The notes under the pieces: generated by a model
Database searches by the model: none
Told to the model about the DNA's origin: nothing
Seen by the model: only the letters and a program-made list of their open reading frames with translations
Shown here: positions 1-64,000 of the stretch, piece by piece
Position numbering within the stretch: position 1 is the stretch's first letter
Layout: every line of letters starts with the position of its first letter
Position numbers and translations under genes: made by a program
Assembly: GCA_963422365.1 (NCBI GenBank)
Contig: OY729426.1
Coordinates: 832,001-896,000 of the forward strand
Reading direction: 5' to 3'
Source of the DNA: Nitrospirales bacterium
GTDB taxonomy: Bacteria > Nitrospirota > Nitrospiria > Nitrospirales > UBA8639
Length of the DNA stretch: 64,000 bases

Positions 1-19
1 GCTGCTTCTCCAAGATACA

Positions 20-697
20 GTGCCGGCGGTGCGCGATGAAGCCATTGCGGCTCTGGTGTCTATTGGTGAGTTAGCGGTTGCGCCTTTGGTGGAAGCGCTG
101 GCCCATCAAGATTGGCGGATGCGTCTTCGAGCCACGGAAGCGTTGTGTGTCTTGAAATCCCAAACAACGGTCAATCCATTGGTGGGTCTTTTACAACACG
201 ACCCCGATATAGCCGTGCGCCAGGAGGCAGCCCGTGCACTCGGAAATATTGGCGACAGGACTGCAGTCGACGCCCTCTTAGGGGTCATTCAGGAGCCTCG
301 TCTTCAGGTTCGTGCCATAGAAGCGCTCGGTAAAATCGGCGATCGACGAGTACTCCCTTTGTTGTTTCAACTGATTAGCCAACTGAAGGCAAGCGAGTAT
401 GAAGATCGCACACCGGCCTGTGAGGATACTCGATATGAACAGGATTTGGCCAGTGTGGAAGAGGCCATTCGGGCTCTTGCGCGCATCCATGATGAGGAGG
501 CCATTCCTCTTTTGATTACGGCTCTGCAAAGCACCTTAATACGGAACGAAGCGAGTGAAGCCTTGGTCCAATTTGGACAGAAGGCTGTTGCCCCCTTGGT
601 GAGGCAACTTCAACGCGAACACGATGACAATATTCGCTATCATATCAAGGAAGCCTTAACCCAATTGGGGTGGAACCCGAAACGGGTCCGTTTATAG
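20..697 (+). CDS. HEAT (PBS-lyase-like) repeat protein; probably begins before the window
   Basis: Repeated VRxxAAxALGxIGD motifs; frame is open back to the window edge. Confidence 0.85.
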   Translation: MPAVRDEAIAALVSIGELAVAPLVEALAHQDWRMRLRATEALCVLKSQTTVNPLVGLLQHDPDIAVRQEAARALGNIGDRTAVDALLGVIQEPRLQVRAIEALGKIGDRRVLPLLFQLISQLKASEYEDRTPACEDTRYEQDLASVEEAIRALARIHDEEAIPLLITALQSTLIRNEASEALVQFGQKAVAPLVRQLQREHDDNIRYHIKEALTQLGWNPKRVRL

Positions 698-733
698 TCC
701 TAGATGCGAACGAAGGGGTGAGGCCACACCACC

Positions 734-1831
734 ATGCCGAAAGAACCAATTGAAATCATCGTGTCCGAGCTTGCTCATGAAGAAGATTGGCGCCGTATGC
801 GTGCCACGGCCACGTGTCTGAAGGGAGGGCCTAATGTCGTGGCTCTGGTGATCGAAGCCATGAAAACCGGGTCACCGTCCTATAAGGTTGAAGCGGCCCG
901 AATGTTGGCGAGGATCCGAGATCCGCAGGCGGGAGTGCCTCTGGTGACGCTTCTGCAAGGTGAAGAGGAGAGTGTCCGAGAGGCCGTGGTGGCTTCCCTC
1001 GAACAAATGGCTGGCATTGTGAATGAAGAGACGGCGGCGGCCTTAGTCGAGCTGTTGAAAAATGAAACGCTTCGGGCCTCTGTCACGAAACTGCTGGGAG
1101 TCATTCCGACGTCGATCGGTCCTCTGACCACGATGCTCAAAGATCCGGATGAAGAGGCGCGGGTGAATGCCGCCCACATACTTGATCATCTCTTGGATCC
1201 GCGCGCTGCGGATGCGTTGGTTGATGCAATGGGAGATGCCGCTCTGTGTGACATGGCCATTGACACTCTAAAAAAACTCAGGGCCATTCGGGATCGTATC
1301 GATTCCATTATGGATGAATTGCGGAACGTGGAAGAGTCTGAACTCCGTGAAGGTGCGCGGCAGGAAGCGGTGCATAAGCTGCATCCGATTGGCCGTCCAA
1401 CTGTCGAAATTTTAATTGAATACCTCGAAGATGATGATTGGGTGGTGCGTGAAGCCGCGGCGGACGTCTTGGGAAAAATTGGAGATGTGCGAGCGGTGGG
1501 GCCATTGATTGATCGCCTCCAGCGGGACAAAGATACGGGAGTCAAGGAACTGGCGACCAAGGGGTTGGGATTAATTGGAGACGCCAGACCGGTTGATCTC
1601 CTGATTGACATGATTCCCATCAAACCGTTACGAGTATTGGCAGTGGAAGCCTTAGAAAAGATCAAAGACGTGGAAGCCTTGCGTCCCTATGCGGACGTGT
1701 TTAAGAAAATGAAAAATGACCGTGATGGGTTGGTCTCGTATAACTCCGGGATCATCATCGATAAATTGGAAGCTGCCGCGGCGCAGATGGATGAAACGCA
1801 ATGGGCGGAAAAGGAGCAAGTGAATGGCTGA
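734..1831 (+). CDS. HEAT-repeat protein
   Basis: Motifs such as DDDWVVREAAADVLGKIGDVRAV. Confidence 0.9.
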   Translation: MPKEPIEIIVSELAHEEDWRRMRATATCLKGGPNVVALVIEAMKTGSPSYKVEAARMLARIRDPQAGVPLVTLLQGEEESVREAVVASLEQMAGIVNEETAAALVELLKNETLRASVTKLLGVIPTSIGPLTTMLKDPDEEARVNAAHILDHLLDPRAADALVDAMGDAALCDMAIDTLKKLRAIRDRIDSIMDELRNVEESELREGARQEAVHKLHPIGRPTVEILIEYLEDDDWVVREAAADVLGKIGDVRAVGPLIDRLQRDKDTGVKELATKGLGLIGDARPVDLLIDMIPIKPLRVLAVEALEKIKDVEALRPYADVFKKMKNDRDGLVSYNSGIIIDKLEAAAAQMDETQWAEKEQVNG

Positions 1832-2576
1832 GAGTCCTCGCATCGAACAATTATTGTCCGCCCTTCGCGATGAAAACGAAGGCCTGCAAAAGTATGCGGC
1901 AGCCGGACTTGGGCAAATAGGCGACTCGGCAATCCCTCGCTTGATTGAGATGTTTGAAGACGATGACCTCGTGATTCGGGAGGCCGCGGTCAATGCCGTG
2001 GTTCAAATAGGGGAAGCTGCAATTGATCCCTTAATTGAAGCGTTGGAAGATGATGCCTGGGCCATTCGAGAGCAGGCGGCGTCTGCTCTCGGAAAACTGA
2101 AACACGCTCGAGCGGTCCCCTTCCTGGTGAACACGTTAAAAGACAAAGATGGGGGGGTCCGAACCGCCGTGGTCTGGGCCTTGGAACGGATTGGCGACCC
2201 CGAAGCTGTACCGGCCCTCGTGGACTGCTTAATGGATGCGATGTTGCGGGAAGACGTTGCTCGCGTATTAAAAAAAATTGGGGACACTAGAGCCACGGAT
2301 GCCTTGATCGACGGGCTTCAAGGGTCCAATTGGATTGTCCGTCGTCATGCCGCCGAAGCCCTTGGAAAAATTGGGGATGCCAAAGGGTTCTCTCCTTTAG
2401 TCGAGGCCTTGACGGACGAGGACTGGCTGGTTCGCCGGAATGCGGCTGAATCATTAGCCAGGTTGGGAAATCCCCGCGCCATTCAACCGGTGGTTGCGTT
2501 GTTGGAAGATGAAAACGAAATGGTGCGCGATACCGCCGAAGGCGTGTTGGCAAGTTTAGGATGGAAACCCGAGTAA
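1824..2576 (+). CDS. HEAT-repeat protein
   Basis: About 7 tandem HEAT_2 motifs; AAGGAG RBS; overlaps the upstream stop. Confidence 0.9.
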   Translation: MAESPRIEQLLSALRDENEGLQKYAAAGLGQIGDSAIPRLIEMFEDDDLVIREAAVNAVVQIGEAAIDPLIEALEDDAWAIREQAASALGKLKHARAVPFLVNTLKDKDGGVRTAVVWALERIGDPEAVPALVDCLMDAMLREDVARVLKKIGDTRATDALIDGLQGSNWIVRRHAAEALGKIGDAKGFSPLVEALTDEDWLVRRNAAESLARLGNPRAIQPVVALLEDENEMVRDTAEGVLASLGWKPE

Positions 2577-2605
2577 GGTTGCTGCAGGCGTGTATCGGAT
2601 TATGT

Positions 2606-2668
2606 TGTCATTCCCGTGAAAGCGGGAATCCATGAAAAAGATGTGGTACGGCATTCGGGTATGACACT
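2606..2668. repeat. Degenerate REP-like palindromic element (GTCATTCCCG..CGGGAATCCA family)
   Basis: tgtcattcccgtgaaagcgggaatcca, plus a decayed inverse half cgggtatgaca. Confidence 0.55.
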
Positions 2669-2711
2669 TGACGACCCGAAATCCGTCATGATGTAAGAAG
2701 GAGAAGTTGAT

Positions 2712-3383
2712 ATGGCAGATTCAGTTCCAACCCCTCTTGTTCAAATCGCTCCCAAACGTGCCCCAAAAGATGGCTTTAATCTTGTGACCGACAATGTCAT
2801 CGCCGTCAATCTGGAGGCCAAGCAACTCGAAGTCGAGTTGTTGGCCTATGATGGAAAAACCGTGTTGTTGGATGTTGCCGAAGAAGCGTTTGATCATCTG
2901 CAAAAGATTCAGCCGGGTGACGGGGCGACCTTCCGTATTGTCGAGGAAGACGGAAAGCGACTGGTCAAGCAATTTCGAATTCGGACGAAAGATCCTAACG
3001 TCGTCAAAGTCGATGCCGCGTTGATGGATTTAAAGGATTCACACTGGCTCAATCGCAAATATGCCATTGAGATGTTGGGAGAACTCAAAGCAGCCAATGC
3101 CGTGGATGACCTCGTAGAATGTTTAGAAGATGAGGTGGGCGATGTCCGGCATCGAGCCTATGAAGCGTTGATTAAAATCGGGGTGCCCTCCGTCACGAAA
3201 GTCATTCCGCTGTTGGTTTCGGAAGAAGATGAATTGCGTCAGTCCGTTACCGAGATTCTTCGGAAAATCGGCAAGCCAGCCGTGGAACCGCTGGCTACGG
3301 CCTTGGCCGATGCCGATGGTCCGCTGAAAAAACGCATTACCAAAGTGTTGGATCGCATGGGCTATAAACCCAAAGAGGCGTAA
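2712..3383 (+). CDS. HEAT-repeat protein with an N-terminal beta/OB-like domain
   Basis: C-terminal HEAT motifs; GAAGGAG RBS. Confidence 0.85.
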   Translation: MADSVPTPLVQIAPKRAPKDGFNLVTDNVIAVNLEAKQLEVELLAYDGKTVLLDVAEEAFDHLQKIQPGDGATFRIVEEDGKRLVKQFRIRTKDPNVVKVDAALMDLKDSHWLNRKYAIEMLGELKAANAVDDLVECLEDEVGDVRHRAYEALIKIGVPSVTKVIPLLVSEEDELRQSVTEILRKIGKPAVEPLATALADADGPLKKRITKVLDRMGYKPKEA

Positions 3384-3417
3384 GCCCTGGCCGGCACACG
3401 GGACAAGACCGACGCGG

Positions 3418-4749
3418 TTACGACGCGTTATAGGGATTCACGCCGACAGCCGGGCGGCCAACGGACACATAATGAAATCCGCATTTGGCGACCCGTTCGG
3501 GGTCGTACACATTCCGGATATCAATCAACACCGGGACTCGCAGAAGCGATTTCATGTGATCCAAATCTAAATTTCGGAATTGATTCCATTCGGTGGCCAA
3601 CACGACGGCATCCGCTCCTGTCATCGCATGATACGCATCGTGACAGGCGATCAAATCGGGTAACGTGTTGAGCGCTCCTTCCAATCCTTCCGGGTCATAG
3701 GCCCGGATGGTACAGCCTTCCTTCATCAGATATTCCGCAATCGTCAAAGCGGGCGAATCCCGAAGATCGTCGGTATTGGGTTTAAAGGATAACCCTAACA
3801 AGGCAAGGGTTTTCCCTTGAACGCCGTTCAGGGCGTCACGGATTTTATCGACCATACGAGTCCGCTGTTGTTCATTCACCCGTTTGGTCGTCGCCGCCAA
3901 CTTCATGTCATATCCGGTTTCTGCTCCAATATGAACCAGCGCTGCCGTATCCTTCCCAAAACAGGATCCACCATACCCCGGCCCGGCGTGCAAGAACTTC
4001 GCCCCAATCCGTTTATCAAGCCCCATGGCTTTGGCCACGGTTTGCACATTGGCATTCACGAATTCACACAGATTAGCCACTTCGTTGATAAAGGAAATCT
4101 TGGTGGCTAAGAACACGTTCGACGCGTATTTAATCATTTCTGCAGTTGGCATATTCGTGACGACGAATGGTGTTTCAATGAGATACAACGGCCGATATAA
4201 ATCCTTCATGATGGCCGCGGCCTGCTCGCTCTCTACGCCGATGACCACACGATCCGGACGCATGAAGTCTTCAACTGCCGATCCTTCACGTAAAAACTCC
4301 GGGTTGGATGCCACATCAAAGTCAATGGGCTTCGATTGATGAGCTTTGATGATCTCTCGCACTCGTGTCGCAGTCCCCACGGGCACAGTCGATTTGGTTG
4401 CCACAACCTTATACCCCGTCATGCGGCTCCCGATTCTCCGAGCCACTTCATCGACATAGGACAGATCAGCCGACCCATCAAGGTTCGAGGGCGTGCCGAC
4501 CGCGATAAAGATCACTAAAGCCGTATCCACAGCCTGGTGTAAGTCGGTTGTAAATATGAGCCGTCCGGCTTTGTAGCCTTTGGTCACCAGTGAGGCTAAT
4601 CCAGGTTCATAAAACGGCACTTCACCATGTTCTAGTTTTTTAATCCGAGTGGCGTCCACGTCCATACACGTCACATTGAGTCCGAATTCTGCAAAACACG
4701 CGCCCGTCACGAGTCCCACGTATCCTGTTCCGAGAACACTAATATGCAT
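3418..4749 (-). CDS. ugd: UDP-glucose/GDP-mannose dehydrogenase
   Basis: GTGYVGL Rossmann motif, SNPEFLREG, GYGGSCF catalytic Cys, FKPNTDDLR. Confidence 0.95.
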   Translation of the reverse strand: MHISVLGTGYVGLVTGACFAEFGLNVTCMDVDATRIKKLEHGEVPFYEPGLASLVTKGYKAGRLIFTTDLHQAVDTALVIFIAVGTPSNLDGSADLSYVDEVARRIGSRMTGYKVVATKSTVPVGTATRVREIIKAHQSKPIDFDVASNPEFLREGSAVEDFMRPDRVVIGVESEQAAAIMKDLYRPLYLIETPFVVTNMPTAEMIKYASNVFLATKISFINEVANLCEFVNANVQTVAKAMGLDKRIGAKFLHAGPGYGGSCFGKDTAALVHIGAETGYDMKLAATTKRVNEQQRTRMVDKIRDALNGVQGKTLALLGLSFKPNTDDLRDSPALTIAEYLMKEGCTIRAYDPEGLEGALNTLPDLIACHDAYHAMTGADAVVLATEWNQFRNLDLDHMKSLLRVPVLIDIRNVYDPERVAKCGFHYVSVGRPAVGVNPYNAS

Positions 4750-4968
4750 CGCAACCTCTGAGATCAGAAAGAAGAAACATGGTCCGGTCGAATGGTTAAG
4801 GACGACCGACCGTCACTTATTCAGTGTAGAGTATCACAACTTGAGGGAAAATGAATGGCGGACTGGAAAGGAACCAAGGCAATTGCTGGCTGACTTCTCG
4901 CCTGCAATGGGTTTTCTTGACAGGGTCGTATACGCGCACTAGAATCAACGCCCACCTTCTTCCAGAGA

Positions 4969-5043
4969 GCGGGAATAGCTCAGTGGTAGAGCATCGCCTT
5001 GCCAAGGCGAGGGTCGGGGGTTCAAATCCCCTTTCCCGCTCCA
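4969..5043 (+). tRNA. tRNA-Gly(GCC)
   Basis: GCGGGAA acceptor stem, TGGTA D-loop, anticodon GCC, TTCAAAT T-loop, encoded CCA. Confidence 0.97.
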
Positions 5044-5105
5044 ACCATGCTTCCAGCATGCTTGGACCGATTTAACCCCCGACTGAGGATTCCCCATTTC
5101 GTTGT

Positions 5106-6448
5106 TCACTCTCCTGGCACCCGTTCCGGAACGAGAACGAGATGCCAGGGTGTCGCCTCTTCGCTCATGTGTGCAAATTGGCGGGCGGTCAAGCCGTCTG
5201 GCATTCCGGGAAATACGGCTCCGCGTCGGATTCCCACAAACCGGAAGCGGTATGTGATGGATTTCTTTTCTCGAGGAGTTGTGCCCCAAGGGAGGGTCTG
5301 TCGAAGCGGGATCACATCCGACAGGTCACAGTGTTCCCCGATTTTTAGTGAAGAGAGGGCTTGATGAACGTGGCCAAAGATGCAGGGAAGTATTGCTTGG
5401 GAGAACACGACGTCAGCGGGGCGCATGCCGGGATCGTCGACCAGTTGAGCGAGGATTTCCCAAAACACTTCGTCATCAATGGCGGCAAGCACGCCGAGAG
5501 CCCCGCGACGAGCCACAAGATTTAACAGGGCAAGCGGTCCTTGAATCACGAATTTCCAGCGAGGAAACGTCAAGCCCTTCCCCCGATGACTCACTTCCAG
5601 GGCCTCCTCTCCGTGAACGCGAACCGTCCGATAGTCGCCTTTGGTTTTGGTGAGGTGCGAGTGGATGGTGGTTGGTGAGAACCGCGTGGGCTCATAGGCA
5701 AAGGTGGGCGTTGCCGGGGCGTGACAGGTCACCAGGGTGTAATGAGAAAGAAAGTCGCGTTGCGTCGAAAGATCCATCATATCGACGCCGCCCCAAAACC
5801 GGAATTGAAGATGGTCCGGAGCGTGCTGTGCAAATCGGCGAAGACGCTCCGGGCTGGCGTGGTACGCGCCGCCAAATTGTGATCCAGGCTGGAGGCGATC
5901 CAGTGCATGAAGCGTGAGCGCTTTCCGACTGTGTTGAAATGAAGGAAGGTAGTGATCGAGGAATGCTTCTTCAAAGGATAAATCTCCTGCGCCCACATCA
6001 AGTAAGGACGGCTTCTCCACCTGAAGGAGAAGATCATAGGGTGATTGGCCCTGTTTCACGAAGGCTTCAACTTCATGAGGTGTGAGTTCGAGCAACGAAG
6101 TTGCTTCTTCTTGGACGAGAGCAAAATACACACACAACGATCGAATCGCTTTTGTAGGAGGGAGTCCCGTTAATGCTTTGAGCCGCGCCTGGTTTACCCT
6201 ATTCGTGTGACTCGCGGCGGCAGGGTTCGTCACAAGGCTGGCGACTAACCCTTCCTGAAGGGTGCATGGCAATGGGCTGTGTTGGATGCGTTCCATGAGT
6301 TGGCCCAAGGTGTGTGCGAGTTGGGAAGGATGAACCAGTTTCCTGGCACGCTCCCATGCGACAGGATTCGCGTATTTGCTTTTCTTCAGGAGCGTGCGAA
6401 GTTGAGCGGAGTTTTGTGGCGTTGCCGGGGCGTCCGAAGATGCTGGCA
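5106..6448 (-). CDS. Hypothetical protein with a SAM-binding-like motif (start uncertain)
   Basis: Long ORF; LLDVGAGD resembles methyltransferase motif I. Confidence 0.65.
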
Positions 6449-6557
6449 TAGAAGGCGTGCTCGACACGAAGGAATCGTAGCCTTCGGTTTGATAACGCGT
6501 CAAGATTTGACAAATCAACGGGTTGCGGTTGGACACACCCTGTGCTACACCATTCGT

Positions 6558-7532
6558 ATGCTGCAACTCGTCGCTTGCCGTTCAAGCAAAATATTGGCGT
6601 TCGAGGGGCTTGCCTGTGGAGTGCTGTTGGTAACCACGGCCTGTGCCGCAGTCCCCCATCCTGGCAACTATCGAGTTGGTCAGATCATTGATCTGAAACA
6701 GAATGCCACCCTCTCAGACGCAGAATTCCGCTCAATTCTCCAATCGGTTGATGTCATCTATATTGGTGAAGCGCATTACACCCCTTCTCATGTGGCTGCC
6801 GCACTTCAGGTGTTGCAAAGCGTGCTCAGCGGAGGCCGAACACCAATCTTAGGAATGGAAATGTTTAGCTGGGATGGGCAAGCAGGGCTTGATCGTTACC
6901 TCAAGAGAGCGGTAACCTCGACAGAGGATTTTTTGGCCGAATCCCAATGGAAGAACAATTGGGGTGGGAACTATGCGGATTACTCGCCACTTGTCGACTT
7001 TGCGAAAACTCATGGCATACAATTGCTGGGCCTCAATCCGCCTCGTCCTCTTGTCAGGAAAGTGGCGAAACGAGGACTCACAGCAATTGGGAGTGATCCG
7101 GCAGTGCAACGATGGACGACTCCAGTCCCGTTTCCTGCTGACGATCTTGAGTATCGACGAGTCATTTACGAGCAAATTGAACGGTGTCATGCAGGATTGT
7201 CACAAGAGGTCTATCAGAAAATCTATGAAGCTTCCGTCTTTCGCGATGAGGGAATGGCTTCCGTCATTACGACGATGATGAAGGTAGATGCGCCTGAGCC
7301 AACTACCTTTGTCAGTTATACCGGGGCGGGGCATATCCAATATGGGCTTCCTATTCCTAAACGGGTCCAACGGCAATTGGGAGTTCCTGTCAAACACGCG
7401 ACCGTGTATCTCCACGCGCTGGATCCCGAACACCCGGAAGATGTCGAGCATTTGCTCGATGAACACATTGCGGATTATGTGTGGCTCACGGCCTTAGGGC
7501 CTCAAGGGAGACAGCCTCGGTGCGGAGAGTAA
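6558..7532 (+). CDS. ChaN/PhuW-family (haem-uptake-related) lipoprotein
   Basis: IYIGEAH, LGMEMF, RDEGMA and GAGHIQYGLPIP motifs; signal-like N-terminus. ATG 6558 preferred over the overlapping 6279 start. Confidence 0.85.
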   Translation: MLQLVACRSSKILAFEGLACGVLLVTTACAAVPHPGNYRVGQIIDLKQNATLSDAEFRSILQSVDVIYIGEAHYTPSHVAAALQVLQSVLSGGRTPILGMEMFSWDGQAGLDRYLKRAVTSTEDFLAESQWKNNWGGNYADYSPLVDFAKTHGIQLLGLNPPRPLVRKVAKRGLTAIGSDPAVQRWTTPVPFPADDLEYRRVIYEQIERCHAGLSQEVYQKIYEASVFRDEGMASVITTMMKVDAPEPTTFVSYTGAGHIQYGLPIPKRVQRQLGVPVKHATVYLHALDPEHPEDVEHLLDEHIADYVWLTALGPQGRQPRCGE

Positions 7533-7608
7533 GGGCGTCTCGTATCCGTCAAAGAACGAGCTTGAAAACGCGAGTCGTCTTCACGAAGAAAACTCAAGGA
7601 GGGAAAAA

Positions 7609-7854
7609 ATGGGAGACCCAGTGATGATTGCGCAACGGATGCCCTATGTGCTGGAGATGGAGCCCGGCAAATATTATTGGTGTCGGTGTGGCCGATCCCA
7701 GACTCAACCTTTTTGCGATGGTTCACACACGGGCACGGAACACTCCCCTGTGGAAGTCGAACTCACTGAGAAAAAACGGGTGGCATGGTGTGGATGTAAG
7801 CAGACGAACAAGCAGCCATTTTGTGATGGAACCCACTCCCACCTTGAAGAATAA
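7609..7854 (+). CDS. Two-domain CDGSH iron-sulfur protein
   Basis: WCRCGRSxxQPFCDGSH and WCGCKQTxxQPFCDGTH. Confidence 0.95.
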   Translation: MGDPVMIAQRMPYVLEMEPGKYYWCRCGRSQTQPFCDGSHTGTEHSPVEVELTEKKRVAWCGCKQTNKQPFCDGTHSHLEE

Positions 7855-7968
7855 TTTTGGAGTAAGCAGGCCTTGCCTCTTTCATGAGAGTTTTTATATA
7901 ATTTTACCATTATATGCTCGAATGGAATCACCCAGACATGTATTCTGCTTGAGAAGGAGGATGAGACA

Positions 7969-8142
7969 ATGAAGAAAACCATGCAAGGGATTCTTGGTAC
8001 GGCTTTCATGGTTTTGGGAACATCCCCTGTCTATGCCAATGAACCAGGGGGCGGATATGAAGGCATCACCACCATGTACTATGCGATAATCGGCCTTATT
8101 CTTGCCTATGGTGTGTGGGATATTTTCTTCAAAAAGGACTAA
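7969..8142 (+). CDS. Small 57-aa membrane protein missing from the ORF track (MKKTMQGILGTAFMVLGTSPVYANEPGGGYEGITTMYYAIIGLILAYGVWDIFFKKD)
   Basis: Strong AAGGAGG RBS; signal peptide ending VYA; one TM helix; followed by a terminator. Confidence 0.8.
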   Translation: MKKTMQGILGTAFMVLGTSPVYANEPGGGYEGITTMYYAIIGLILAYGVWDIFFKKD

Positions 8143-8158
8143 CGCGTCTCCGAATGTT

Positions 8159-8206
8159 GCCCCCTTTCAGGCCCTACCCGTGGTGTGAAAGGGGGCGGTC
8201 TTTTTT
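8159..8206. terminator. Intrinsic terminator hairpin between convergent genes
   Basis: gccccctttca...tgaaagggggc stem followed by a T-run. Confidence 0.7.
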
Positions 8207-9056
8207 ACTTTTCTCGACCCAACGAGGAAGTGGGGCCTTCCTTCTTGAGTAACGGTTCGATCACTTTAAAAACCGTGTGTGCGACAATCCGATACCCTTC
8301 TGCGGTGGGATGGATGCCGTCAGCTTGGTTCAATTCTTTCTGAGCCGCCACTCCTTCAAGAAAAAAGGGAATCAACGTGACCGAATGGTCTCGGGCTAAA
8401 CGCTCGAACAGAGATGCAAATCCTGTGGTATAGGCTAGGCCATAATTCGGAGGAATCTTCATCCCTGCCAAGACCACCTCGACGCCTGCTTCCTGTAAGC
8501 CTTCGATGATTTTTGTTAAATTCGAAGCCATGAGAGACAAGGGCTGTCCCCGTAAGGCGTCGTTTGCGCCCAATTCCACAATCACAATTGACGGCTGGTT
8601 TTTGAGAATCCAAGTGAGGCGGCGCAACCCGCCCGTCGTTGTCTCACCACTCACGCCGGCATTAATGACTTCATAGTGATACCCTTCTTCATGCAGATGA
8701 TTTTGCAGGTGAGCAGGGTACGATTGGTCAGGAGAAACCCCAAGGCCGGCGGAGAGACTATTCCCAAACGCCACTATTCGTGGGGAGCCTGCTAAACCGA
8801 GACCTTGCGAAGGAGCACTCGAAAAGGTAGAAGACGCGACGTTATGTGCAGATTGCGTGTCATCTAGCGGCAGAGCGGGTTCCTTGGTGTCACATCCTCC
8901 CACCACTGACATGAGCAAGAGCCCATAGACGGCTAGCCGGAGCCAACTTCCTAATTGGCCAGCGAAGCGGTGGGTTGCGAAACGGCGAAGAACCTCAGGG
9001 CCATAGGTGTCTGAAGCCATCGTGTAGAAGAGCCTGCTTTGATGAAGGTTGTCCAA
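8205..9056 (-). CDS. tesA: SGNH/GDSL arylesterase (TesA-like); start uncertain
   Basis: FGNSLSAG, NAGVSGETT, ELGAND and DGIHP blocks. Confidence 0.9.
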   Translation of the reverse strand: MDNLHQSRLFYTMASDTYGPEVLRRFATHRFAGQLGSWLRLAVYGLLLMSVVGGCDTKEPALPLDDTQSAHNVASSTFSSAPSQGLGLAGSPRIVAFGNSLSAGLGVSPDQSYPAHLQNHLHEEGYHYEVINAGVSGETTTGGLRRLTWILKNQPSIVIVELGANDALRGQPLSLMASNLTKIIEGLQEAGVEVVLAGMKIPPNYGLAYTTGFASLFERLARDHSVTLIPFFLEGVAAQKELNQADGIHPTAEGYRIVAHTVFKVIEPLLKKEGPTSSLGREK

Positions 9057-9078
9057 TGAGGAAAAAATTTTTCAGGCT

Positions 9079-9756
9079 ATGATCCGCGTTGAGAATCTGA
9101 CCATGCAACTCTATGGCGGCGGCCATGTGGTGCCCATCCTCAAGGGGTTGAGCTTTGAGGTCCCGCGCAAGCAAATGGTGTCCATTGTCGGCCCATCGGG
9201 GAGTGGAAAATCTACCTTACTGGGGCTTTTGGCTGGATTGGATAAACCCACCGCTGGCTCCATTCAGTTGAACGGCCAGGAGATCACGACGTGGACAGAG
9301 TCTCAACTGGCTCACTTTCGACGTCAAACCATTGGGTATCTTTTTCAGTCGTTTCATCTCATCCCAACCCTGACGGCCCTGGAAAATGTCTCACTTCCTT
9401 TGGAACTGAGTGGCGATTGGTCTGCGAGCGCTCGCGCCCAGAACTTGTTGGAAGCCGTGGGGCTACAAGACCGGCAGAGGCACTATCCCACTCAACTCTC
9501 CGGAGGTGAGCAGCAGCGCGTCGCGCTGGCTCGCGCCTTTTCCTGCCGTCCTCCCATCTTGCTGGCGGACGAGCCGACTGGGAATTTAGACAGTTCGACC
9601 GGGCAACTCGTGATTGATTTGTTGCTCAGACTCCATCGCGATCAGGGTAGCACATTGATCCTCGTCACGCACGACCCCACACTCGCCGAGCAAACGGAGA
9701 GAATCATCACGCTTCACGATGGCACGACTGTGTCAGATACGCTGATTCGTTCTTAG
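9079..9756 (+). CDS. ybbA: ABC transporter ATP-binding protein (YbbA/LolD-like)
   Basis: [28 protein letters not shown]; divergent from tesA as in the tesA-ybbA-ybbP arrangement. Confidence 0.9.
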
Positions 9757-9759
9757 CTC

Positions 9760-12429
9760 ATGCCGCACACACGATTACCGGTTTCGTTCCTGATGGCGTG
9801 GAGGGAGATCCGAGGCGGCTGGCGTCAGTTTGTCTTCTTCTTGGCATGTTTGGCCGTCGGCGTCGGCGCAGTGGTGGGCATTGAATTGTTTGCAACGAAT
9901 GTCGAAACCCTCATTCTCCGCGATGCGAGAAGTCTCTTGGGTGGCGATGTCGAAATTCGTGTGGCCCATCAGTTAAGTGAATCCGGGAGAGAGAGGGTAG
10001 GTGCGCTCCAGGAGCGCAACATAGAGGTCACGCACGTGAGGGAACTCGTGGCTATGGCGGCTGTGTGTGTTGCAGAGCCTCAGGAAGAGACCGGCGCGCC
10101 ATCGACACAGGTCGTTGAACTCAAGGCCGTTGAAGCACGTTACCCGTTGTATGGGAACGTGGGACTGATCCCTCATCAGCCGCTCCATTCGTCGCTGACA
10201 CCCATCGAATCGTCCTGTCCCTCACGCCCCTGCTTCGGCGCCGTGGTTCAAGAATCCTTACTGATCAGTCTTGGGATTCAGCTTCACGATCACATCAAGA
10301 TCGGACAAGCCTGTTTTGCCGTGACGGGGCTCCTCATCAAAGAGCCGGATCGCGTGGCCACGGCCTTTCGCTTGGGTCCACGAGTCCTTCTTTCTCGGCA
10401 AGCATTAGGAGCGACGGATCTGGTGAAGCGGGGAAGCCGCATTCGTGAGCGCTACTTGCTTCGCGTTCCGGAATCACTTGCCCTTGGCCCTCTCAGGGGA
10501 GAGCTGCAAGGACGACTTGGCCCGGAGGGAGCCAAGGTCTCATCGTATCGTGACGCCCAACCGCGCATTCGGAGATTTTTAGATCAGCTGACCACCTATT
10601 TGGGACTCATCGGCCTGACCGCACTGTTTGTGGGTGGAATCGGTATTGCCTGCACCATTCACGGATTCGTGAGACACAAACTCACGACCGTGGCGATTCT
10701 GAAAGCATTGGGGGCTGACACCGGACTGCTTATGAGGGTGTATCTGTTACAGAGTGTCTTCATGGGGTGCCTGGGCAGTCTAGGAGGCGTGGCGTTAGGG
10801 ATTGGGCTGCAAAGGCTGTTGCCTGTGCTCTTTGGTGAACTCATTCCACTTGCTCTCAGCAATGAGGTCCCCGTGTTGCCTCTCAGTAAAGGCCTGCTTG
10901 TGGGGGTGTCGACGGCACTCTGTTTTACGATTTGGCCGTTACTCACGATCAGAGAGATCCCGCCGGCGTTGGTCTTTCGGCGCGATGTAGAGCAGCATCA
11001 TACTCCGATCCAAACAGGTTCAGGTTTCAGACTGATGTGGGACGCGTTGATAGAGGTCGTGCGAGATCGCCATCGGCTTGGCACAGCCTTGCTGATGGGG
11101 TTCGGCCTCACCGTCTTGGCCATGTGGCAAGCGCGATCACTCATGTTGGGGGTGCTCTTTATCATTGCTTTTGGATCTGCCGTGGTTCTGCTTCAGGGTG
11201 GTGCGTGGGTGTTGCTCCAGGGTCTACGAAAACTCCCTCGTCCCCGTTCATTTGTGATCAGGCAAGCGCTGGGCAACGTGCAACGCCCCGGCAACTCTAC
11301 TCGGGGCATGGCGGTGGCGATTGGGATTGGCGTGATGGTCATCGTGACGGTCGCGCTGGTGAAATCGTCGTTGCTCGTCGCCATTGGAGAACGCATTCCA
11401 GAAGATGCCCCGACTTTTTTCTTCATTGATATTCAACCGGATCAGAAAGAACAGTTTGAACGGGTCGTGCAACGGGAAGCCCTCAATCCTGTTTATGAGC
11501 TCACCCCTGTCGTCCGGTCGCGGTTGGGAGCGATTGAAGGACGTGTGATTGATCCCGAAGAACACAAAGGTCAACAGAATGGATGGTACTTCACCCGAGC
11601 GTATGTGCTCACGTCGCTCTCAACGCTTCCCGAAGATAATATCGTGGTGAAAGGGCAATGGTGGTCGACTGATGCAGAAGACGTGAAGAAGGGCGATCAG
11701 AACAAGCAGGGATTCCCCATTCACGTGTCGGTTGAGGAAGAAGCTGCTAAAAATCTTGGCGTGGATCTGGGATCCACGCTGACGTTCGATATACAAGGGA
11801 CTTCCTTGCCCGCCGTCGTCGAAAGCACGAGGAAGGTTGATTGGGGAAGTTTCTCCACAAACTTTTTCATGATTCTGTCACCTGGAGCCCTGGATGGCGC
11901 GCCGATGACCTACATTGCTACGGCCAAGGTCGAACCTGAAGATGAAATGCCGCTTCAGCAAGCCCTCGTGCGAGCCCTTCCCAACGTCACAGCGATCAAG
12001 ATCGGGGACGTGCTCGCCAACGTGGAGAGGTTGCTCGAACAGTTGGCCTGGGCCATTCAAGGAATTGCCCTGTTGTGTATGGCGAGCGGAGCGGTCGTCA
12101 TGACCGCGGCGTTAGCTTCGACACGGTATCGTCGTCTGTATGAGTCCGCCATTCTCAAAGCGATCGGCGGGACGAGACAGATTGTCGTGGCATCATTCGC
12201 CGTGGAGTTTGCCCTGATTGGGGGATTGGCGGGTCTGATTGGCGTGGGGGTGGCCAGCGGGCTTTCCTGGGCTATTCTGTATTTTTTCTTGGACCTTGCC
12301 TGGACCGTTCAACCCATGGTGCTTGGCTGTGGGCTGCTGGCCACCGTGGGACTCGCCGTGGTGGTCGGGTTTCTGAGCACCTTTAAGATTCTCGGGGAAT
12401 CGCCGCTGGCGGTATTGCGGCAAGAATAG
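9760..12429 (+). CDS. ybbP: ABC transporter permease (YbbP/FtsX family)
   Basis: LLGGD, PTFFFIDIQPDQ and RKVDWGSFSTNFF motifs; two TM bundles. Confidence 0.9.
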   Translation: MPHTRLPVSFLMAWREIRGGWRQFVFFLACLAVGVGAVVGIELFATNVETLILRDARSLLGGDVEIRVAHQLSESGRERVGALQERNIEVTHVRELVAMAAVCVAEPQEETGAPSTQVVELKAVEARYPLYGNVGLIPHQPLHSSLTPIESSCPSRPCFGAVVQESLLISLGIQLHDHIKIGQACFAVTGLLIKEPDRVATAFRLGPRVLLSRQALGATDLVKRGSRIRERYLLRVPESLALGPLRGELQGRLGPEGAKVSSYRDAQPRIRRFLDQLTTYLGLIGLTALFVGGIGIACTIHGFVRHKLTTVAILKALGADTGLLMRVYLLQSVFMGCLGSLGGVALGIGLQRLLPVLFGELIPLALSNEVPVLPLSKGLLVGVSTALCFTIWPLLTIREIPPALVFRRDVEQHHTPIQTGSGFRLMWDALIEVVRDRHRLGTALLMGFGLTVLAMWQARSLMLGVLFIIAFGSAVVLLQGGAWVLLQGLRKLPRPRSFVIRQALGNVQRPGNSTRGMAVAIGIGVMVIVTVALVKSSLLVAIGERIPEDAPTFFFIDIQPDQKEQFERVVQREALNPVYELTPVVRSRLGAIEGRVIDPEEHKGQQNGWYFTRAYVLTSLSTLPEDNIVVKGQWWSTDAEDVKKGDQNKQGFPIHVSVEEEAAKNLGVDLGSTLTFDIQGTSLPAVVESTRKVDWGSFSTNFFMILSPGALDGAPMTYIATAKVEPEDEMPLQQALVRALPNVTAIKIGDVLANVERLLEQLAWAIQGIALLCMASGAVVMTAALASTRYRRLYESAILKAIGGTRQIVVASFAVEFALIGGLAGLIGVGVASGLSWAILYFFLDLAWTVQPMVLGCGLLATVGLAVVVGFLSTFKILGESPLAVLRQE

Positions 12430-12717
12430 AAAACGGTTAAGTCTCTCTCTATCCCCAGGGGTGTCGGTAGGGTGTGCTGGTGAGGAGAGGGCAAGCAGAA
12501 AGGTGAAGATGACGAAATGATTGCCGCAGTTCCGGTCGTTATTGCTCGCTGGCACGCTTTACGAATGAAACAAGATAGGGTTCTTTGTTATTCACCGATA
12601 CGAATGATGATAGCATTGGCCAACGGGCCTCTGATATTTTGTCTTCTGGTAAGGCTGACTCACAAAGGGAATGGGTGAAGCGTCACATCGTCTTGCATGC
12701 TTTAGGAGGAAGGACAC

Positions 12718-13656
12718 ATGTTGAAAAAATTGACCAACCAGTTTTTGATAATCGTTTGCTCTGCATGGCTTGCCCTTCTACCAGGCTGTGCCGGCACGCA
12801 GCCTCAATATTCGGATGCGGCGATGCAGGAGAGGACGGCAACAGGCGTTGCGGTCAAGCCGAGCGAAATGGGGCGTGCCATGACGCCATCGGTGGAATAT
12901 ATACGCATCAAAATGGAAAGGAGTATTTTCCTGGATCCCCCTGAAGGGAATACGGATCTCTATCTGCGTGTACGAGATACCTCCGGACGAGACTGGGGTA
13001 TCCCGATAGAAGATCTTGTCGCTCAAGAAGTGACTCGCAATGGCTTTCATGTGGTACGTCACGCCCGTGAGGCAGCGTATGCTCTCAATGTGAATGTCTT
13101 GTTTGCGGATGAGGCGTCCGCGGCGGAAATGGCACGACTGGATGAAACCCAATATGGCCAAAGTATCACCGGTATCGTAGGAACGGCATTGGCTGGAGCG
13201 GCACTTGGTGCGGGGGGGGCGGCACTTGCCGGTGGCGATACGACAGGGATTGCCGCTGGTGCCGCCGCCGGGGCTGTCGTGGGAGGAGTCGCGAACGCAT
13301 TGTATAACAGTCAACGCAACGAATTACTGCAAGCCCAGCAAGAAACGAAGTTTTTCTCTCTTGTTGCAGATATTGAGGTCCGTGAACGTACTACGGGTGA
13401 CACGGTCAAACGAACCGGCAAGACCCGTATGACAGCCAATCAGCGTGCAGGCTCCCAGGCTGATCTTGCCGATAACCGGGATGGGGGCGGCGAACGGATC
13501 GAGAGGACAGAAGTAGAAACTTTTTCAGAAGAAAGTACGTGGAAGCGATACCGGACCCGCCTCACTGGCAGCGCGAAGGGCAAGTTAGTCGTCTTTAAGG
13601 ACGTTGAGCATGACTTTGCTGTCAAGATGGCCAAGTCTATAGGGGGATTATTTTAA
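12718..13656 (+). CDS. TraT-like (complement resistance / surface exclusion) lipoprotein
   Basis: LPGC lipobox; KMERSIFLDP, YLRVRDTS and AYALNVNVL motifs plus a glycine zipper typical of TraT. Confidence 0.7.
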   Translation: MLKKLTNQFLIIVCSAWLALLPGCAGTQPQYSDAAMQERTATGVAVKPSEMGRAMTPSVEYIRIKMERSIFLDPPEGNTDLYLRVRDTSGRDWGIPIEDLVAQEVTRNGFHVVRHAREAAYALNVNVLFADEASAAEMARLDETQYGQSITGIVGTALAGAALGAGGAALAGGDTTGIAAGAAAGAVVGGVANALYNSQRNELLQAQQETKFFSLVADIEVRERTTGDTVKRTGKTRMTANQRAGSQADLADNRDGGGERIERTEVETFSEESTWKRYRTRLTGSAKGKLVVFKDVEHDFAVKMAKSIGGLF

Positions 13657-13693
13657 CCAAGTATAACAGGACGAATGCTGATAAAAGAGAAAC

Positions 13694-14101
13694 ATGATTG
13701 CAAGCAATAGACTCATCTATGGACTTTTTCTGGTTGTTTGTGTTGGGTGTGGAGCAGGAACGTCTTATCAACGGGGTTCTTGGATACATTCAAACAGTGA
13801 GTCCGACTGGGATATCGACTCTGCGGTTTGCTTGGGACAATCAGACACCGTAACCGAAGAAGACGAGAGAGCCATAAAAAGCATAAAAGAACGTGCTCGG
13901 GATCTCAAAAGTGCAGCAACGACGATTACTCGATCTGTCGATCAGACTATTTCAAGAGAGGCAGATCTCGCTTTGGTCGTCTTGTCGGGGCTGATAAGCT
14001 TTCGTGGTAATTTTGATGAGCAAACGGCTGACGAGAAGGTTCGGGAAAATAAATTTTCTTCTTGTATGGCTGAAAAAGGCTGGGAACATCCTGATCCCTG
14101 A
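13694..14101 (+). CDS. Hypothetical lipoprotein
   Basis: VGC lipobox; paired Cys with a CMxxKGW C-terminus. Confidence 0.7.
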   Translation: MIASNRLIYGLFLVVCVGCGAGTSYQRGSWIHSNSESDWDIDSAVCLGQSDTVTEEDERAIKSIKERARDLKSAATTITRSVDQTISREADLALVVLSGLISFRGNFDEQTADEKVRENKFSSCMAEKGWEHPDP

Positions 14102-14177
14102 GTCATTGCCCTTTGGACTAAGCATACTGAAAAAAGGTTGCAGAAAAGAGCAGAACGTGTTGTTCGCGCATGTGAAC

Positions 14178-14319
14178 GAGTCCGCCGTTCTCAACCTTTC
14201 AACCCATGGTGCTTGGTTGGGGGCTGCTGGAGACCGTAGGACTTGCCGTGGCAGTAGGGTTTTGAAGTACCTTTGAAATGCTCGGTGAATCGCCGCTGGC
14301 GGTATTGAGGCAGGAATAA
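14178..14319 (+). repeat. Degenerate direct copy of the ybbP 3' end
   Basis: 14198-14319 aligns with 12308-12429; 14178-14194 aligns with 12142-12158. Confidence 0.85.
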
Positions 14320-14466
14320 GGAAATTAAATCTGTAATCAACTGTGATTTAATAAAACGTAAAACTTATGAGTCATTAGATTTGTGATTTGCGTTTAGATG
14401 GATTTGTTCAAACAGGACGATATACAGTGAAGCCCAGCCTTCACTCGTAGGTGTGGCTGTTGACTT

Positions 14467-14922
14467 TTATTTCAGAGAGGGATTTGGTGGTATTGAATGC
14501 GCATCAATTCCAAAGTTCTGGGGTCTCGGAACAGATCCATAAACAGGGGGATGGATGGAAGCTATCTTGCCATCGGGATTGTAGGTAATTTCATAGGTAA
14601 TATCCCTTCCTTCGTTTGCCTCCATTATGGTCCCAGCAATTTCCCATAGTCCTAGAGTCGCTAGGTCCATGACTAAGTGGGCAGCAGCTATTCCTGGTCT
14701 GCTTTTATTCCCTTCTTCTAGCACGTATGTATCAACTATCCTTCCATCCTCCCTGGCTTCTGAAGATTTCGGATCGCCAAAACTCGCAAGGATCGCCTCA
14801 CGCGGAGTTCCTTCTTTCAGGAGAGAGTAGTTATATTCTTCACCGCCGTCCGCAGCCATGAACACGCTGCAGCCCGTGAGCCACAGCAAGATCAGCACTA
14901 GAGATAGCACTCGCATTGTCAC
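14467..14922 (-). CDS. Hypothetical lipoprotein (SmpA/OmlA-like motif)
   Basis: LTGC lipobox; GTPREAILASFGDP. Confidence 0.7.
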   Translation of the reverse strand: MTMRVLSLVLILLWLTGCSVFMAADGGEEYNYSLLKEGTPREAILASFGDPKSSEAREDGRIVDTYVLEEGNKSRPGIAAAHLVMDLATLGLWEIAGTIMEANEGRDITYEITYNPDGKIASIHPPVYGSVPRPQNFGIDAHSIPPNPSLK

Positions 14923-15123
14923 ATCCTTTGGAACTTAGATATTCGTACTCTGTTACTCAAAGCAGGTTCTTTAGAAAGATTATATGTTTTCCTAGAACCG
15001 ATAAATATAAATCCCTCGAATTTAACGTAAGACGGCTCCGACCAAGAGTTTTCATCAGGAGTATCTGTAGTTTGCTACTCTCAAATTGGCGAGTTTTAAA
15101 AGCCGGTCAGCACACACGACATA

Positions 15124-15651
15124 CTACTTCATCAGGGACACAATAATCTTGTTCACCACTTCTCTTATGGCATCTTCCATTTCACTTTCACCGGAAAATG
15201 GATGTGACGCCGACTCACCGGAAGCAGTAAATGTCATAATTGAATTTTCTGACGACTTCTCGAATACCTCAACCCGAACACTGAGCTCATTGGCACCTGC
15301 CAATACACCAAACATAATCCTGGCACCCATGGAAACTTGATCGGCGACATTCACATGTACGCGAATGTAATATTTTGCAGGGTTACCCTCATGCACCACT
15401 TGTTTAAAGACGCCATCGCTCACTAAACGCCCAAATAATTGACCTCGGAGGTTGAGAATTGTTTCCCGCAAATCTTCATCAGGTTGGAGAGCCTTACCTG
15501 GAACAACTTCTAAAACTGCCGTCGCGTTGTGGTCAATGCGTGCTGTATCCTTAAGAGGTTGCAGTATTTTCATGTGTCCACTAGAGGAACATGCGGGCAA
15601 AAAGACTAAGACGAGACCAAAGAACAACAGCATGGTCATTCTTTTTGTCAT
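15124..15651 (-). CDS. Hypothetical lipoprotein (DUF4410-like)
   Basis: LPAC lipobox; ARIMFGVLAGA motif; GAGGAG RBS. Confidence 0.7.
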   Translation of the reverse strand: MTKRMTMLLFFGLVLVFLPACSSSGHMKILQPLKDTARIDHNATAVLEVVPGKALQPDEDLRETILNLRGQLFGRLVSDGVFKQVVHEGNPAKYYIRVHVNVADQVSMGARIMFGVLAGANELSVRVEVFEKSSENSIMTFTASGESASHPFSGESEMEDAIREVVNKIIVSLMK

Positions 15652-15696
15652 GATCTACCTCTCCTCATTTTATATTTAAGGTAAACCCTTTAAAAT

Positions 15697-15781
15697 TGGT
15701 GCCGAAGCCGGGACTCGAACCCGGATGGGTTGCCCCACACGCCCCTCAAACGTGCGTGTCTACCAGTTCCACCACTTCGGC
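15697..15781 (-). tRNA. tRNA-Leu(GAG)
   Basis: Reverse strand GCCGAAG...CTTCGGCACCA, anticodon GAG, long variable arm. Confidence 0.97.
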
Positions 15782-15878
15782 ATGACAGAAATTATAGGTA
15801 GGGGTTCAAACGGTTGTCAATCAACGCACCCTTCGGTACAATTGATGGACTGTACCGGTGATGGTCTAAGTATGGTTC

Positions 15879-16574
15879 ATGTCTGATTCTTCTCACCACA
15901 TGCCTTCCGATGGTGCTGTCCCAAGCAACATAGCTGCATTTTTTGATGTTGATAATACGTTGATTCCCGGGCAATCGGTTGAAATTCGTTTCGTACGGTA
16001 TTTATGGAAGAATGGCTTCTTATCCAAGCGAGTGTTGATCGACAGCGCACTGTATCTACTCTGCAATATTCTCAAGGTTTCCCTGAGTCCCCTACGGGAA
16101 CGAAAGCTTTACCTGACCAATAAACGACCGGAAGGTGTCGAGCCCCTGGCGAAATGGTTTGTGCGATCGGAGATCTGTCCTCGATTGTCCCTGCAAGGAA
16201 CCGCAACCTTGGCTCAGCATCAACAGGCCGGACACCAGGTGGCCTTGGTCAGCGGGACGCCGGAGTTTCTGATCAAACCCCTGGCTCATTATTTGGATGT
16301 CCCGAATGCCCTCGCAGCACACTTGGAAACCAATGAGGATGGCTATACGGGTCTGGTCCTTCCGCCCTATCCTTATGGTGAAGGCAAACGGCGCTTACTC
16401 CAGACTTTCGCGGATCTTCATGGTGTGGATCTTGCTCAAAGCTACGCGTATGGCGATAGTCCCGGCGACATTCAGGCCTTAGAATCCGTTGGGCATCCAC
16501 TCGTGGTGAATCCCATTCGTGGGATGGCGAGGATTGCGCGTCGGCATCGGTGGCCCACGACCGTTTGGGCGTAA
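15879..16574 (+). CDS. HAD-IB family hydrolase
   Basis: AAFFDVDNTL, LVSG, YAYGDSPGD and VVNP motifs. Confidence 0.9.
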   Translation: MSDSSHHMPSDGAVPSNIAAFFDVDNTLIPGQSVEIRFVRYLWKNGFLSKRVLIDSALYLLCNILKVSLSPLRERKLYLTNKRPEGVEPLAKWFVRSEICPRLSLQGTATLAQHQQAGHQVALVSGTPEFLIKPLAHYLDVPNALAAHLETNEDGYTGLVLPPYPYGEGKRRLLQTFADLHGVDLAQSYAYGDSPGDIQALESVGHPLVVNPIRGMARIARRHRWPTTVWA

Positions 16575-16688
16575 CGGCTGAAGCGAGGGCATGGAACATG
16601 TGCTGAGGCAATGACGACGCGAGTTCCCGCATCCCCGGTTATGGCCTTCCGCAGCTTTATACCCCATGATGGAGCAAGACGTCAGCGT

Positions 16689-17411
16689 ATGAAGTCTTCC
16701 TTGGTGAGACCGACCCCTCACCCTGACCCTCTCCTAGAGGGAGAAGAAAGACGATCGAACACTCCGCTGTCTTCCCTGCGAGTCACGGAAATTTTTCATA
16801 GTATTCAAGGGGAATCCACCCATGCGGGGGAACCTTGTGTCTTTGTTCGTTTAACGGGCTGTCCCCTCCGGTGCACCTGGTGCGATACGGCCTATGCGTT
16901 TTATGGCGGCACCGACATGAGTCTTGAGGCCGTGGTGGATCAGGTCAAAGGTTACGGCTGTCCGTTGGTCGAAGTCACGGGTGGGGAGCCGCTTGCCCAA
17001 TCAGCGGCGTTTGAGTTGATTGCGCGTCTATGCGAAGAACGCTTTGAGGTGTTAATCGAAACGAGTGGAGCCATTGACATCTCTCCGGTGGATTCCCGTG
17101 CAACCATCATTTTGGATGTCAAATGTCCCGGCAGTGAAATGGACGAACGGATGTGCTGGGACAATCTCCACGAGATCCGTCAAAAAGATCAGATTAAATT
17201 TATCATCAGCGACCGCCGCGATTACGATTGGGCTGTTGATGTGGTCAAGCGGTATCAACTCATGAAGAAGTGTCCCGTGTTGTTTAGTCCGGTATTCGGA
17301 GCGCAAGCACTGCGACCGTTGGCGGAATGGTTGCTTCAGGACCGATTGTCCGTGCGCTTGCAAGTTCAATTGCATAAGTTTATCTGGGACCCGGACATGC
17401 GAGGGGTCTAG
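16689..17411 (+). CDS. queE: 7-carboxy-7-deazaguanine synthase (radical SAM); start uncertain
   Basis: EIFHSIQGE, CPLRCTWCDT, VTGGEPL, QLHKFIW. Confidence 0.9.
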   Translation: MKSSLVRPTPHPDPLLEGEERRSNTPLSSLRVTEIFHSIQGESTHAGEPCVFVRLTGCPLRCTWCDTAYAFYGGTDMSLEAVVDQVKGYGCPLVEVTGGEPLAQSAAFELIARLCEERFEVLIETSGAIDISPVDSRATIILDVKCPGSEMDERMCWDNLHEIRQKDQIKFIISDRRDYDWAVDVVKRYQLMKKCPVLFSPVFGAQALRPLAEWLLQDRLSVRLQVQLHKFIWDPDMRGV

Positions 17412-17524
17412 GGTCGTGTTCGATGATCCCCTGAGCCCTTCACCGTCGAGGAAGCCATAAGGAAGGGGCACACCAAACTGCTCAAGTCATTGTTATCTTC
17501 ATTCAGGAGAAAGAGGAGATTCGC

Positions 17525-19066
17525 ATGAAGTGTCAAGTCAAGGAGGGTCCTATCGCTCAAGAAGCCACAGATGTTCTCGTTGTCAGTGGCTATGAAGACG
17601 AGAACACGTTGTCCAAGACCCATCAAGCGTTGGATAACGCGTTGGGTGGACAACTCCAAGAGTTGAGAAATAATGGAGAGTTTTCAGGCAAGAATCAACA
17701 GTCAGTGTTGATTCATACGCGAGGGGCCCTTCCTGCCAAGCGAGTGCTTTGGCTGGGGTTGGGAAAGAAGAATAGTGTGACCTTGGATGGCGTTCGACAA
17801 GCCATGGGCACGGCGTTCAAAAAGGTTTGGCAAACCGGGGCGCAAACGTTTTCGGCCCCGGTGTTCGGAACCGATGCCTTAACGGCGTCTGCATCTGACA
17901 TTGCCCAGGTGATGGTGGAAGGAGCCCTTCTGGGACGTTACCGATTCACGCACTATCGGTCTGACAAGGAGGAACCATCAAAAGAAATTCGGACGATGAC
18001 CTTGTTGGCGAATCGTGCGAATGAAGTAAGTCGAATCAAAACGGGAGTCCGGCGAGGAGAAGCCAGTGCCAATGCCACGTCGTTCGCCCGTGATCTCTGT
18101 AACCACCCGGCCAATGTCATGACACCCTCTCGCGTGGTGCAAGAAGCACAAAACATTGCCAAAAAAGCCCTTCGCGTCACGTTGACCGTGCTCGAGCGCA
18201 AGGATCAGCAGAAATTAGGAATGGGAGGCATGCTGGGAGTTTCACGTGGAAGCCAAGAGCCACCGAAATTCATCGTGTTGGAATATTCCGGGGGAAAGAA
18301 GCAAGAACGGCCTGTGGTGCTTGTTGGGAAAACGGTGACGTTCGATTCCGGTGGTATTTCGCTGAAGCCTTCGGAGAATATGGAACAGATGAAGGCGGAC
18401 ATGACGGGTGGGGCTGAAGTGTTAGGGGCGGTACGGGCTGCGGCGCAATTGCGTCTTCCCATCAACGTCGTGGGCATTCTGCCGGCGACGGAAAATATGC
18501 CGGGCGGGCGAGCCACGAAGCCAGGGGATATCCTGCGCATGCTCAATGGCAAAACCGTGGAGGTACAAAATACCGATGCCGAAGGGCGGTTGATTTTGGC
18601 TGATGGGCTGGCCTATGCCGCCCAACTTAACCCCCAATGTATCGTCGATATTGCCACGTTAACGGGTGCGTGTATTGTGGCTCTGGGTCAGTTTGCGATC
18701 GGGATGCTCGGGAACGATGATGCGCTCAAGGCCGACTTAAGCAAAGCGGGGGAGCAAGCCGGTGAACGCGTGTGGGAGATGCCGCTCTGGGAAGAATATT
18801 TTGAACAACTCAAAAGTGACGTGGCTGACATGCGCAATATCGGTGGCCGTGGGGGTGGTATGATTACGGCTGGCATGTTTTTGAGTAAGTTTGTCGGCGA
18901 TTGCCCCTGGGTGCATCTCGACATTGCCAGCACCGATTGGAGCACGTCAGAGCGTCCGTATATCAGTAAAGGGCCGACGGCCATTGGGACGCGATTGTTG
19001 GTGCAATGGTTAATCAATCGCTCGGGTAAGCGGGCATTGCTCAACAGTCCCAACCAAGGAAAGTGA
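17525..19066 (+). CDS. pepA: Leucyl aminopeptidase (M17)
   Basis: GKTVTFDSGG, MKADMTG, NTDAEGRL, WVHLDIA. Confidence 0.95.
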   Translation: MKCQVKEGPIAQEATDVLVVSGYEDENTLSKTHQALDNALGGQLQELRNNGEFSGKNQQSVLIHTRGALPAKRVLWLGLGKKNSVTLDGVRQAMGTAFKKVWQTGAQTFSAPVFGTDALTASASDIAQVMVEGALLGRYRFTHYRSDKEEPSKEIRTMTLLANRANEVSRIKTGVRRGEASANATSFARDLCNHPANVMTPSRVVQEAQNIAKKALRVTLTVLERKDQQKLGMGGMLGVSRGSQEPPKFIVLEYSGGKKQERPVVLVGKTVTFDSGGISLKPSENMEQMKADMTGGAEVLGAVRAAAQLRLPINVVGILPATENMPGGRATKPGDILRMLNGKTVEVQNTDAEGRLILADGLAYAAQLNPQCIVDIATLTGACIVALGQFAIGMLGNDDALKADLSKAGEQAGERVWEMPLWEEYFEQLKSDVADMRNIGGRGGGMITAGMFLSKFVGDCPWVHLDIASTDWSTSERPYISKGPTAIGTRLLVQWLINRSGKRALLNSPNQGK

Positions 19067-19073
19067 GTCCTCC

Positions 19074-20159
19074 ATGACGGTTCGCGATACCGTCGGGCAG
19101 CTCTTGATGGTTGGGTTCCACGGGACGGAACTCTCTCACGCCTTGCTCGATTGGCTTCAGGAGTATCGACTAGGTGGAGTCATTCTCTTTTCGCGCAACA
19201 TCGTGGCCCCCGAACAAGTGGCGCGACTGACCAATGCCCTGCAAGCCCATGCGCCGAACCCTCCTCTGTTGATTGCGATCGATGAAGAGGGTGGTCGCGT
19301 TTCTCGCCTCCCTCAGGGCTTTACGATGTTTCCTGCCGCTTCAAGGATTGCGGCCTGCCAATCTCCTGATGTGGCATATGCCGTTGCGGAGGTGACGGCC
19401 AAAGAACTGCTGGCGGTCGGGATCAACATGAACCTGGCTCCGGTCTTGGATGTGAACAGCAATCCCGCCAATCCCATTATCGGCGATCGTGCGTATGGGA
19501 CGAAACCTGAACAGGTCTGCACCTATGGCTTGGCCATGATGCAGGGGCTTGAGGGCAATGGAATCATTCCTTGCGGCAAGCATTTTCCTGGGCATGGCGA
19601 CACCATGACGGATTCACACGACGTTCTGCCCGTGGTGGATGCTGACCGAGTCCGACTCGACAACATTGAACTGGAACCCTTTCGACAGACGATCCGGCAG
19701 GGGCTGCCTGCGATCATGACCGCGCATGTGTGCTACCCAGTACTTGATACAGAAGCTCCGGCGACTCTATCCCGACCCATCCTCACCGATCTGTTGCGGA
19801 ATGAGTTAGGTTTTCAAGGTGTCACGCTCACCGATGATATGGAAATGCGAGCCATTCTCGACCATCAGACGATCGGGGACGCATCGGTTCGAGCGTTGCA
19901 GGCCGGTGCCGACATGGTGCTTCTTTGTCATCAGCAAGAACGGCAACGAGAGGCCGTGGGAGCCATTGAACACGCGCTTGAACAAGGTGAGCTTTCTTGG
20001 GAAAGGCTCACGGCCAGCGTTGCTCGCATACAGGCCTTGAAACAGAAACATCTTGCTCCGTTCCAACCCGTCGATCCGTCACGGGTCACGCAAACCGTTG
20101 GTCATTCCCGGCACAAAGCCTTGTTAGCGAAGATTCAAAGCGTCGCGGCACGCCTGTAG
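19074..20159 (+). CDS. nagZ: Beta-N-acetylhexosaminidase (GH3)
   Basis: DEEGGRV, KHFPGHG..DSH, TDDMEM. Confidence 0.93.
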   Translation: MTVRDTVGQLLMVGFHGTELSHALLDWLQEYRLGGVILFSRNIVAPEQVARLTNALQAHAPNPPLLIAIDEEGGRVSRLPQGFTMFPAASRIAACQSPDVAYAVAEVTAKELLAVGINMNLAPVLDVNSNPANPIIGDRAYGTKPEQVCTYGLAMMQGLEGNGIIPCGKHFPGHGDTMTDSHDVLPVVDADRVRLDNIELEPFRQTIRQGLPAIMTAHVCYPVLDTEAPATLSRPILTDLLRNELGFQGVTLTDDMEMRAILDHQTIGDASVRALQAGADMVLLCHQQERQREAVGAIEHALEQGELSWERLTASVARIQALKQKHLAPFQPVDPSRVTQTVGHSRHKALLAKIQSVAARL

Positions 20160-20300
20160 TGTCCTCTTTTCTCAAGACCTGCGTGTTTCTCAGGCCCGAT
20201 CTTCCCAAGGCTGGACTTTTCCGCCTCAAATTTGGTTAGCTAGCTTCACGGCGTTGGATCGTCCTGACGGACAGACGATATTATTTTTTCGGAGGAGAGC

Positions 20301-20687
20301 ATGGGGTTAAAAAAGGGAGACATTATTGATGAGCACAAACACCACCCGGATAGTTGTGGCTTGATGATCAAAGTCATGGCCGGTGGCGCGGGATTTGAAA
20401 AAGTCATTTGCTGCGGACATGAATTGACGGAAGAAGATGTGACCCCTACGTTTTCACGCGGCAGAGGACGAAAGCGTGGGAAACTCCCGCCTGCAGTGCT
20501 TCTGGATGAAAAAAAGCTGCACCCCGATTCCTGTGGGCTCCGCGTCATGATTATGGACGGGGGGGGAGGGTTTCAGGAAATCAGGTGTTGTGGCCATTCT
20601 CTTAGGCTCAATGCGATGAAAGAATTTCAATACGGCGAAGAACAACGAGGAGCCTTACCCGAAACAGGGCCAGCGGGTCACGCCTAA
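20301..20687 (+). CDS. Protein with two desulforedoxin-like Cys/His modules
   Basis: Duplicated HPDSCGL-x12-CCGH; GGAGGAG RBS. Confidence 0.7.
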   Translation: MGLKKGDIIDEHKHHPDSCGLMIKVMAGGAGFEKVICCGHELTEEDVTPTFSRGRGRKRGKLPPAVLLDEKKLHPDSCGLRVMIMDGGGGFQEIRCCGHSLRLNAMKEFQYGEEQRGALPETGPAGHA

Positions 20688-20772
20688 AGGCTATGGCTGA
20701 AGACCCCCATGACCATCAAGTTGGTCTTGCGTCACGAAACAGGGTGTGGCACTATGACCTCTTTGGCCTGCC

Positions 20773-21351
20773 ATGAGTTCACTTCCTGAATTTGTCGGTA
20801 CGATTCATATTTTTTTCGGGCCCTATCGTGGCAACCCTATGGGGTTGTATCTTCGAAAAGAAGGCGACTCCTGCTCGATCTCTCCGACTATTTATCCTTG
20901 GGATCGATTTGTGGGTGTGGGCGAAACCGTGAATAAAGCGGCAGCGGATTTTGATGCCAAATGGAAAGCAAGCGATTTAGCCACCGAGATGTACTCAGGG
21001 CCGCATTGGGAAGGTGGCATTAAACCAGAAAAGCCCAAACCCACTCCGAAACCACCGGCTGCGGCTAAACCTGAAGCGGCAAAACCAGAAACACCCCGAA
21101 CTGAATCCCCCGAGGCCTCAGATCTTCCGAAAACGGATACCGCGGCTGTGGCGGCATCACCAACGACGGTCGGGGATTCAGCATCCCCCAGTTCAGCGAC
21201 AACGCCAAGTCCCGATACCGCACCTTCCCAAACTATGCCTTCTGGAACGGACGATTCATCTCCTTCAGCGCCTCAAGAAGGCACAAATCCGCCAGCGGTC
21301 GACGATTCGACCGCATCCGCCGACCCATCTACAGGGTCTCCCTCTGCCTAA
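20773..21351 (+). CDS. Hypothetical protein with a Pro/Ser/Thr-rich disordered tail
   Basis: Globular N-terminus of about 85 aa, then low complexity. Confidence 0.7.
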   Translation: MSSLPEFVGTIHIFFGPYRGNPMGLYLRKEGDSCSISPTIYPWDRFVGVGETVNKAAADFDAKWKASDLATEMYSGPHWEGGIKPEKPKPTPKPPAAAKPEAAKPETPRTESPEASDLPKTDTAAVAASPTTVGDSASPSSATTPSPDTAPSQTMPSGTDDSSPSAPQEGTNPPAVDDSTASADPSTGSPSA

Positions 21352-21397
21352 ATGCTCATCAAATAGGAAAGGGTGCGACCAAAGAAAAAATCAGGGG

Positions 21398-21435
21398 GAG
21401 GTGCCGGGGGCCGGTTTGGCTCACCCCGACACCTC
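21398..21435. terminator. Hairpin between convergent genes
   Basis: gaggtgccgggg...ccccgacacctc inverted repeat next to an A-run. Confidence 0.55.
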
Positions 21436-21445
21436 AGGAGGAAGG

Positions 21446-21721
21446 TTAAAACCAGAAACGGAAATTGGTTTGAAAGAGATTTTCCTTATAGCCTTCGTTA
21501 TCTGCCCCCTCGGTTATGTCCGCATACACATATTCGAGGTTCAGTTTGACGTTGGTAACGAAGTGGTATTGCAGTGAGGCGACAACCTGGGACTCAGATG
21601 CGGGACGGTCGTCAGTGTCATGCCAGTCGTATCGAGCAATGCCCAGCAACTTGGGCGAAAATTCATAAGAGGCTTCGACCGTCCCGCTTGTGGCTTTGTA
21701 ATCGTCTATTTCACCGAAGCC
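21446..21721 (-). pseudogene. 3' remnant of an outer-membrane beta-barrel/porin gene
   Basis: Frame reads GFGEIDDYKATSGTVEASYEFSPKLLGIARYDW...NVKLNLEY...QTNFRFWF (alternating beta strands, terminal Phe) and is cut at the GC-rich insertion. Confidence 0.7.
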
Positions 21722-24700
21722 AGTGGTGCCGGGCGCACCGCCACCTACACCGTGGGGCTCACGGCCCAGCCGAGTAGCGCCGTCACCATCACCCCGACCA
21801 GCGGCGAGCCTGGCGTGGCCACCATCACCCCCTCATCCATCACCATCACCCCCGCCACCTGGGACACGGCCCAGGCCGTCACCGTCACCGGGGTGGATGA
21901 CCGCGTTGATGCGGATCGCCGGACGACCATTACCCATACCGTCACCGGGGGGGGCTATGACGCGGTACGTATCCCCGACGTGGCCGTCACGCTGACGGAT
22001 GACGACACGGTGGAGGCATTGCTCTTCGGCTTTGCCGGGGACACCCTGACCGTCACCGAGGCCGACGGCTCGATGCACCGCACCTACTACCAAATCGTCC
22101 TGCAAAGCCAGCCGACCGGCGCCGTCACCATCATTCCCACCAGCGGGAAGACCGGCGTAGCCACCGTCACCCCTTCATCCATCACCTTCACCGCTGATAC
22201 CTGGGCCGAGCCACAGAGCCTCGCGGTCACCGGCGTGGACGACCACGTTGATGGGGGAGACCGACGCACCACCATCACCCATACCGTCTCTGGGGGCGGC
22301 TACGACGCGGTGCGCATTCCCGACGTGGCCGTCACGCTGACGGATGACGACGTGGCCGGCATCACCGTCACCGAGACGGATGGCCACACCGTGACCACCG
22401 AAGGGGGGAGTCGCGACAGCGTCAGCGTGGTGTTAGACAGCCAGCCCACGGCCGAGGTCACCCTCACCGTCTCGAGTTCCGACGTGAGTGAAGGCACTGT
22501 TGACACGAGCCGCCTGGTCTTCACCCCCCACAACTGGGCCACCGCGCAGGTGATCACGGTCACCGGGGTGGATGACCGGTTGGATGATGGCGAGCAGTCG
22601 TACAAGATCGAACTGGGTATCGCAGCCAGTCGCGACAGCCACTACAATGGGCTCAAGCCTGATGATGTGGTGGTCACCTCGACGGGCGCGTTCTTCGTTG
22701 CACTCACCGGGGTTGTCCTGGGCACGACCAAGATAGAGGGCTACACCATCACCACACAGGTAGACGGGGCGGGGGTGCAGTTGACGCTGCCGGCCGGGGT
22801 GACCTTTGGGGCCGAGCCGGCCTCCCTGGAGATCCGGCTGGACGCGCCGCTCGCCTCAGCGGCCACGGTCTGTCTGCAGCAGCCCGCCGGGCTGTCGGGG
22901 ACGCTGTTTGTGTATCATCTTGCCGATAAGGCCCAGACGTGGGAGAAACTGTCGCCCGCAGCGGCGCCCCGCGGGTATGTCTGCGGCGAAACAGGCAGCT
23001 TTTCGGTGTTTGTCGTGGGGTCGCCCCTGCCGGGTTTCGGGGCAGCCTCGATTGAGGAGTACAGCTGGACGGTTGGCGAGGCCGTTGACGTGCGGCTGCC
23101 GGCAGCCACGGGGGGAGACGGGCCGATCACCTACCGGCTGAGTCCGGCTCTCCCGGCGGGGCTCAGTTTTGAGGCAAAGGCGCGCACCATCACCGGCACG
23201 CCCACGGAGGCGGTGGCGAAGACGCGGTTCACCGACACGGCCACAGACACCGACGGCCAGACGGGGCAGTTGCACTTCAGGGTGACGGTGCAGGCTGCTG
23301 AGGTGAGGCACCGTTCCCGGGCGCTCACGGTGGCCCTCGCGGCGTTCGGGCGGACGGCCGCCACCGAGGCGGTAGACGTAATCGGGCGCCGGTTTGAGGC
23401 GGCGCCGGTCACGACGCCGGCGGTCACGGTGGGGGGCACGGCAGTCCCCGCCCTGGACGTCCGGTCCGTAGCGGGGGTGTTGGGCGGGGTGCTGGGCCTG
23501 ACGGGAGCGAGCCGGGACTCGGCCGGCCGAGGCCGAGCGGCCGAGGGCCGGGTGGCCCCGAGCCGGTCCCCGCGGCTTGCGGCCACGGACGTGTTTGCGC
23601 GCAGCGAGTTTGCCGTGCCGTTGACCGGGACGAACGAGGGTGAATTGACAACGGGCTGGACCTTCTGGGGCACGGGGGCAGCCAGCGGCTTTTCCAGTCA
23701 GCTCCTGGAGACCGACGGGGCGGTCTACACGGGCTACGTAGGACTGGACTACCGGTTCGGGCAGAAGGGGCTAGCGGGCGTCGCGGTGTCGCACAGCGTG
23801 GGGGGCCTGGACTACGAGGTCGCGGGGGACTTTCTCCTGGTCAGCGGCGAGCGAGGGGGCATCCGGGGCGAGGTAGACCTAGCCATGACCAGCGTGCTGC
23901 CCTATGTCCACTACACGCCGTCTCCGGGGCTTGGGCTGTGGGGCCTCGCGGGCGCGGGCGTAGGGGAGCTGGAGGTGCAAGACGCCGCCGGGCGCGTGGA
24001 GACGGACGTTCAGTTGCTGCTGGCCGCGGTAGGCGGGCGGCAGGCGCTGACCACGTGGCACGGGATCGAGGTGGCGGTAAAATCCGATGCGTTTGCCGTG
24101 CGGGTGAAAGCGGACGAAGCCGCGGGGCTGGCGGCGGTGACCGGGGTGGCGCACCGGGCGCGGGTGGCGCTGGCGATGAAGACGGACGTCGCCCTGTCAC
24201 CAGAGTCGGCCCTGCAGCCCAGTGTGGAGCTGGGGGGGCGCTGGGACAACGGCGACGCCGAGACGGGGATGGGAGCAGAGCTCAGCGGCGGGGTCGAGTA
24301 TCAGCAGAGGTGGTGGGGGGTGAGTCTCGCGGCTCGCGGCCGGTATCTGCTGGCGCATCAGGCAACGGACTTTGAGGCTTGGGGCGGCAGTCTCGCCGTG
24401 AAAGTAGGAGAGGGGCTGGGGGGGCAGGGGCTGTGGGTGGCGTTCGAGCCGACGTGGGGCACCCCGGCCAGTGGCGTGGAGCAGTTGTGGGGCCGTGAGG
24501 CCGGGCCGGCCGGCAACGGGGCGCCCGCGGGCGGGGCCGTGGGCCGGCTGACGGCGGACGTTGGCTATGGGCTGGCCCTGCGCCAGCCCGGGTGGCTGGT
24601 GACGCCCTACGGGGGCGTCGCCACCGGGCCGGCCACCAGCCGGTATCGGCTGGGCGGCCACCTCCAGGTCCACGAGACCATGGCCCTCAGCCTCGAGGGG

Positions 24701-24769
24701 ATGCGGCAAACCACCCCTGACAGCGCCACTGAGCACGGCATCGTGTTCTCCTGGACGGTGGGCTTGTAG
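21711..24769 (+). pseudogene. 5'-truncated Calx-beta-like repeat + putative Ig (He_PIG) + autotransporter barrel surface protein
   Basis: VTVTGVDD repeats, LPAGLSF..RTITGTPT, barrel motifs (FGRTAA, RWDNGDAETG, ARGRYLLAH); no signal peptide; visibly GC-rich. Confidence 0.8.
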
Positions 24770-25099
24770 GGAGGAAGGGGCCTCGGCCATCCCCCCCCCA
24801 CTGTAAGAGGTCGGCATCCAGCGAGCAGGGCGCCCCGGCTTTTCAGGCAGGGCTGGATCTGACACAGGGGGGGGAATGCTCGAAACGTGCCGGTCTCTAT
24901 TCCCTGGAATGAGCGTAGCGGTCGGCGCTCTAGCAGAATGGGACAGAAGACACAATGGGATTACGCGTGCAAGCCACAAGATACCCTTTCCGCTAAGCGC
25001 CGGTCCTTGACTTTTTGAAGGCAGGATTTATCTGAAAACATGGAAGCGCTTCAAGAGAAACAGAAAACTCTAACGGTTACAGACAAAAGGAGGTGCACC

Positions 25100-25540
25100 A
25101 TGCTGGTCAAATGGAATCCGTTTCAAGAAATCGAGCGAACATTAGAGTGGTGGGGAACTCAGCCGTTTCGATGTCCGCAGTGGGATAATCCGCAGGCGTC
25201 AACAGTCAATTGGGTCCCACAGGTGAATGTCTATGAAGATACAGAAAACTTGTTTGTGGAAGCACAATTGCCGGGTATTGACATGAACGATGTGAAAATA
25301 TCTGTGACTGACCACACATTACACCTTCACGGAGAACGAAAAGAAGAACGTGAAGAGAGCCAAGAGAACTATCATGTCCGTGAAGCGCAGTATGGGGTTT
25401 TCGCTCGGAACTTCCGTCTTCCTCACTACGTGAAAACGGATCAGGCGGTGGCACGGTATGACAAAGGCGTGTTGACCGTGCAGGTTCCCAAGCTAGGAGA
25501 AACCAAGTCGAAATCGATTCCGATCGACGTCAAGGGATGA
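25100..25540 (+). CDS. Hsp20/alpha-crystallin small heat shock protein
   Basis: KWNPF, PQVNVYE, YGVFARNFRLP, ARYDKGVLTV; AGGAGG RBS before ATG 25100. Confidence 0.93.
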   Translation: MLVKWNPFQEIERTLEWWGTQPFRCPQWDNPQASTVNWVPQVNVYEDTENLFVEAQLPGIDMNDVKISVTDHTLHLHGERKEEREESQENYHVREAQYGVFARNFRLPHYVKTDQAVARYDKGVLTVQVPKLGETKSKSIPIDVKG

Positions 25541-25750
25541 TCGTCACCCAATGAACGCGTTGACGGTGCCGGGGCGAGGGTTGGGTTTCTGAAAGAACCC
25601 AACCCTCGCCCCGGCACGTTCGGGTTTGACCGTGACCATCCGGCATTGGATCGTGCTCTCATTCTTTCTTCCTTACGATCTGTTTGTAAAAAATGTGTTC
25701 CTCGTTTAATCTGCCTCCCCTGACCGTGGCCTTCCCGTGAGGCCAATTCC

Positions 25751-26188
25751 ATGAAAGGGCGAGTGCTTGCCGTAACAGCCAAGCTGTCCATTCCGGAACA
25801 GGAGCTCCAATTTCGCGCGTCACGTAGCAGTGGTCCGGGAGGCCAAAATGTCAACAAGGTGAATACACGCGTGATGTTGCATTTTGACTTCAAGCGTTCT
25901 CCATCGTTGACAGCCAGGGAAAAATCCCTGCTCAGCAGAAAACTCAAAACTCGGATCAACAAGGAGGGGATGTTCTATTTGTATGCTCAACGAGCTTCGA
26001 GTCAGGCGATGAATCGAGCCGATTTGCTTCAGAAGTTTTGCCGGCTTCTTCACGAAGCTCTGACTCCACAAAAGATCCGAAAAAAGACTCAGATCTCTCA
26101 AAATTCCATTGCGAAGCGATTGGATCAAAAAAAACGGCGAGGACGGGTCAAGCTATTACGCCATCAGCTGGTCCGGATCGACGACTGA
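25751..26188 (+). CDS. arfB: Alternative ribosome-rescue peptidyl-tRNA hydrolase
   Basis: SRSSGPGGQNVNKV and a basic C-terminal tail. Confidence 0.93.
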   Translation: MKGRVLAVTAKLSIPEQELQFRASRSSGPGGQNVNKVNTRVMLHFDFKRSPSLTAREKSLLSRKLKTRINKEGMFYLYAQRASSQAMNRADLLQKFCRLLHEALTPQKIRKKTQISQNSIAKRLDQKKRRGRVKLLRHQLVRIDD

Positions 26189-26227
26189 CCATTCACGGGA
26201 CTTGAGTCAACTGAAACGAGGTGTTTC

Positions 26228-28309
26228 GTGTCGCCAACCAACCAGGATGCGTCCTTCGGGTTATTGAATCCTCCTCTCGCCAAAACGATTCCCAGGATCA
26301 TGGAAAAGCATGGCCAGTCGCGGACGGATAATTATGCTTGGTTGTCCGAACGTGACAATCCCGACGTGCTGGCCTATCTCAGGGAAGAGAACGACTATGC
26401 TCAGGGAGTCATGGCCCACCGATTGAAGTTCGAGGAGACCCTTTTCACAGAGATCAAGGGGAGAATCAAACAAACCGACTCGTCTGTTCCCGACAAACTC
26501 GATGACTACTACTATTACACGAGCTATCAGGAAGGGAGAGAATATCCTCTGTACTGCCGAAAGCGGGAGACGTTAGAGGCCCCAGAAGAGATGATGTTAG
26601 ACGTAAACGTGTTGGCTGAGGGCCATGAATTTTTCTCCATTGGCGGGATGGCCGTAAGTTCTGCCCAGGATCTGCTCGCGTATGCGTTTGATACGCAAGG
26701 GAGACGCATGTACACGGTTCGATTCAAGAATGTGGCAACCGGTGAGTTGTTGGATGACGTTCTTGAACGGGTGACGGGAAACGTCGCCTGGGCAAATGAC
26801 AACAGGACGCTCTTTTATAGCAAACAAGACCCGAACACCCTGCGCGCGTTTCAAGTTTTTCGACATCAGTTAGGTCGCGACCCGTCTTCCGATGTGTTGG
26901 TGTTCGAAGAAGAGGACGAGACGTTTTCCACGGCTGTCTTGAAGACCAAATCGAAGCGGTACCTCATGATTGCTTCCTGTCAAACCGTGAGTACGGAGTA
27001 TCGCTATCTCTCAGCGGATCATCCCGACGGCGAATTTTCGGTGTTTTTTCCTCGTGAACGGTTTCATGAATATGACGTCGATCATTACCAGGACGCATTT
27101 TATATTCGCACCAACTGGGAGGCGAAGAACTTTCGCCTCATGAAGACGCCTCTTCATCAAACGAGCCGGTCATCGTGGCGAGACGTCCTTTTACCCCGCG
27201 ATGATGTCCTGCTTGAATCCTTTGAACTCTTTCGAGACTTCCTCGTAACGGAAGAGCGGCATCAGGGGTTGGTGCGGTTACGAATTATTCCGTGGAGTGG
27301 GGAAGACGAACATTATGTGGATTTTGGGGAGCCGACGTATTTAGCAGAGTTGGGAGAAAATCCTGATTTTGATACGTCGACCTTGCGGTACGTGTATACC
27401 TCCATGACAACGCCGGATTCCGTGTATGACTATGAGATGAACACCCACAACAAGGTTTTACTGAAACAAGAAGAGGTCGTAGGTGGGTTTGAGATCTCGC
27501 ACTATGCCACTGAACGAACTTGGGCTACGGCATTAGACGGAAAACAGATTCCGATTTCGTTGGTGTACCGAAAGAACCTTCAAAAACCTGAAGGGAATCC
27601 TCTCCTGCTGTATGGCTATGGCGCCTATGGGATGAGTCTGGATGCGAATTTTCGTTCTCCACGCTTAAGCCTTCTTGATCGTGGGTTCGTGTTTGCGATT
27701 GCGCATGTCCGAGGAGGGGGAGAGTTAGGCCGTGAATGGTATGAGACCGGAAAACTCTTTCACAAGAAAAATACGTTTACGGATTTTATCGCCTGTGCCG
27801 AACACCTGGTGCAAGAAGGCTATGCAACGTCAAAGCAAGTGTATGCAATGGGTGGCAGCGCCGGAGGGCTGCTCATGGGGGCGGTGGTCAATATGCGGCC
27901 TGATCTGTTTCATGGGGTGGTGGCACAAGTCCCATTTGTTGACGTCATGACCACGATGTTGGATTCGAAGATTCCCCTGACCACGGGAGAATACGATGAA
28001 TGGGGCGATCCTAACCAAAAAGAGTCTTACGAGTCTATCGCGTCCTATTCCCCTTATGATCAGGTCACGGCACAGGCCTACCCTCATTTACTGGTAACCA
28101 CGGCGCTCCATGATTCCCAAGTGCAATATTGGGAGCCTGCGAAATGGGTGGCCAAATTGCGTCGCGTGAAAACCAACCAGAACCGATTGTTCCTCAAAAC
28201 CAACATGGAGGCAGGCCATGGAGGGGCCTCGGGCCGATTTCAGCGATATCAAGAATTAGCATTCATCTACACCTTCCTCTTAGACTTGGCGAACTTGGCC
28301 GAAGGGTGA
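26228..28309 (+). CDS. ptrB: Oligopeptidase B (S9A)
   Basis: GGSAGGLL, EYDEWGDP, HDSQVQYWEPAKWVAKLR, GHGG. Confidence 0.95.
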   Translation: MSPTNQDASFGLLNPPLAKTIPRIMEKHGQSRTDNYAWLSERDNPDVLAYLREENDYAQGVMAHRLKFEETLFTEIKGRIKQTDSSVPDKLDDYYYYTSYQEGREYPLYCRKRETLEAPEEMMLDVNVLAEGHEFFSIGGMAVSSAQDLLAYAFDTQGRRMYTVRFKNVATGELLDDVLERVTGNVAWANDNRTLFYSKQDPNTLRAFQVFRHQLGRDPSSDVLVFEEEDETFSTAVLKTKSKRYLMIASCQTVSTEYRYLSADHPDGEFSVFFPRERFHEYDVDHYQDAFYIRTNWEAKNFRLMKTPLHQTSRSSWRDVLLPRDDVLLESFELFRDFLVTEERHQGLVRLRIIPWSGEDEHYVDFGEPTYLAELGENPDFDTSTLRYVYTSMTTPDSVYDYEMNTHNKVLLKQEEVVGGFEISHYATERTWATALDGKQIPISLVYRKNLQKPEGNPLLLYGYGAYGMSLDANFRSPRLSLLDRGFVFAIAHVRGGGELGREWYETGKLFHKKNTFTDFIACAEHLVQEGYATSKQVYAMGGSAGGLLMGAVVNMRPDLFHGVVAQVPFVDVMTTMLDSKIPLTTGEYDEWGDPNQKESYESIASYSPYDQVTAQAYPHLLVTTALHDSQVQYWEPAKWVAKLRRVKTNQNRLFLKTNMEAGHGGASGRFQRYQELAFIYTFLLDLANLAEG

Positions 28310-28318
28310 GCCCGTCCC

Positions 28319-29572
28319 TTAACACATCGCGGCTAATTGCGCTTTCATCCCCGGCTCGCGAAGTTTGTTGAGAGCCAGGGCTTCGATTTGTCGAATCCGT
28401 TCACGCGTCACATTCATCAGTTTGCCCACTTCCTCAAGCGTTCGGGATTGTCCGTTGCCGATTCCGAACCGTAAGCGAATCACTTGTTCTTCTCGTGGCG
28501 TCAGGACCCCAAGAAGATGATTGAGGTGGGTCTTCATTTGTTTCTCTTGAATCTGTTCATCCGGCGGCAAAGCATTCTCATCCGGGATGCAGTCTCCCAG
28601 GAACTGTTCCCCGTCGGTATTGGGATGGTCAAAAGAAATCGGTTCCAAAAACGCTTGCGTCGTGTGGCGCATTCGTTCAGGATTGATGCCTAAGGCTAGG
28701 GCAATTTCCTGGTTGGAGGGCTCGCGGCCTAGCTGTTGAGCCAAACGGTGTGAGACTCTGATCATGCGTTGCCACGCTTCTGTCGTATGAACCGGAACCC
28801 GAATGGTTCGAGATTGGTCAGCCACGGCGCGTAGCATCCCCTGGCGTACCCACCACGTGGCATAGGTGCTGAATTTGAACCCTTTCCGGTATTGGAAGCG
28901 TTCGGCCGCACGCATCAATCCAATGTTCCCTTCTTGAATGAGATCCAAAAAACTCAGCCCGCGGCCCGTAAAACGTTTCGCAATACCAACGACAAGGCGG
29001 AGGTTCCGTTGAACCAACTCTTCCTTTGCTTGTTCCAATTGCCTACGGTCTGAGGCTAACTCGTCTTGAAGCCGTTGCAGCCGTTTTCCGAGCATGCGGG
29101 TTTTGAAGCTACGAATGGATGATACGGCGTTTCTGAGTCCGGACAAGCGTTCCTGTACTTCATCCAGAGCTGGAGCCGATAAGCCACTCAGGCCACGAAT
29201 TTCGGTCAGCGAGTGCAACACCTCATGAAACTCAGGCTTGTCGCCGAGAGCGCCAACGTATTGAATGGCTTGGGTGAGCACAGTCCGAATGCTTCGGCTC
29301 CTCTCGTCGATACGTTTGGCCAGTTCCAATTCCTCCCTTTGGTCTAGAAGGGGGCGCGATCGAAAGGTACGAAAATAGATGGGTTCGAGGGCGGCGTTTT
29401 TGGGTTCCTTGCCTTCATCTTTTTCGTCGCGCGAGCAATCCTCGCCCACGGTATCCAGCGTGGGACCACCGTCAGGGAAGCAATTTGAGACAAGAAACGT
29501 ACCTTTTGTCGAATTCCGATTCTTTCTCTTCTCGACATCGAACGGCTTGTTGGCGAGCATTATGTTGTTCAT
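28319..29572 (-). CDS. RpoD/SigA-family sigma70 factor without region 1.1
   Basis: NLRLVV, DLIQEGNIGL, KFSTYATWW, TRERIRQIE. Confidence 0.92.
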   Translation of the reverse strand: MNNIMLANKPFDVEKRKNRNSTKGTFLVSNCFPDGGPTLDTVGEDCSRDEKDEGKEPKNAALEPIYFRTFRSRPLLDQREELELAKRIDERSRSIRTVLTQAIQYVGALGDKPEFHEVLHSLTEIRGLSGLSAPALDEVQERLSGLRNAVSSIRSFKTRMLGKRLQRLQDELASDRRQLEQAKEELVQRNLRLVVGIAKRFTGRGLSFLDLIQEGNIGLMRAAERFQYRKGFKFSTYATWWVRQGMLRAVADQSRTIRVPVHTTEAWQRMIRVSHRLAQQLGREPSNQEIALALGINPERMRHTTQAFLEPISFDHPNTDGEQFLGDCIPDENALPPDEQIQEKQMKTHLNHLLGVLTPREEQVIRLRFGIGNGQSRTLEEVGKLMNVTRERIRQIEALALNKLREPGMKAQLAAMC

Positions 29573-29620
29573 GGGGTTCTCCTTTCTTCACCACGATCGA
29601 TTGTCTTCCCTGCATGCTGG

Positions 29621-31150
29621 TTACACGTTGATCGTGAGAAACAGTGGCGTTCCTTGCCGCTGAATAAACAAGAGAATCGTTTGTTTGTTCGGTAAGGCCT
29701 TCACTGTTTGTCGAAATCCTTTCAACGATTGAACCGGTTCATGATTGATCTCGCGGATAATGTCACCTTGAACGAGTCCAGCCTCTTCGGCTTGGCTACC
29801 CACACGAATGTCCGTGACCACGACACCTGTGATGTGGCCGTTGACGCCGAGTCGTTTTGCCAGGCGTGGGGTGAGATCCTCCACGGTCAGCCCTGCCAGA
29901 CGGGAATCGGTATCCGGTTGCTGCGCGGACGCGATTTGTTGACCCATTGGATGCTCAATGATGGTCGTGCGCAAGGATTGTTCCTCTCCATCACGCACGA
30001 TCATGATCGTGACGTCGGTCCCAACACTGGTGGTGGTCACCGCCCGTTGTAAGTCCCTGGGATTGGCAATAGGCTGTTCTTGATAGCGAATGATGGTGTC
30101 CCCTCGTTGGAGTCCGGCACGGTCTGCCGGGCTTTCTGCACGGACCTCGGTCACGATGGCTCCGGCAGGGCGATCCAAGTGAAACGATTTGGCCAGCTCA
30201 GGGGTGACGCCTTGAATCCCGACGCCTAAGAATCCGCGGGTGACCTTTCCGGTCGTCACCAGGTTTGTATAGACGGATTGGCCTATGCTGGCGGGCACGG
30301 CAAACCCCACACCTTGGTATCCGCCCGTTCTTGAGAGAATGGCGGTGTTAATGCCGACTAATTCCCCACGCATGTTGACCAAGGCGCCGCCGGAGTTCCC
30401 GGGATTGATCGCCGCATCGGTTTGAATGAAATCTTCATACTGCGTGATGCCCATCCCGCCACGACCCTTGGCACTCACGATGCCTTGCGTGACGGTGGAG
30501 TGCAGCCCGAAAGGATTCCCGATCGCGAGGACGTAATCGCCGACGTCAAGTGTGGACGAATCGCCCCAAGGGATGAACGGGAGGTTGTCTCCTTGAATTT
30601 TAATCACAGACAAATCGGTTTGCGGGTCGCTCCCCACAATCGAACCGGTGAACTCTCGTTTATCAAGCATGGCCACAGTCACCGTTTTTGCGCCTTCGAT
30701 GACGTGATGGTTGGTGACCACGTACCCGTCAGGACTCACGATGACTCCAGAGCCCATCCCGCGAGGCTTTTGCCGTGGGTCGGGGAAAGGAGGCATCCCA
30801 AAGAAGTTTTTGCCCCGCGGGCCGTGGTTGAACCAATCGGGGCGGCCGGGAGTCTGGGAGAATCCCGTGTCCTTGACCCTGGAGGCCGTGATATTCACGA
30901 CGGCAGGCCTGGCCGCTTTGACAATGTGTGCAAATCCATGCCCGACCTGAAAATCAGGTTGGGCGGTCTGAGCAATAGCATGAGGCGTCGAAAGAGCGGA
31001 ATGTGTCGGAGATCCCACCGCGCCGGTTGAAAAAACGGCGACGAACATTCCCGAAAGGGCTAAGCCCATTGCGAGGCCGATCAGGACTTTTTTCTTGTCC
31101 TGCATCATGGTGAGCGCTGTGAGCGATGGTCCGTGGAATGGTTGTTTCAT
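29621..31150 (-). CDS. degP: HtrA/DegP serine protease with two PDZ domains
   Basis: TNHHV, QTDAAINPGNSGG, two PDZ domains. Confidence 0.93.
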   Translation of the reverse strand: MKQPFHGPSLTALTMMQDKKKVLIGLAMGLALSGMFVAVFSTGAVGSPTHSALSTPHAIAQTAQPDFQVGHGFAHIVKAARPAVVNITASRVKDTGFSQTPGRPDWFNHGPRGKNFFGMPPFPDPRQKPRGMGSGVIVSPDGYVVTNHHVIEGAKTVTVAMLDKREFTGSIVGSDPQTDLSVIKIQGDNLPFIPWGDSSTLDVGDYVLAIGNPFGLHSTVTQGIVSAKGRGGMGITQYEDFIQTDAAINPGNSGGALVNMRGELVGINTAILSRTGGYQGVGFAVPASIGQSVYTNLVTTGKVTRGFLGVGIQGVTPELAKSFHLDRPAGAIVTEVRAESPADRAGLQRGDTIIRYQEQPIANPRDLQRAVTTTSVGTDVTIMIVRDGEEQSLRTTIIEHPMGQQIASAQQPDTDSRLAGLTVEDLTPRLAKRLGVNGHITGVVVTDIRVGSQAEEAGLVQGDIIREINHEPVQSLKGFRQTVKALPNKQTILLFIQRQGTPLFLTINV

Positions 31151-31297
31151 GACGTCCTCCTTGATGAAATGGCGTTGACGCGTGTACGCATTGGTTGAAA
31201 TCGTTGTAACACCGAAACATGAAAATAAAATTAATCGTGGATTAAAAACTTCTAATCCACAAGGAGGAAAAGCAACCGAACCTAAGCAGGAGTTGCG

Positions 31298-32704
31298 TCA
31301 GGTGGCAGACAGGAGGGGAAGGGCAATCGTCAAACAGGACCCCCGGCCGAAGGTGCTGGTGACCTCAATGGTGCCGTGGTGTGCTTCGGCAATCCATTGA
31401 CAGATGGATAGGCCAAGGCCGGTGCCTTTTTGAGCATGCGCCCGTGCGGCATCGGTTCGATAAAATCGGTCGAAAATGAGACGTTGTTCCTCCGGCGTCA
31501 TACCGATGCCATTATCTTGGACCATAATCTGAGCCATCCCGTGGCGTTGCGTTACACTGAGTTGCACGGTTCCCTGTGGTGATGAATATTTGACAGCGTT
31601 GTCGACCACATTCAGGATCAGTTCTCGAAGCCGCCATTCGTCCCCCAACACTTGGAGCGGTTCGACTTGCCCGAGGGTCGTTTCGACCTGCTGATCTTGT
31701 CCGAGCACCATGGCTTGCAGTTGAATTTCTTGCACCAACGTATCGAGTTGCACGGGATCCGAAGCGACTTTCACCTCCCCGAGGTCGGCTCGTGAGAGAA
31801 AGAAGAGCTCTTCCACGATGCGACTCATCCGATCAATTTCTTCCAGATTGCTTTCCAGGGCTTCTCGGTAGACTTCAGGGGAACGAGGTTTTCGGAGAGC
31901 CAATTCGGTTTCACCCTTCGTGATCGTCAAGGGGGTGCGCAATTCATGCGAGGCATCGGCACTGAATTGACGGATTTGTCGAATCGAGGCTTCAAGTCTG
32001 GCGATCATGTCGTTAAACGTGGAAGCTAAGCGACCTATTTCGTCTTTCGAGGTCGTCACAATACGCTGGGTGAGATCGCCTCCGGTAATCCGTTGAGCAG
32101 CAAGGGTCATGGTATCGACGGGTCGCAAGGCTCGGCTGGCCAAAAACCAGCCGCCTAACATGCTCACTGCCACGGCCAACGGAGAGCCGATGAGCAAGAC
32201 GAACACCAATCGAGCCAGCATTTCTTCCATGGGTCGCAGGGAAAGACCGACTCGCAAAATGTTCACGAGGGTCTCCCCGTGTCGAACGGGATACGAGAGG
32301 AGTCGAATAGGGATTTCATTGTGGAACCTGACGGTTTCGAATATGGCGTGGCCTTGAAGGGTCGATTGGAGGGCGGCTTGACTGAGAGGAATATCCCGCG
32401 TTTTGATATTGGCGGACTGGAGAGTGATCTGACCTTGTGGGCCGAAAATTTGGAAGAACTTGTCAATGAGGGCCAACTCAGGAAAAGCCTGCGTCAGGTC
32501 GTCCAGTAACAGGAATGGGCCAAAGCGGTGTTCTTCGAGGGACAGGGTTGCGGCGATAGCCGCTTCCTCAAGCGAATGGTCGATGTGATCCTGCAACGCG
32601 CGTGCCATGACGACGTAGAGCGCGCTTGCGAACAGGATCATGAGCAAGGCCAAGCCTCCACCATACCAGATAGTCAACCGGATGCGGATGGAGGTGTTAG
32701 GCAT
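31298..32704 (-). CDS. Sensor histidine kinase (HAMP, CusS/CzcS-like)
   Basis: FSADASHELRTPL, NVVDNAVKY, GTGLGL. Confidence 0.93.
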   Translation of the reverse strand: MPNTSIRIRLTIWYGGGLALLMILFASALYVVMARALQDHIDHSLEEAAIAATLSLEEHRFGPFLLLDDLTQAFPELALIDKFFQIFGPQGQITLQSANIKTRDIPLSQAALQSTLQGHAIFETVRFHNEIPIRLLSYPVRHGETLVNILRVGLSLRPMEEMLARLVFVLLIGSPLAVAVSMLGGWFLASRALRPVDTMTLAAQRITGGDLTQRIVTTSKDEIGRLASTFNDMIARLEASIRQIRQFSADASHELRTPLTITKGETELALRKPRSPEVYREALESNLEEIDRMSRIVEELFFLSRADLGEVKVASDPVQLDTLVQEIQLQAMVLGQDQQVETTLGQVEPLQVLGDEWRLRELILNVVDNAVKYSSPQGTVQLSVTQRHGMAQIMVQDNGIGMTPEEQRLIFDRFYRTDAARAHAQKGTGLGLSICQWIAEAHHGTIEVTSTFGRGSCLTIALPLLSAT

Positions 32705-33374
32705 CGGTCAACTTCAGGGTGTATCCACTGCCTCGGACGGTGTGGATGAGTCCGCGGTCATGGCCCCGATCGATTTTATTCCGGAGATAACTGATGTACA
32801 CGTCGATGACATTCGTGAAGGTATCAAAATCAAGATCCCACACGTGCTCGGCAATCATCGGGCGCGTGAGGACGCGTCCCGTATTCCGCATCATGTATTC
32901 CAGCAACGCATATTCCTTGGAGGTCAGGTCGATCCGTTGCCCACCGCGTGTCACTTCGTGGCTGATGGGGTTCAATATTAAATCGTCGATTTGCAAAAGA
33001 CCCGCCGTGTCCCCACTGGCTCGACGCAACAAGGCCCTTACCCTGGCGATCAATTCTTCAATGGCAAAGGGTTTGGTGAGATAGTCGTCCGCGCCGGTAT
33101 TCAGCCCGTTCACGCGTTGGTCCACTTTCGAACGAGCGGTCAAAATCAGAATCGGTGTGGTAACCTTGGCGTCTCGTACGGCTTTCAACACTTCAATGCC
33201 TGGAAGGCCGGGAAGCAGGAGATCAAGAATGATCAGATCATAGTCGACTTCCGAGGCTAGGTCTCGACCCTGAAGGCCATCGGAACACACGTCCACCGCA
33301 TAACTTTCTTCTTCCAATGCGCGGCGAATGAACGAGGCGACTTTGGGTTCGTCTTCGACAATCAGTATGCGCAC
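32697..33374 (-). CDS. OmpR-family response regulator (CusR/CzcR-like)
   Basis: RILIVEDE, GADDYLTKPF, HTVRGSGY. Confidence 0.93.
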   Translation of the reverse strand: MRILIVEDEPKVASFIRRALEEESYAVDVCSDGLQGRDLASEVDYDLIILDLLLPGLPGIEVLKAVRDAKVTTPILILTARSKVDQRVNGLNTGADDYLTKPFAIEELIARVRALLRRASGDTAGLLQIDDLILNPISHEVTRGGQRIDLTSKEYALLEYMMRNTGRVLTRPMIAEHVWDLDFDTFTNVIDVYISYLRNKIDRGHDRGLIHTVRGSGYTLKLTDA

Positions 33375-33686
33375 AGTGAAATGATTATATCATGGATGAA
33401 ACAGCATGGGGTGCTCAAGAGGGTAGGGGCATCCTGCCTGTAGCCGGCAGGGACCGGCCTCATGCCGTTTTCAACGGTCATCTGGATGTCTCTGAAATTT
33501 TGTGGCGGCGGCATCTCATGTCGCCTTCCGAAGATTGGGGAAATCAGGAATCGGTGGTGGAGTGTTGCGAAACGAGGAGCACCCAATCAGCCCATCCGAT
33601 TTTTCTCTCCCCTGGAGGGAGAGGACCAAGGTGAGGGCCCCGTTTTCAGTTGCCGGTTTACCTCTTGCATCTGTAGGGGCACGATC

Positions 33687-34082
33687 TCATGGCGCCTTCT
33701 GAGCTTTCAAGCGGAACCCATATTGCCGGCTTGTCAGCGCGACCATTTTTCCGGTCGTTGTGTCATAGTAGGCTGCTTGCCACGTGGGTTGTCCTTGGTC
33801 ATCAAGAGTGGTTGCGGCACAACGGACGACTTTATCGAGTGCTCTTTTTTCGGCAAGCCGGAGTGCGTACCATTGAGGCCCAACGTGGACCCACAGTAAA
33901 TTCGATATGCTAGGTGGATGAGTCGTACCGTGGATTCCCTTGTCAGCGGAATTCGCCAACTGGGTTTCCGCCGTTTTCGGGTCGCAAGCCGGAGACCCTG
34001 ACTGGAAGACCCAAAGGGCCACGAGAAGAAAGCTCACGGCAACGAGGCTGATGGGCAGAATTCGGTGAGACCCTTTGACCAC
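33687..34082 (-). CDS. Hypothetical membrane-anchored protein
   Basis: N-terminal hydrophobic segment; no recognised domain. Confidence 0.45.
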   Translation of the reverse strand: MVKGSHRILPISLVAVSFLLVALWVFQSGSPACDPKTAETQLANSADKGIHGTTHPPSISNLLWVHVGPQWYALRLAEKRALDKVVRCAATTLDDQGQPTWQAAYYDTTTGKMVALTSRQYGFRLKAQKAP

Positions 34083-34537
34083 ATTCTAAGGTTAGAGAGA
34101 TATGTCCATGAAAACAAGGTGCTCGTTTTTGAAAGAGTGAGCTTTGTTCCTTTGCTATGCTCAGGGCGAGCATCTTCGGCTCACAGCACGACAAAGGGCG
34201 GTTCAGCCTGACAGTCATCCTCAACATCTGCTTTTTAGGTGTTCCTTGGTTTGAGCGCAGCGCCTGCCCTGAGCAACGTGAAGGGAAAAATCTCGTCTTT
34301 GCTGAATGAAAGGCCTCTTTTCAGGTAGGGGATCCGTTTTTGAGATCCTGCGCTCTTCTCATGCCGAGAAACAATCCTTGGATCTGTCGCGGCGCTGTCT
34401 CATGGCGTCTTCGGAGCAACATCAAACGGGTCAACCCAATGATCCAGTTCGGATGTCTGTTGCCGACAAGTGACTTGATAGCATAACTCTTTACACAATA
34501 GAATTTGTACTCAACCCTTGAAAAAGGAGAAGAGTAG

Positions 34538-34800
34538 GCTCGCATCAATGTCATGATTGAGGAAGAAATTTTACAAGAGGTCAATCACGCCGCAGCGGAA
34601 GAAAAGCTGAGTCGCAGTGCGTTACTTTGAGAAGGCGGCACGTTGGTACCTAGAGACACAGAGGTTGGAAAAAGAAGCCGTTGAACGCAAGCAACGGATG
34701 TAAAAAGCCGCTGTGAATATGGACGGACTGGCAAACAAAATTCGGCAAATGGGGTGGAGTCGGAACCATCCGCCGGGTTCGTGACCAGCGAACAGGAACG
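34538..34800 (+). pseudogene. Decayed ribbon-helix-helix (CopG/VapB-like) antitoxin
   Basis: ARINVMIEEEILQEVNHAAAEEKLSRSALL* after an AAGGAG RBS; start codon damaged, early stop. Confidence 0.7.
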
Positions 34801-34805
34801 AAACG

Positions 34806-35264
34806 ATGATTGCCGCGTATCATGCCGGCTACGTCGTCGATGCCTCTGTCGGAGTGAAATGGGTTGTTCGGAAACGGGAAGCCGATCGTGAAGCCACCTT
34901 GTTTTTGAGACAACATTATATAAAAGAAGAACGCGATTGATGGTGCGGAACGATTTCTGTTGGAAGTGCCCAACGCCATCAAACCCAGCGGAAAGGTCAC
35001 GAAAAAAGTATTGGCCTGCTCACGACACTGGCCGACCTGGAGATGCAGGTGGAACGACATACTTACGCCGTGCTGCGGAAGGCCAATGCCGTTGCGTGGG
35101 CCTACAACCTCACGTGGTACGACGCCGTCTACGTGGCCCTGGCCCCGAGATTGTAGGATTCCCCTGTGTCAGGGGCAGATGAAGCACTGCTCCGAAAAAT
35201 GAAAGGTCACAGCATCGTGCTCAGGATCAAGGAATTGGCGTTTCAATACCATGTCTTATCTTAA
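34806..35264 (+). pseudogene. Decayed PIN-domain (VapC-like) toxin
   Basis: YVVDASVGVKW, LLEVPNA, LTWYDAVYVALA and ADEAL spread over several frames. Confidence 0.8.
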
Positions 35265-37494
35265 GATGCCTTCAACGCAATCAAAACGCTACCTAGCGCA
35301 TGTTCGTCAAAAGGATGGCGTTTCTTTTGAGGAGCATGATCTGGAAAAACATTTGCGTGAAGTTGCCAGGGGTGCTGAAAAATTCTCCGAAAATTTTGGA
35401 AGCTCGGATTGGGGATTTCTTGCAGGGTTGTGGCATGACCTGGGGAAATATAGCGTGGAATTTCAGCGTTACATCAAGTCCGTGTCTGGTTACGACGCCG
35501 AAGCACATCTTGAAGGGCCAGTTGGTCGAGTTGACCACTCGACGGCTGGGGCACAGTACGCAGTAGACCAATTCGGGCTACATGGTCGGATATTAGCGTA
35601 TCTCATTGCCGGCCATCACACCGGACTGCCAGATTGGCACACAAGTGAAACCGCAGGCACGGCGTTAAAAGTACGCTTGGACGATAGCAGTCATTTGAAA
35701 CGTACCCTCAGCCAGGCAATTCCTCCCGAGATTCTTTCTCAACCGAAACCGACCAGCGCCCTGCTCGGCAAGGCTGGGGGCTTCGCCTTGTGGGTACGCA
35801 TGTTGTTTTCGTGTCTGGTGGATGCGGATTTTCTCGATACCGAAGCATTTATGGACATGGACAAGGCGGCGCAGCGGATCAATACTCCGACGCCCACGGA
35901 CTTGCTGCCGCGTTTCAATACCTACATGGAAGAGCAATTTTCACACGCTCCACCTACGCGCGTGAATCATATCAGAGCCAGAGTGCTCCAGCAGTGCCGG
36001 AATAAGGCCCATGAAGCGCCGGGGATGTTTTCGTTGACCGTTCCTACTGGCGGCGGCAAAACACTGTCAAGTCTTGCCTTTGCTCTGGAACATGCGGCTA
36101 TCCATGGAAAGCGGCGGATTATTTATGCCATTCCCTATGCCAGCATTATTGAGCAAACCGCAAACGTTTTCCGGGACATATTCCCCGATTCGGTGATCGA
36201 ACACCACAGCAACCTCGACCCCGATAAGGAAACAGCAAAAAGTCGTTTGGCAACAGAAAATTGGGATGCACCCGTGATCGTGACCACCAACGTCCAGTTC
36301 TTCGAGTCGCTATTTGCCGCCAAGACGAGTCGTTGCCGCAAATTGCACAACATCGTGGATAGTGTTGTTATATTGGATGAAGCCCAGCTATTGCCGCCCG
36401 AGTTTCTGCAACCGATTCTCGATGTGATGAATCTGCTGGTCCGTCACTACGGCGTGACCTTCGTATTATCGACGGCCACCCAACCGGCGCTGGGCACATT
36501 AAAAACTTTTCAGCAGACAATTCGTGGTCTTGACCATATGCGCGAAATCATTGACGACCCAGATACATTGTATCGTGACCTGGAGCGCATTGCCGTTTCC
36601 ATTCCGGACGACTTCCGGCAACCGCAGAATTGGGACGAAATCACGCGGCAAATCTTGCAGCATTCGTCTGTCCTCACGGTGGTCAACTCCCGCGCTGACG
36701 CGCGTGAACTGCACCAACATATGCCTGAGGGGACCATACACTTGTCGGCCCTTATGTGTGGAGAGCACCGCTCGCGTGTCATTATCGATATCAAACAGCG
36801 ATTGCGTGCTGGTGAAGCTGTACGCGTAGTGAGTACGCAGTTGGTAGAGGCAGGGGTTGATGTGGATTTTCCCGTGGTGTACCGCGCACTCGCGGGGCTG
36901 GATTCGATCGCGCAAGCCGCCGGCCGCTGTAACCGTGAGGGCAAGCTGGAACGCGGTGAAGTGATTGTGTTTGTCCCGCCTAAACCCGCACCGCCGGGTC
37001 CTCTGCGGCGTGCTGCGGAGACGACCGTCTCGTTGCTGTCAGGGTCTTCCGACCACACACTGATGCCGGACTTGTTCTCTCTCTACTTCAAGCATTTCTA
37101 TAGTAAGCAATCGCTCGACACACATGGCATCACCGACTTACTTACGCCCCAGGGAGGTAACGACGATCCGTTGAAAGTGCAGTTTCGTACCGCGGCCCAG
37201 CGTTTCCGGCTCATTGACGAGTCGGGCTATCGCAGCATCCTGGTACGGTATGGCGACAGTCCGGGATTGCTTGGCCGTTTGCAGAAAAAAGGGCCGGAGC
37301 GCTGGCTGATGCGTAAACTCCAGCGCTACACCGTATCCCTGCCGGAATATCAATTCCAAAAATTGCTGGCCAGCGGCGACGTATCTGAAATCTATTCCGG
37401 CATATTTGCGCAGACTGCGGACGTGCTGTATCACCTACAGCTTGGGATATTGTTGGACGACGTCAACCCCGATCCGAGCGATTTGATTAGTTAG
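35251..37494 (+). CDS. cas3: Cas3 HD nuclease-helicase, type I-C
   Basis: HDLGK, LVDADFLDT, PTGGGKT, DEAQ, QAAGRCNREG. Confidence 0.97.
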   Translation: MSYLKMPSTQSKRYLAHVRQKDGVSFEEHDLEKHLREVARGAEKFSENFGSSDWGFLAGLWHDLGKYSVEFQRYIKSVSGYDAEAHLEGPVGRVDHSTAGAQYAVDQFGLHGRILAYLIAGHHTGLPDWHTSETAGTALKVRLDDSSHLKRTLSQAIPPEILSQPKPTSALLGKAGGFALWVRMLFSCLVDADFLDTEAFMDMDKAAQRINTPTPTDLLPRFNTYMEEQFSHAPPTRVNHIRARVLQQCRNKAHEAPGMFSLTVPTGGGKTLSSLAFALEHAAIHGKRRIIYAIPYASIIEQTANVFRDIFPDSVIEHHSNLDPDKETAKSRLATENWDAPVIVTTNVQFFESLFAAKTSRCRKLHNIVDSVVILDEAQLLPPEFLQPILDVMNLLVRHYGVTFVLSTATQPALGTLKTFQQTIRGLDHMREIIDDPDTLYRDLERIAVSIPDDFRQPQNWDEITRQILQHSSVLTVVNSRADARELHQHMPEGTIHLSALMCGEHRSRVIIDIKQRLRAGEAVRVVSTQLVEAGVDVDFPVVYRALAGLDSIAQAAGRCNREGKLERGEVIVFVPPKPAPPGPLRRAAETTVSLLSGSSDHTLMPDLFSLYFKHFYSKQSLDTHGITDLLTPQGGNDDPLKVQFRTAAQRFRLIDESGYRSILVRYGDSPGLLGRLQKKGPERWLMRKLQRYTVSLPEYQFQKLLASGDVSEIYSGIFAQTADVLYHLQLGILLDDVNPDPSDLIS

Positions 37495-37504
37495 GCTTGA
37501 AGAC

Positions 37505-37533
37505 TTGACATGAGCTAAGTGTGATTCTATATT
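37505..37533 (+). promoter_or_regulatory. sigma70 promoter for cas5-cas8c-cas7
   Basis: TTGACA (37505-10), 17-nt spacer, TATATT (37528-33). Confidence 0.8.
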
Positions 37534-37548
37534 AATTTTCATTGTCTT

Positions 37549-37626
37549 ATAGCACTATTTCAGTGAGGATTGAAACCATTGTCTTATAGCACCTGACCTC
37601 CACTCAGTCCTTGGATGAGTGGAGGT
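37549..37626 (+). ncRNA. Predicted crRNA-like regulatory RNA (pseudo-repeat, 16-nt promoter-matching spacer, 3' hairpin)
   Basis: CACT-atttc-AGTG hairpin followed by AGGATTGAAAC (last 11 nt of the array repeat); 37577-92 is identical to 37540-55; 11-bp hairpin 37596-37626. Confidence 0.75.
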
Positions 37627-37642
37627 TAAGTCGGGAGGACCA

Positions 37643-38368
37643 ATGAAAACCTATTGTCTTGAAGTCAGGGGTGACTTCGCCTGCTTCACACGACCTGAAA
37701 TGAAAGTCGAGCGCGTCAGCTATGACGTGATGACACCCTCGGCGGCTCGGGCCATTTTTGAGGCGATTCTCTGGAAACCGGCGATATGCTGGCAGGTGAG
37801 CAGGATCGAGGTGCTCAGCCCCATCAAGTGGATCAATCTGAGACGTAATGAAGTCGGTGGTGTTGCTTCGACGCGCAATATCGAAAGCGCGATGAGGTCC
37901 GGCACGGGGCAACTGGGCATGTATATAGAGGACGAGCGTCAACAGCGTGCTGGGTTGTTGCTGCGCGACGTGAGATACCGTCTCCATGCGTCGTTTGAGT
38001 TGCGCGACCCCAGCGTGCATAAGACGAATTTTCCACATCTAAGCAAACGAACGGTGAATGCTGGCGAGACCGATATGGATAACGAGCCGAATCAGGCAGT
38101 GAAATTCATGACGATGTTCGAGCGCCGTGCAAGTAAAGGGCAGTGCGTGAATCAGCCATATCTGGGCTGCCGGGAGTTTGCGGCGGATTTTTGGCTCGTG
38201 GAGCCGGGAGATTCACCAGCGCAACCGATCTCCGAGACACGCGAGTTGGGCTATATGCTGTATGACCTGGACTATCGTAGCCCCGCCACTCCCCCCCCGC
38301 TCTTTTTTCGAGCCAGCTTGATGAACGGCGTGCTCAACGTTCCGACCTGGGAGGAGGTGCGAGGATGA
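37643..38368 (+). CDS. cas5: Cas5c (Cas5d), crRNA-processing subunit
   Basis: GDFACFTRPEMKVERVSYDVMTPSAAR, QPYLGCREF; GGGAGG RBS before ATG 37643. Confidence 0.96.
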   Translation: MKTYCLEVRGDFACFTRPEMKVERVSYDVMTPSAARAIFEAILWKPAICWQVSRIEVLSPIKWINLRRNEVGGVASTRNIESAMRSGTGQLGMYIEDERQQRAGLLLRDVRYRLHASFELRDPSVHKTNFPHLSKRTVNAGETDMDNEPNQAVKFMTMFERRASKGQCVNQPYLGCREFAADFWLVEPGDSPAQPISETRELGYMLYDLDYRSPATPPPLFFRASLMNGVLNVPTWEEVRG

Positions 38369-40101
38369 TTTTGCAAGCGCTCTACGATTACTACGAACGC
38401 AAAAGCGCTGACCCGGAAGCTGGTTTGGCTCAGCCGGGTTTTGAGTGGAAAGAGATTCCTTTCATCGTCGAAATCGACACGCACGGAAACCCGATACAGA
38501 TTGAAGACACGCGTGAGGGAGAAGGTAAGAGAAAACGGGCGAAGGCGTTTCGGGTTCCGCAAGGTGTGAAGAAAACTTCCGGTGTGGTCGCCAATCTGCT
38601 CTGGGATAATGCGGCCTACGTCTTGGGTGTAGCAAAGGGGAAACCGAAGCGAGTTGAAGAACAACGTCAAGCATTCATCGCTAAAATCGAGGCACTGCCA
38701 ACCCCGGCGCGGAATGACGCGGGCGTGCAAGCCGTGTTGCACTTCCTCCAACAGGCAAATACTGAATTGCTGTCACAATGGACTGAGTGGCAAGAGATTG
38801 TTGAGACGGTTCCGAACCTTACGTTCCGCTTACAGGGCGATATAGACCTTGTGTGCCAGCGGCAGGCAACGGTAGAAGCCATCAGGATGGAACAGGACAC
38901 AACGAGTACGAGCGGCCTGTGTCTTGTGACAGGCGAGACTGACGAAATCGAGCGTTTGCATACAGCAATCAAGGGCGTGTGGGGTGCGCAAACGTCGGGA
39001 GCCAACATCGTCTCATTCAATCTTGACGCCTTTAATTCCTACGGCAAAACACAGGGCGCAAACGCACCTGTCAGCAAACACGCCGCGTTTAGCTACACCA
39101 CCACCCTCAACCACCTGCTCCGCAAAGATTCGCCGCAACGTCTGCAAGTTGGAGGTGCCAGCGTCGTGTTCTGGGCGGATAGGCCAACGAATTGGGAAAC
39201 CCTGCCCGTCGATATTTTCGGGGAGCCGACCAAAGATGATCCCGACCGTAATGTCCGGGCCGTGAGGAGTCTCTACACGGCTCTCACGAATGGCGTATTT
39301 GAAACCGAAGAAGGCCAAGCAAGATTCTTCGCCCTCGGACTTGCTCCCAACGCAGCGCGGATTGCCGTCCGTTTCTGGCAGCACGGTACGGTGGCGGAAA
39401 TGGCCGGACGGATAAAGCAGCACTTTGACGATCTGACTATTGAACGCTCACCACGTGACCCGCCCTATCTTTCGTTGTTTCGTCTGCTGGTGTCTGTGGC
39501 GACACAAGGCAAGGCGGATAATATCCCGCCGAATCTCGGGGGTGAATTGATGCGCAGCCTTCTCGCTGGCCTTCCCTATCCACAGACCTTGCTTGCGGCT
39601 GCTGTGCGCCGTATTCGTGCCGAGCACGAAGTGACGTATGCTCGTGCTGCTTTGGTCAAAGCCTGCATCAATCGTGCGACACGGTATGCAACCACCAATA
39701 TTGAGGAGGAGCTAACAATGTCTCTGGATGAAGCCAATATAAACGTCGGCTATCGCTTGGGCCGATTGTTCGCAGTCCTGGAGAAAATCCAGGAAGAAGC
39801 GCATCCCGGCATCAATGCCACCATACGGGACCGGTTTTATGGAGCGGCGTCGAGTACGCCGGTCACGGTGTTTTCGACCTTGCTGAAGCTGAAAAACCAC
39901 CATCTCTCTAAATTAGAGAATCGTGGCCGGGCGGTGAATATGGAGAAGCGTATTGGCAATATCATGGAAGGGCTGAGTGATTTTCCTGCCCAATTACGGA
40001 TAGAAGACCAGGGGCGTTTTGCTATTGGCTACTACCACCAACGGCAAGATTTTTTCAAAACAACTGATTCAAACTCATCTGATGTAAAAGAAGGAGCATA
40101 A
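38365..40101 (+). CDS. cas8c: Cas8c (Csd1)
   Basis: [46 protein letters not shown]. Confidence 0.96.
39718..40101 (+). CDS. cas11: Cas11c small subunit from an internal in-frame start in cas8c
   Basis: GAGGAGGAG RBS then ATG (MSLDEAN...) at the position known for I-C Cas11. Confidence 0.75.
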
Positions 40102-40103
40102 CT

Positions 40104-40988
40104 ATGGGCATTGAGAATCGGTACGATTTTGTCCTGTTATTCGACGTGAAGGACGGCAACCCCAACGGTGATCCTGACGCGGGCAATCTCCCGCGCGTCG
40201 ATGCCGAGACCGGGCGCGGTCTGGTGACTGATGTGAGCTTGAAACGCAAGGTCCGCAACTACGTTGGGATAGTGAAAGCGGAACAGCCGCCGTTTGAAAT
40301 CTACGTCAAGGAAAAGGCGATCCTCAACAAACAGCACGAACGCGCGTATGAGGCTATCGGGTCCAGTGACGCACTGAAAGGTGACGACAAAAAGCGGAAA
40401 GGCGGTGACAAGGTAGGCGAGGCACGGGCCTGGATGTGCAAAAACTTCTACGATGTGCGGACTTTTGGCGCGGTCATGTCCACAGGTGTCAATTGCGGTC
40501 AAGTCCGTGGTCCCGTTCAACTCACGTTCGCACGTTCGGTTGATCCTATTGTTGCCCAGGAACATTCGATTACTCGGATGGCGGTGGCAACAGAAGCGGA
40601 AGCTACTAAACAAGAGGGGGATAATCGTACGATGGGCCGTAAGCATACCGTGCCGTATGGTCTGTACATGGCGCGCGGCTTTGTGTCGTCACACCTGGCA
40701 ACGCAAACCGGCTTCTCCGACGACGACCTCGCACTCTTGTGGGAAGCGCTCAGCAACATGTTTGAACATGATCGTTCAGCCGCCCGCGGAGAAATGGCGA
40801 CCCGAGGCTTATATGTGTTCAAACATGACTCGCAACTGGGCAACGCGCATGCGCATGACCTTTTTATGCGTATTCAACCCAAGTTGAAAGAAGACGTCAT
40901 CGTGCCGCGTGATTTTGACCATTATCGCGTTTCGGCCGATACCACGGATTTTCCCAAAGGCGTGGAGTTGATCCAAATAGTGACGTGA
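40104..40988 (+). CDS. cas7: Cas7 (Csd2)
   Basis: [34 protein letters not shown]. Confidence 0.96.
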
Positions 40989-40992
40989 GCGT

Positions 40993-41661
40993 ATGGATTT
41001 CTCTGATAGTGCTCCGCTTTCTGGTAGAGTGAGTTTTGAAACGGAGGAGAGCAACCTTATCATGATCTCCGCCCTGGAACATTGGAGTTATTGTCCGCGG
41101 CAATGTGCGCTGATTCATGTCGAGCAAATATTTGATGAAAATCTGTACACGCTCCGTGGGCGAGCAGTTCACAAGCAGGTAGATGAGATTGAGTCAGTGG
41201 TTGAGCGTGGTGTCCGGGTCGAGCGCGCTTTGCCCCTTTGGAATCGAAGGCTTGGTTTGATAGGGAAAGCCGACGTTGTAGAATTTTACGGTGGGACGCC
41301 GTACCCTGTGGAATACAAGCACGGTTCTCGCCGCCAGCGTGAACACGATGACCTCCAACTCTGTGCGCAAGCGATGTGTTTAGAAGAAATGACAGGGCAA
41401 GCCGTGCCACGGGGCGTGATTTTTCACCACAAGTCTCGCCGCCGCAGGGAAGTTATCTTTACTCCAACCTTGAGACAGCAGGTCGAAGAGGCCATTGCAG
41501 CCATTCGGACGCTGTTGGCTGAAACAAGGCTCCCACCACCGGTCAATGATCAGCGATGTGAAAAGTGTTCGCTCAATGAATCATGTATGCCCCAGGTGAT
41601 TGAAGAGCGGAAGCATGAAAAACAGCTCCTTGCCGATCTGTTCCAGGTGGTAACCCCCTAG
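40993..41661 (+). CDS. cas4: Cas4
   Basis: YCPRQ, GKADVVE, PVEYK, QLCAQ, CxxCSLxxxC. Confidence 0.95.
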   Translation: MDFSDSAPLSGRVSFETEESNLIMISALEHWSYCPRQCALIHVEQIFDENLYTLRGRAVHKQVDEIESVVERGVRVERALPLWNRRLGLIGKADVVEFYGGTPYPVEYKHGSRRQREHDDLQLCAQAMCLEEMTGQAVPRGVIFHHKSRRRREVIFTPTLRQQVEEAIAAIRTLLAETRLPPPVNDQRCEKCSLNESCMPQVIEERKHEKQLLADLFQVVTP

Positions 41662-41670
41662 AGTAGGTTT

Positions 41671-42702
41671 ATGCACCAACTTCTTAATACCCTCTACATT
41701 ACCACGGAAGGCGCCTACATCCGCGCGGACCATGAAACATTGAAAGTGGAAGTGGAAAAAGAAACGAAGCTGCAAGTGCCGATTCACCATATTGGCAGTG
41801 TGGTGTGTTTCGGGGACGTGCTGATGAGTCCGGCGGCTATTCATCGGTGTGCGGGCGAAGGACGCTCCGTGGTCTGGCTTGATCGCAACGGTCGCTTTAA
41901 GGCGCGTGCGGAAGGCCCGGTCTCGGGAAACGTGTTGTTGCGTCGAGCCCAACATGCAGCCTCATTAAATCCAGTGGTCACGCTGAACATTGCGAGAAAT
42001 ATGGTGGCGGGAAAGGTCCAAAATGCTCGACAGGTTGTATTGCGTGGAGCAAGAGAAGCTACGCGAGAGGATTATGGTGTTGCGCTGCGAGACACGGCTA
42101 ACGCACTAGCCAGAACGGTTCAGCGCCTGCCTGCTTGTGAAGATCTAGACACCCTGAGAGGGCTTGAGGGTGAAGCGGCTCGTGTGTATTTCTCGACGTT
42201 TGACCGAATGGTCTCGGTTGATGAAGAAACCTTTAAGATGAATGGTCGAAGTCGCAGGCCGCCGGTAGATCCGTTGAATGCTATCTTATCCTTTCTCTAT
42301 GCCTTGTTGATGAATGACTGTGTGGCGGCGGCTGAGGGCGTAGGGCTTGATCCGCAGGTCGGCTTTCTGCATGCCATCCGGCCTGGGCGCGCTGCGTTTG
42401 CTTTGGACTTGATGGAAGAATTTCGCTGTATTTTAGCTGATCGGTTGGCGTTGACCTTGATCAACCGGCGGCAAATCACCGCACCAGATTTTCTGGAGCG
42501 GCCTGGTGGGGCTGTGCATTTACACGATGATAGTCGAAAGGCTGTCATCGTGGCGTATCAGAAACGCAAGCAAGAAGAAATCACGCATCCTATGCTGGAT
42601 CAAAAAATGCCGTTTGGGGTGGTTCCGCATGTGCAGGCACGGTTACTGGCTCGGGTGCTCAGGAAGGATATGGAGGCCTATATCCCATTTACCATCCGGT
42701 AG
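41671..42702 (+). CDS. cas1: Cas1, type I-C
   Basis: [37 protein letters not shown]. Confidence 0.96.
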
Positions 42703-42712
42703 GAATACTCCC

Positions 42713-43003
42713 ATGCACGTCTTAGTGACCTATGATGTCTCGACAGAGACGGCTGCAGGAAAAAGGCGGTTGCGGAAGATTGCCGAAGCGTGTCAGAACT
42801 TTGGGCAGCGCGTGCAAAAATCGGTGTTTGAATGTGCGGTCAACGAGATGCAATACGAGGAATTGACTCGGCGGTTAGTCAACATCATGGATGAAAAGGA
42901 GGATAGCCTACGGTTGTACCGGCTTGCACAGCCGAAGGAGCAATACGTGAAAGTTTTTGGAATTGACACAGCGGTGGATTTTGAGGGGCCTCTGGTGTGG
43001 TAA
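42713..43003 (+). CDS. cas2: Cas2
   Basis: [24 protein letters not shown]. Confidence 0.95.
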
Positions 43004-43182
43004 ACGCGAACCTGAAGCGCTTGCAAAATCCTAGGAGATTCGCGGGTAAGAGAACATGTTGATTTCATGAGGAGTTTGAGCATGTGGATCAATAAACAGG
43101 ATGTAAACGATGAGATGCGAAAAGGAGGTTCGCCGGATGAATGCGTTAACTGTCTGAAAGTTCGACAGATTTTTGTGATACA
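43004..43182 (+). promoter_or_regulatory. CRISPR leader
   Basis: AT-richer region with GCGAACC (43006), GATTCGC (43037) and GGTTCGC (43127) inverted motifs typical of I-C leaders. Confidence 0.8.
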
Positions 43183-46100
43183 GTAGCGCCCACCTTTCGA
43201 GGTGGGCGAGGATTGAAACTCCGCACAAAAGGCGATGACGTCGGCATCATGTTCCGTAGCGCCCACCTTTCGAGGTGGGCGAGGATTGAAACGGGCAGAC
43301 ATTGTGGCCGTATTGACGGAATTCCGATTGTAGCGCCCACCTTTCGAGGTGGGCGAGGATTGAAACAAGAATTTTACAAATAACAAGAAAAACAAAAATG
43401 TAGCGCCCACCTTTCGAGGTGGGCGAGGATTGAAACTCCTCGCCCGTGCGCTATGCCTCTGGTGAGCAGCGTAGCGCCCACCTTTCGAGGTGGGCGAGGA
43501 TTGAAACGAAGAGCTCATCGCCGCCCGGCGGCACCGCCACAACGTAGCGCCCACCTTTCGAGGTGGGCGAGGATTGAAACAGCGTGGCCGCCACGCTACC
43601 AGACAAAACAAGTATCGTAGCGCCCACCTTTCGAGGTGGGCGAGGATTGAAACACGTCATCATTGAGCCGTGCCGTATTGATCGAGCGTAGCGCCCACCT
43701 TTCGAGGTGGGCGAGGATTGAAACTCGATCCCCGGCGCAATGCCGGCGAGGATCGACAGTAGCGCCCACCTTTCGAGGTGGGCGAGGATTGAAACTTTTT
43801 GGCGCCGAGCGAACGCGGCGGACAAAATAGTAGCGCCCACCTTTCGAGGTGGGCGAGGATTGAAACAGTCTGTCGCCCGCGCTCTGATGCGCGATGATGC
43901 GCGTAGCGCCCACCTTTCGAGGTGGGCGAGGATTGAAACTCAAAACGCAAGCAACGATAAGCCGGCGAACAACAGTAGCGCCCACCTTTCGAGGTGGGCG
44001 AGGATTGAAACATGTGCCCGAAGGAGAACGCGAATATGTCGCGTCAGTAGCGCCCACCTTTCGAGGTGGGCGAGGATTGAAACATCGCGCCGCACGAGTT
44101 GCTGTGCCGCGTGTACCGTAGCGCCCACCTTTCGAGGTGGGCGAGGATTGAAACATTTTTTCGCCGACGTCGGTGTTGCGCGAGGCCGAGGTAGCGCCCA
44201 CCTTTCGAGGTGGGCGAGGATTGAAACCAAAACCGTGCGGGACTTCACGGCGCGGGTGTTCCGTAGCGCCCACCTTTCGAGGTGGGCGAGGATTGAAACA
44301 CCGGTCACCTCCGGCAAAAATATCGAGATCTCCGGTAGCGCCCACCTTTCGAGGTGGGCGAGGATTGAAACTAGATCGCGGGCGTGGCGGCATCTCCGCC
44401 TCTTGCGTAGCGCCCACCTTTCGAGGTGGGCGAGGATTGAAACATCCACCAATCCCAAGAGCCGCATCTCATATGTGGTAGCGCCCACCTTTCGAGGTGG
44501 GCGAGGATTGAAACAGACTTGGCGGACGACCGTGCAATCCGGCGGCGCCGTAGCGCCCACCTTTCGAGGTGGGCGAGGATTGAAACGCGCTCTCCCTCTG
44601 GCACGTCGAGATCATCCATCGTAGCGCCCACCTTTCGAGGTGGGCGAGGATTGAAACGCCAATGCGAAAGCCCAGGCCTGGTGGCGCGTGCGGTAGCGCC
44701 CACCTTTCGAGGTGGGCGAGGATTGAAACAAAAAAATCGTGCACGATACATTTTTATCGATCTCGTAGCGCCCACCTTTCGAGGTGGGCGAGGATTGAAA
44801 CTATTTTTCCCAATTTGGGTGAGCGAAAAAATATTGTCGTAGCGCCCACCTTTCGAGGTGGGCGAGGATTGAAACTAAAAAGTGAATACCATTTAATCCT
44901 CTCGCCCGATCGTAGCGCCCACCTTTCGAGGTGGGCGAGGATTGAAACGAGAGCTCGCCGGTTTGCCCCACCGGCCGGCGGTCGTAGCGCCCACCTTTCG
45001 AGGTGGGCGAGGATTGAAACGACCAAGCATGGTACGATCAAAAACGCGCGGCCGCGTAGCGCCCACCTTTCGAGGTGGGCGAGGATTGAAACAGATTGTG
45101 ACTCAATCGTCGGATCCAATCCCTCAAAGTAGCGCCCACCTTTCGAGGTGGGCGAGGATTGAAACTGGTACGTCGAGATCATCCATCATGCGATTGATCG
45201 TAGCGCCCACCTTTCGAGGTGGGCGAGGATTGAAACAACAGGGCCGGGCGGGCGGAGGCCGCGAGGAACACCGTAGCGCCCACCTTTCGAGGTGGGCGAG
45301 GATTGAAACACTTTTGTCCCGACGGCCGCTGCGGCAATGCTATTGTAGCGCCCACCTTTCGAGGTGGGCGAGGATTGAAACCTTGATGGCCTCCGGCACC
45401 GCGGAGGCTGACACGAGTAGCGCCCACCTTTCGAGGTGGGCGAGGATTGAAACGTCTGGGGCAATCCGTGCTCTTCGGAGGGCTGTCCAGTAGCGCCCAC
45501 CTTTCGAGGTGGGCGAGGATTGAAACCTCGCAGCGCGCCTTTCCTGGTGTCCCACAGCGCCGTAGCGCCCACCTTTCGAGGTGGGCGAGGATTGAAACGG
45601 ATCCATTTAAATCCTCGCCGCACTGGCACAGTGTAGCGCCCACCTTTCGAGGTGGGCGAGGATTGAAACACGACCGCGCAAATCGAGATGATCACCGCAC
45701 TCAGGGTAGCGCCCACCTTTCGAGGTGGGCGAGGATTGAAACACACAAGCACTCGCCGGCAATACCGCGATCCTTATTGTAGCGCCCACCTTTCGAGGTG
45801 GGCGAGGATTGAAACGTTGCTTGGCCTCGATGCCGGCAAAGCCAAGGATAGTAGCGCCCACCTTTCGAGGTGGGCGAGGATTGAAACCAGAGCCCGGCGA
45901 GAGCCACCCAAATGTATCCTTGGTAGCGCCCACCTTTCGAGGTGGGCGAGGATTGAAACTTAAATGCGAAAGCCCAGGCCTGGTGGCGCGTGCGGTAGCG
46001 CCCACCTTTCGAGGTGGGCGAGGATTGAAACATCGTCTCTCGGGCGCTCACCGTATCATGCAGATGTAGCGCCCACCTTTCGAGGTGGGCGAGGATTGAA

Positions 46101-49100
46101 ACACGGTGTTTCGGGTGGTGGGGCGGAAAAAATAAAAAGTAGCGCCCACCTTTCGAGGTGGGCGAGGATTGAAACCCTAGAGAGATACCCTAATGGCAAA
46201 ACTACTTATAGTAGCGCCCACCTTTCGAGGTGGGCGAGGATTGAAACTGAATAGCGCCTGATCATAATCGCGGCTGGTCTCAAGTGTAGCGCCCACCTTT
46301 CGAGGTGGGCGAGGATTGAAACTACCACCAGCGTCGCCGCGCCGCATGGGTTGACAGTAGCGCCCACCTTTCGAGGTGGGCGAGGATTGAAACATACTCG
46401 CCGTGGCCGTTGACCTCGGCGACCAAAGTAGCGCCCACCTTTCGAGGTGGGCGAGGATTGAAACATTAACAACAACGATGGGTCCCCGAGCCGCACGCAG
46501 TAGCGCCCACCTTTCGAGGTGGGCGAGGATTGAAACCCCCGCTGGTGGCGGTGCGGAACAGCCCGAGGGTGGTAGCGCCCACCTTTCGAGGTGGGCGAGG
46601 ATTGAAACTATGTGGACCGCCGCTGGGACGGCACGCAGCTCTTGTAGCGCCCACCTTTCGAGGTGGGCGAGGATTGAAACGGCAAATCCGGACGCGATGT
46701 GATGGGCTCAGCCTCGTAGCGCCCACCTTTCGAGGTGGGCGAGGATTGAAACCAATCCGGCGGCGCCAATGTGTCGGCCTCGCGCGAGTAGCGCCCACCT
46801 TTCGAGGTGGGCGAGGATTGAAACGGGTGCAAGATGAGATTAATCGCAAGCGCCATGGGGTAGCGCCCACCTTTCGAGGTGGGCGAGGATTGAAACTCCC
46901 ACGCACCCTGATCGCGATACTCGATCACAGCATGTAGCGCCCACCTTTCGAGGTGGGCGAGGATTGAAACGAGCAATTGGCCCTCCTCGCCGCCGAGGCG
47001 GTGCCGCGTAGCGCCCACCTTTCGAGGTGGGCGAGGATTGAAACGCGTAATGCGCCGAGTGGGAGCGCTCGTGCACGATGTAGCGCCCACCTTTCGAGGT
47101 GGGCGAGGATTGAAACGTGGCATCCTGATACACATATGATTGCAGGATGAGCGTAGCGCCCACCTTTCGAGGTGGGCGAGGATTGAAACTGCACTAGCCG
47201 CCGGCGTGGCCGATCCGCCGATGGGTAGCGCCCACCTTTCGAGGTGGGCGAGGATTGAAACGTTTGCGCGTGGCGCTCACGCGCACGGCATTGATCGTAG
47301 CGCCCACCTTTCGAGGTGGGCGAGGATTGAAACATCTCGGTCGTGACCTCCTCGTAGCTGGCGAGCGGTAGCGCCCACCTTTCGAGGTGGGCGAGGATTG
47401 AAACCAGGAGCTCCGCGAGGCCAGCCCCGTGGATACGGGGGTAGCGCCCACCTTTCGAGGTGGGCGAGGATTGAAACACCGTCCGTGCCCGGCTCCCCGC
47501 GATTGGCGAGTAGTAGCGCCCACCTTTCGAGGTGGGCGAGGATTGAAACTCCTCCTTGCGTCCGTCATGAGAGGCTGAGGCACGCGTAGCGCCCACCTTT
47601 CGAGGTGGGCGAGGATTGAAACCGATCTCGGTGCGAGTAGATAAATTTATCCATGTCGTAGCGCCCACCTTTCGAGGTGGGCGAGGATTGAAACGCGCCC
47701 CAGTTGATGGTGATCGATTGCATGTTGGGCGTAGCGCCCACCTTTCGAGGTGGGCGAGGATTGAAACGCAATCGAGGCAATCGCCACAGCCGGCCTGATG
47801 ATGTAGCGCCCACCTTTCGAGGTGGGCGAGGATTGAAACATCGTTAGCATTGCAACCATTGTTTTTATGATTATCGTAGCGCCCACCTTTCGAGGTGGGC
47901 GAGGATTGAAACGCGGCATCGGCGCGCCGCCGAATCTCACCGATGCCGTAGCGCCCACCTTTCGAGGTGGGCGAGGATTGAAACTTGCAAAAAATCGAAA
48001 GCCACGAAAAGCTATGCTGTAGCGCCCACCTTTCGAGGTGGGCGAGGATTGAAACCGCGAGAGATGAGCCGGGCGGCCCGCACCAGGCGAAGTAGCGCCC
48101 ACCTTTCGAGGTGGGCGAGGATTGAAACGCGTCGATGCCAGGTTGGACGAGGCGTGGAAAGAGAGTAGCGCCCACCTTTCGAGGTGGGCGAGGATTGAAA
48201 CATGTGATCAAATTTAGCATCAATAATTTTTTGCGGTAGCGCCCACCTTTCGAGGTGGGCGAGGATTGAAACCGAGATCCCATTCCGCTGGCGGCAATAT
48301 TTGGCCTGTAGCGCCCACCTTTCGAGGTGGGCGAGGATTGAAACAGCGCAAACGCCGTTGCCCGCGTGGTGAAAATCGGATGTAGCGCCCACCTTTCGAG
48401 GTGGGCGAGGATTGAAACTCCGCGACGGGAGGCGCGGCGGCTTGCCTTAGCCGGTAGCGCCCACCTTTCGAGGTGGGCGAGGATTGAAACCAAGCTGGTC
48501 GCGCACGGAGGCAGGCGCTCAGCCATCGTAGCGCCCACCTTTCGAGGTGGGCGAGGATTGAAACGAGAAGATAGAGGCCACGCTGGGCGTGATCCCTGAG
48601 TAGCGCCCACCTTTCGAGGTGGGCGAGGATTGAAACAGGTCCATCAGCAGGCATCTGTGCACGGATGGCCGCGTAGCGCCCACCTTTCGAGGTGGGCGAG
48701 GATTGAAACAAAAATCCTGTTGCCGACCACGAGCCCCGCGAGCGCCGTAGCGCCCACCTTTCGAGGTGGGCGAGGATTGAAACCACTGTTGCCCGGCATT
48801 GGCGGCGATCGAGCTGTAGTAGCGCCTACCTTTCGAGGTGGGCGAGGATTGAAACACTACGCCGGACAGCACGAGCACCCTCACGCTCGAGGTAGCGCCC
48901 ACCTTTCGAGGTGGGCGAGGATTGAAACATGGCATTCATTCTCAGCAGTTCATTTGTTCCGGAGTAGCGCCCACCTTTCGAGGTGGGCGAGGATTGAAAC
49001 ATGGATACTCTTACCTATCATCATGAGCCAACTGGCGTAGCGCCCACCTTTCGAGGTGGGCGAGGATTGAAACGGTAGACTTCGGACGAGACCAATCGAT

Positions 49101-50373
49101 CTGATCAAGGTAGCGCCCACCTTTCGAGGTGGGCGAGGATTGAAACTTGAGCGGCAGATCCATCTCTATCGTAAGCCACAGTGTAGCGCCCACCTTTCGA
49201 GGTGGGCGAGGATTGAAACAACGGCCACGGCGAGTATGCCATGACCACTGTGAGCGTAGCGCCCACCTTTCGAGGTGGGCGAGGATTGAAACATACCTGG
49301 TGCCTGTGCCGCTTACGGTGATCGCCGGTAGCGCCCACCTTTCGAGGTGGGCGAGGATTGAAACCGAGCCATCCGCGCACTGGATCACCACGCGCTGGCG
49401 TAGCGCCCACCTTTCGAGGTGGGCGAGGATTGAAACTCGCCGCCGGTGCTGGCGGATCAGGAGGCGCCGGGTAGCGCCCACCTTTCGAGGTGGGCGAGGA
49501 TTGAAACTATACGTACACCAACCTATTCTCTTGGCGCAGGAAGTAGCGCCCACCTTTCGAGGTGGGCGAGGATTGAAACCGATTGATTCCGGTTTTTCTC
49601 CTTTCAGCGGATACGTAGCGCCCACCTTTCGAGGTGGGCGAGGATTGAAACAAAGCTGATCTCGCGGCCGGCCTCGCGCTGCGGCGTGTAGCGCCCACCT
49701 TTCGAGGTGGGCGAGGATTGAAACAAGCGCCGAGAGATCGACTCCTGGCTGCTCAGCCCGTAGCGCCCACCTTTCGAGGTGGGCGAGGATTGAAACCGCG
49801 ACCGCCGGCCGGTGGGACAAACCGGTGAGCGTAGCGCCCACCTTTCGAGGTGGGCGAGGATTGAAACCTCGGCCGCACAGCCAATGGCTGCATCCACAGC
49901 ATCGTAGCGCCCACCTTTCGAGGTGGGCGAGGATTGAAACAAAGCTGATCTCGCGGCCGGCCTCGCGCTGCGGCGTGTAGCGCCCACCTTTCGAGGTGGG
50001 CGAGGATTGAAACAAGCGCCGAGAGATCGACTCCTGGCTGCTCAGCCCGTAGCGCCCACCTTTCGAGGTGGGCGAGGATTGAAACCTCGGCCGCACAGCC
50101 AATGGCTGCATCCACAGCATCGTAGCGCCCACCTTTCGAGGTGGGCGAGGATTGAAACAGTTTCGGGGCCGAGGATTTCCTGGCGCGCGACCTCGTAGCG
50201 CCCACCTTTCGAGGTGGGCGAGGATTGAAACGCAAAGAGGGTCACACACAACATAAGATGTTGAGGTAGCGCCCACCTTTCGAGGTGGGCGAGGATTGAA
50301 ACCGCGACCGCCGGCCGGTGGGACAAACCGGTGAGCGTAGCGCCCACCTTTCGAGGTGGGCGAGGATTGAAAC
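43183..50373 (+). CRISPR. CRISPR array; 37-nt repeat GTAGCGCCCACCTTTCGAGGTGGGCGAGGATTGAAAC; 100 repeats / 99 spacers by manual count
   Basis: Near-invariant repeat (one C>T variant at about 48819), 8-bp hairpin, spacers of about 33-38 nt. Confidence 0.99.
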
Positions 50374-50703
50374 CGGAGAAGACCGAAACTGCGACAAACA
50401 GCACGTTACGTGACCGGAGATTTACGGAGTGCCCCGCTTACTCCTCCTGATCGAACACAACTCCTCCAGATTGAGCCACCCGAACAAGCAAGCAGTTCGA
50501 AGAGAAGGTCGAGAACGCAATGAACGAGGCAAAACTCATCATCCGCATTATGGCTATTTGGCCGGTTTCCCTCTGGACCTCAGCTCGAACGCGGGATGGA
50601 TACCGACAGCCCTTCGTCGTCATAGGGGGACGGTGACAGCGAACATGCTCTTTGAACGCCGACTCGCGTTTTCACACGGTGCGTACGGACAACCCCCAGG
50701 AAG

Positions 50704-50988
50704 TTACGAGAGCAGCTTCATCAGCGTGACAACGGCGGTGACGATACCGACAGACATGGCCCAAAGGTGTTTGTAGAGGGATTCGAATTTATGGGTGATG
50801 CGCAGTTCGAGGGTCTGCAGATCGGCCTTCGTTGCGGTCTTTAGTTCTTGCAGATCGGCCTTCGTTGTGACGTTCCCACCGACTGCGTCGCCGACCGTAG
50901 CGATCACGGCTTCGGCCTGGGCATCGCCGAAGCCTGCATCCCGAAGCGCCTTGGCGGCCTTGAGCGTATCGAAAGCTAGCGAGGTCAT
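50704..50988 (-). CDS. DUF1640/CCDC90-like coiled-coil protein
   Basis: FDTLKAAKAL..AGF...QAEA, duplicated TKADLQ, C-terminal TM helix. Confidence 0.8.
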   Translation of the reverse strand: MTSLAFDTLKAAKALRDAGFGDAQAEAVIATVGDAVGGNVTTKADLQELKTATKADLQTLELRITHKFESLYKHLWAMSVGIVTAVVTLMKLLS

Positions 50989-51095
50989 TGGTTTGATGAT
51001 GAGCGTCCCGCCAGCCTATGTCAAGGGAAAAGCGATAGCCGCCGCTAGCCCTTTGCTGTTCAATAATTTAATAGAAAGACAAGACGGCGTAACCG

Positions 51096-52735
51096 ATGTC
51101 AACTAATGTAACTCCCGAACCCACCATCTGTGTCATGGCTCTCCACGCCCTGGCGTACTGAGAGCGTCTTTTCTACCTGGAAGAGGTCGAAGAGATCCGC
51201 GTCGCCGATGTGGCTGTGTACGCGGGCCGCCGACTCTATGAAGAGTTGGCGGCTGACGAAGGCGAGCTTGTCAGCATGGTCCTGGAGAGCGAAACGCTCG
51301 GCATCCGTGGCAAAGCTGATTGCCTATGCCGACGCAATGGTCAGATCATTCCCTACGAGCACAAGTGCGGTCGTTCGGCCAAAGGCGACGATGGTTCGCA
51401 GGCATGGACGAGCGACAGGCTTCAGGTCTACGCGTATACGCTACTGTTAGAAGAGCACACCAGTACGCCGATCCATGAAGTCCGGATTCGTTGTCACGCC
51501 AATAATACCACGGTCCGTGTTCCTGTGGACGAAAAAGCACGTGCAGATGTCCGGGAGGCTGTTGCTTATGCCCGAGAACTCAGTCGGTCAGTTGAACGTT
51601 CACCTGTGGCTGAAAATGATCGGCTGTGTCTGCGCTGCTCCCTAGCCCCGGTCTGTCTGCCCGATGAAGAACGCCTGGCCAAAGACGATGATTGGGAACC
51701 CGTCCGGTTATTTCCACAAGATCGTGAACGCCAGACCATCCACGTCACCACACATGGAGTCCGGATTGGGAAGTCAGGAGAAACGCTGACCGTCACGGAT
51801 ACGACAGGCAGAAGCAGGTGTTTCCTGTTCGCGAGGTTGGCGAAATCATTATTCACGGCTACGTCCAAATCAGTGCACAGGCAATCCATCTCTGTGCCTC
51901 TCAGGAAGTTGGGGTGCATTGGTTTACCGGAGGGAGGCAATATGTGAGTGGGCTGGTTGCAAGTGCCGGTCCGGTGCAGCGGCGTATCCGTCAGTTCGAG
52001 GTATTGTGAGATCCTGGCTTGATATTTCGTTTGGCCAGGCAGTTAGTGATTGCCCGAGCGTCCAGCCAACTTGGGTTTTTGCTGCGGGCGTCGCGGGGCA
52101 AAGATCGCAAGGCTTTGGGCATTGAGGAGGCCGTGTGGGGGCTTCGGAACGCGCTTCGTGCTGCCAGTTATGCAGAAGGGATTGATTCCTTGCGCGGTCA
52201 CGAAGGGGACGCTGGACGGCACTATTTCTCAGGCTTCCCTGGGCTACTGCGAGACGACTTGGACGAAAAACTGTGTTTCAATGGAAGAAATCGTCGTCCA
52301 CCTCAGGATCGGATCAACGCGCTGCTGAGCTTTGGCTATGCGCTTTTGTACCGTGATGTGCTGCAGGCGATTATGGCTGTCGGGCTTGAACCGGCTTTCT
52401 GATTTTTCCATCGACCGCGCTTGGCTGCCCACCCCCTTTCCTTGGATTTAATGGAATTGTTTCGGGTCCCACTGTGGGACATGCCGTTGGTAGCTTCGGT
52501 CAATCGTCTGCAATGGGACATGGAAGCGGACTTTACGCCGGCGAGCAAGCAAATCTGGCCGAGTGACTCCGGTCGAAAAAAAGCCATTGAGGTGTATGAA
52601 CGACGAAAGGAAGACCACTGGAAACATCCGGTTACGGGTTATTCATTATCATACGTGCGATTGATCAAACTGGAGGCCCGTTTGCTGGAGAAGGAATGGG
52701 CTGGGGAGCCTGGATTGTTTGCGCACATGCGTCTG
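51096..52735 (+). pseudogene. Cas4-Cas1 fusion (MYXAN-type) pseudogene
   Basis: [65 protein letters not shown]; stops at 51159, 52007 and 52400, frameshift near 51815. Confidence 0.88.
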
Positions 52736-52899
52736 GTTGAGAGGTCGGGTCACCCGTGCGGGGCAGGGAACTATTTGTGTTTTTGCGAGCCTGCCCCCTG
52801 CTTTGCCCGAGAAACGGGAAATTTCCAGGAGGTGAGAGGGGGGCGTTCTTGGGGGATTTTGAGGGGCGGCGTGGGAGCAGAATGAGGAGAACCCCCGGG

Positions 52900-53632
52900 A
52901 GAGCACTGGCCGCGCCCTTACGCACGGGGGGGGGCGCCATGACCAGCAGGACGGCCTGGCCCGTCGGGGAGGTGACGGGGTCCAGCCCATACGGCACGAC
53001 ATAGGGCCGGGTGCCGTTGAAGTCGCGGCGTTCATGATAGATGCGGACTGGCTGAAGGCTGGCCTTGGTCGTCGAGCGTTGGCGCACGGAAGTATTATAG
53101 ACGTTCGTCGTCACTTTTGTCCACGGGTCGAAGAGCCACCCCTTGCGGTAGTACCCCACGGACCGACGCACCCAGAAATCCTGGATTGTCCCGAGGCAAT
53201 AGTAGGCGTGGGGCTGCGCGGTGTGCGTCACGTCCACCCACTGGGTCGTGTCATGCGGGGGGAGGCCACACGGCACCACATCGACGAGCGGGGCCAGTCT
53301 GGCGTCGGGGGCGAGCACCACTGTGCCGGCGGCATTCCAGACCTGCACCCCAGCCCCGCGGCTCGTGGCGGTCAGCCGGGGACGGCGGTGATGCCCCACT
53401 GCGGGGTGCCGGCAGATGTTTGCAAGGCGGGGCGGCGTGCCCGGCCGTTCAGTGTTTGGGCGACCCAGTGCCCGGCTGGGGGTTGAGCGAAGAGCAGGGG
53501 TGCGTGCAGACCCTGGACATCCACCCCGATCTCGCCTGTTCCGCTGCCCAGGACGTGGACCTGCAAGGGCACGAACGTGCCGTCCACGATGACGTGACCT
53601 TCCTGGTTGAGCCAGGCGAGGCCGTAGCTTAT
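52900..53632 (-). pseudogene. Phage tail-tip accessory protein (3' end uncertain)
   Basis: (I)SYGLAWLNQEGHVIVD...GVQVWNAAG; start appears mutated ATG>ATA; stop/frameshift near 53370. Confidence 0.6.
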
Positions 53633-53937
53633 TTCCCCCGAATGCCGAGCAGCGTGACGGTGCGGCTGGCAGCGGTCCACCAGACCCACTGCTTCCTGGG
53701 GTCATACGTGATGCGCGGCCAGGTGGGGCCGTAACTGAAGGAGTCGGGGAGAGTGAAGCCCACCGCGACTCCGCCGGAGAACGTCCAGAAGTCCCCGCGG
53801 GTGAGAGAGAAAAGCGGGACGCTGGCGTGCCCGCCCGCCGTTGTTGTCTCGATGACATAGAGGAGCCGCCCCCGGAGGAGGGCATTTGCGCCAAAGGCCT
53901 GGCCGTACGCGTCTGTGAAGGCGACCCCATAGCTCAT
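53629..53937 (-). CDS. Small phage tail-associated protein
   Basis: GGAGG RBS then MSYGVAFTDAYG, an N-terminal style seen in genes following J-like tail proteins. Confidence 0.55.
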   Translation of the reverse strand: MSYGVAFTDAYGQAFGANALLRGRLLYVIETTTAGGHASVPLFSLTRGDFWTFSGGVAVGFTLPDSFSYGPTWPRITYDPRKQWVWWTAASRTVTLLGIRGK

Positions 53938-54244
53938 GTAAGTGCCTCCGGCTGGGGAGTGGCGGCGGGCCGTGGCCGGCGCCACTCCAGGCGCCCTGCC
54001 TGGGCAGGGGGTGTCCACGAAAGCGTCTGGGAGGCCTGGTCATACGTGAGGGGTGCGGGCACGACGGGCGCAGGGAGCGCGTCCGGGGCATGAGGCATTC
54101 GGCACCCCGTGGGGGCACGTGGCTGGCCATGCCGTGGCTGGGGCCGGCGGCCAATCCTCGATCACGTCGCCCCGTTCAGGGTCATACGCCACCACCACTG
54201 AGCCCGGCACGCCCGCCTCCAAGGAGGCCAGGACCGTCACTGTC

Positions 54245-54883
54245 TCATCCCCGGCAGGGGGCTGTTCCTCGGCAAGGGGCACGCTCTGCGCCTCTGGCAG
54301 GGGCGTGTCTCCTTCTCCCCTGTTCCCTACTCCCTTCATCCTTTTCCTTCCTCCTTCTTCCTTCATCCCTTCCCCTTCCTCGGGGAACCTCGGGGGATTT
54401 TTCCGGCGGCATCACCCCCCCCGACGGGACCGTCTGGAGGCTCGCCCACCACACCGATTCCTCCGGCCGCAGATACCACCACGATTGCGGAGGGCCCCAC
54501 CGCTTCTCTCGCACATTCGCTCTCAATTGCGCCAACGGGATGGCCTGCGTCAATCGCCGCGCCTCCGACAATTCCAGGGCGCTCAACTGGGGCAAGTGAC
54601 CGTACCGGTCGGTAACCCCCTCGAAGGTCATCCCGCACCCTGTGGCCACCTCGGGCCATCACTCACCTGGCGGCAACGTCCGGAGACGTCCCAACCGGGT
54701 GACTCCCAGGAGCCACCCCGCTGAGTACAGATACCCCGGCATCCCCGCCGTCGTATGGGCAGGTCGTGCCCTCCGGAGATCCACGGTTTTCCGGCCCCCG
54801 ACGATCATCTCTGCCCACGCCTGGTGCAAGGCCAGCAACATTCCCCGCTCTGATCGGCCTCTGCTCTCCACAGGCATCATCAT
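54245..54883 (-). pseudogene. ASCH-domain protein with an internal stop
   Basis: LLALHQAWAEMIVGGRKTVDLRR...PPQSWWYL in one frame, TGA at 54659-61. Confidence 0.7.
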
Positions 54884-55237
54884 TCCTCATCCTCGGCCCT
54901 GCTCCACCGTCCCTGGTCAGTCAGACCCGAGGAGGAGATTCTCGCCGTCCTTCCTCTTCGTCGGCCCACGGGACTGCATCAATCGTCTCTGGTCTCACCT
55001 AACACGAGAGCCGCGTGTCCTCCTCCGACCTAACAGCGACGCGCTCTGAGGGCAGCCGGCAGAGGCGTCGCCACTAGGAGGACCAGAACCACATGGCCAT
55101 CACCCTCCCCCTGGGTGTCCGCACATAACATTCTCTCTCAGAGTCAGCGATCATGAGTTCCTCCTTTCAGACCCACAAACGAAAACAGAGAGACCAGAGA
55201 GACGTGACAAAGAACCCAGCTGGCGAGGCCCCCCCTC

Positions 55238-55372
55238 TCAGCACGCACATCCCAACGCCCAATGTGCGCGATCCTGATCAATGCCCACCCCCGTGTCAAC
55301 TCCAGCGGCCAATAATCCCTCAGCGGCCACGCCCCCGCCACAAAACAGGGACAAGGCTCTCATCCCCGCCAT
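55238..55372 (-). pseudogene. N-terminal fragment of a DNA cytosine-C5 methyltransferase
   Basis: MRALSLFCGGG..EGL..AG.....GID resembles motif I. Confidence 0.6.
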
Positions 55373-55509
55373 CTCCTGCCTTGATACGCGCGAGCCCCTG
55401 GGGTAGTCTCCTCGTGGCGCCGGAGTCATTTTCGCAATGACCTGATCCTTCGGGGCAGCGCGGGGTTGCTGCGGCCCGTACGGCGCCACCTATTCCCCTC
55501 CCACCCGCT

Positions 55510-56701
55510 TCAACGTCCGCCGTCCCTGCTCCACACCTGTTGCCGCCGAGCCCGCGCGTAGCTCACCAGATACGTTTCTGTCCCGTCCTGCGTGCGTTTA
55601 ATCACGGCGCGCCACCAGTGGCCCTGCTCTACAAGGAAGCTCACGAGCACCCCAGGGCGCTCGGCCGACTGAAACACCGTCCCGGCGTCGAGCATGCGCT
55701 GCACCCGTGCGTAGTCCTGGGGCGTCACGTCAGGATGCCGTTCGGCTTTGTTTGGCCGCGGTCCAGGCCGACAGGCGCACGGTGGGCGACATCGCGTCCA
55801 GGGCGGTCGCTACAGGATCGGGCAGCGGGCCATGGGCTGAGATCCCCGTGGGTCGGCTGCCGCAGGAACGCGGCGAACGCCGGGCTCGCCAGCCCCTGGG
55901 CCGTCACCGCGTGCGCGGTCGCGGGCGGCTGCGCATCCAGCTTCGAGACGAGGCGCGAGGCGGCGTCTTGCGCATGACGGGACCCGGCCGGGGCCAGGCC
56001 CAAGTGATACGCCCACCCGGGATCGATCCCCACGGGCACCTGCTGCACCTGCCCTGTGCGCGTGTTGCGCTATGGCGCGGTCACGACGCGGGGTGCTCTT
56101 GAGAGATCGTCCAGCCGCGCTGCGCCAGATCGGCGGCGGAGAGTGGCACCACGCGGCACCGGCATCGCCAGCCGTTGGGCGGATAGTGCGTGGTCCACCA
56201 GGGGTCGTCCACGGGCAGAATCAGCCCGTGCCAAGCGGCGTGGTCGGGTCGCACGCGGGCGTCTCCGGCGGTGATATAGCGCAGATAAGGCCACGCCGCC
56301 TGCACACGCTCGATGCGCGCCCACTGCCAGGCAGTGTAGGCGGTGCGGACGTTAGCGTTAAAGATCAGCCGGAGCCGTGAGGACAACCCCAGGAGCGCCA
56401 CGCGCGCCTCGCCCGTCTGCGGGTTCGTCACCACCCGGTGGCCCCACCAGCCCCATCGCCGCAAGAGCGGCTCCAGCCCATCCTGGAATTGCGCCAACGA
56501 TTGGCCCTCGGCCAGGGCGGTGTCGAGGGCCGTCCGAATCTCGGCGAGCAGGTCCACCTGCATGGCCGTCGCCACAGTGAACGCGTGGGCGTGCTCCTCC
56601 TGCCACACGTCGCGCCAGTCGAAGCCGACATGGTAACCCTTGCGTCGGAGGAAGGCGAGGTCCTCCTCTGTCGGCAGCGTGGTCAGGTCAGCGGTCGGCA
56701 T
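55510..56701 (-). pseudogene. Mu gpF-like head morphogenesis protein with a C-terminal nuclease-like extension; frameshifted
   Basis: FDWRDVWQEEH..AFTVA, RLRLIF..N, YPPNGWRCRC, GIDPGWAY, TPQDY...AVIKRTQDG.E.YLVS. Confidence 0.8.
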
Positions 56702-56726
56702 AAGGCCACCCCTCACCCTGTCCTGC

Positions 56727-57190
56727 TCACGGGTGGAGAGGGGAAACAGCCGAAGGATCGGCCTCCGGGTGTGAGGCTTTGGGCACAGGCTGCTCCCGGC
56801 CGCGGCCGGGCCCTGTCAGGGCTCCGTCGGGGTCCCCCACGCCGGCGTCGCCCGCGGCGCGGGCCATGAAGTTCGCCTCGGCGAGGCGCGTCGTTACCGG
56901 GGCCAGCCCCTGGAGGAGCACGGCCTTGGTCAGGTCGGTGCGGGCCGCCGCTAGCGACTCCGCAGACCCCACGGCCTCGACCAGCGGCCGGACCAGGGGC
57001 GCGAGCATGGGATCCCACTCCGCCACGGCGGTGTGCCCCAGGGTGTGCAGCGCCCTCCCCGGCGTCGCGGGCGTGGGCATCCGGTGGAGACTGGGCGGCG
57101 AGCACCGCCGGGGGCCCGTGGCTGGTACGGCGGGCATGTCCTCCCAGTCGCCGCCGTAGACGGCGCAGATGTGGGCCAGAGTGAGACACC
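56727..57190 (-). pseudogene. C-terminal fragment of a Mu gp29-like portal (DUF935)
   Basis: W.PM..P...L..A.S.....L...LA.A.F.A...G pattern directly upstream of MuF. Confidence 0.6.
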
Positions 57191-57260
57191 GGCCCGTGGT
57201 GCGGGCCACTCGACACGATCGACTCAGGGCGGAGCGGGCAGGGAGGAGGAGGGGAGCCGG

Positions 57261-57392
57261 TCAGGCTCCGACGAGCCGGCCGAAGCCGGCCAAGACGAGC
57301 ATCAGGCCAAGCACGAGGGAGATCGGCAGCAGGAGGCCGTAGCCCAGCACGACCGTGACCCAGTCACCGATGGTTGGCCCCCGATAGCGCAT
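57261..57392 (-). CDS. 43-aa hydrophobic protein (MRYRGPTIGDWVTVVLGYGLLLPISLVLGLMLVLAGFGRLVGA)
   Basis: Own translation; single long TM segment. Confidence 0.4.
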   Translation of the reverse strand: MRYRGPTIGDWVTVVLGYGLLLPISLVLGLMLVLAGFGRLVGA

Positions 57393-57754
57393 AGGGAGAG
57401 GCTACCAGATGGCAGGAGCACAGGACAAGGTCGCCGTCCGGATTGCGGCAGAGCTGGGGCAGACGCGTCAGTGCCTTGCGCAGATGGAACACGGGTTGAG
57501 TGACGTCGGCCCCCGGCCTGTTCTCGCTTCCACGGGGGGGGATGCCTAATAGATGAGGTTGATGACGGTGATGAAGACGGCGAGAAGGATGGCCAGCCCC
57601 ACGGGCAAGGCCATGGCCATGCCCGCAAACGAAAGCCAGTCCCTGCACGTCGTCAGCTGGAGGGCAATCAGCGTCGGCTCGCCGGCGAGCCGATCCTGGC
57701 ACTCGCATGCGGGGTGATGATGGAGTGTAGGTTTTATATGTAGAGTATGAAACC

Positions 57755-58557
57755 ATGTCGAGTCTAAATTTCAAGCTCGCGATCAGGATCGCCACGGAAT
57801 TGCGGAAACCCCAGGCCCAACTGAAGACCCTCCAAGGGGAGCTCCGCCCCCAGGGCGTAGATGCGTTATATCGCTATGAGTGGGTCACGCAGCGCATCGG
57901 CACCACAGGGCAGTGGAGCCGCTGGAACCTGCCCGCCTTGCAGGTTGCCTACGTCCAGGGCCCCCAGGGCGACCCGGGGCGCCCCCCCCTCTTGCCCGCG
58001 TGGCGATTGCTACCTGCACCGGCCGATCCTCGGCACGTACAACGGGATACGCTTCATCTACCAGACCACGGCCCGCAGCGGGCCCGGCGACCCGGCCAAG
58101 AGTCAGGCCGGCTGGTCTCGCTCCAGGCTCCCCGAGAACTGGGAGCAGGCCAAGCAGCATTGGATCGCCACGCGACGGGTGAGCGGGTCATGGCCCACGC
58201 CGGTTGAGTACCCGGCCTTTGTCTACTACGCGGCGATGGCAGCGCTGCCGAATGCGCAGGAGGCGGTGCTCTCCGACACGGTCACCCTCTACAATCCCGC
58301 CCTCACTTGGATTGAGACTCGGGCCGTGGACGGCAGGGGGGAGGCGACCGGTCGAGAAGCGCCTCGACGGCCAGCTCCTGATGCCGGGCAGCGTCACGGC
58401 CAACGCCATGAACGTGCAGACCCTCTCGGCCCTCTCCGCCACCGTGGGCACCTTCCGCTCCGCCGCCGCCGGCGAGCGCGTCGAAATCTCCGACAATCGC
58501 CTCTCCGTCTACGACGCCGCCGGACGCCTCCGCGTCCGCATCGGCGCCCTGTCGTGA
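57755..58557 (+). pseudogene. Probable tape-measure N-terminus joined by deletion to the C-terminus of a J-like tail-tip protein
   Basis: MSSLNFKLAIRI..EL, then YEWVTQR..WS..PA, DTVTLYN, and DGQLL.PGSVTA..LSA.SA..G..RVEISDNRLSVYDAAGRLRVRIG; frameshifts. Confidence 0.6.
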
Positions 58558-59163
58558 GGGCAGCCGGCCCACAGCCTGGCGCCGCTCGATGCCGCCGGCT
58601 CCCGCCGCAGCCGTATCGGCGCCCTCACCTTACCCTCCCCCCCTGCCCCGCCCATTCCCCACCACCGAGTGCCCCTCCAAACCCAAGAGAAATTTCTAGA
58701 CCCCTCGCAATTCTTTTCGTCCGGATCCACAATTATTTTCATACGGCTACAGCGGCATTTTCTGTTGCCTGGAAGAGGCGCCTGAGCCTGCCATCGGAGA
58801 GCGACGCCCTCTTGGAGAGCTGACGGCCTTCAGCTGAGGCCGCGCCGGGGGGGGGGCGACGACGAGGCGTCAGCGGCCTTGGCGGGGCAAGCCCGTGCGG
58901 TGTGTGGTGGTGAGGGGGCCGCCCCATCCGTTTGCGCCTAGCGGCTTGTGAGTGAAAGGGAGGCGTTACGTTCAGGGAGAACGAAGAGGGACGGTTGACG
59001 ACCGGGACCGTGATGGGACCGTGATGGGATAGGATGGTTCGACCTGAATGAAGTCACCGGAGGAGAGACCCCATCAGACCGAAGCTAGTCGCCATCAGAA
59101 CGAGCCAGCCCGTCATAGGGTGTGACGGAGAGGGTGGTGACTGAACGTGGACGGAGGGCCGTG

Positions 59164-62100
59164 ATGAACCGACAACGACACTTTCACCCTGTGAAGAGAT
59201 TGAACCACGTCCCCATTCTTCGGGTTCTCACCGCACCCTTCGTTACTACCCCCCCCCCCCCCCCCCCCCCCCCCCCGAAATTCCTGTTCGGCAGGCCAAC
59301 GCCGTGAAATCTCGTCAACCCCTGCGGCACCTCGCCGCTGCCCTCGGCCTGATCCTCTATATCATCTGTGTCCTGCCGGTCGCTGCACAGACTTCCGCCG
59401 GCGTCACGTTATCCAAAAGCAGTGTCACCGTTACCGAAGCCAGCGGCGCTGGGCGCACCGCCACCTACACCGTGGTACTGGACACCGAGCCGACAGCGAA
59501 CGTCACCATCACCATCACCAGTGGCGATACCAGTATTGCCACCGTCTCCCCGGCATTGCTGACCTTCACCACAGCCAACTGGAATACCCAACAGATCGTC
59601 ACCGTCACCGCCGGTCAGAATGAGGACATTGATCATGGTGTTTCTAAAAGTGTGTCGATTTATCATACTCCATCCGGCCGCGGCTACGGCGACAGGGATA
59701 CGGTTCTTTTATCTGTCAACGTGTTAGACGACGACATCGCCGGTATCACCGTCACCGAGACCGGTGGCAGCACCGCCACCACCGAAGCCGGTGGCGCCGA
59801 CACCATCAGCGTAGTGCTGGACACCGAGCCGACAGCGGACGTCACCATCGCCGTATCCAGCTCCGACACCACTGAAGGTACGGTTGACAAGAGCAGCTTA
59901 GTCTTCACCGCTTCCAACTGGAATACCCCACAGATCGTCACCGTCACCGGTCAGGATGACAACCTGGCCGATGGTGATCAATCCTATAACATCGTACTGG
60001 CCAAGGCCGTCAGTGGCGACGTTCATTACGGCGGCAGCCTCACAGTCTACAACGCCATTAACCCAGCGGACGTGACGGTGACCAACGCCGATGACGACGC
60101 CGGTGTCATGTTGTCCACGAGTGCGGTCACCGTCACCGAAGCCAGCGCCGGGCGCAGCACCACCTACACCGTAAAACTCAGCATCCAACCCTCGGGCAAC
60201 GTCACCGTCACCCCCACCAGCGGCGATACCAGCGTGGCCAGAGTCTCCCCGGCCTCCCTGACCTTTACCACTACCAACTGGAATACGGCACAGCCCATCA
60301 CCGTCACCGGCGTGGATGACAGCACCGATGGGGATAGAACCACCACCATCAGCCATACAGTAACTGGTGCCGACTACACCTCAGTCAGTGCCGCCATTGT
60401 CGTCGTCACCCTCACCGACGACGACAATGGCCCACCGACCGGCGCCGTGACCATCACCCGCACCGCTACCCAGGGACAGACGTTGACCGCGGACACCTCT
60501 GGCATCTCCGACCCGGACGGCCCGAGTAATTTAATGTTCGGTTATCAGTGGAAGCGCGATGGCGCTGCCATCAGCGGCGCCACCAGTGGCACCTACACCC
60601 TGACACAAGCCGACGTCGGGTCGGCCATCACCGTCACCGTGAGTTGGACCGATGCTGGCAACACTGCCGAATCCCTTACCTCTGCGGTGGCAGTTCTTCC
60701 CTCTGGGGTGACAGTGCCGGCGGCCCCTGCTGGTCTCACAGTGATTGTGCGCAGTGGCAAAATCAAGTTCCGCTGGGAGATTCCCAACAACCCCGACATC
60801 ACCGGCTATCAATACAAACAATGGACTGGCAATACCGAACCCAGTCTTGGCACCTGGGTAGACTTTTCAGGTGCAATGTCTGCGACTACACAGAACCGCT
60901 CGGTACGAGGTTTGACCGACGGCACCGAATACAACTTCCGCATTCTGGCGATAGCCGGCAGTGTGACGGGGACCCCGTCCGGCGTTATTACCGTGAACCC
61001 GTCGATCACTCCGGATGTGCCCGCCAGGCCTGCTGCCGTCACCGCGGTACCCGGCGACGGACAAGTAGCGTTAAGTTGGACTAATCCCAATAATGCTCTC
61101 ATTACCAAGTATCAGATCCGGCGGCAGGACGTGACGATTGCACCCGACGGGGGTAAAACCAGCGGGAACTGGAGTGATTGGAGTGACATCCCCGGCAGTG
61201 GCAAAGACACCACCGGCTATACAGTGACCGGTTTGACCAACGGCATGAAGTACAACTTCCGCATTCGGGCGGTAGCCGGTACCTCGTCCTATGGGAAGGC
61301 GTCCAGCGCCGCCGGTGCCAGGCTGGCGATACCGGCCGCGCTGGTCGCGGCGGCGCCGCCCAAACCCACCGGCCTTGCGAAGGTCATTGGCAACGGCCAA
61401 GTGACATTAACCTGGGACAATCCCAACAATCTTGCCATCACCGGGTATCAATATAAATACTGGAGTGGCACCCCCGAGAGCGGCCGCTGGAGCGAGGTGT
61501 CGGGCAGTGACAAAGACACCATCAGCCACGTGGTGACGGGGTTGACCAACGGCACCAAATACCACTTCCGCCTTCGGGCGCTGGTCGGGCGGGTTGCCGG
61601 AGTGAAGTCCCGTTCCACTAGTGCCACACCGGCGGTCCCGCCGGTGCAGGCCGCGCCGACTGCAATCAGTGCGCAGGCCGGGTACAGACAAGTCGAGTTG
61701 ATCTGGCGTGATCCGAGTCTGAGGGATCAGAAGGACACCACCATCACCAAATACCAGATCAAATACTGGAGCGGCCCGAGCGAGACGGGGGCCTGGCGGG
61801 ACATTTCCGCCACGATCAACACCAGACACGCCTACTACATCGTGACGGGGCTGACCAACAGCGTGCCGTACAATTTCCGGCTTCGTGGGTTGACGAACGG
61901 GTTTGTGGTGACCGAGTCCAACCGCGTGCAAGCGAGCCCGGTGGCGCCGCCGCCGAACACCCCCGCCCGCCCTCAGGCGGTGGCCGGCGACGGTGAAATA
62001 ACGTTAACCTGGGCCAATCCCAACAACCGCGACATCACCGGCTATCAGATTCGGCAATGGACGGGCGGTGGGGAGCGAGGCAGTTGGAGTGCTTGGAGCG

Positions 62101-64000
62101 ACATCCCGGGCAGCGACAAAGCCACCACCGGCTATACCGTGAGTGGGCTGACCAACGGGGTGAAATACAGCTTTCGCATTCGGGCGGTCGCGGGCAGGGT
62201 GACGGGGTCGCAGTCCCCCTACACCGCCGTCGTAATCCCCGGGGCCACGCCGGGCCAGCCCGCCCTCAGGGCCGTGGCGGGCGAGGGGGAAGTGACGTTA
62301 CGCTGGAGTGATCCGACCAATCCCACCCTCTGTACCGGCTATCAATATAAACAATGGACTGGCAATGCCGAGCCTGCCGATGGCTGGGTTGACTATCGGG
62401 CAGCGATGCCAACACCGTCCGTCACGTGGTGAGTAGTCTGACCAATGGTCTAGCCTACACCTTCCGCGTTCGTGCGGTGGGCAACAACGGTATCGTGGGT
62501 CCCCCGTCGGATGTTGTCCGGGCCACGCCGAGGGCCGGCAGAGTGACGAGAGCGGCGGCGGCCGGGGGGCTCACCGTCATCGGGGCGGACCCGGGCACGC
62601 TCGACATCACGGGCGACCGCATCACCGCCACGGTGGGCGGCACGGGGGTGGGGCTGACGCTGCCGTCTGCACACGGCGTCACCCGGGTCACCTTCTCGAG
62701 GCCGCCGCGGGCAGCCGTCCCGGCACCGCAGGCTGGGGTGACCTTTGGAGCGGCAGCGGCCTACGTGAACGTGGAGCTAGACCCGCCGCTGCCCTCAGCC
62801 TCACCGGCCACGGTCTGTCTGCACCGGCCGGCCGGGCTGTCGGGCCATGCCGCGGTCTATCACCTGGCCGAGCAGGGCCGTGAGTGGGAAGCACTGGCCG
62901 GGGCCGGCCCCGAGCATCAGGCCCGGCGACCGGGGGACATCTGCAGCAGCCTGCGAAGTGGGTCGCCGGTTGTCGTCGGGACCCGAACCGTGGAGGGGGC
63001 CACCCACACCCGTGACGCCGACCCCCTGGGCGTCACGTTATCCGACACCCGTGTCACGGTCACCGAAGCCAGTGGTGCCGGGCGCACCGCCACCTACACC
63101 GTGGGGCTCACGGCCCAGCCGAGTAGCGCTGTCACCATCACCCCGACCAGCGGCGAGCCCGGCGTGGCCACCATCACCCCCTCATCCATCACCTTCACCC
63201 CCGCCACCTGGGACACGGCCCAGGCCGTCACCGTCACCGGGGTGGATGACCGCGTTGATGCGGATCGCCGGACGACCATTACCCATACCGTCACCGGGGG
63301 GGGCTATGACGCGGTACGTATCCCCGACGTGGCCGTCACGCTGACGGATGACGACACGGTAGCGGCCCGGCTCTTCGGCTTTGCCGGGGACACCCTGACC
63401 GTCACCGAGGCCGACGGCGCCATGCACCGCACCTACTACCAAATCGTCCTGCAAAGCCAGCCGACCGGCGCCGTCACCATCATTCCCACCAGCGGGAAGA
63501 CCGGCGTAGCCACCGTCACCCCTTCATCCATCACCTTCACCGCTGATACCTGGGCCGAGCCACAGAGCCTCGCGGTCACCGGCGTGGACGACCACGTTGA
63601 TGGGGGAGACCGACGCACCACCATCACCCATACCGTCTCTGGGGGCGGCTACGACGCGGTGCGCATTCCCGACGTGGCCGTCACGCTGACGGATGACGAC
63701 GTGGCCGGCATCACCGTCACCGAGACGGATGGCCACACCGTGACCACCGAAGGGGGGAGTCGCGACAGCGTCAGCGTGGTGTTAGACAGCCAGCCCACGG
63801 CCGAGGTCACCCTCACCGTCTCGAGTTCCGACGTGAGTGAAGGCACTGTTGACACGAGCCGCCTGGTCTTCACCCCCCACAACTGGGCCACCGCGCAGGT
63901 GATCACGGTCACCGGGGTGGATGACCGGTTGGATGATGGCGAGCAGTCGTACAAGATCGAACTGGGTATCGCAGCCAGTCGCGACAGCCACTACAATGGG
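59164..64000 (+). CDS. Giant surface protein: signal peptide, Calx-beta-like repeats, about 6 FN3 domains, more Calx-beta-like repeats. Out of frame at the poly-C tract and at about 62395; runs off the window
   Basis: LPVAAQ signal cleavage; GLTNG..Y.FRIRA FN3 motifs; frame from 62399 stays open to 64000. Confidence 0.85.
59249..59276 (+). repeat. Poly-C homopolymer (28 C)
   Basis: Direct count. Confidence 0.95.

Follow-up and report, generated by a model that had tools for sequence, protein, structure and literature searches.

The 148-bp gap between cas3 and cas5c in a type I-C CRISPR-Cas locus of a Nitrospirales bacterium contains a cassette by which, from sequence comparison, the Cascade genes probably (we put the probability at roughly 80%) repress themselves in the manner of CreR and crlRNAs. 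The original prediction had proposed such a Cascade autorepressor, and the homologues described below support this reading, of which the processing of the guide and the repression itself are what we infer. The window, that is the whole stretch of DNA analysed, is 64,000 nt long; coordinates refer to it and the features described lie on its forward strand. It carries a complete type I-C system, with cas3, cas5c, cas8c, cas7c, cas4 and cas1c all matching NCBIfam families over cut-off. The end of cas3, the HD nuclease-helicase gene (35251-37494; TIGR01587 and TIGR01596 over cut-off), directly abuts the cassette. Downstream lie cas5c (37643-38368), cas8c (38365-40101) and cas7c (40104-40988), for which TIGR01876, TIGR01863 and TIGR02589 match over cut-off, and these three (37643-40988) would be the Cascade genes under control of the cassette. 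The Cas5c protein matches solved I-C Cas5 chains (best E 7e-59). From its sequence we take an ORF ending at 43003 to be cas2-like. The CRISPR array (43183-50373) has 99 exact 37-nt repeats and spacers that are mostly 34-37 nt long.

The cassette is a discrete insert of 139 bp (37495-37633; 40% G+C) that runs from the cas3 stop to the cas5c ribosome-binding site (37634-37638). In the locus that is sister to the window in the Cas5c tree, L017, the cas3 stop is followed by the same 9-nt spacer with the same ribosome-binding site and nothing between, so that the window differs by the insert as a whole. There is no ORF in the gap. A run X5 contig (37406-38000) and a run X6 contig (37554-37704) have 0 differences from the window, and as far as these contigs show the cassette is not an assembly slip, although run X5 may be the source sample. 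Record 6 of run X5 comes from a related strain (12 differences in 89 nt) that departs from the window sequence exactly at the cas3 stop, 37494; its loose end resembles the start of the insert in another locus, L023, and the strain may be a fourth carrier.

All five elements of the original prediction are present at the positions predicted. The near-consensus sigma-70-type promoter (37505-37533) consists of TTGACA (37505-37510), 17 nt and TATATT (37528-37533), agrees with the consensus at 11 of 12 positions and is the best of six promoter-like sites in the 8.8 kb from 34500 to 43300; shuffled sequences gave 5.9 sites at a looser cut-off. Transcription would start at about 37540-37541. A second promoter with the target 37-46 bp upstream of its start, the CRISIS arrangement, was rejected because no such site is among the six found. 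At the expected start site lies the second element, a TTT PAM (37537-37539) followed by a 16-nt target, or protospacer (37540-37555), that overlaps the expected start site as well as the pseudo-repeat. The overlap with the latter reaches into its 5' arm and comprises 7 nt, with which the target ends and the pseudo-repeat begins. TTT has been described as an alternative, weaker I-C PAM in Legionella (Rao et al., 10.1101/137067). The suggestion that a register shift of 1 nt might supply a TTC PAM did not survive the comparison of homologues, in which the mismatches at positions 6 and 12 fit the unshifted register and the homologue L024 has TTC in that same register.

The third element, the shrunken repeat (psiR1, 37549-37576, 28 nt), has the arms CACT (37553-37556) and AGTG (37562-37565), a 4-bp stem that ends directly before an 11-nt 5' handle (37566-37576). 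This handle is the same, at 11/11 positions, as the 3' end of the 37-nt array repeat and has just two further copies outside the array in the whole genome. The best Rfam match within 37300-37800 is the CRISPR repeat model CRISPR-DR9 on exactly 37549-37576, a weak match (E 0.024; 21.7 bits, below the gathering score of 45). The Cas5c cut is predicted between 37565 and 37566. The handle is followed by the guide (psiS, 37577-37595), which comprises the fourth element, an exact second copy of the target 16-mer in spacer position (37577-37592), and 3 nt before the hairpin. In the 2.5-Mb genome this 16-mer occurs exactly twice, 37 nt apart, with no extension of the identity on either side, and when the guide is read as a full-length spacer 19 of 36 positions match the target. 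The guide gene itself is preceded by AAC and thus has no PAM beside it.

The fifth element, a perfect 11-bp hairpin just before the cas5c ribosome-binding site, was also found, but its description as a structure before that site seems incomplete, since the better reading is that it forms the 3' end of the guide RNA. The hairpin region (37596-37632) has a stem of 37596-37606 with 37616-37626, a loop at 37607-37615 and a degenerate handle-like tail (37623-37632); hairpin and tail stop 1 nt short of the ribosome-binding site, the leader has a z-score of -2.8, and nearly the same stem is present in L024. A terminator was considered for this hairpin and rejected, since it has no U-tract and is not called as one. 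By analogy with published I-C crlRNAs, which are 48-50 nt long, have an 11-nt handle and end in the loop of a 3' hairpin (Shu et al., 10.1101/2024.12.27.630466), the 3' end of the guide RNA is predicted to lie in the loop. The distance from the 5' cut to the loop is 42-50 nt in the window, 40-50 nt in L024 and 41-50 nt in L023, so that all three cassettes fit the published size. In the class as a whole, either a 3' hairpin or a second pseudo-repeat sets the end of an RNA of 48-57 nt.

Homologous cassettes were found in L023 (a Nitrospira MAG) and L024 (a Ca. Entotheonella MAG), whose Cas5c proteins are 81-82% identical to that of the window. Such a comparison had been suggested along with the original prediction, and it showed that the handle, a matching guide and the PAM are kept, that paired positions have changed together and that positions 6 and 12 have drifted. 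Both homologues retain the -35 element, PAM, target, handle and guide. The -35 element and the handle are invariant in all three cassettes, as are the first five guide bases, while the DNA between handle and -35 element has diverged in the three hosts and the mean column identity of the alignment is 73%. At the same place as the TTT of the window, L023 has TTT and L024 has TTC. The -10 element is good in L024 and weak in L023. The psiR1 stem of L023 has 6 bp in the canonical register, with C-G as its fourth pair against T-A in the window, and is the best predicted fold; the stem of L024 is made by the target itself and stops 2 nt before the handle.

Target and guide match over 16, 16 and 14 nt in the three cassettes, and are identical in all three at positions 1-5, 7-11, 13 and 14. 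Two of these positions have changed jointly: position 7 is C in both copies in the window and T in both in L023 and L024, and position 10 likewise varies between A/A and G/G. Up to position 14, target and guide differ only at position 6 (L024) and position 12 (L023 and L024); L024 also has mismatches at 15-16. Cascade leaves positions 6 and 12 unpaired (Shu et al., 10.1101/2024.12.27.630466), which is the pattern expected of a guide bound by Cas7. The three carriers all belong to one Cas5c clade and are not independent, and a single event may account for the position-12 mismatch in L023 and L024. A joint change between the window and L023 is also seen at position 6 (T/T against A/A), and position 12 matches in the window. 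This suggests some copying between the two copies, so that joint change is weaker proof of selection. Copying is not sufficient, since position 10 of L024 has changed in both copies while the mismatches at 6 and 12 have been retained on either side of it.

In the proposed mechanism the internal promoter would start the cas5c-cas8c-cas7c transcript at about 37540 and Cas5c would cut its leader where the shrunken hairpin ends (37565/37566). The resulting piece of about 42-50 nt (37566 to about 37610-37615), made up of the 11-nt handle, the 16-nt guide and part of the 3' hairpin, would load Cascade. By analogy with the tested systems, both for the processing pattern and for repression without cleavage, Cascade would then occupy positions +1 to +16 next to the TTT, a PAM located 3 bp downstream of the -10 element, and block initiation in this cell. 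The duplex would be too short to license Cas3, and the promoter would thus be blocked, not cut. The guide gene would be spared because it is preceded by AAC and not by TTN. As there is no U-tract in the 3' hairpin, transcription should continue into cas5c and the precursor of the guide should be the mRNA leader. The guide would thus be made from the transcript that it represses, which closes the loop. Surplus Cascade would shut this loop, and competition from crRNAs, presumably supplied by the array, or Cascade inhibitors such as anti-CRISPRs would open it.

Several observations count against the autorepressor. The 4-bp hairpin of psiR1 is not the best predicted fold (-2.3 against -4.3 kcal/mol), has a pair probability of about 0.15, and competes with a favoured fold that hides most of the handle by pairing. 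The TTT PAM is the weaker one, the -10 element of L023 is poor, the L024 stem is 2 nt off, and 9 of the 12 loci in the clade have no cassette. Some of the anatomy could also be explained if control were exerted mainly on the RNA, with Cas5c binding or cutting the leader at psiR1 or at the hairpin beside the ribosome-binding site and altering the stability or translation of the cas5c mRNA, or with the RNA acting as a decoy for Cas subunits, DNA binding then being secondary. We consider this improbable as the main mode of control. The hairpin and degenerate handle do end 1 nt before the ribosome-binding site, for which the leader fold predicts partial pairing, cleavage by Cas5c immediately 3' of such hairpins has been reported in vitro (Shu et al., 10.1101/2024.12.27.630466), and solitary I-C repeats can inhibit Cascade (RacrIC1, PMC10651486). 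Control of the RNA leaves the PAM, the seed match and the 6/12 pattern unexplained, however, the predicted pairing of the ribosome-binding site is barely altered after either cut, and in L023 the hairpin differs and precedes a small ORF rather than cas5c. An effect on the RNA may well act in addition to repression.

The small ORF in L023 (8742-8960) has 72 codons, is Cys-rich and lies between the guide and cas5c, with the 3' hairpin overlapping its likely ribosome-binding site; it is possibly a small cargo under the same control. Pfam searches with this ORF and with two ORFs upstream of cas3 found no family.

Marginally less probable again is that the cassette is a relic without function, left by an early tandem duplication that took in a short unit and the start of a repeat, and that gene conversion has kept the copies alike. 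The perfect 16/16 match in the window, which includes positions 6 and 12, and the joint change at the unpaired position 6 would be expected of such a relic, and the clade repeats begin with a sequence similar to guide positions 10-17. The duplication alone is not rare, as the genome has 26 exact repeats of at least 16 nt within 60 nt outside the array, and most relatives lack the insert. Conversion, however, would have erased the 6/12 mismatches that L024 has kept on either side of its jointly changed position 10, the handle and -35 element are invariant in three hosts despite the diverged DNA between them, and a TTY PAM is retained in 3/3. A chance origin of the layout is also unlikely, because the handle is rare outside the array and the layout recurs in two diverged genomes.

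The guide might instead serve to recognise a different gene or a mobile element, which would make the local match incidental; we regard this as very unlikely. Toxin or defence genes are frequently under the control of CreA and crlRNAs (PMC10120712; 10.1101/2024.12.27.630466), and L023 carries its 72-codon ORF behind the guide. Against this, elsewhere in the whole genome the guide has no match that extends past its first 10 nt, a TTN flank is absent from all 19 other seed matches of 9 nt, and no toxin-like ORF fits the 148-bp gap of the window. Least likely of all is an operator for a protein repressor formed by the repeats or by a palindrome at about 37558-37575: the best-folding stem there is an inverted repeat in the DNA and direct repeats near +1 are common operators, but the palindrome is not conserved in L023 or L024, the handle is the CRISPR repeat's own end and the mismatch pattern is that of a Cas7-bound guide.

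The distribution of the autorepressor cassette within its clade is patchy. In a Cas5c tree of 34 rows, in which row L040 is just 20% filled and the bootstrap is not fully settled, the sister of the window is L017 (support 98/97; Cas5c 90% identical), with its 9-bp junction. The enclosing clade (support 99/99) has the cassette in 3 of 12 rows, namely the window, L023 and L024. Its absence from the closest row to the window means that repeated loss or transfer is needed, and the tree does not say which. A search for a regulator elsewhere in the nine clade loci without the insert found no match above 11/14 in eight of them. In the ninth, L033, a divergent solitary handle and guide lie before cas3, about 2561 and 2435 bp upstream of cas5c, with a TTC PAM and mismatches at positions 6 and 12; from its sequence this unit appears to regulate the cas3 promoter. 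A DNA-pattern search of the phylum matched 37 of 401 genomes at one mismatch or fewer, and among 30 loci examined, out of a larger number of matches, the layout was present only in the window's own. Three exact pattern matches were found in viral sequences, 0/3 with the guide-target layout, and no viral contig matched the Cas5c patterns.

We also surveyed cas3-cas5c junctions across type I-C loci, in a sample that is neither random nor independent. The cas3-cas5c gap was shorter than 60 bp in 92 of the 145 unique cas5c junctions first examined. A scan for solitary handles in 197 unique junctions (244 loci), from which 5 duplicate or partial loci and 33 pattern-hit loci were excluded, identified 35 such handles in 32 loci. 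With neither the PAM nor the every-sixth-base rule imposed, 20 of the 35 had a match of at least 12/16 within 600 bp, and the PAM was TTC in 17 and TTT in 3. Position 6 matched in only 5 of these 20 and position 12 in 9, against 14-20 for the other positions. Random control guides reached 12/16 in 100 of 525 cases, 9 of those 100 with TTC or TTT. A wider scan of 288 unique junctions (338 loci), filtered for a TTN PAM, a 5-nt seed and 11/14 paired positions, returned 28 loci, against 0-3 when the guides were shuffled ten times. The 28 consist of 21 divergent units, 3 same-strand guides, 1 probable noise and 3 compact units of the window type. Judged from these sequences, type I-C loci commonly carry regulatory guides, and the compact layout with its overlap is rare (3/288) and, in this sample, confined to one clade. 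The original prediction had also called this compact layout unusual.

The probable noise is L074, rejected as a carrier: its handle is degenerate, its target lies in coding DNA at a distance of 1325 bp, and a hit of this kind falls within the null rate. The same-strand guides (L307, L333 and L351) lie before cas5c, with targets 206-491 bp upstream on the opposite strand and small ORFs or structured DNA between guide and target. In nine betaproteobacterial and other I-C loci with divergent mini-CRISPRs in the cas3-cas5c gap (L036, L044, L050, L051, L052, L057, L062, L123 and L125), a small hydrophobic ORF, by eye, often precedes cas5c; these are candidate CreTA-like modules. Four further loci (L045, L055, L130 and L131) have inserts of 700-800 bp upstream of cas5c that end, by eye, in a putative PIN-domain gene. 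The cas3-cas5c junction seems to be a cargo hotspot.

The repression of promoters by guide RNAs was introduced in the original prediction as a feature of other systems; for type I-C itself the class has already been described, as predicted CreR elements and as tested crlRNAs encoded before cas5c. The closest known systems are the I-C solitary repeat units of Shu et al. (10.1101/2024.12.27.630466), which give crlRNAs, lie directly before cas5c and are described from CRISIS, Nezha and Gabija loci. Their match of about 16 bp is tolerant at positions 6 and 12, repression is 4.8-60-fold, and AcrIC9 releases it. The cassette resembles these units in its subtype, its position between cas3 and cas5c, its one pseudo-repeat with an 11-nt handle, its guide of about 16 nt, the 6/12 mismatches of its family and a 3' hairpin spaced for an RNA of up to 50 nt. 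Unlike the tested units, it has no cargo between target and repeat unit, its PAM is TTT (TTC in L024), its target begins at the predicted start site, not 37-46 bp before the start, and its target overlaps the pseudo-repeat. In CRISIS immune cargo lies between the target and the repeat unit, whereas the starts of target and guide in the cassette are 37 nt apart and no ORF fits between them. Similarly, CreTA has a toxin gene under the repressed promoter, and the gap in the window has no ORF; an RNA toxin is possible by sequence.

Like CreR, the cassette is a toxin-free degenerate mini-CRISPR with a guide that partly matches the promoter of effector genes (Liu et al., 10.1101/2023.03.10.532045). 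CreR was tested in I-B, I-E and V-A, and predicted I-C elements are given in Fig. S7 of that preprint. The Salmonella CreR targets a site about 140 bp before casA, as opposed to the predicted start site in the cassette (10.1101/2023.03.10.532045), and neither a test of an I-C CreR nor a guide in the leader of the repressed cas mRNA that overlaps its target is described in the accessible part of Liu et al. (10.1101/2023.03.10.532045). Shmakov et al. (PMC10120712) found a mini-array in 7% of 1206 I-C loci. The cassette shares with these mini-arrays a conserved proximal repeat and a degraded distal repeat, a patchy distribution among relatives and a short seed match with a PAM in a cas promoter; the worked and tested cases are from I-B, I-D, I-E, I-F1 and V-A, and the word 'cas5' is absent from the main text (PMC10120712).

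The divergent I-C mini-CRISPRs of our own survey (21/288 junctions, among them L036, L080, L123 and L161) have the same handle, a TTC PAM, the 6/12 pattern and a target before cas5c. They are transcribed away from cas5c, at 46-322 bp from the target and often with a small ORF before cas5c, and their guide, unlike that of the cassette, lies outside the cas message. In the tracr-L system of type II-A a natural guide allows the effector to repress its own promoter through a short match, the effector being Cas9, of class 2, and the guide a separate tracrRNA transcript. The cassette would be similar in self-repression by a short match, with Cascade instead of Cas9. Solitary I-C elements are also known from viruses, and the Neisseria I-C CreA/R were used as queries in the Cracr preprint (10.1101/2024.10.29.618823); unlike viral Racr and Cracr, which are on mobile elements and away from the cas operon, the cassette is inside a chromosomal cas operon. 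No description of the overlap of target and pseudo-repeat was found in the literature covered, which took in a minority of the subscription journals and no preprint supplements, where it may be listed.

The array has several features of its own. Its leader-proximal spacers 1 and 2 (43220-43328) perfectly match the organism's own chromosome, at G000:C1:633852-633887 and 691110-691146. The spacer 1 match is within an ORF, which from its N-terminus looks like argininosuccinate synthase, and is flanked by AGG. The spacer 2 match has GAA at its 3' side, that is, it is a flipped TTC protospacer, and spacer flips have been described for I-C (Rao et al., 10.1101/137067). Among the self-matches in the organism's own genome, to which this analysis of protospacers was confined, this one flipped self-spacer points to TTC as the PAM of the window system. 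Both self-targets are without a usable PAM, which is expected for survivors in an active system. Spacer 51 has a 28-nt match at 771427-771454. Between 49400 and 50300, toward the distal end of the array, several spacers occur more than once, as recurring peptide stretches among the listed ORFs show, which suggests that parts of the array have been duplicated.

The cassette also carries hints of its origin. The foot of the psiR1 stem is CAC...GTG, like the repeats of L017, L020-L022, L024 and L028, and unlike the window array, which has CGC...GCG. This suggests that the pseudo-repeat predates the present array or arrived with the cassette. The resemblance of guide positions 10-17 to the 5' end of the repeats of the same loci would fit a duplication of the 9-nt leader end together with the repeat, later shaped by selection for pairing. 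We speculate, quite tentatively and with more doubt than confidence in the combination as a whole, that these roughly 140 bp make up a complete feedback module which the cas3-cas5c junction acquires or loses as a unit. A single 16-bp stretch would serve as start region, Cascade target and arm of the hairpin cut by Cas5c. Each cas5c-cas8c-cas7c message would yield one repressor guide, released by the first protein that it encodes, and the same cut would mature the mRNA. The guide may stem from a duplication of the leader-repeat junction without spacer acquisition.

RNA-guided autorepression of Cascade is already known, and the I-C RNA anatomy has been tested, in the literature covered only as control of cargo defence genes. 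What differs here from the tested cases is the cargo-free minimal geometry, with a target that is at the predicted start site and overlaps the pseudo-repeat. The cassette would be a ready 140-bp feedback part for I-C tools. Natural controls exist in the sister locus L017, which has a Cas5c 90% identical and no cassette, and in the homologues with a TTT or TTC PAM and matches of 14-16 nt. The cassette thus makes testable whether I-C Cascade sets its own level, what effect the cutting of its own mRNA leader by Cas5c has, and how a self-targeting guide originates.

Follow-up and report, generated by a model that had tools for sequence, protein, structure and literature searches.

The window, i.e., the whole 64,000-nt stretch of a Nitrospirales genome analyzed here, carries a type I-C CRISPR-Cas locus in which seven cas genes are followed by a leader and a long array (Table 1). 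The genes were called using NCBIfam profiles with curated cut-offs, and each gene exceeds its own cut-off. They comprise the cas5c/cas8c/cas7c Cascade together with cas3, and the cas4-cas1-cas2 adaptation module with its leader and array, the composition characteristic of type I-C. All cas genes are full-length, and no spacers are held in common with the arrays of relatives; activity in both interference and adaptation is predicted from the genes. The repeats are 37 nt long, 99 of the 100 copies are identical, and 95 of the 99 spacers are unique. Five genomes of the genus share a conserved leader, with a mean column identity of 84%, hence spacer 1 is the newest; as the leader lies at the left of the array, the three spacers that are central here were acquired in the order 28, 20, and 12.

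The genome also contains type I-G and III-A systems, and the remains of a type I-G cas4-cas1 fusion lie directly past the array. In several members of the genus, the I-C repeat also occurs as solitary or degenerate copies (L055–L064), at least one of them at a contig end. The genome encodes a 1,146-aa molybdopterin oxidoreductase, which we take to be a nitrite oxidoreductase, and the host is likely a nitrite-oxidizing bacterium.

Table 1. Features of the I-C locus and related elements; coordinates refer to the window unless a contig or locus is named.
Feature	Coordinates	Strand	Remarks
cas3 (HD nuclease and helicase)	35251–37494	+	TIGR01587, TIGR01596
cas5c	37619–38368	+	TIGR01876
cas8c	38365–40101	+	TIGR01863
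cas7c	40104–40988	+	TIGR02589
cas4	40993–41661	+	TIGR00372
cas1c	41671–42702	+	TIGR03640
cas2	42713–43003	+	TIGR01573
Leader	43004–43182	+	~180 nt, from cas2 to the first repeat
Type I-C CRISPR array	43183–50373	+	100 repeats (Rfam CRISPR-DR9), 99 spacers of 33–38 nt
Spacers 1 and 2	43220–43329	+	newest; perfect matches to host argG and a BglII-like restriction gene
Spacer 12	44012–44046	+	newest of the three; opposite strand to 20 and 28
Spacer 14	44155–44190		opposite strand to 50, overlap 13/15; chance match possible
Spacer 19	44515–44549	+	overlap with 50, 15/15
Spacer 20	44587–44620	+	same strand as 28
Spacer 21	44658–44692	+	common start with 39, positions 1–3 differ
Spacer 25	44949–44983		opposite strand to 92; 29/31, both differences in one codon phase
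Spacer 28	45166–45199	+	oldest of the three; reverse complement reads as 11 codons
Spacer 39	45960–45994	+	see 21
Spacer 45	46394–46427		opposite strand to 84, 18/18
Spacer 50	46753–46787	+	see 14 and 19
Spacer 51	46825–46859		opposite strand to I-G spacer 4
Spacer 84	49220–49255		see 45
Spacer 92	49797–49830		see 25
Block duplication near the trailer end	49652–50336		spacers 90, 91, 92, 93 repeated as 94, 95, 99, 96
Small CCDC90-like protein	50704–50988		weak hit
Broken type I-G cas4-cas1 fusion	51210–52885		at least three pieces
GC-rich phage remnant	52600–58800		Mu F-like head gene
Fibronectin type III repeat protein	59304–62432		1,042 aa
Other GC-rich phage remnants	G000:C1:2212300–2215100, 1077300–1083900
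I-G spacer 4	L003:11418–11454
425-nt "spacer" of the type III-A array	L004:9791–10215 (G000:C1:1094791–1095215)		between two intact repeats, likely at the trailer end
Giant repetitive adhesin-like genes	G000:C1:18000–46000		similar sequence at ~2458000–2481000, near the other contig end

Spacers 28, 20, and 12 cover overlapping parts of one coding stretch. The start of spacer 20 lies 12 nt 5' of that of spacer 28, and 21 of the 22 bases in their overlap are identical; the sole difference, GTA/GTG, falls at crRNA position 4 of spacer 28, and variant 20 carries CTC 5' of the spacer 28 site, i.e., at its PAM position. Spacer 12 agrees with the reverse complement of spacer 20 at 16 of 20 positions, the differences being GAC/GAT, CCA/CCC, and GAG/GAA (twice). 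The variant sampled by spacer 12 mismatches spacer 20 at positions 4, 10, 13, and 19 and spacer 28 at positions 1, 4, and 7, and carries TTC at the PAM positions of both, whereas the 5' flank of spacer 12 itself is TCG in both older variants. In the reading frame that we infer for the tiled stretch, all five differences among the three spacers are synonymous changes of third codon positions, far above chance. The opposite strand in the same codon phase is also open and unchanged, and the gene is likely to run as read from the reverse complements of spacers 28 and 20. Since seven other spacers separate 28 from 20, and another seven separate 20 from 12, the captures were separate episodes. Re-derivation from the array bore out what the preliminary description had said of the coordinates, numbering, and codons of these spacers, of third-position changes (five of five synonymous on recount), of the seed change at position 4 and CTC at the PAM site of spacer 28, and of the GAA in spacer 12 that gives TTC 5' of spacer 20.

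Chance similarity does not account for these overlaps. The score of spacer 20 is 8 with spacer 12 and never exceeds 3 with any of 481 spacers from related genomes, and none of 30,000 shuffled spacers reached 8 (one orientation tested). Four random substitutions were all synonymous in 329 of 200,000 trials (0.16%). Overlapping pairs at that score number seven among 4,465 in the array, versus 0.16 expected from cross-genome pairs. Variant pairs sharing the same start are also present elsewhere, namely, in G008, G041 (two pairs), G048, and one metagenome array. In addition, I-C spacer 51 and I-G spacer 4 have 27 nt in common before their sequences part, so the two systems have encountered one and the same invader family.

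The check set beforehand was to find the target and tabulate its flanks; the target was absent from all collections searched. The motif searches were exact and miss any amino-acid change, and records closely related to this genome may be missing from the collections. The degenerate motif of spacer 20 had no matches in viral, metagenome, and genome contigs, and in 38 genomes of the genus, with up to two mismatches, it retrieved the array itself only. The motifs of spacers 28 and 12 had no matches in viral contigs; the single match of the latter in genome contigs is to a Clostridiales gene, whose context fails to continue the peptide. Exact cores of the pair 21/39 and of spacer 51 were not found in viral contigs, and the one match of the 20/28 core there diverges on both sides. 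The whole array retrieved five annotated phage records (E = 8) and eight plasmid records, four of them repeat-like at 60–80% identity and the other four reflecting a Paracoccus kinase gene that spacer 97 matches over 28 nt, the flanks being mismatched; all were rejected. Beyond the array, neither its own genome nor the loci retrieved contain a match to the tiled peptide. Two public read runs do not contain the array, with nothing aligned to spacer 20, and none of its spacers recur in ten metagenome loci that have the same repeat.

Arrays of related genomes were likewise compared with the genus (G000, G048, G008, G049, and G041; best seven candidates per genome) and with five genomes each (G048, G015, and G013); the matches listed include no prophage protospacers and consist of repeats, host repetitive DNA, and self-matches. 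None of the GC-rich phage remnants (Table 1) is matched by spacers.

The canonical PAM of type I-C systems is TTC, while CTT, TTN, and others also occur (PMC8482600); in Legionella, according to PMC5602111, TTC accounts for ~90% of I-C acquisitions, flips for ~1%, and +1 slips for ~2%. Seven 5' flanks can be read from the overlaps. TTC is found in two, both provided by variant 12 (for spacers 20 and 28); the remaining flanks are CTC (28 in variant 20), GTC (84), GTG (50), GGC (45), and TCG (12). GGC and TCG come from older variants, hence escape cannot explain them, and a flip, a +1 slip, or an altered codon is needed for spacers 12 and 45. Three perfect self-matches are available, those of spacers 1 and 2 (5'/3' flanks AGG/GTT and AAT/GAA, respectively) and of the newest spacer of G049 (L142:2735; 5' flank ATC). 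None of them has TTC on the 5' side; one, spacer 2, has GAA on the 3' side and looks flipped, the 3' GAA being the mark of a flip. TTC is likely the PAM of this system, based on the literature and indirect statistics and not on the overlaps, while the triple suggests TTC without fixing the PAM. Of the earlier claim that the three spacers reveal a TTC PAM, the PAM itself is likely, given the literature, the trinucleotide depletion described below, and the self-match flanks; the overlaps by themselves do not reveal it, with TTC in two of seven flanks and TCG at spacer 12.

Among 576 I-C spacers from nine genomes, 240 begin with A, 214 end with C, and only 65 have T at the third-last position; these biases are likely processing preferences at both spacer ends.

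In six comparisons (28 in 20, 20 in 12, 28 in 12, 84 in 45, 50 in 19, and 39 in 21) the seed or PAM of an older spacer is visible in a newer variant, and all six exhibit a difference in the seed or a non-TTC PAM, with TTC taken as the PAM. This is what an immune filter predicts, without showing that the changes arose as escapes. Seed positions hold 9 of the 23 mismatches in six same-start pairs, which is not significant (p = 0.07).

The overlaps, their synonymy, the spacer order, and the cas genes are observed in the sequence; the PAM, the priming, and the nature of the invader belong to the interpretation that follows. Most probably, relatives of one phage or mobile element circulated together, and three synonymous versions of one coding stretch were acquired from them on three separate occasions; the type I-C system that acquired them probably uses the TTC PAM. 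Spacer 28 would have been taken beside TTC from variant A. Relative B would be poorly bound, given its CTC in place of that PAM and its seed mismatch, and likely primed Cascade-Cas3, whereupon Cas4-Cas1-Cas2 would have taken spacer 20 from 12 nt upstream. Spacer 12 would then have come from relative C, which is more distant and has TTC at the two sites as well as seed mismatches to both spacers, the capture being flipped, slipped, or beside a PAM other than the canonical one. Immunity would act as a filter on the relatives that pass, and the differences look like standing silent diversity, not mutations gained in succession.

Priming in this scheme is plausible and compatible with the data, yet not required, since 93 spacers sampled uniformly from 25 kb average seven overlapping pairs. 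Primed spacers of the Legionella I-C system are enriched 5' of the priming site (PMC5602111). Here, both same-strand offset pairs have the newer spacer 5' of the older one (20/28 at 12 nt and 19/50 at 20 nt); opposite-strand pairs fit such placement only if flipped, with 12 and 45 starting 15 and 16 nt 5' of 20 and 84, respectively. The avoidance of internal PAMs on one strand, as in type I-E, was not observed, because TTC and GAA are both depleted; this expectation may not transfer to I-C.

One could dispense with priming altogether, the array being derived mostly from one small PAM-poor invader family and the overlaps reflecting independent resampling of few sites. This explanation departs from the co-circulation scheme in the priming step alone, and we consider it unlikely, although sampling by itself suffices for the number of pairs: 93 spacers simulated on 25 kb yield 7.1 overlapping pairs, 38% of the runs contain one triple or more, and uniform sampling of a 15–40 kb target yields seven pairs (P = 0.56 at 25 kb). 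The depletion of TTC/GAA on both strands also differs from the one-strand signature of primed I-E uptake (PMC6282206). On the other hand, two triples are less probable under such sampling (7.5% at 25 kb), the second triple depending on the weak 13/15 overlap of spacers 14 and 50, and the placement of the newer spacer 5' of the older in both same-strand pairs is what priming predicts.

Serial escape, in which a single lineage answered each spacer with PAM and seed mutations and was then captured anew every time, is improbable. Every newer variant does differ from the older spacer in seed or PAM, the changes are silent and hence cheap, and the same process is one reading proposed for the Legionella element LME-1 (PMC5071653). 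However, at the site of CTC in variant 20, variant 12 reads TTC. If TTC also flanked spacer 28 at its capture, a linear series requires a reversion that restores the PAM, and under the same assumption no descent series accumulating escape changes is observed. Four changes in 20 bases, three of them beyond the seed of spacer 20, exceed what escape requires, and CTC still gave 95–99.5% protection in the Legionella I-C system (PMC5602111). Variant 12 is also GAA-rich, unlike the 64 of 95 spacers that are devoid of TTC/GAA. The preliminary description had proposed repeated re-immunization against escape variants or close relatives. The repeated capture of variants of one gene is retained and close relatives are the better fit, whereas escape is disfavored by TTC at the older sites in variant 12 and by four differences per 20 bases.

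Paralogous copies or repeats inside one invader genome, in place of different invaders, are a very unlikely source of the variants: ~80% identity with silent changes only is also seen between recent paralogs and would be compatible with them, but silent variant pairs at another locus (25/92) and in relatives (G041 27/28) point to population diversity. Differences arising in the array itself by mutation, recombination, or assembly error, or a chance match of spacer 12, are hardly credible given that nearly all repeats are identical, that the five differences are silent and in one codon phase, and that the chance tests are contrary, even though no spacer-sharing sister strain was found among the relatives and no reads covered the array in the two public runs.

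The indirect statistics mentioned above concern trinucleotide content. Of 32 trinucleotide pairs, none is as depleted in the 95 spacers as TTC/GAA, with 46 occurrences versus 80 expected from dinucleotide shuffles, and both orientations are low (TTC 21 vs. 35, GAA 25 vs. 45). Compared with GC-matched host DNA the counts are 44 vs. 102, and random host 35-mers have observed-to-expected ratios of 0.97–1.03. The deficit is seen in all eight flanking contexts (weakly in TTCC and TTTC) and in three GC bins; 64 of the 95 spacers lack TTC/GAA entirely, and three, spacer 12 among them, contain three or more. In spacers of relatives the ratio is 0.93, and 576 I-C spacers exhibit no strand asymmetry between TTC and GAA (260 vs. 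268). GAC/GTC and CCC/GGG are also low in these spacers, and the GC-rich Mu-like remnants have TTC/GAA ratios of 0.72–0.96; hence codon habit may be behind part of the depletion. The host windows poorest in TTC/GAA, tried as candidate invaders, turned out to be giant adhesin genes and Mu-like remnants.

The type III-A array of the same genome contains an unusually long "spacer" of 425 nt (Table 1). It carries a whole ORF of 117 aa with CxxC motifs, a weak IscB hit, and no Pfam hit, which we read as HNH-like, and its ends share a direct repeat of ~20 nt. The ORF has 356 relatives at E up to 0.001, with 27–52% identity among those listed, and no close relative was found among them. The insert contains three TTC/GAA, where GC-matched host DNA averages 11 and 2.8% of the windows are equally low; in trinucleotide profile, its correlation with the spacer pool exceeds the 99th percentile of that of host windows. 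The count and the profile are suggestive only of a link between the insert and the genome that supplied the spacers. A narrow literature search, too narrow for a claim of absence, yielded no gene-length spacers in type III arrays.

A speculative, though possible, extension is that a dominant invader family of ~15–40 kb has purged TTC/GAA from both strands to about half of expectation by silent codon changes under I-C pressure, that spacer 12 came from an unadapted PAM-rich relative, and that the 425-nt insert stems from the PAM-poor genome. PAM erosion is known in principle (PMC4246573). If the extension is true, long-term erosion would be legible in host spacers alone, and if the depletion on both strands reflects invader-wide PAM erosion, spacer composition could report long-term immune pressure even with the phage unsequenced.

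The overlapping-spacer record is real, and its kind has already been described for a natural type I-C array in PMC5071653. It adds to the natural cases of CRISPR arrays that sample a diverse invader repeatedly and leaves the knowledge of type I-C PAMs unchanged. Two points concern method: flanks derived from overlaps alone cannot fix a PAM, and triples of silent variants need not imply serial escape.

The closest counterpart is the set of LME-1 pairs in the type I-C system of Legionella pneumophila Toronto-2005 (Rao et al., 2016, PMC5071653), in which spacers of different age likewise lie on overlapping sites and identical or overlapping spacers within arrays are taken to indicate that close relatives invaded repeatedly. 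In both records, the older spacer faces a PAM or seed change in the later variant (here in 6/6 cases, with TTC taken as the PAM), there read as natural priming after escape. The LME-1 target is known and tested; here, three versions, the newest with TTC at the older PAM sites, are known from spacers alone. Primed acquisition by the L. pneumophila I-C system, as described by Rao et al. (2017, PMC5602111), is similar in spacer lengths centered at 34–36 nt, in the TTC PAM that is likely here, and in the 5' enrichment that our offset pairs may reflect; it includes flips with 3' GAA, like our self-targeting spacer 2, and TCN flanks from +1 slips, possibly like spacer 12. Those are laboratory plasmid data, while priming here is inferred from four pairs. 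GAA/TTC is under-represented on both strands of I-C-targeted DNA according to Kupczok and Bollback (2014, PMC4246573) as well, there in phage genomes with codon-aware controls and here in 3.3 kb of spacers, with a depletion stronger than in relatives and a possible codon bias. Finally, the PAM trinucleotide is also rare inside spacers of the primed I-E system, but there, according to Musharova et al. (2018, PMC6282206), AAG is avoided and its complement is not, whereas in our array TTC and GAA are both low.
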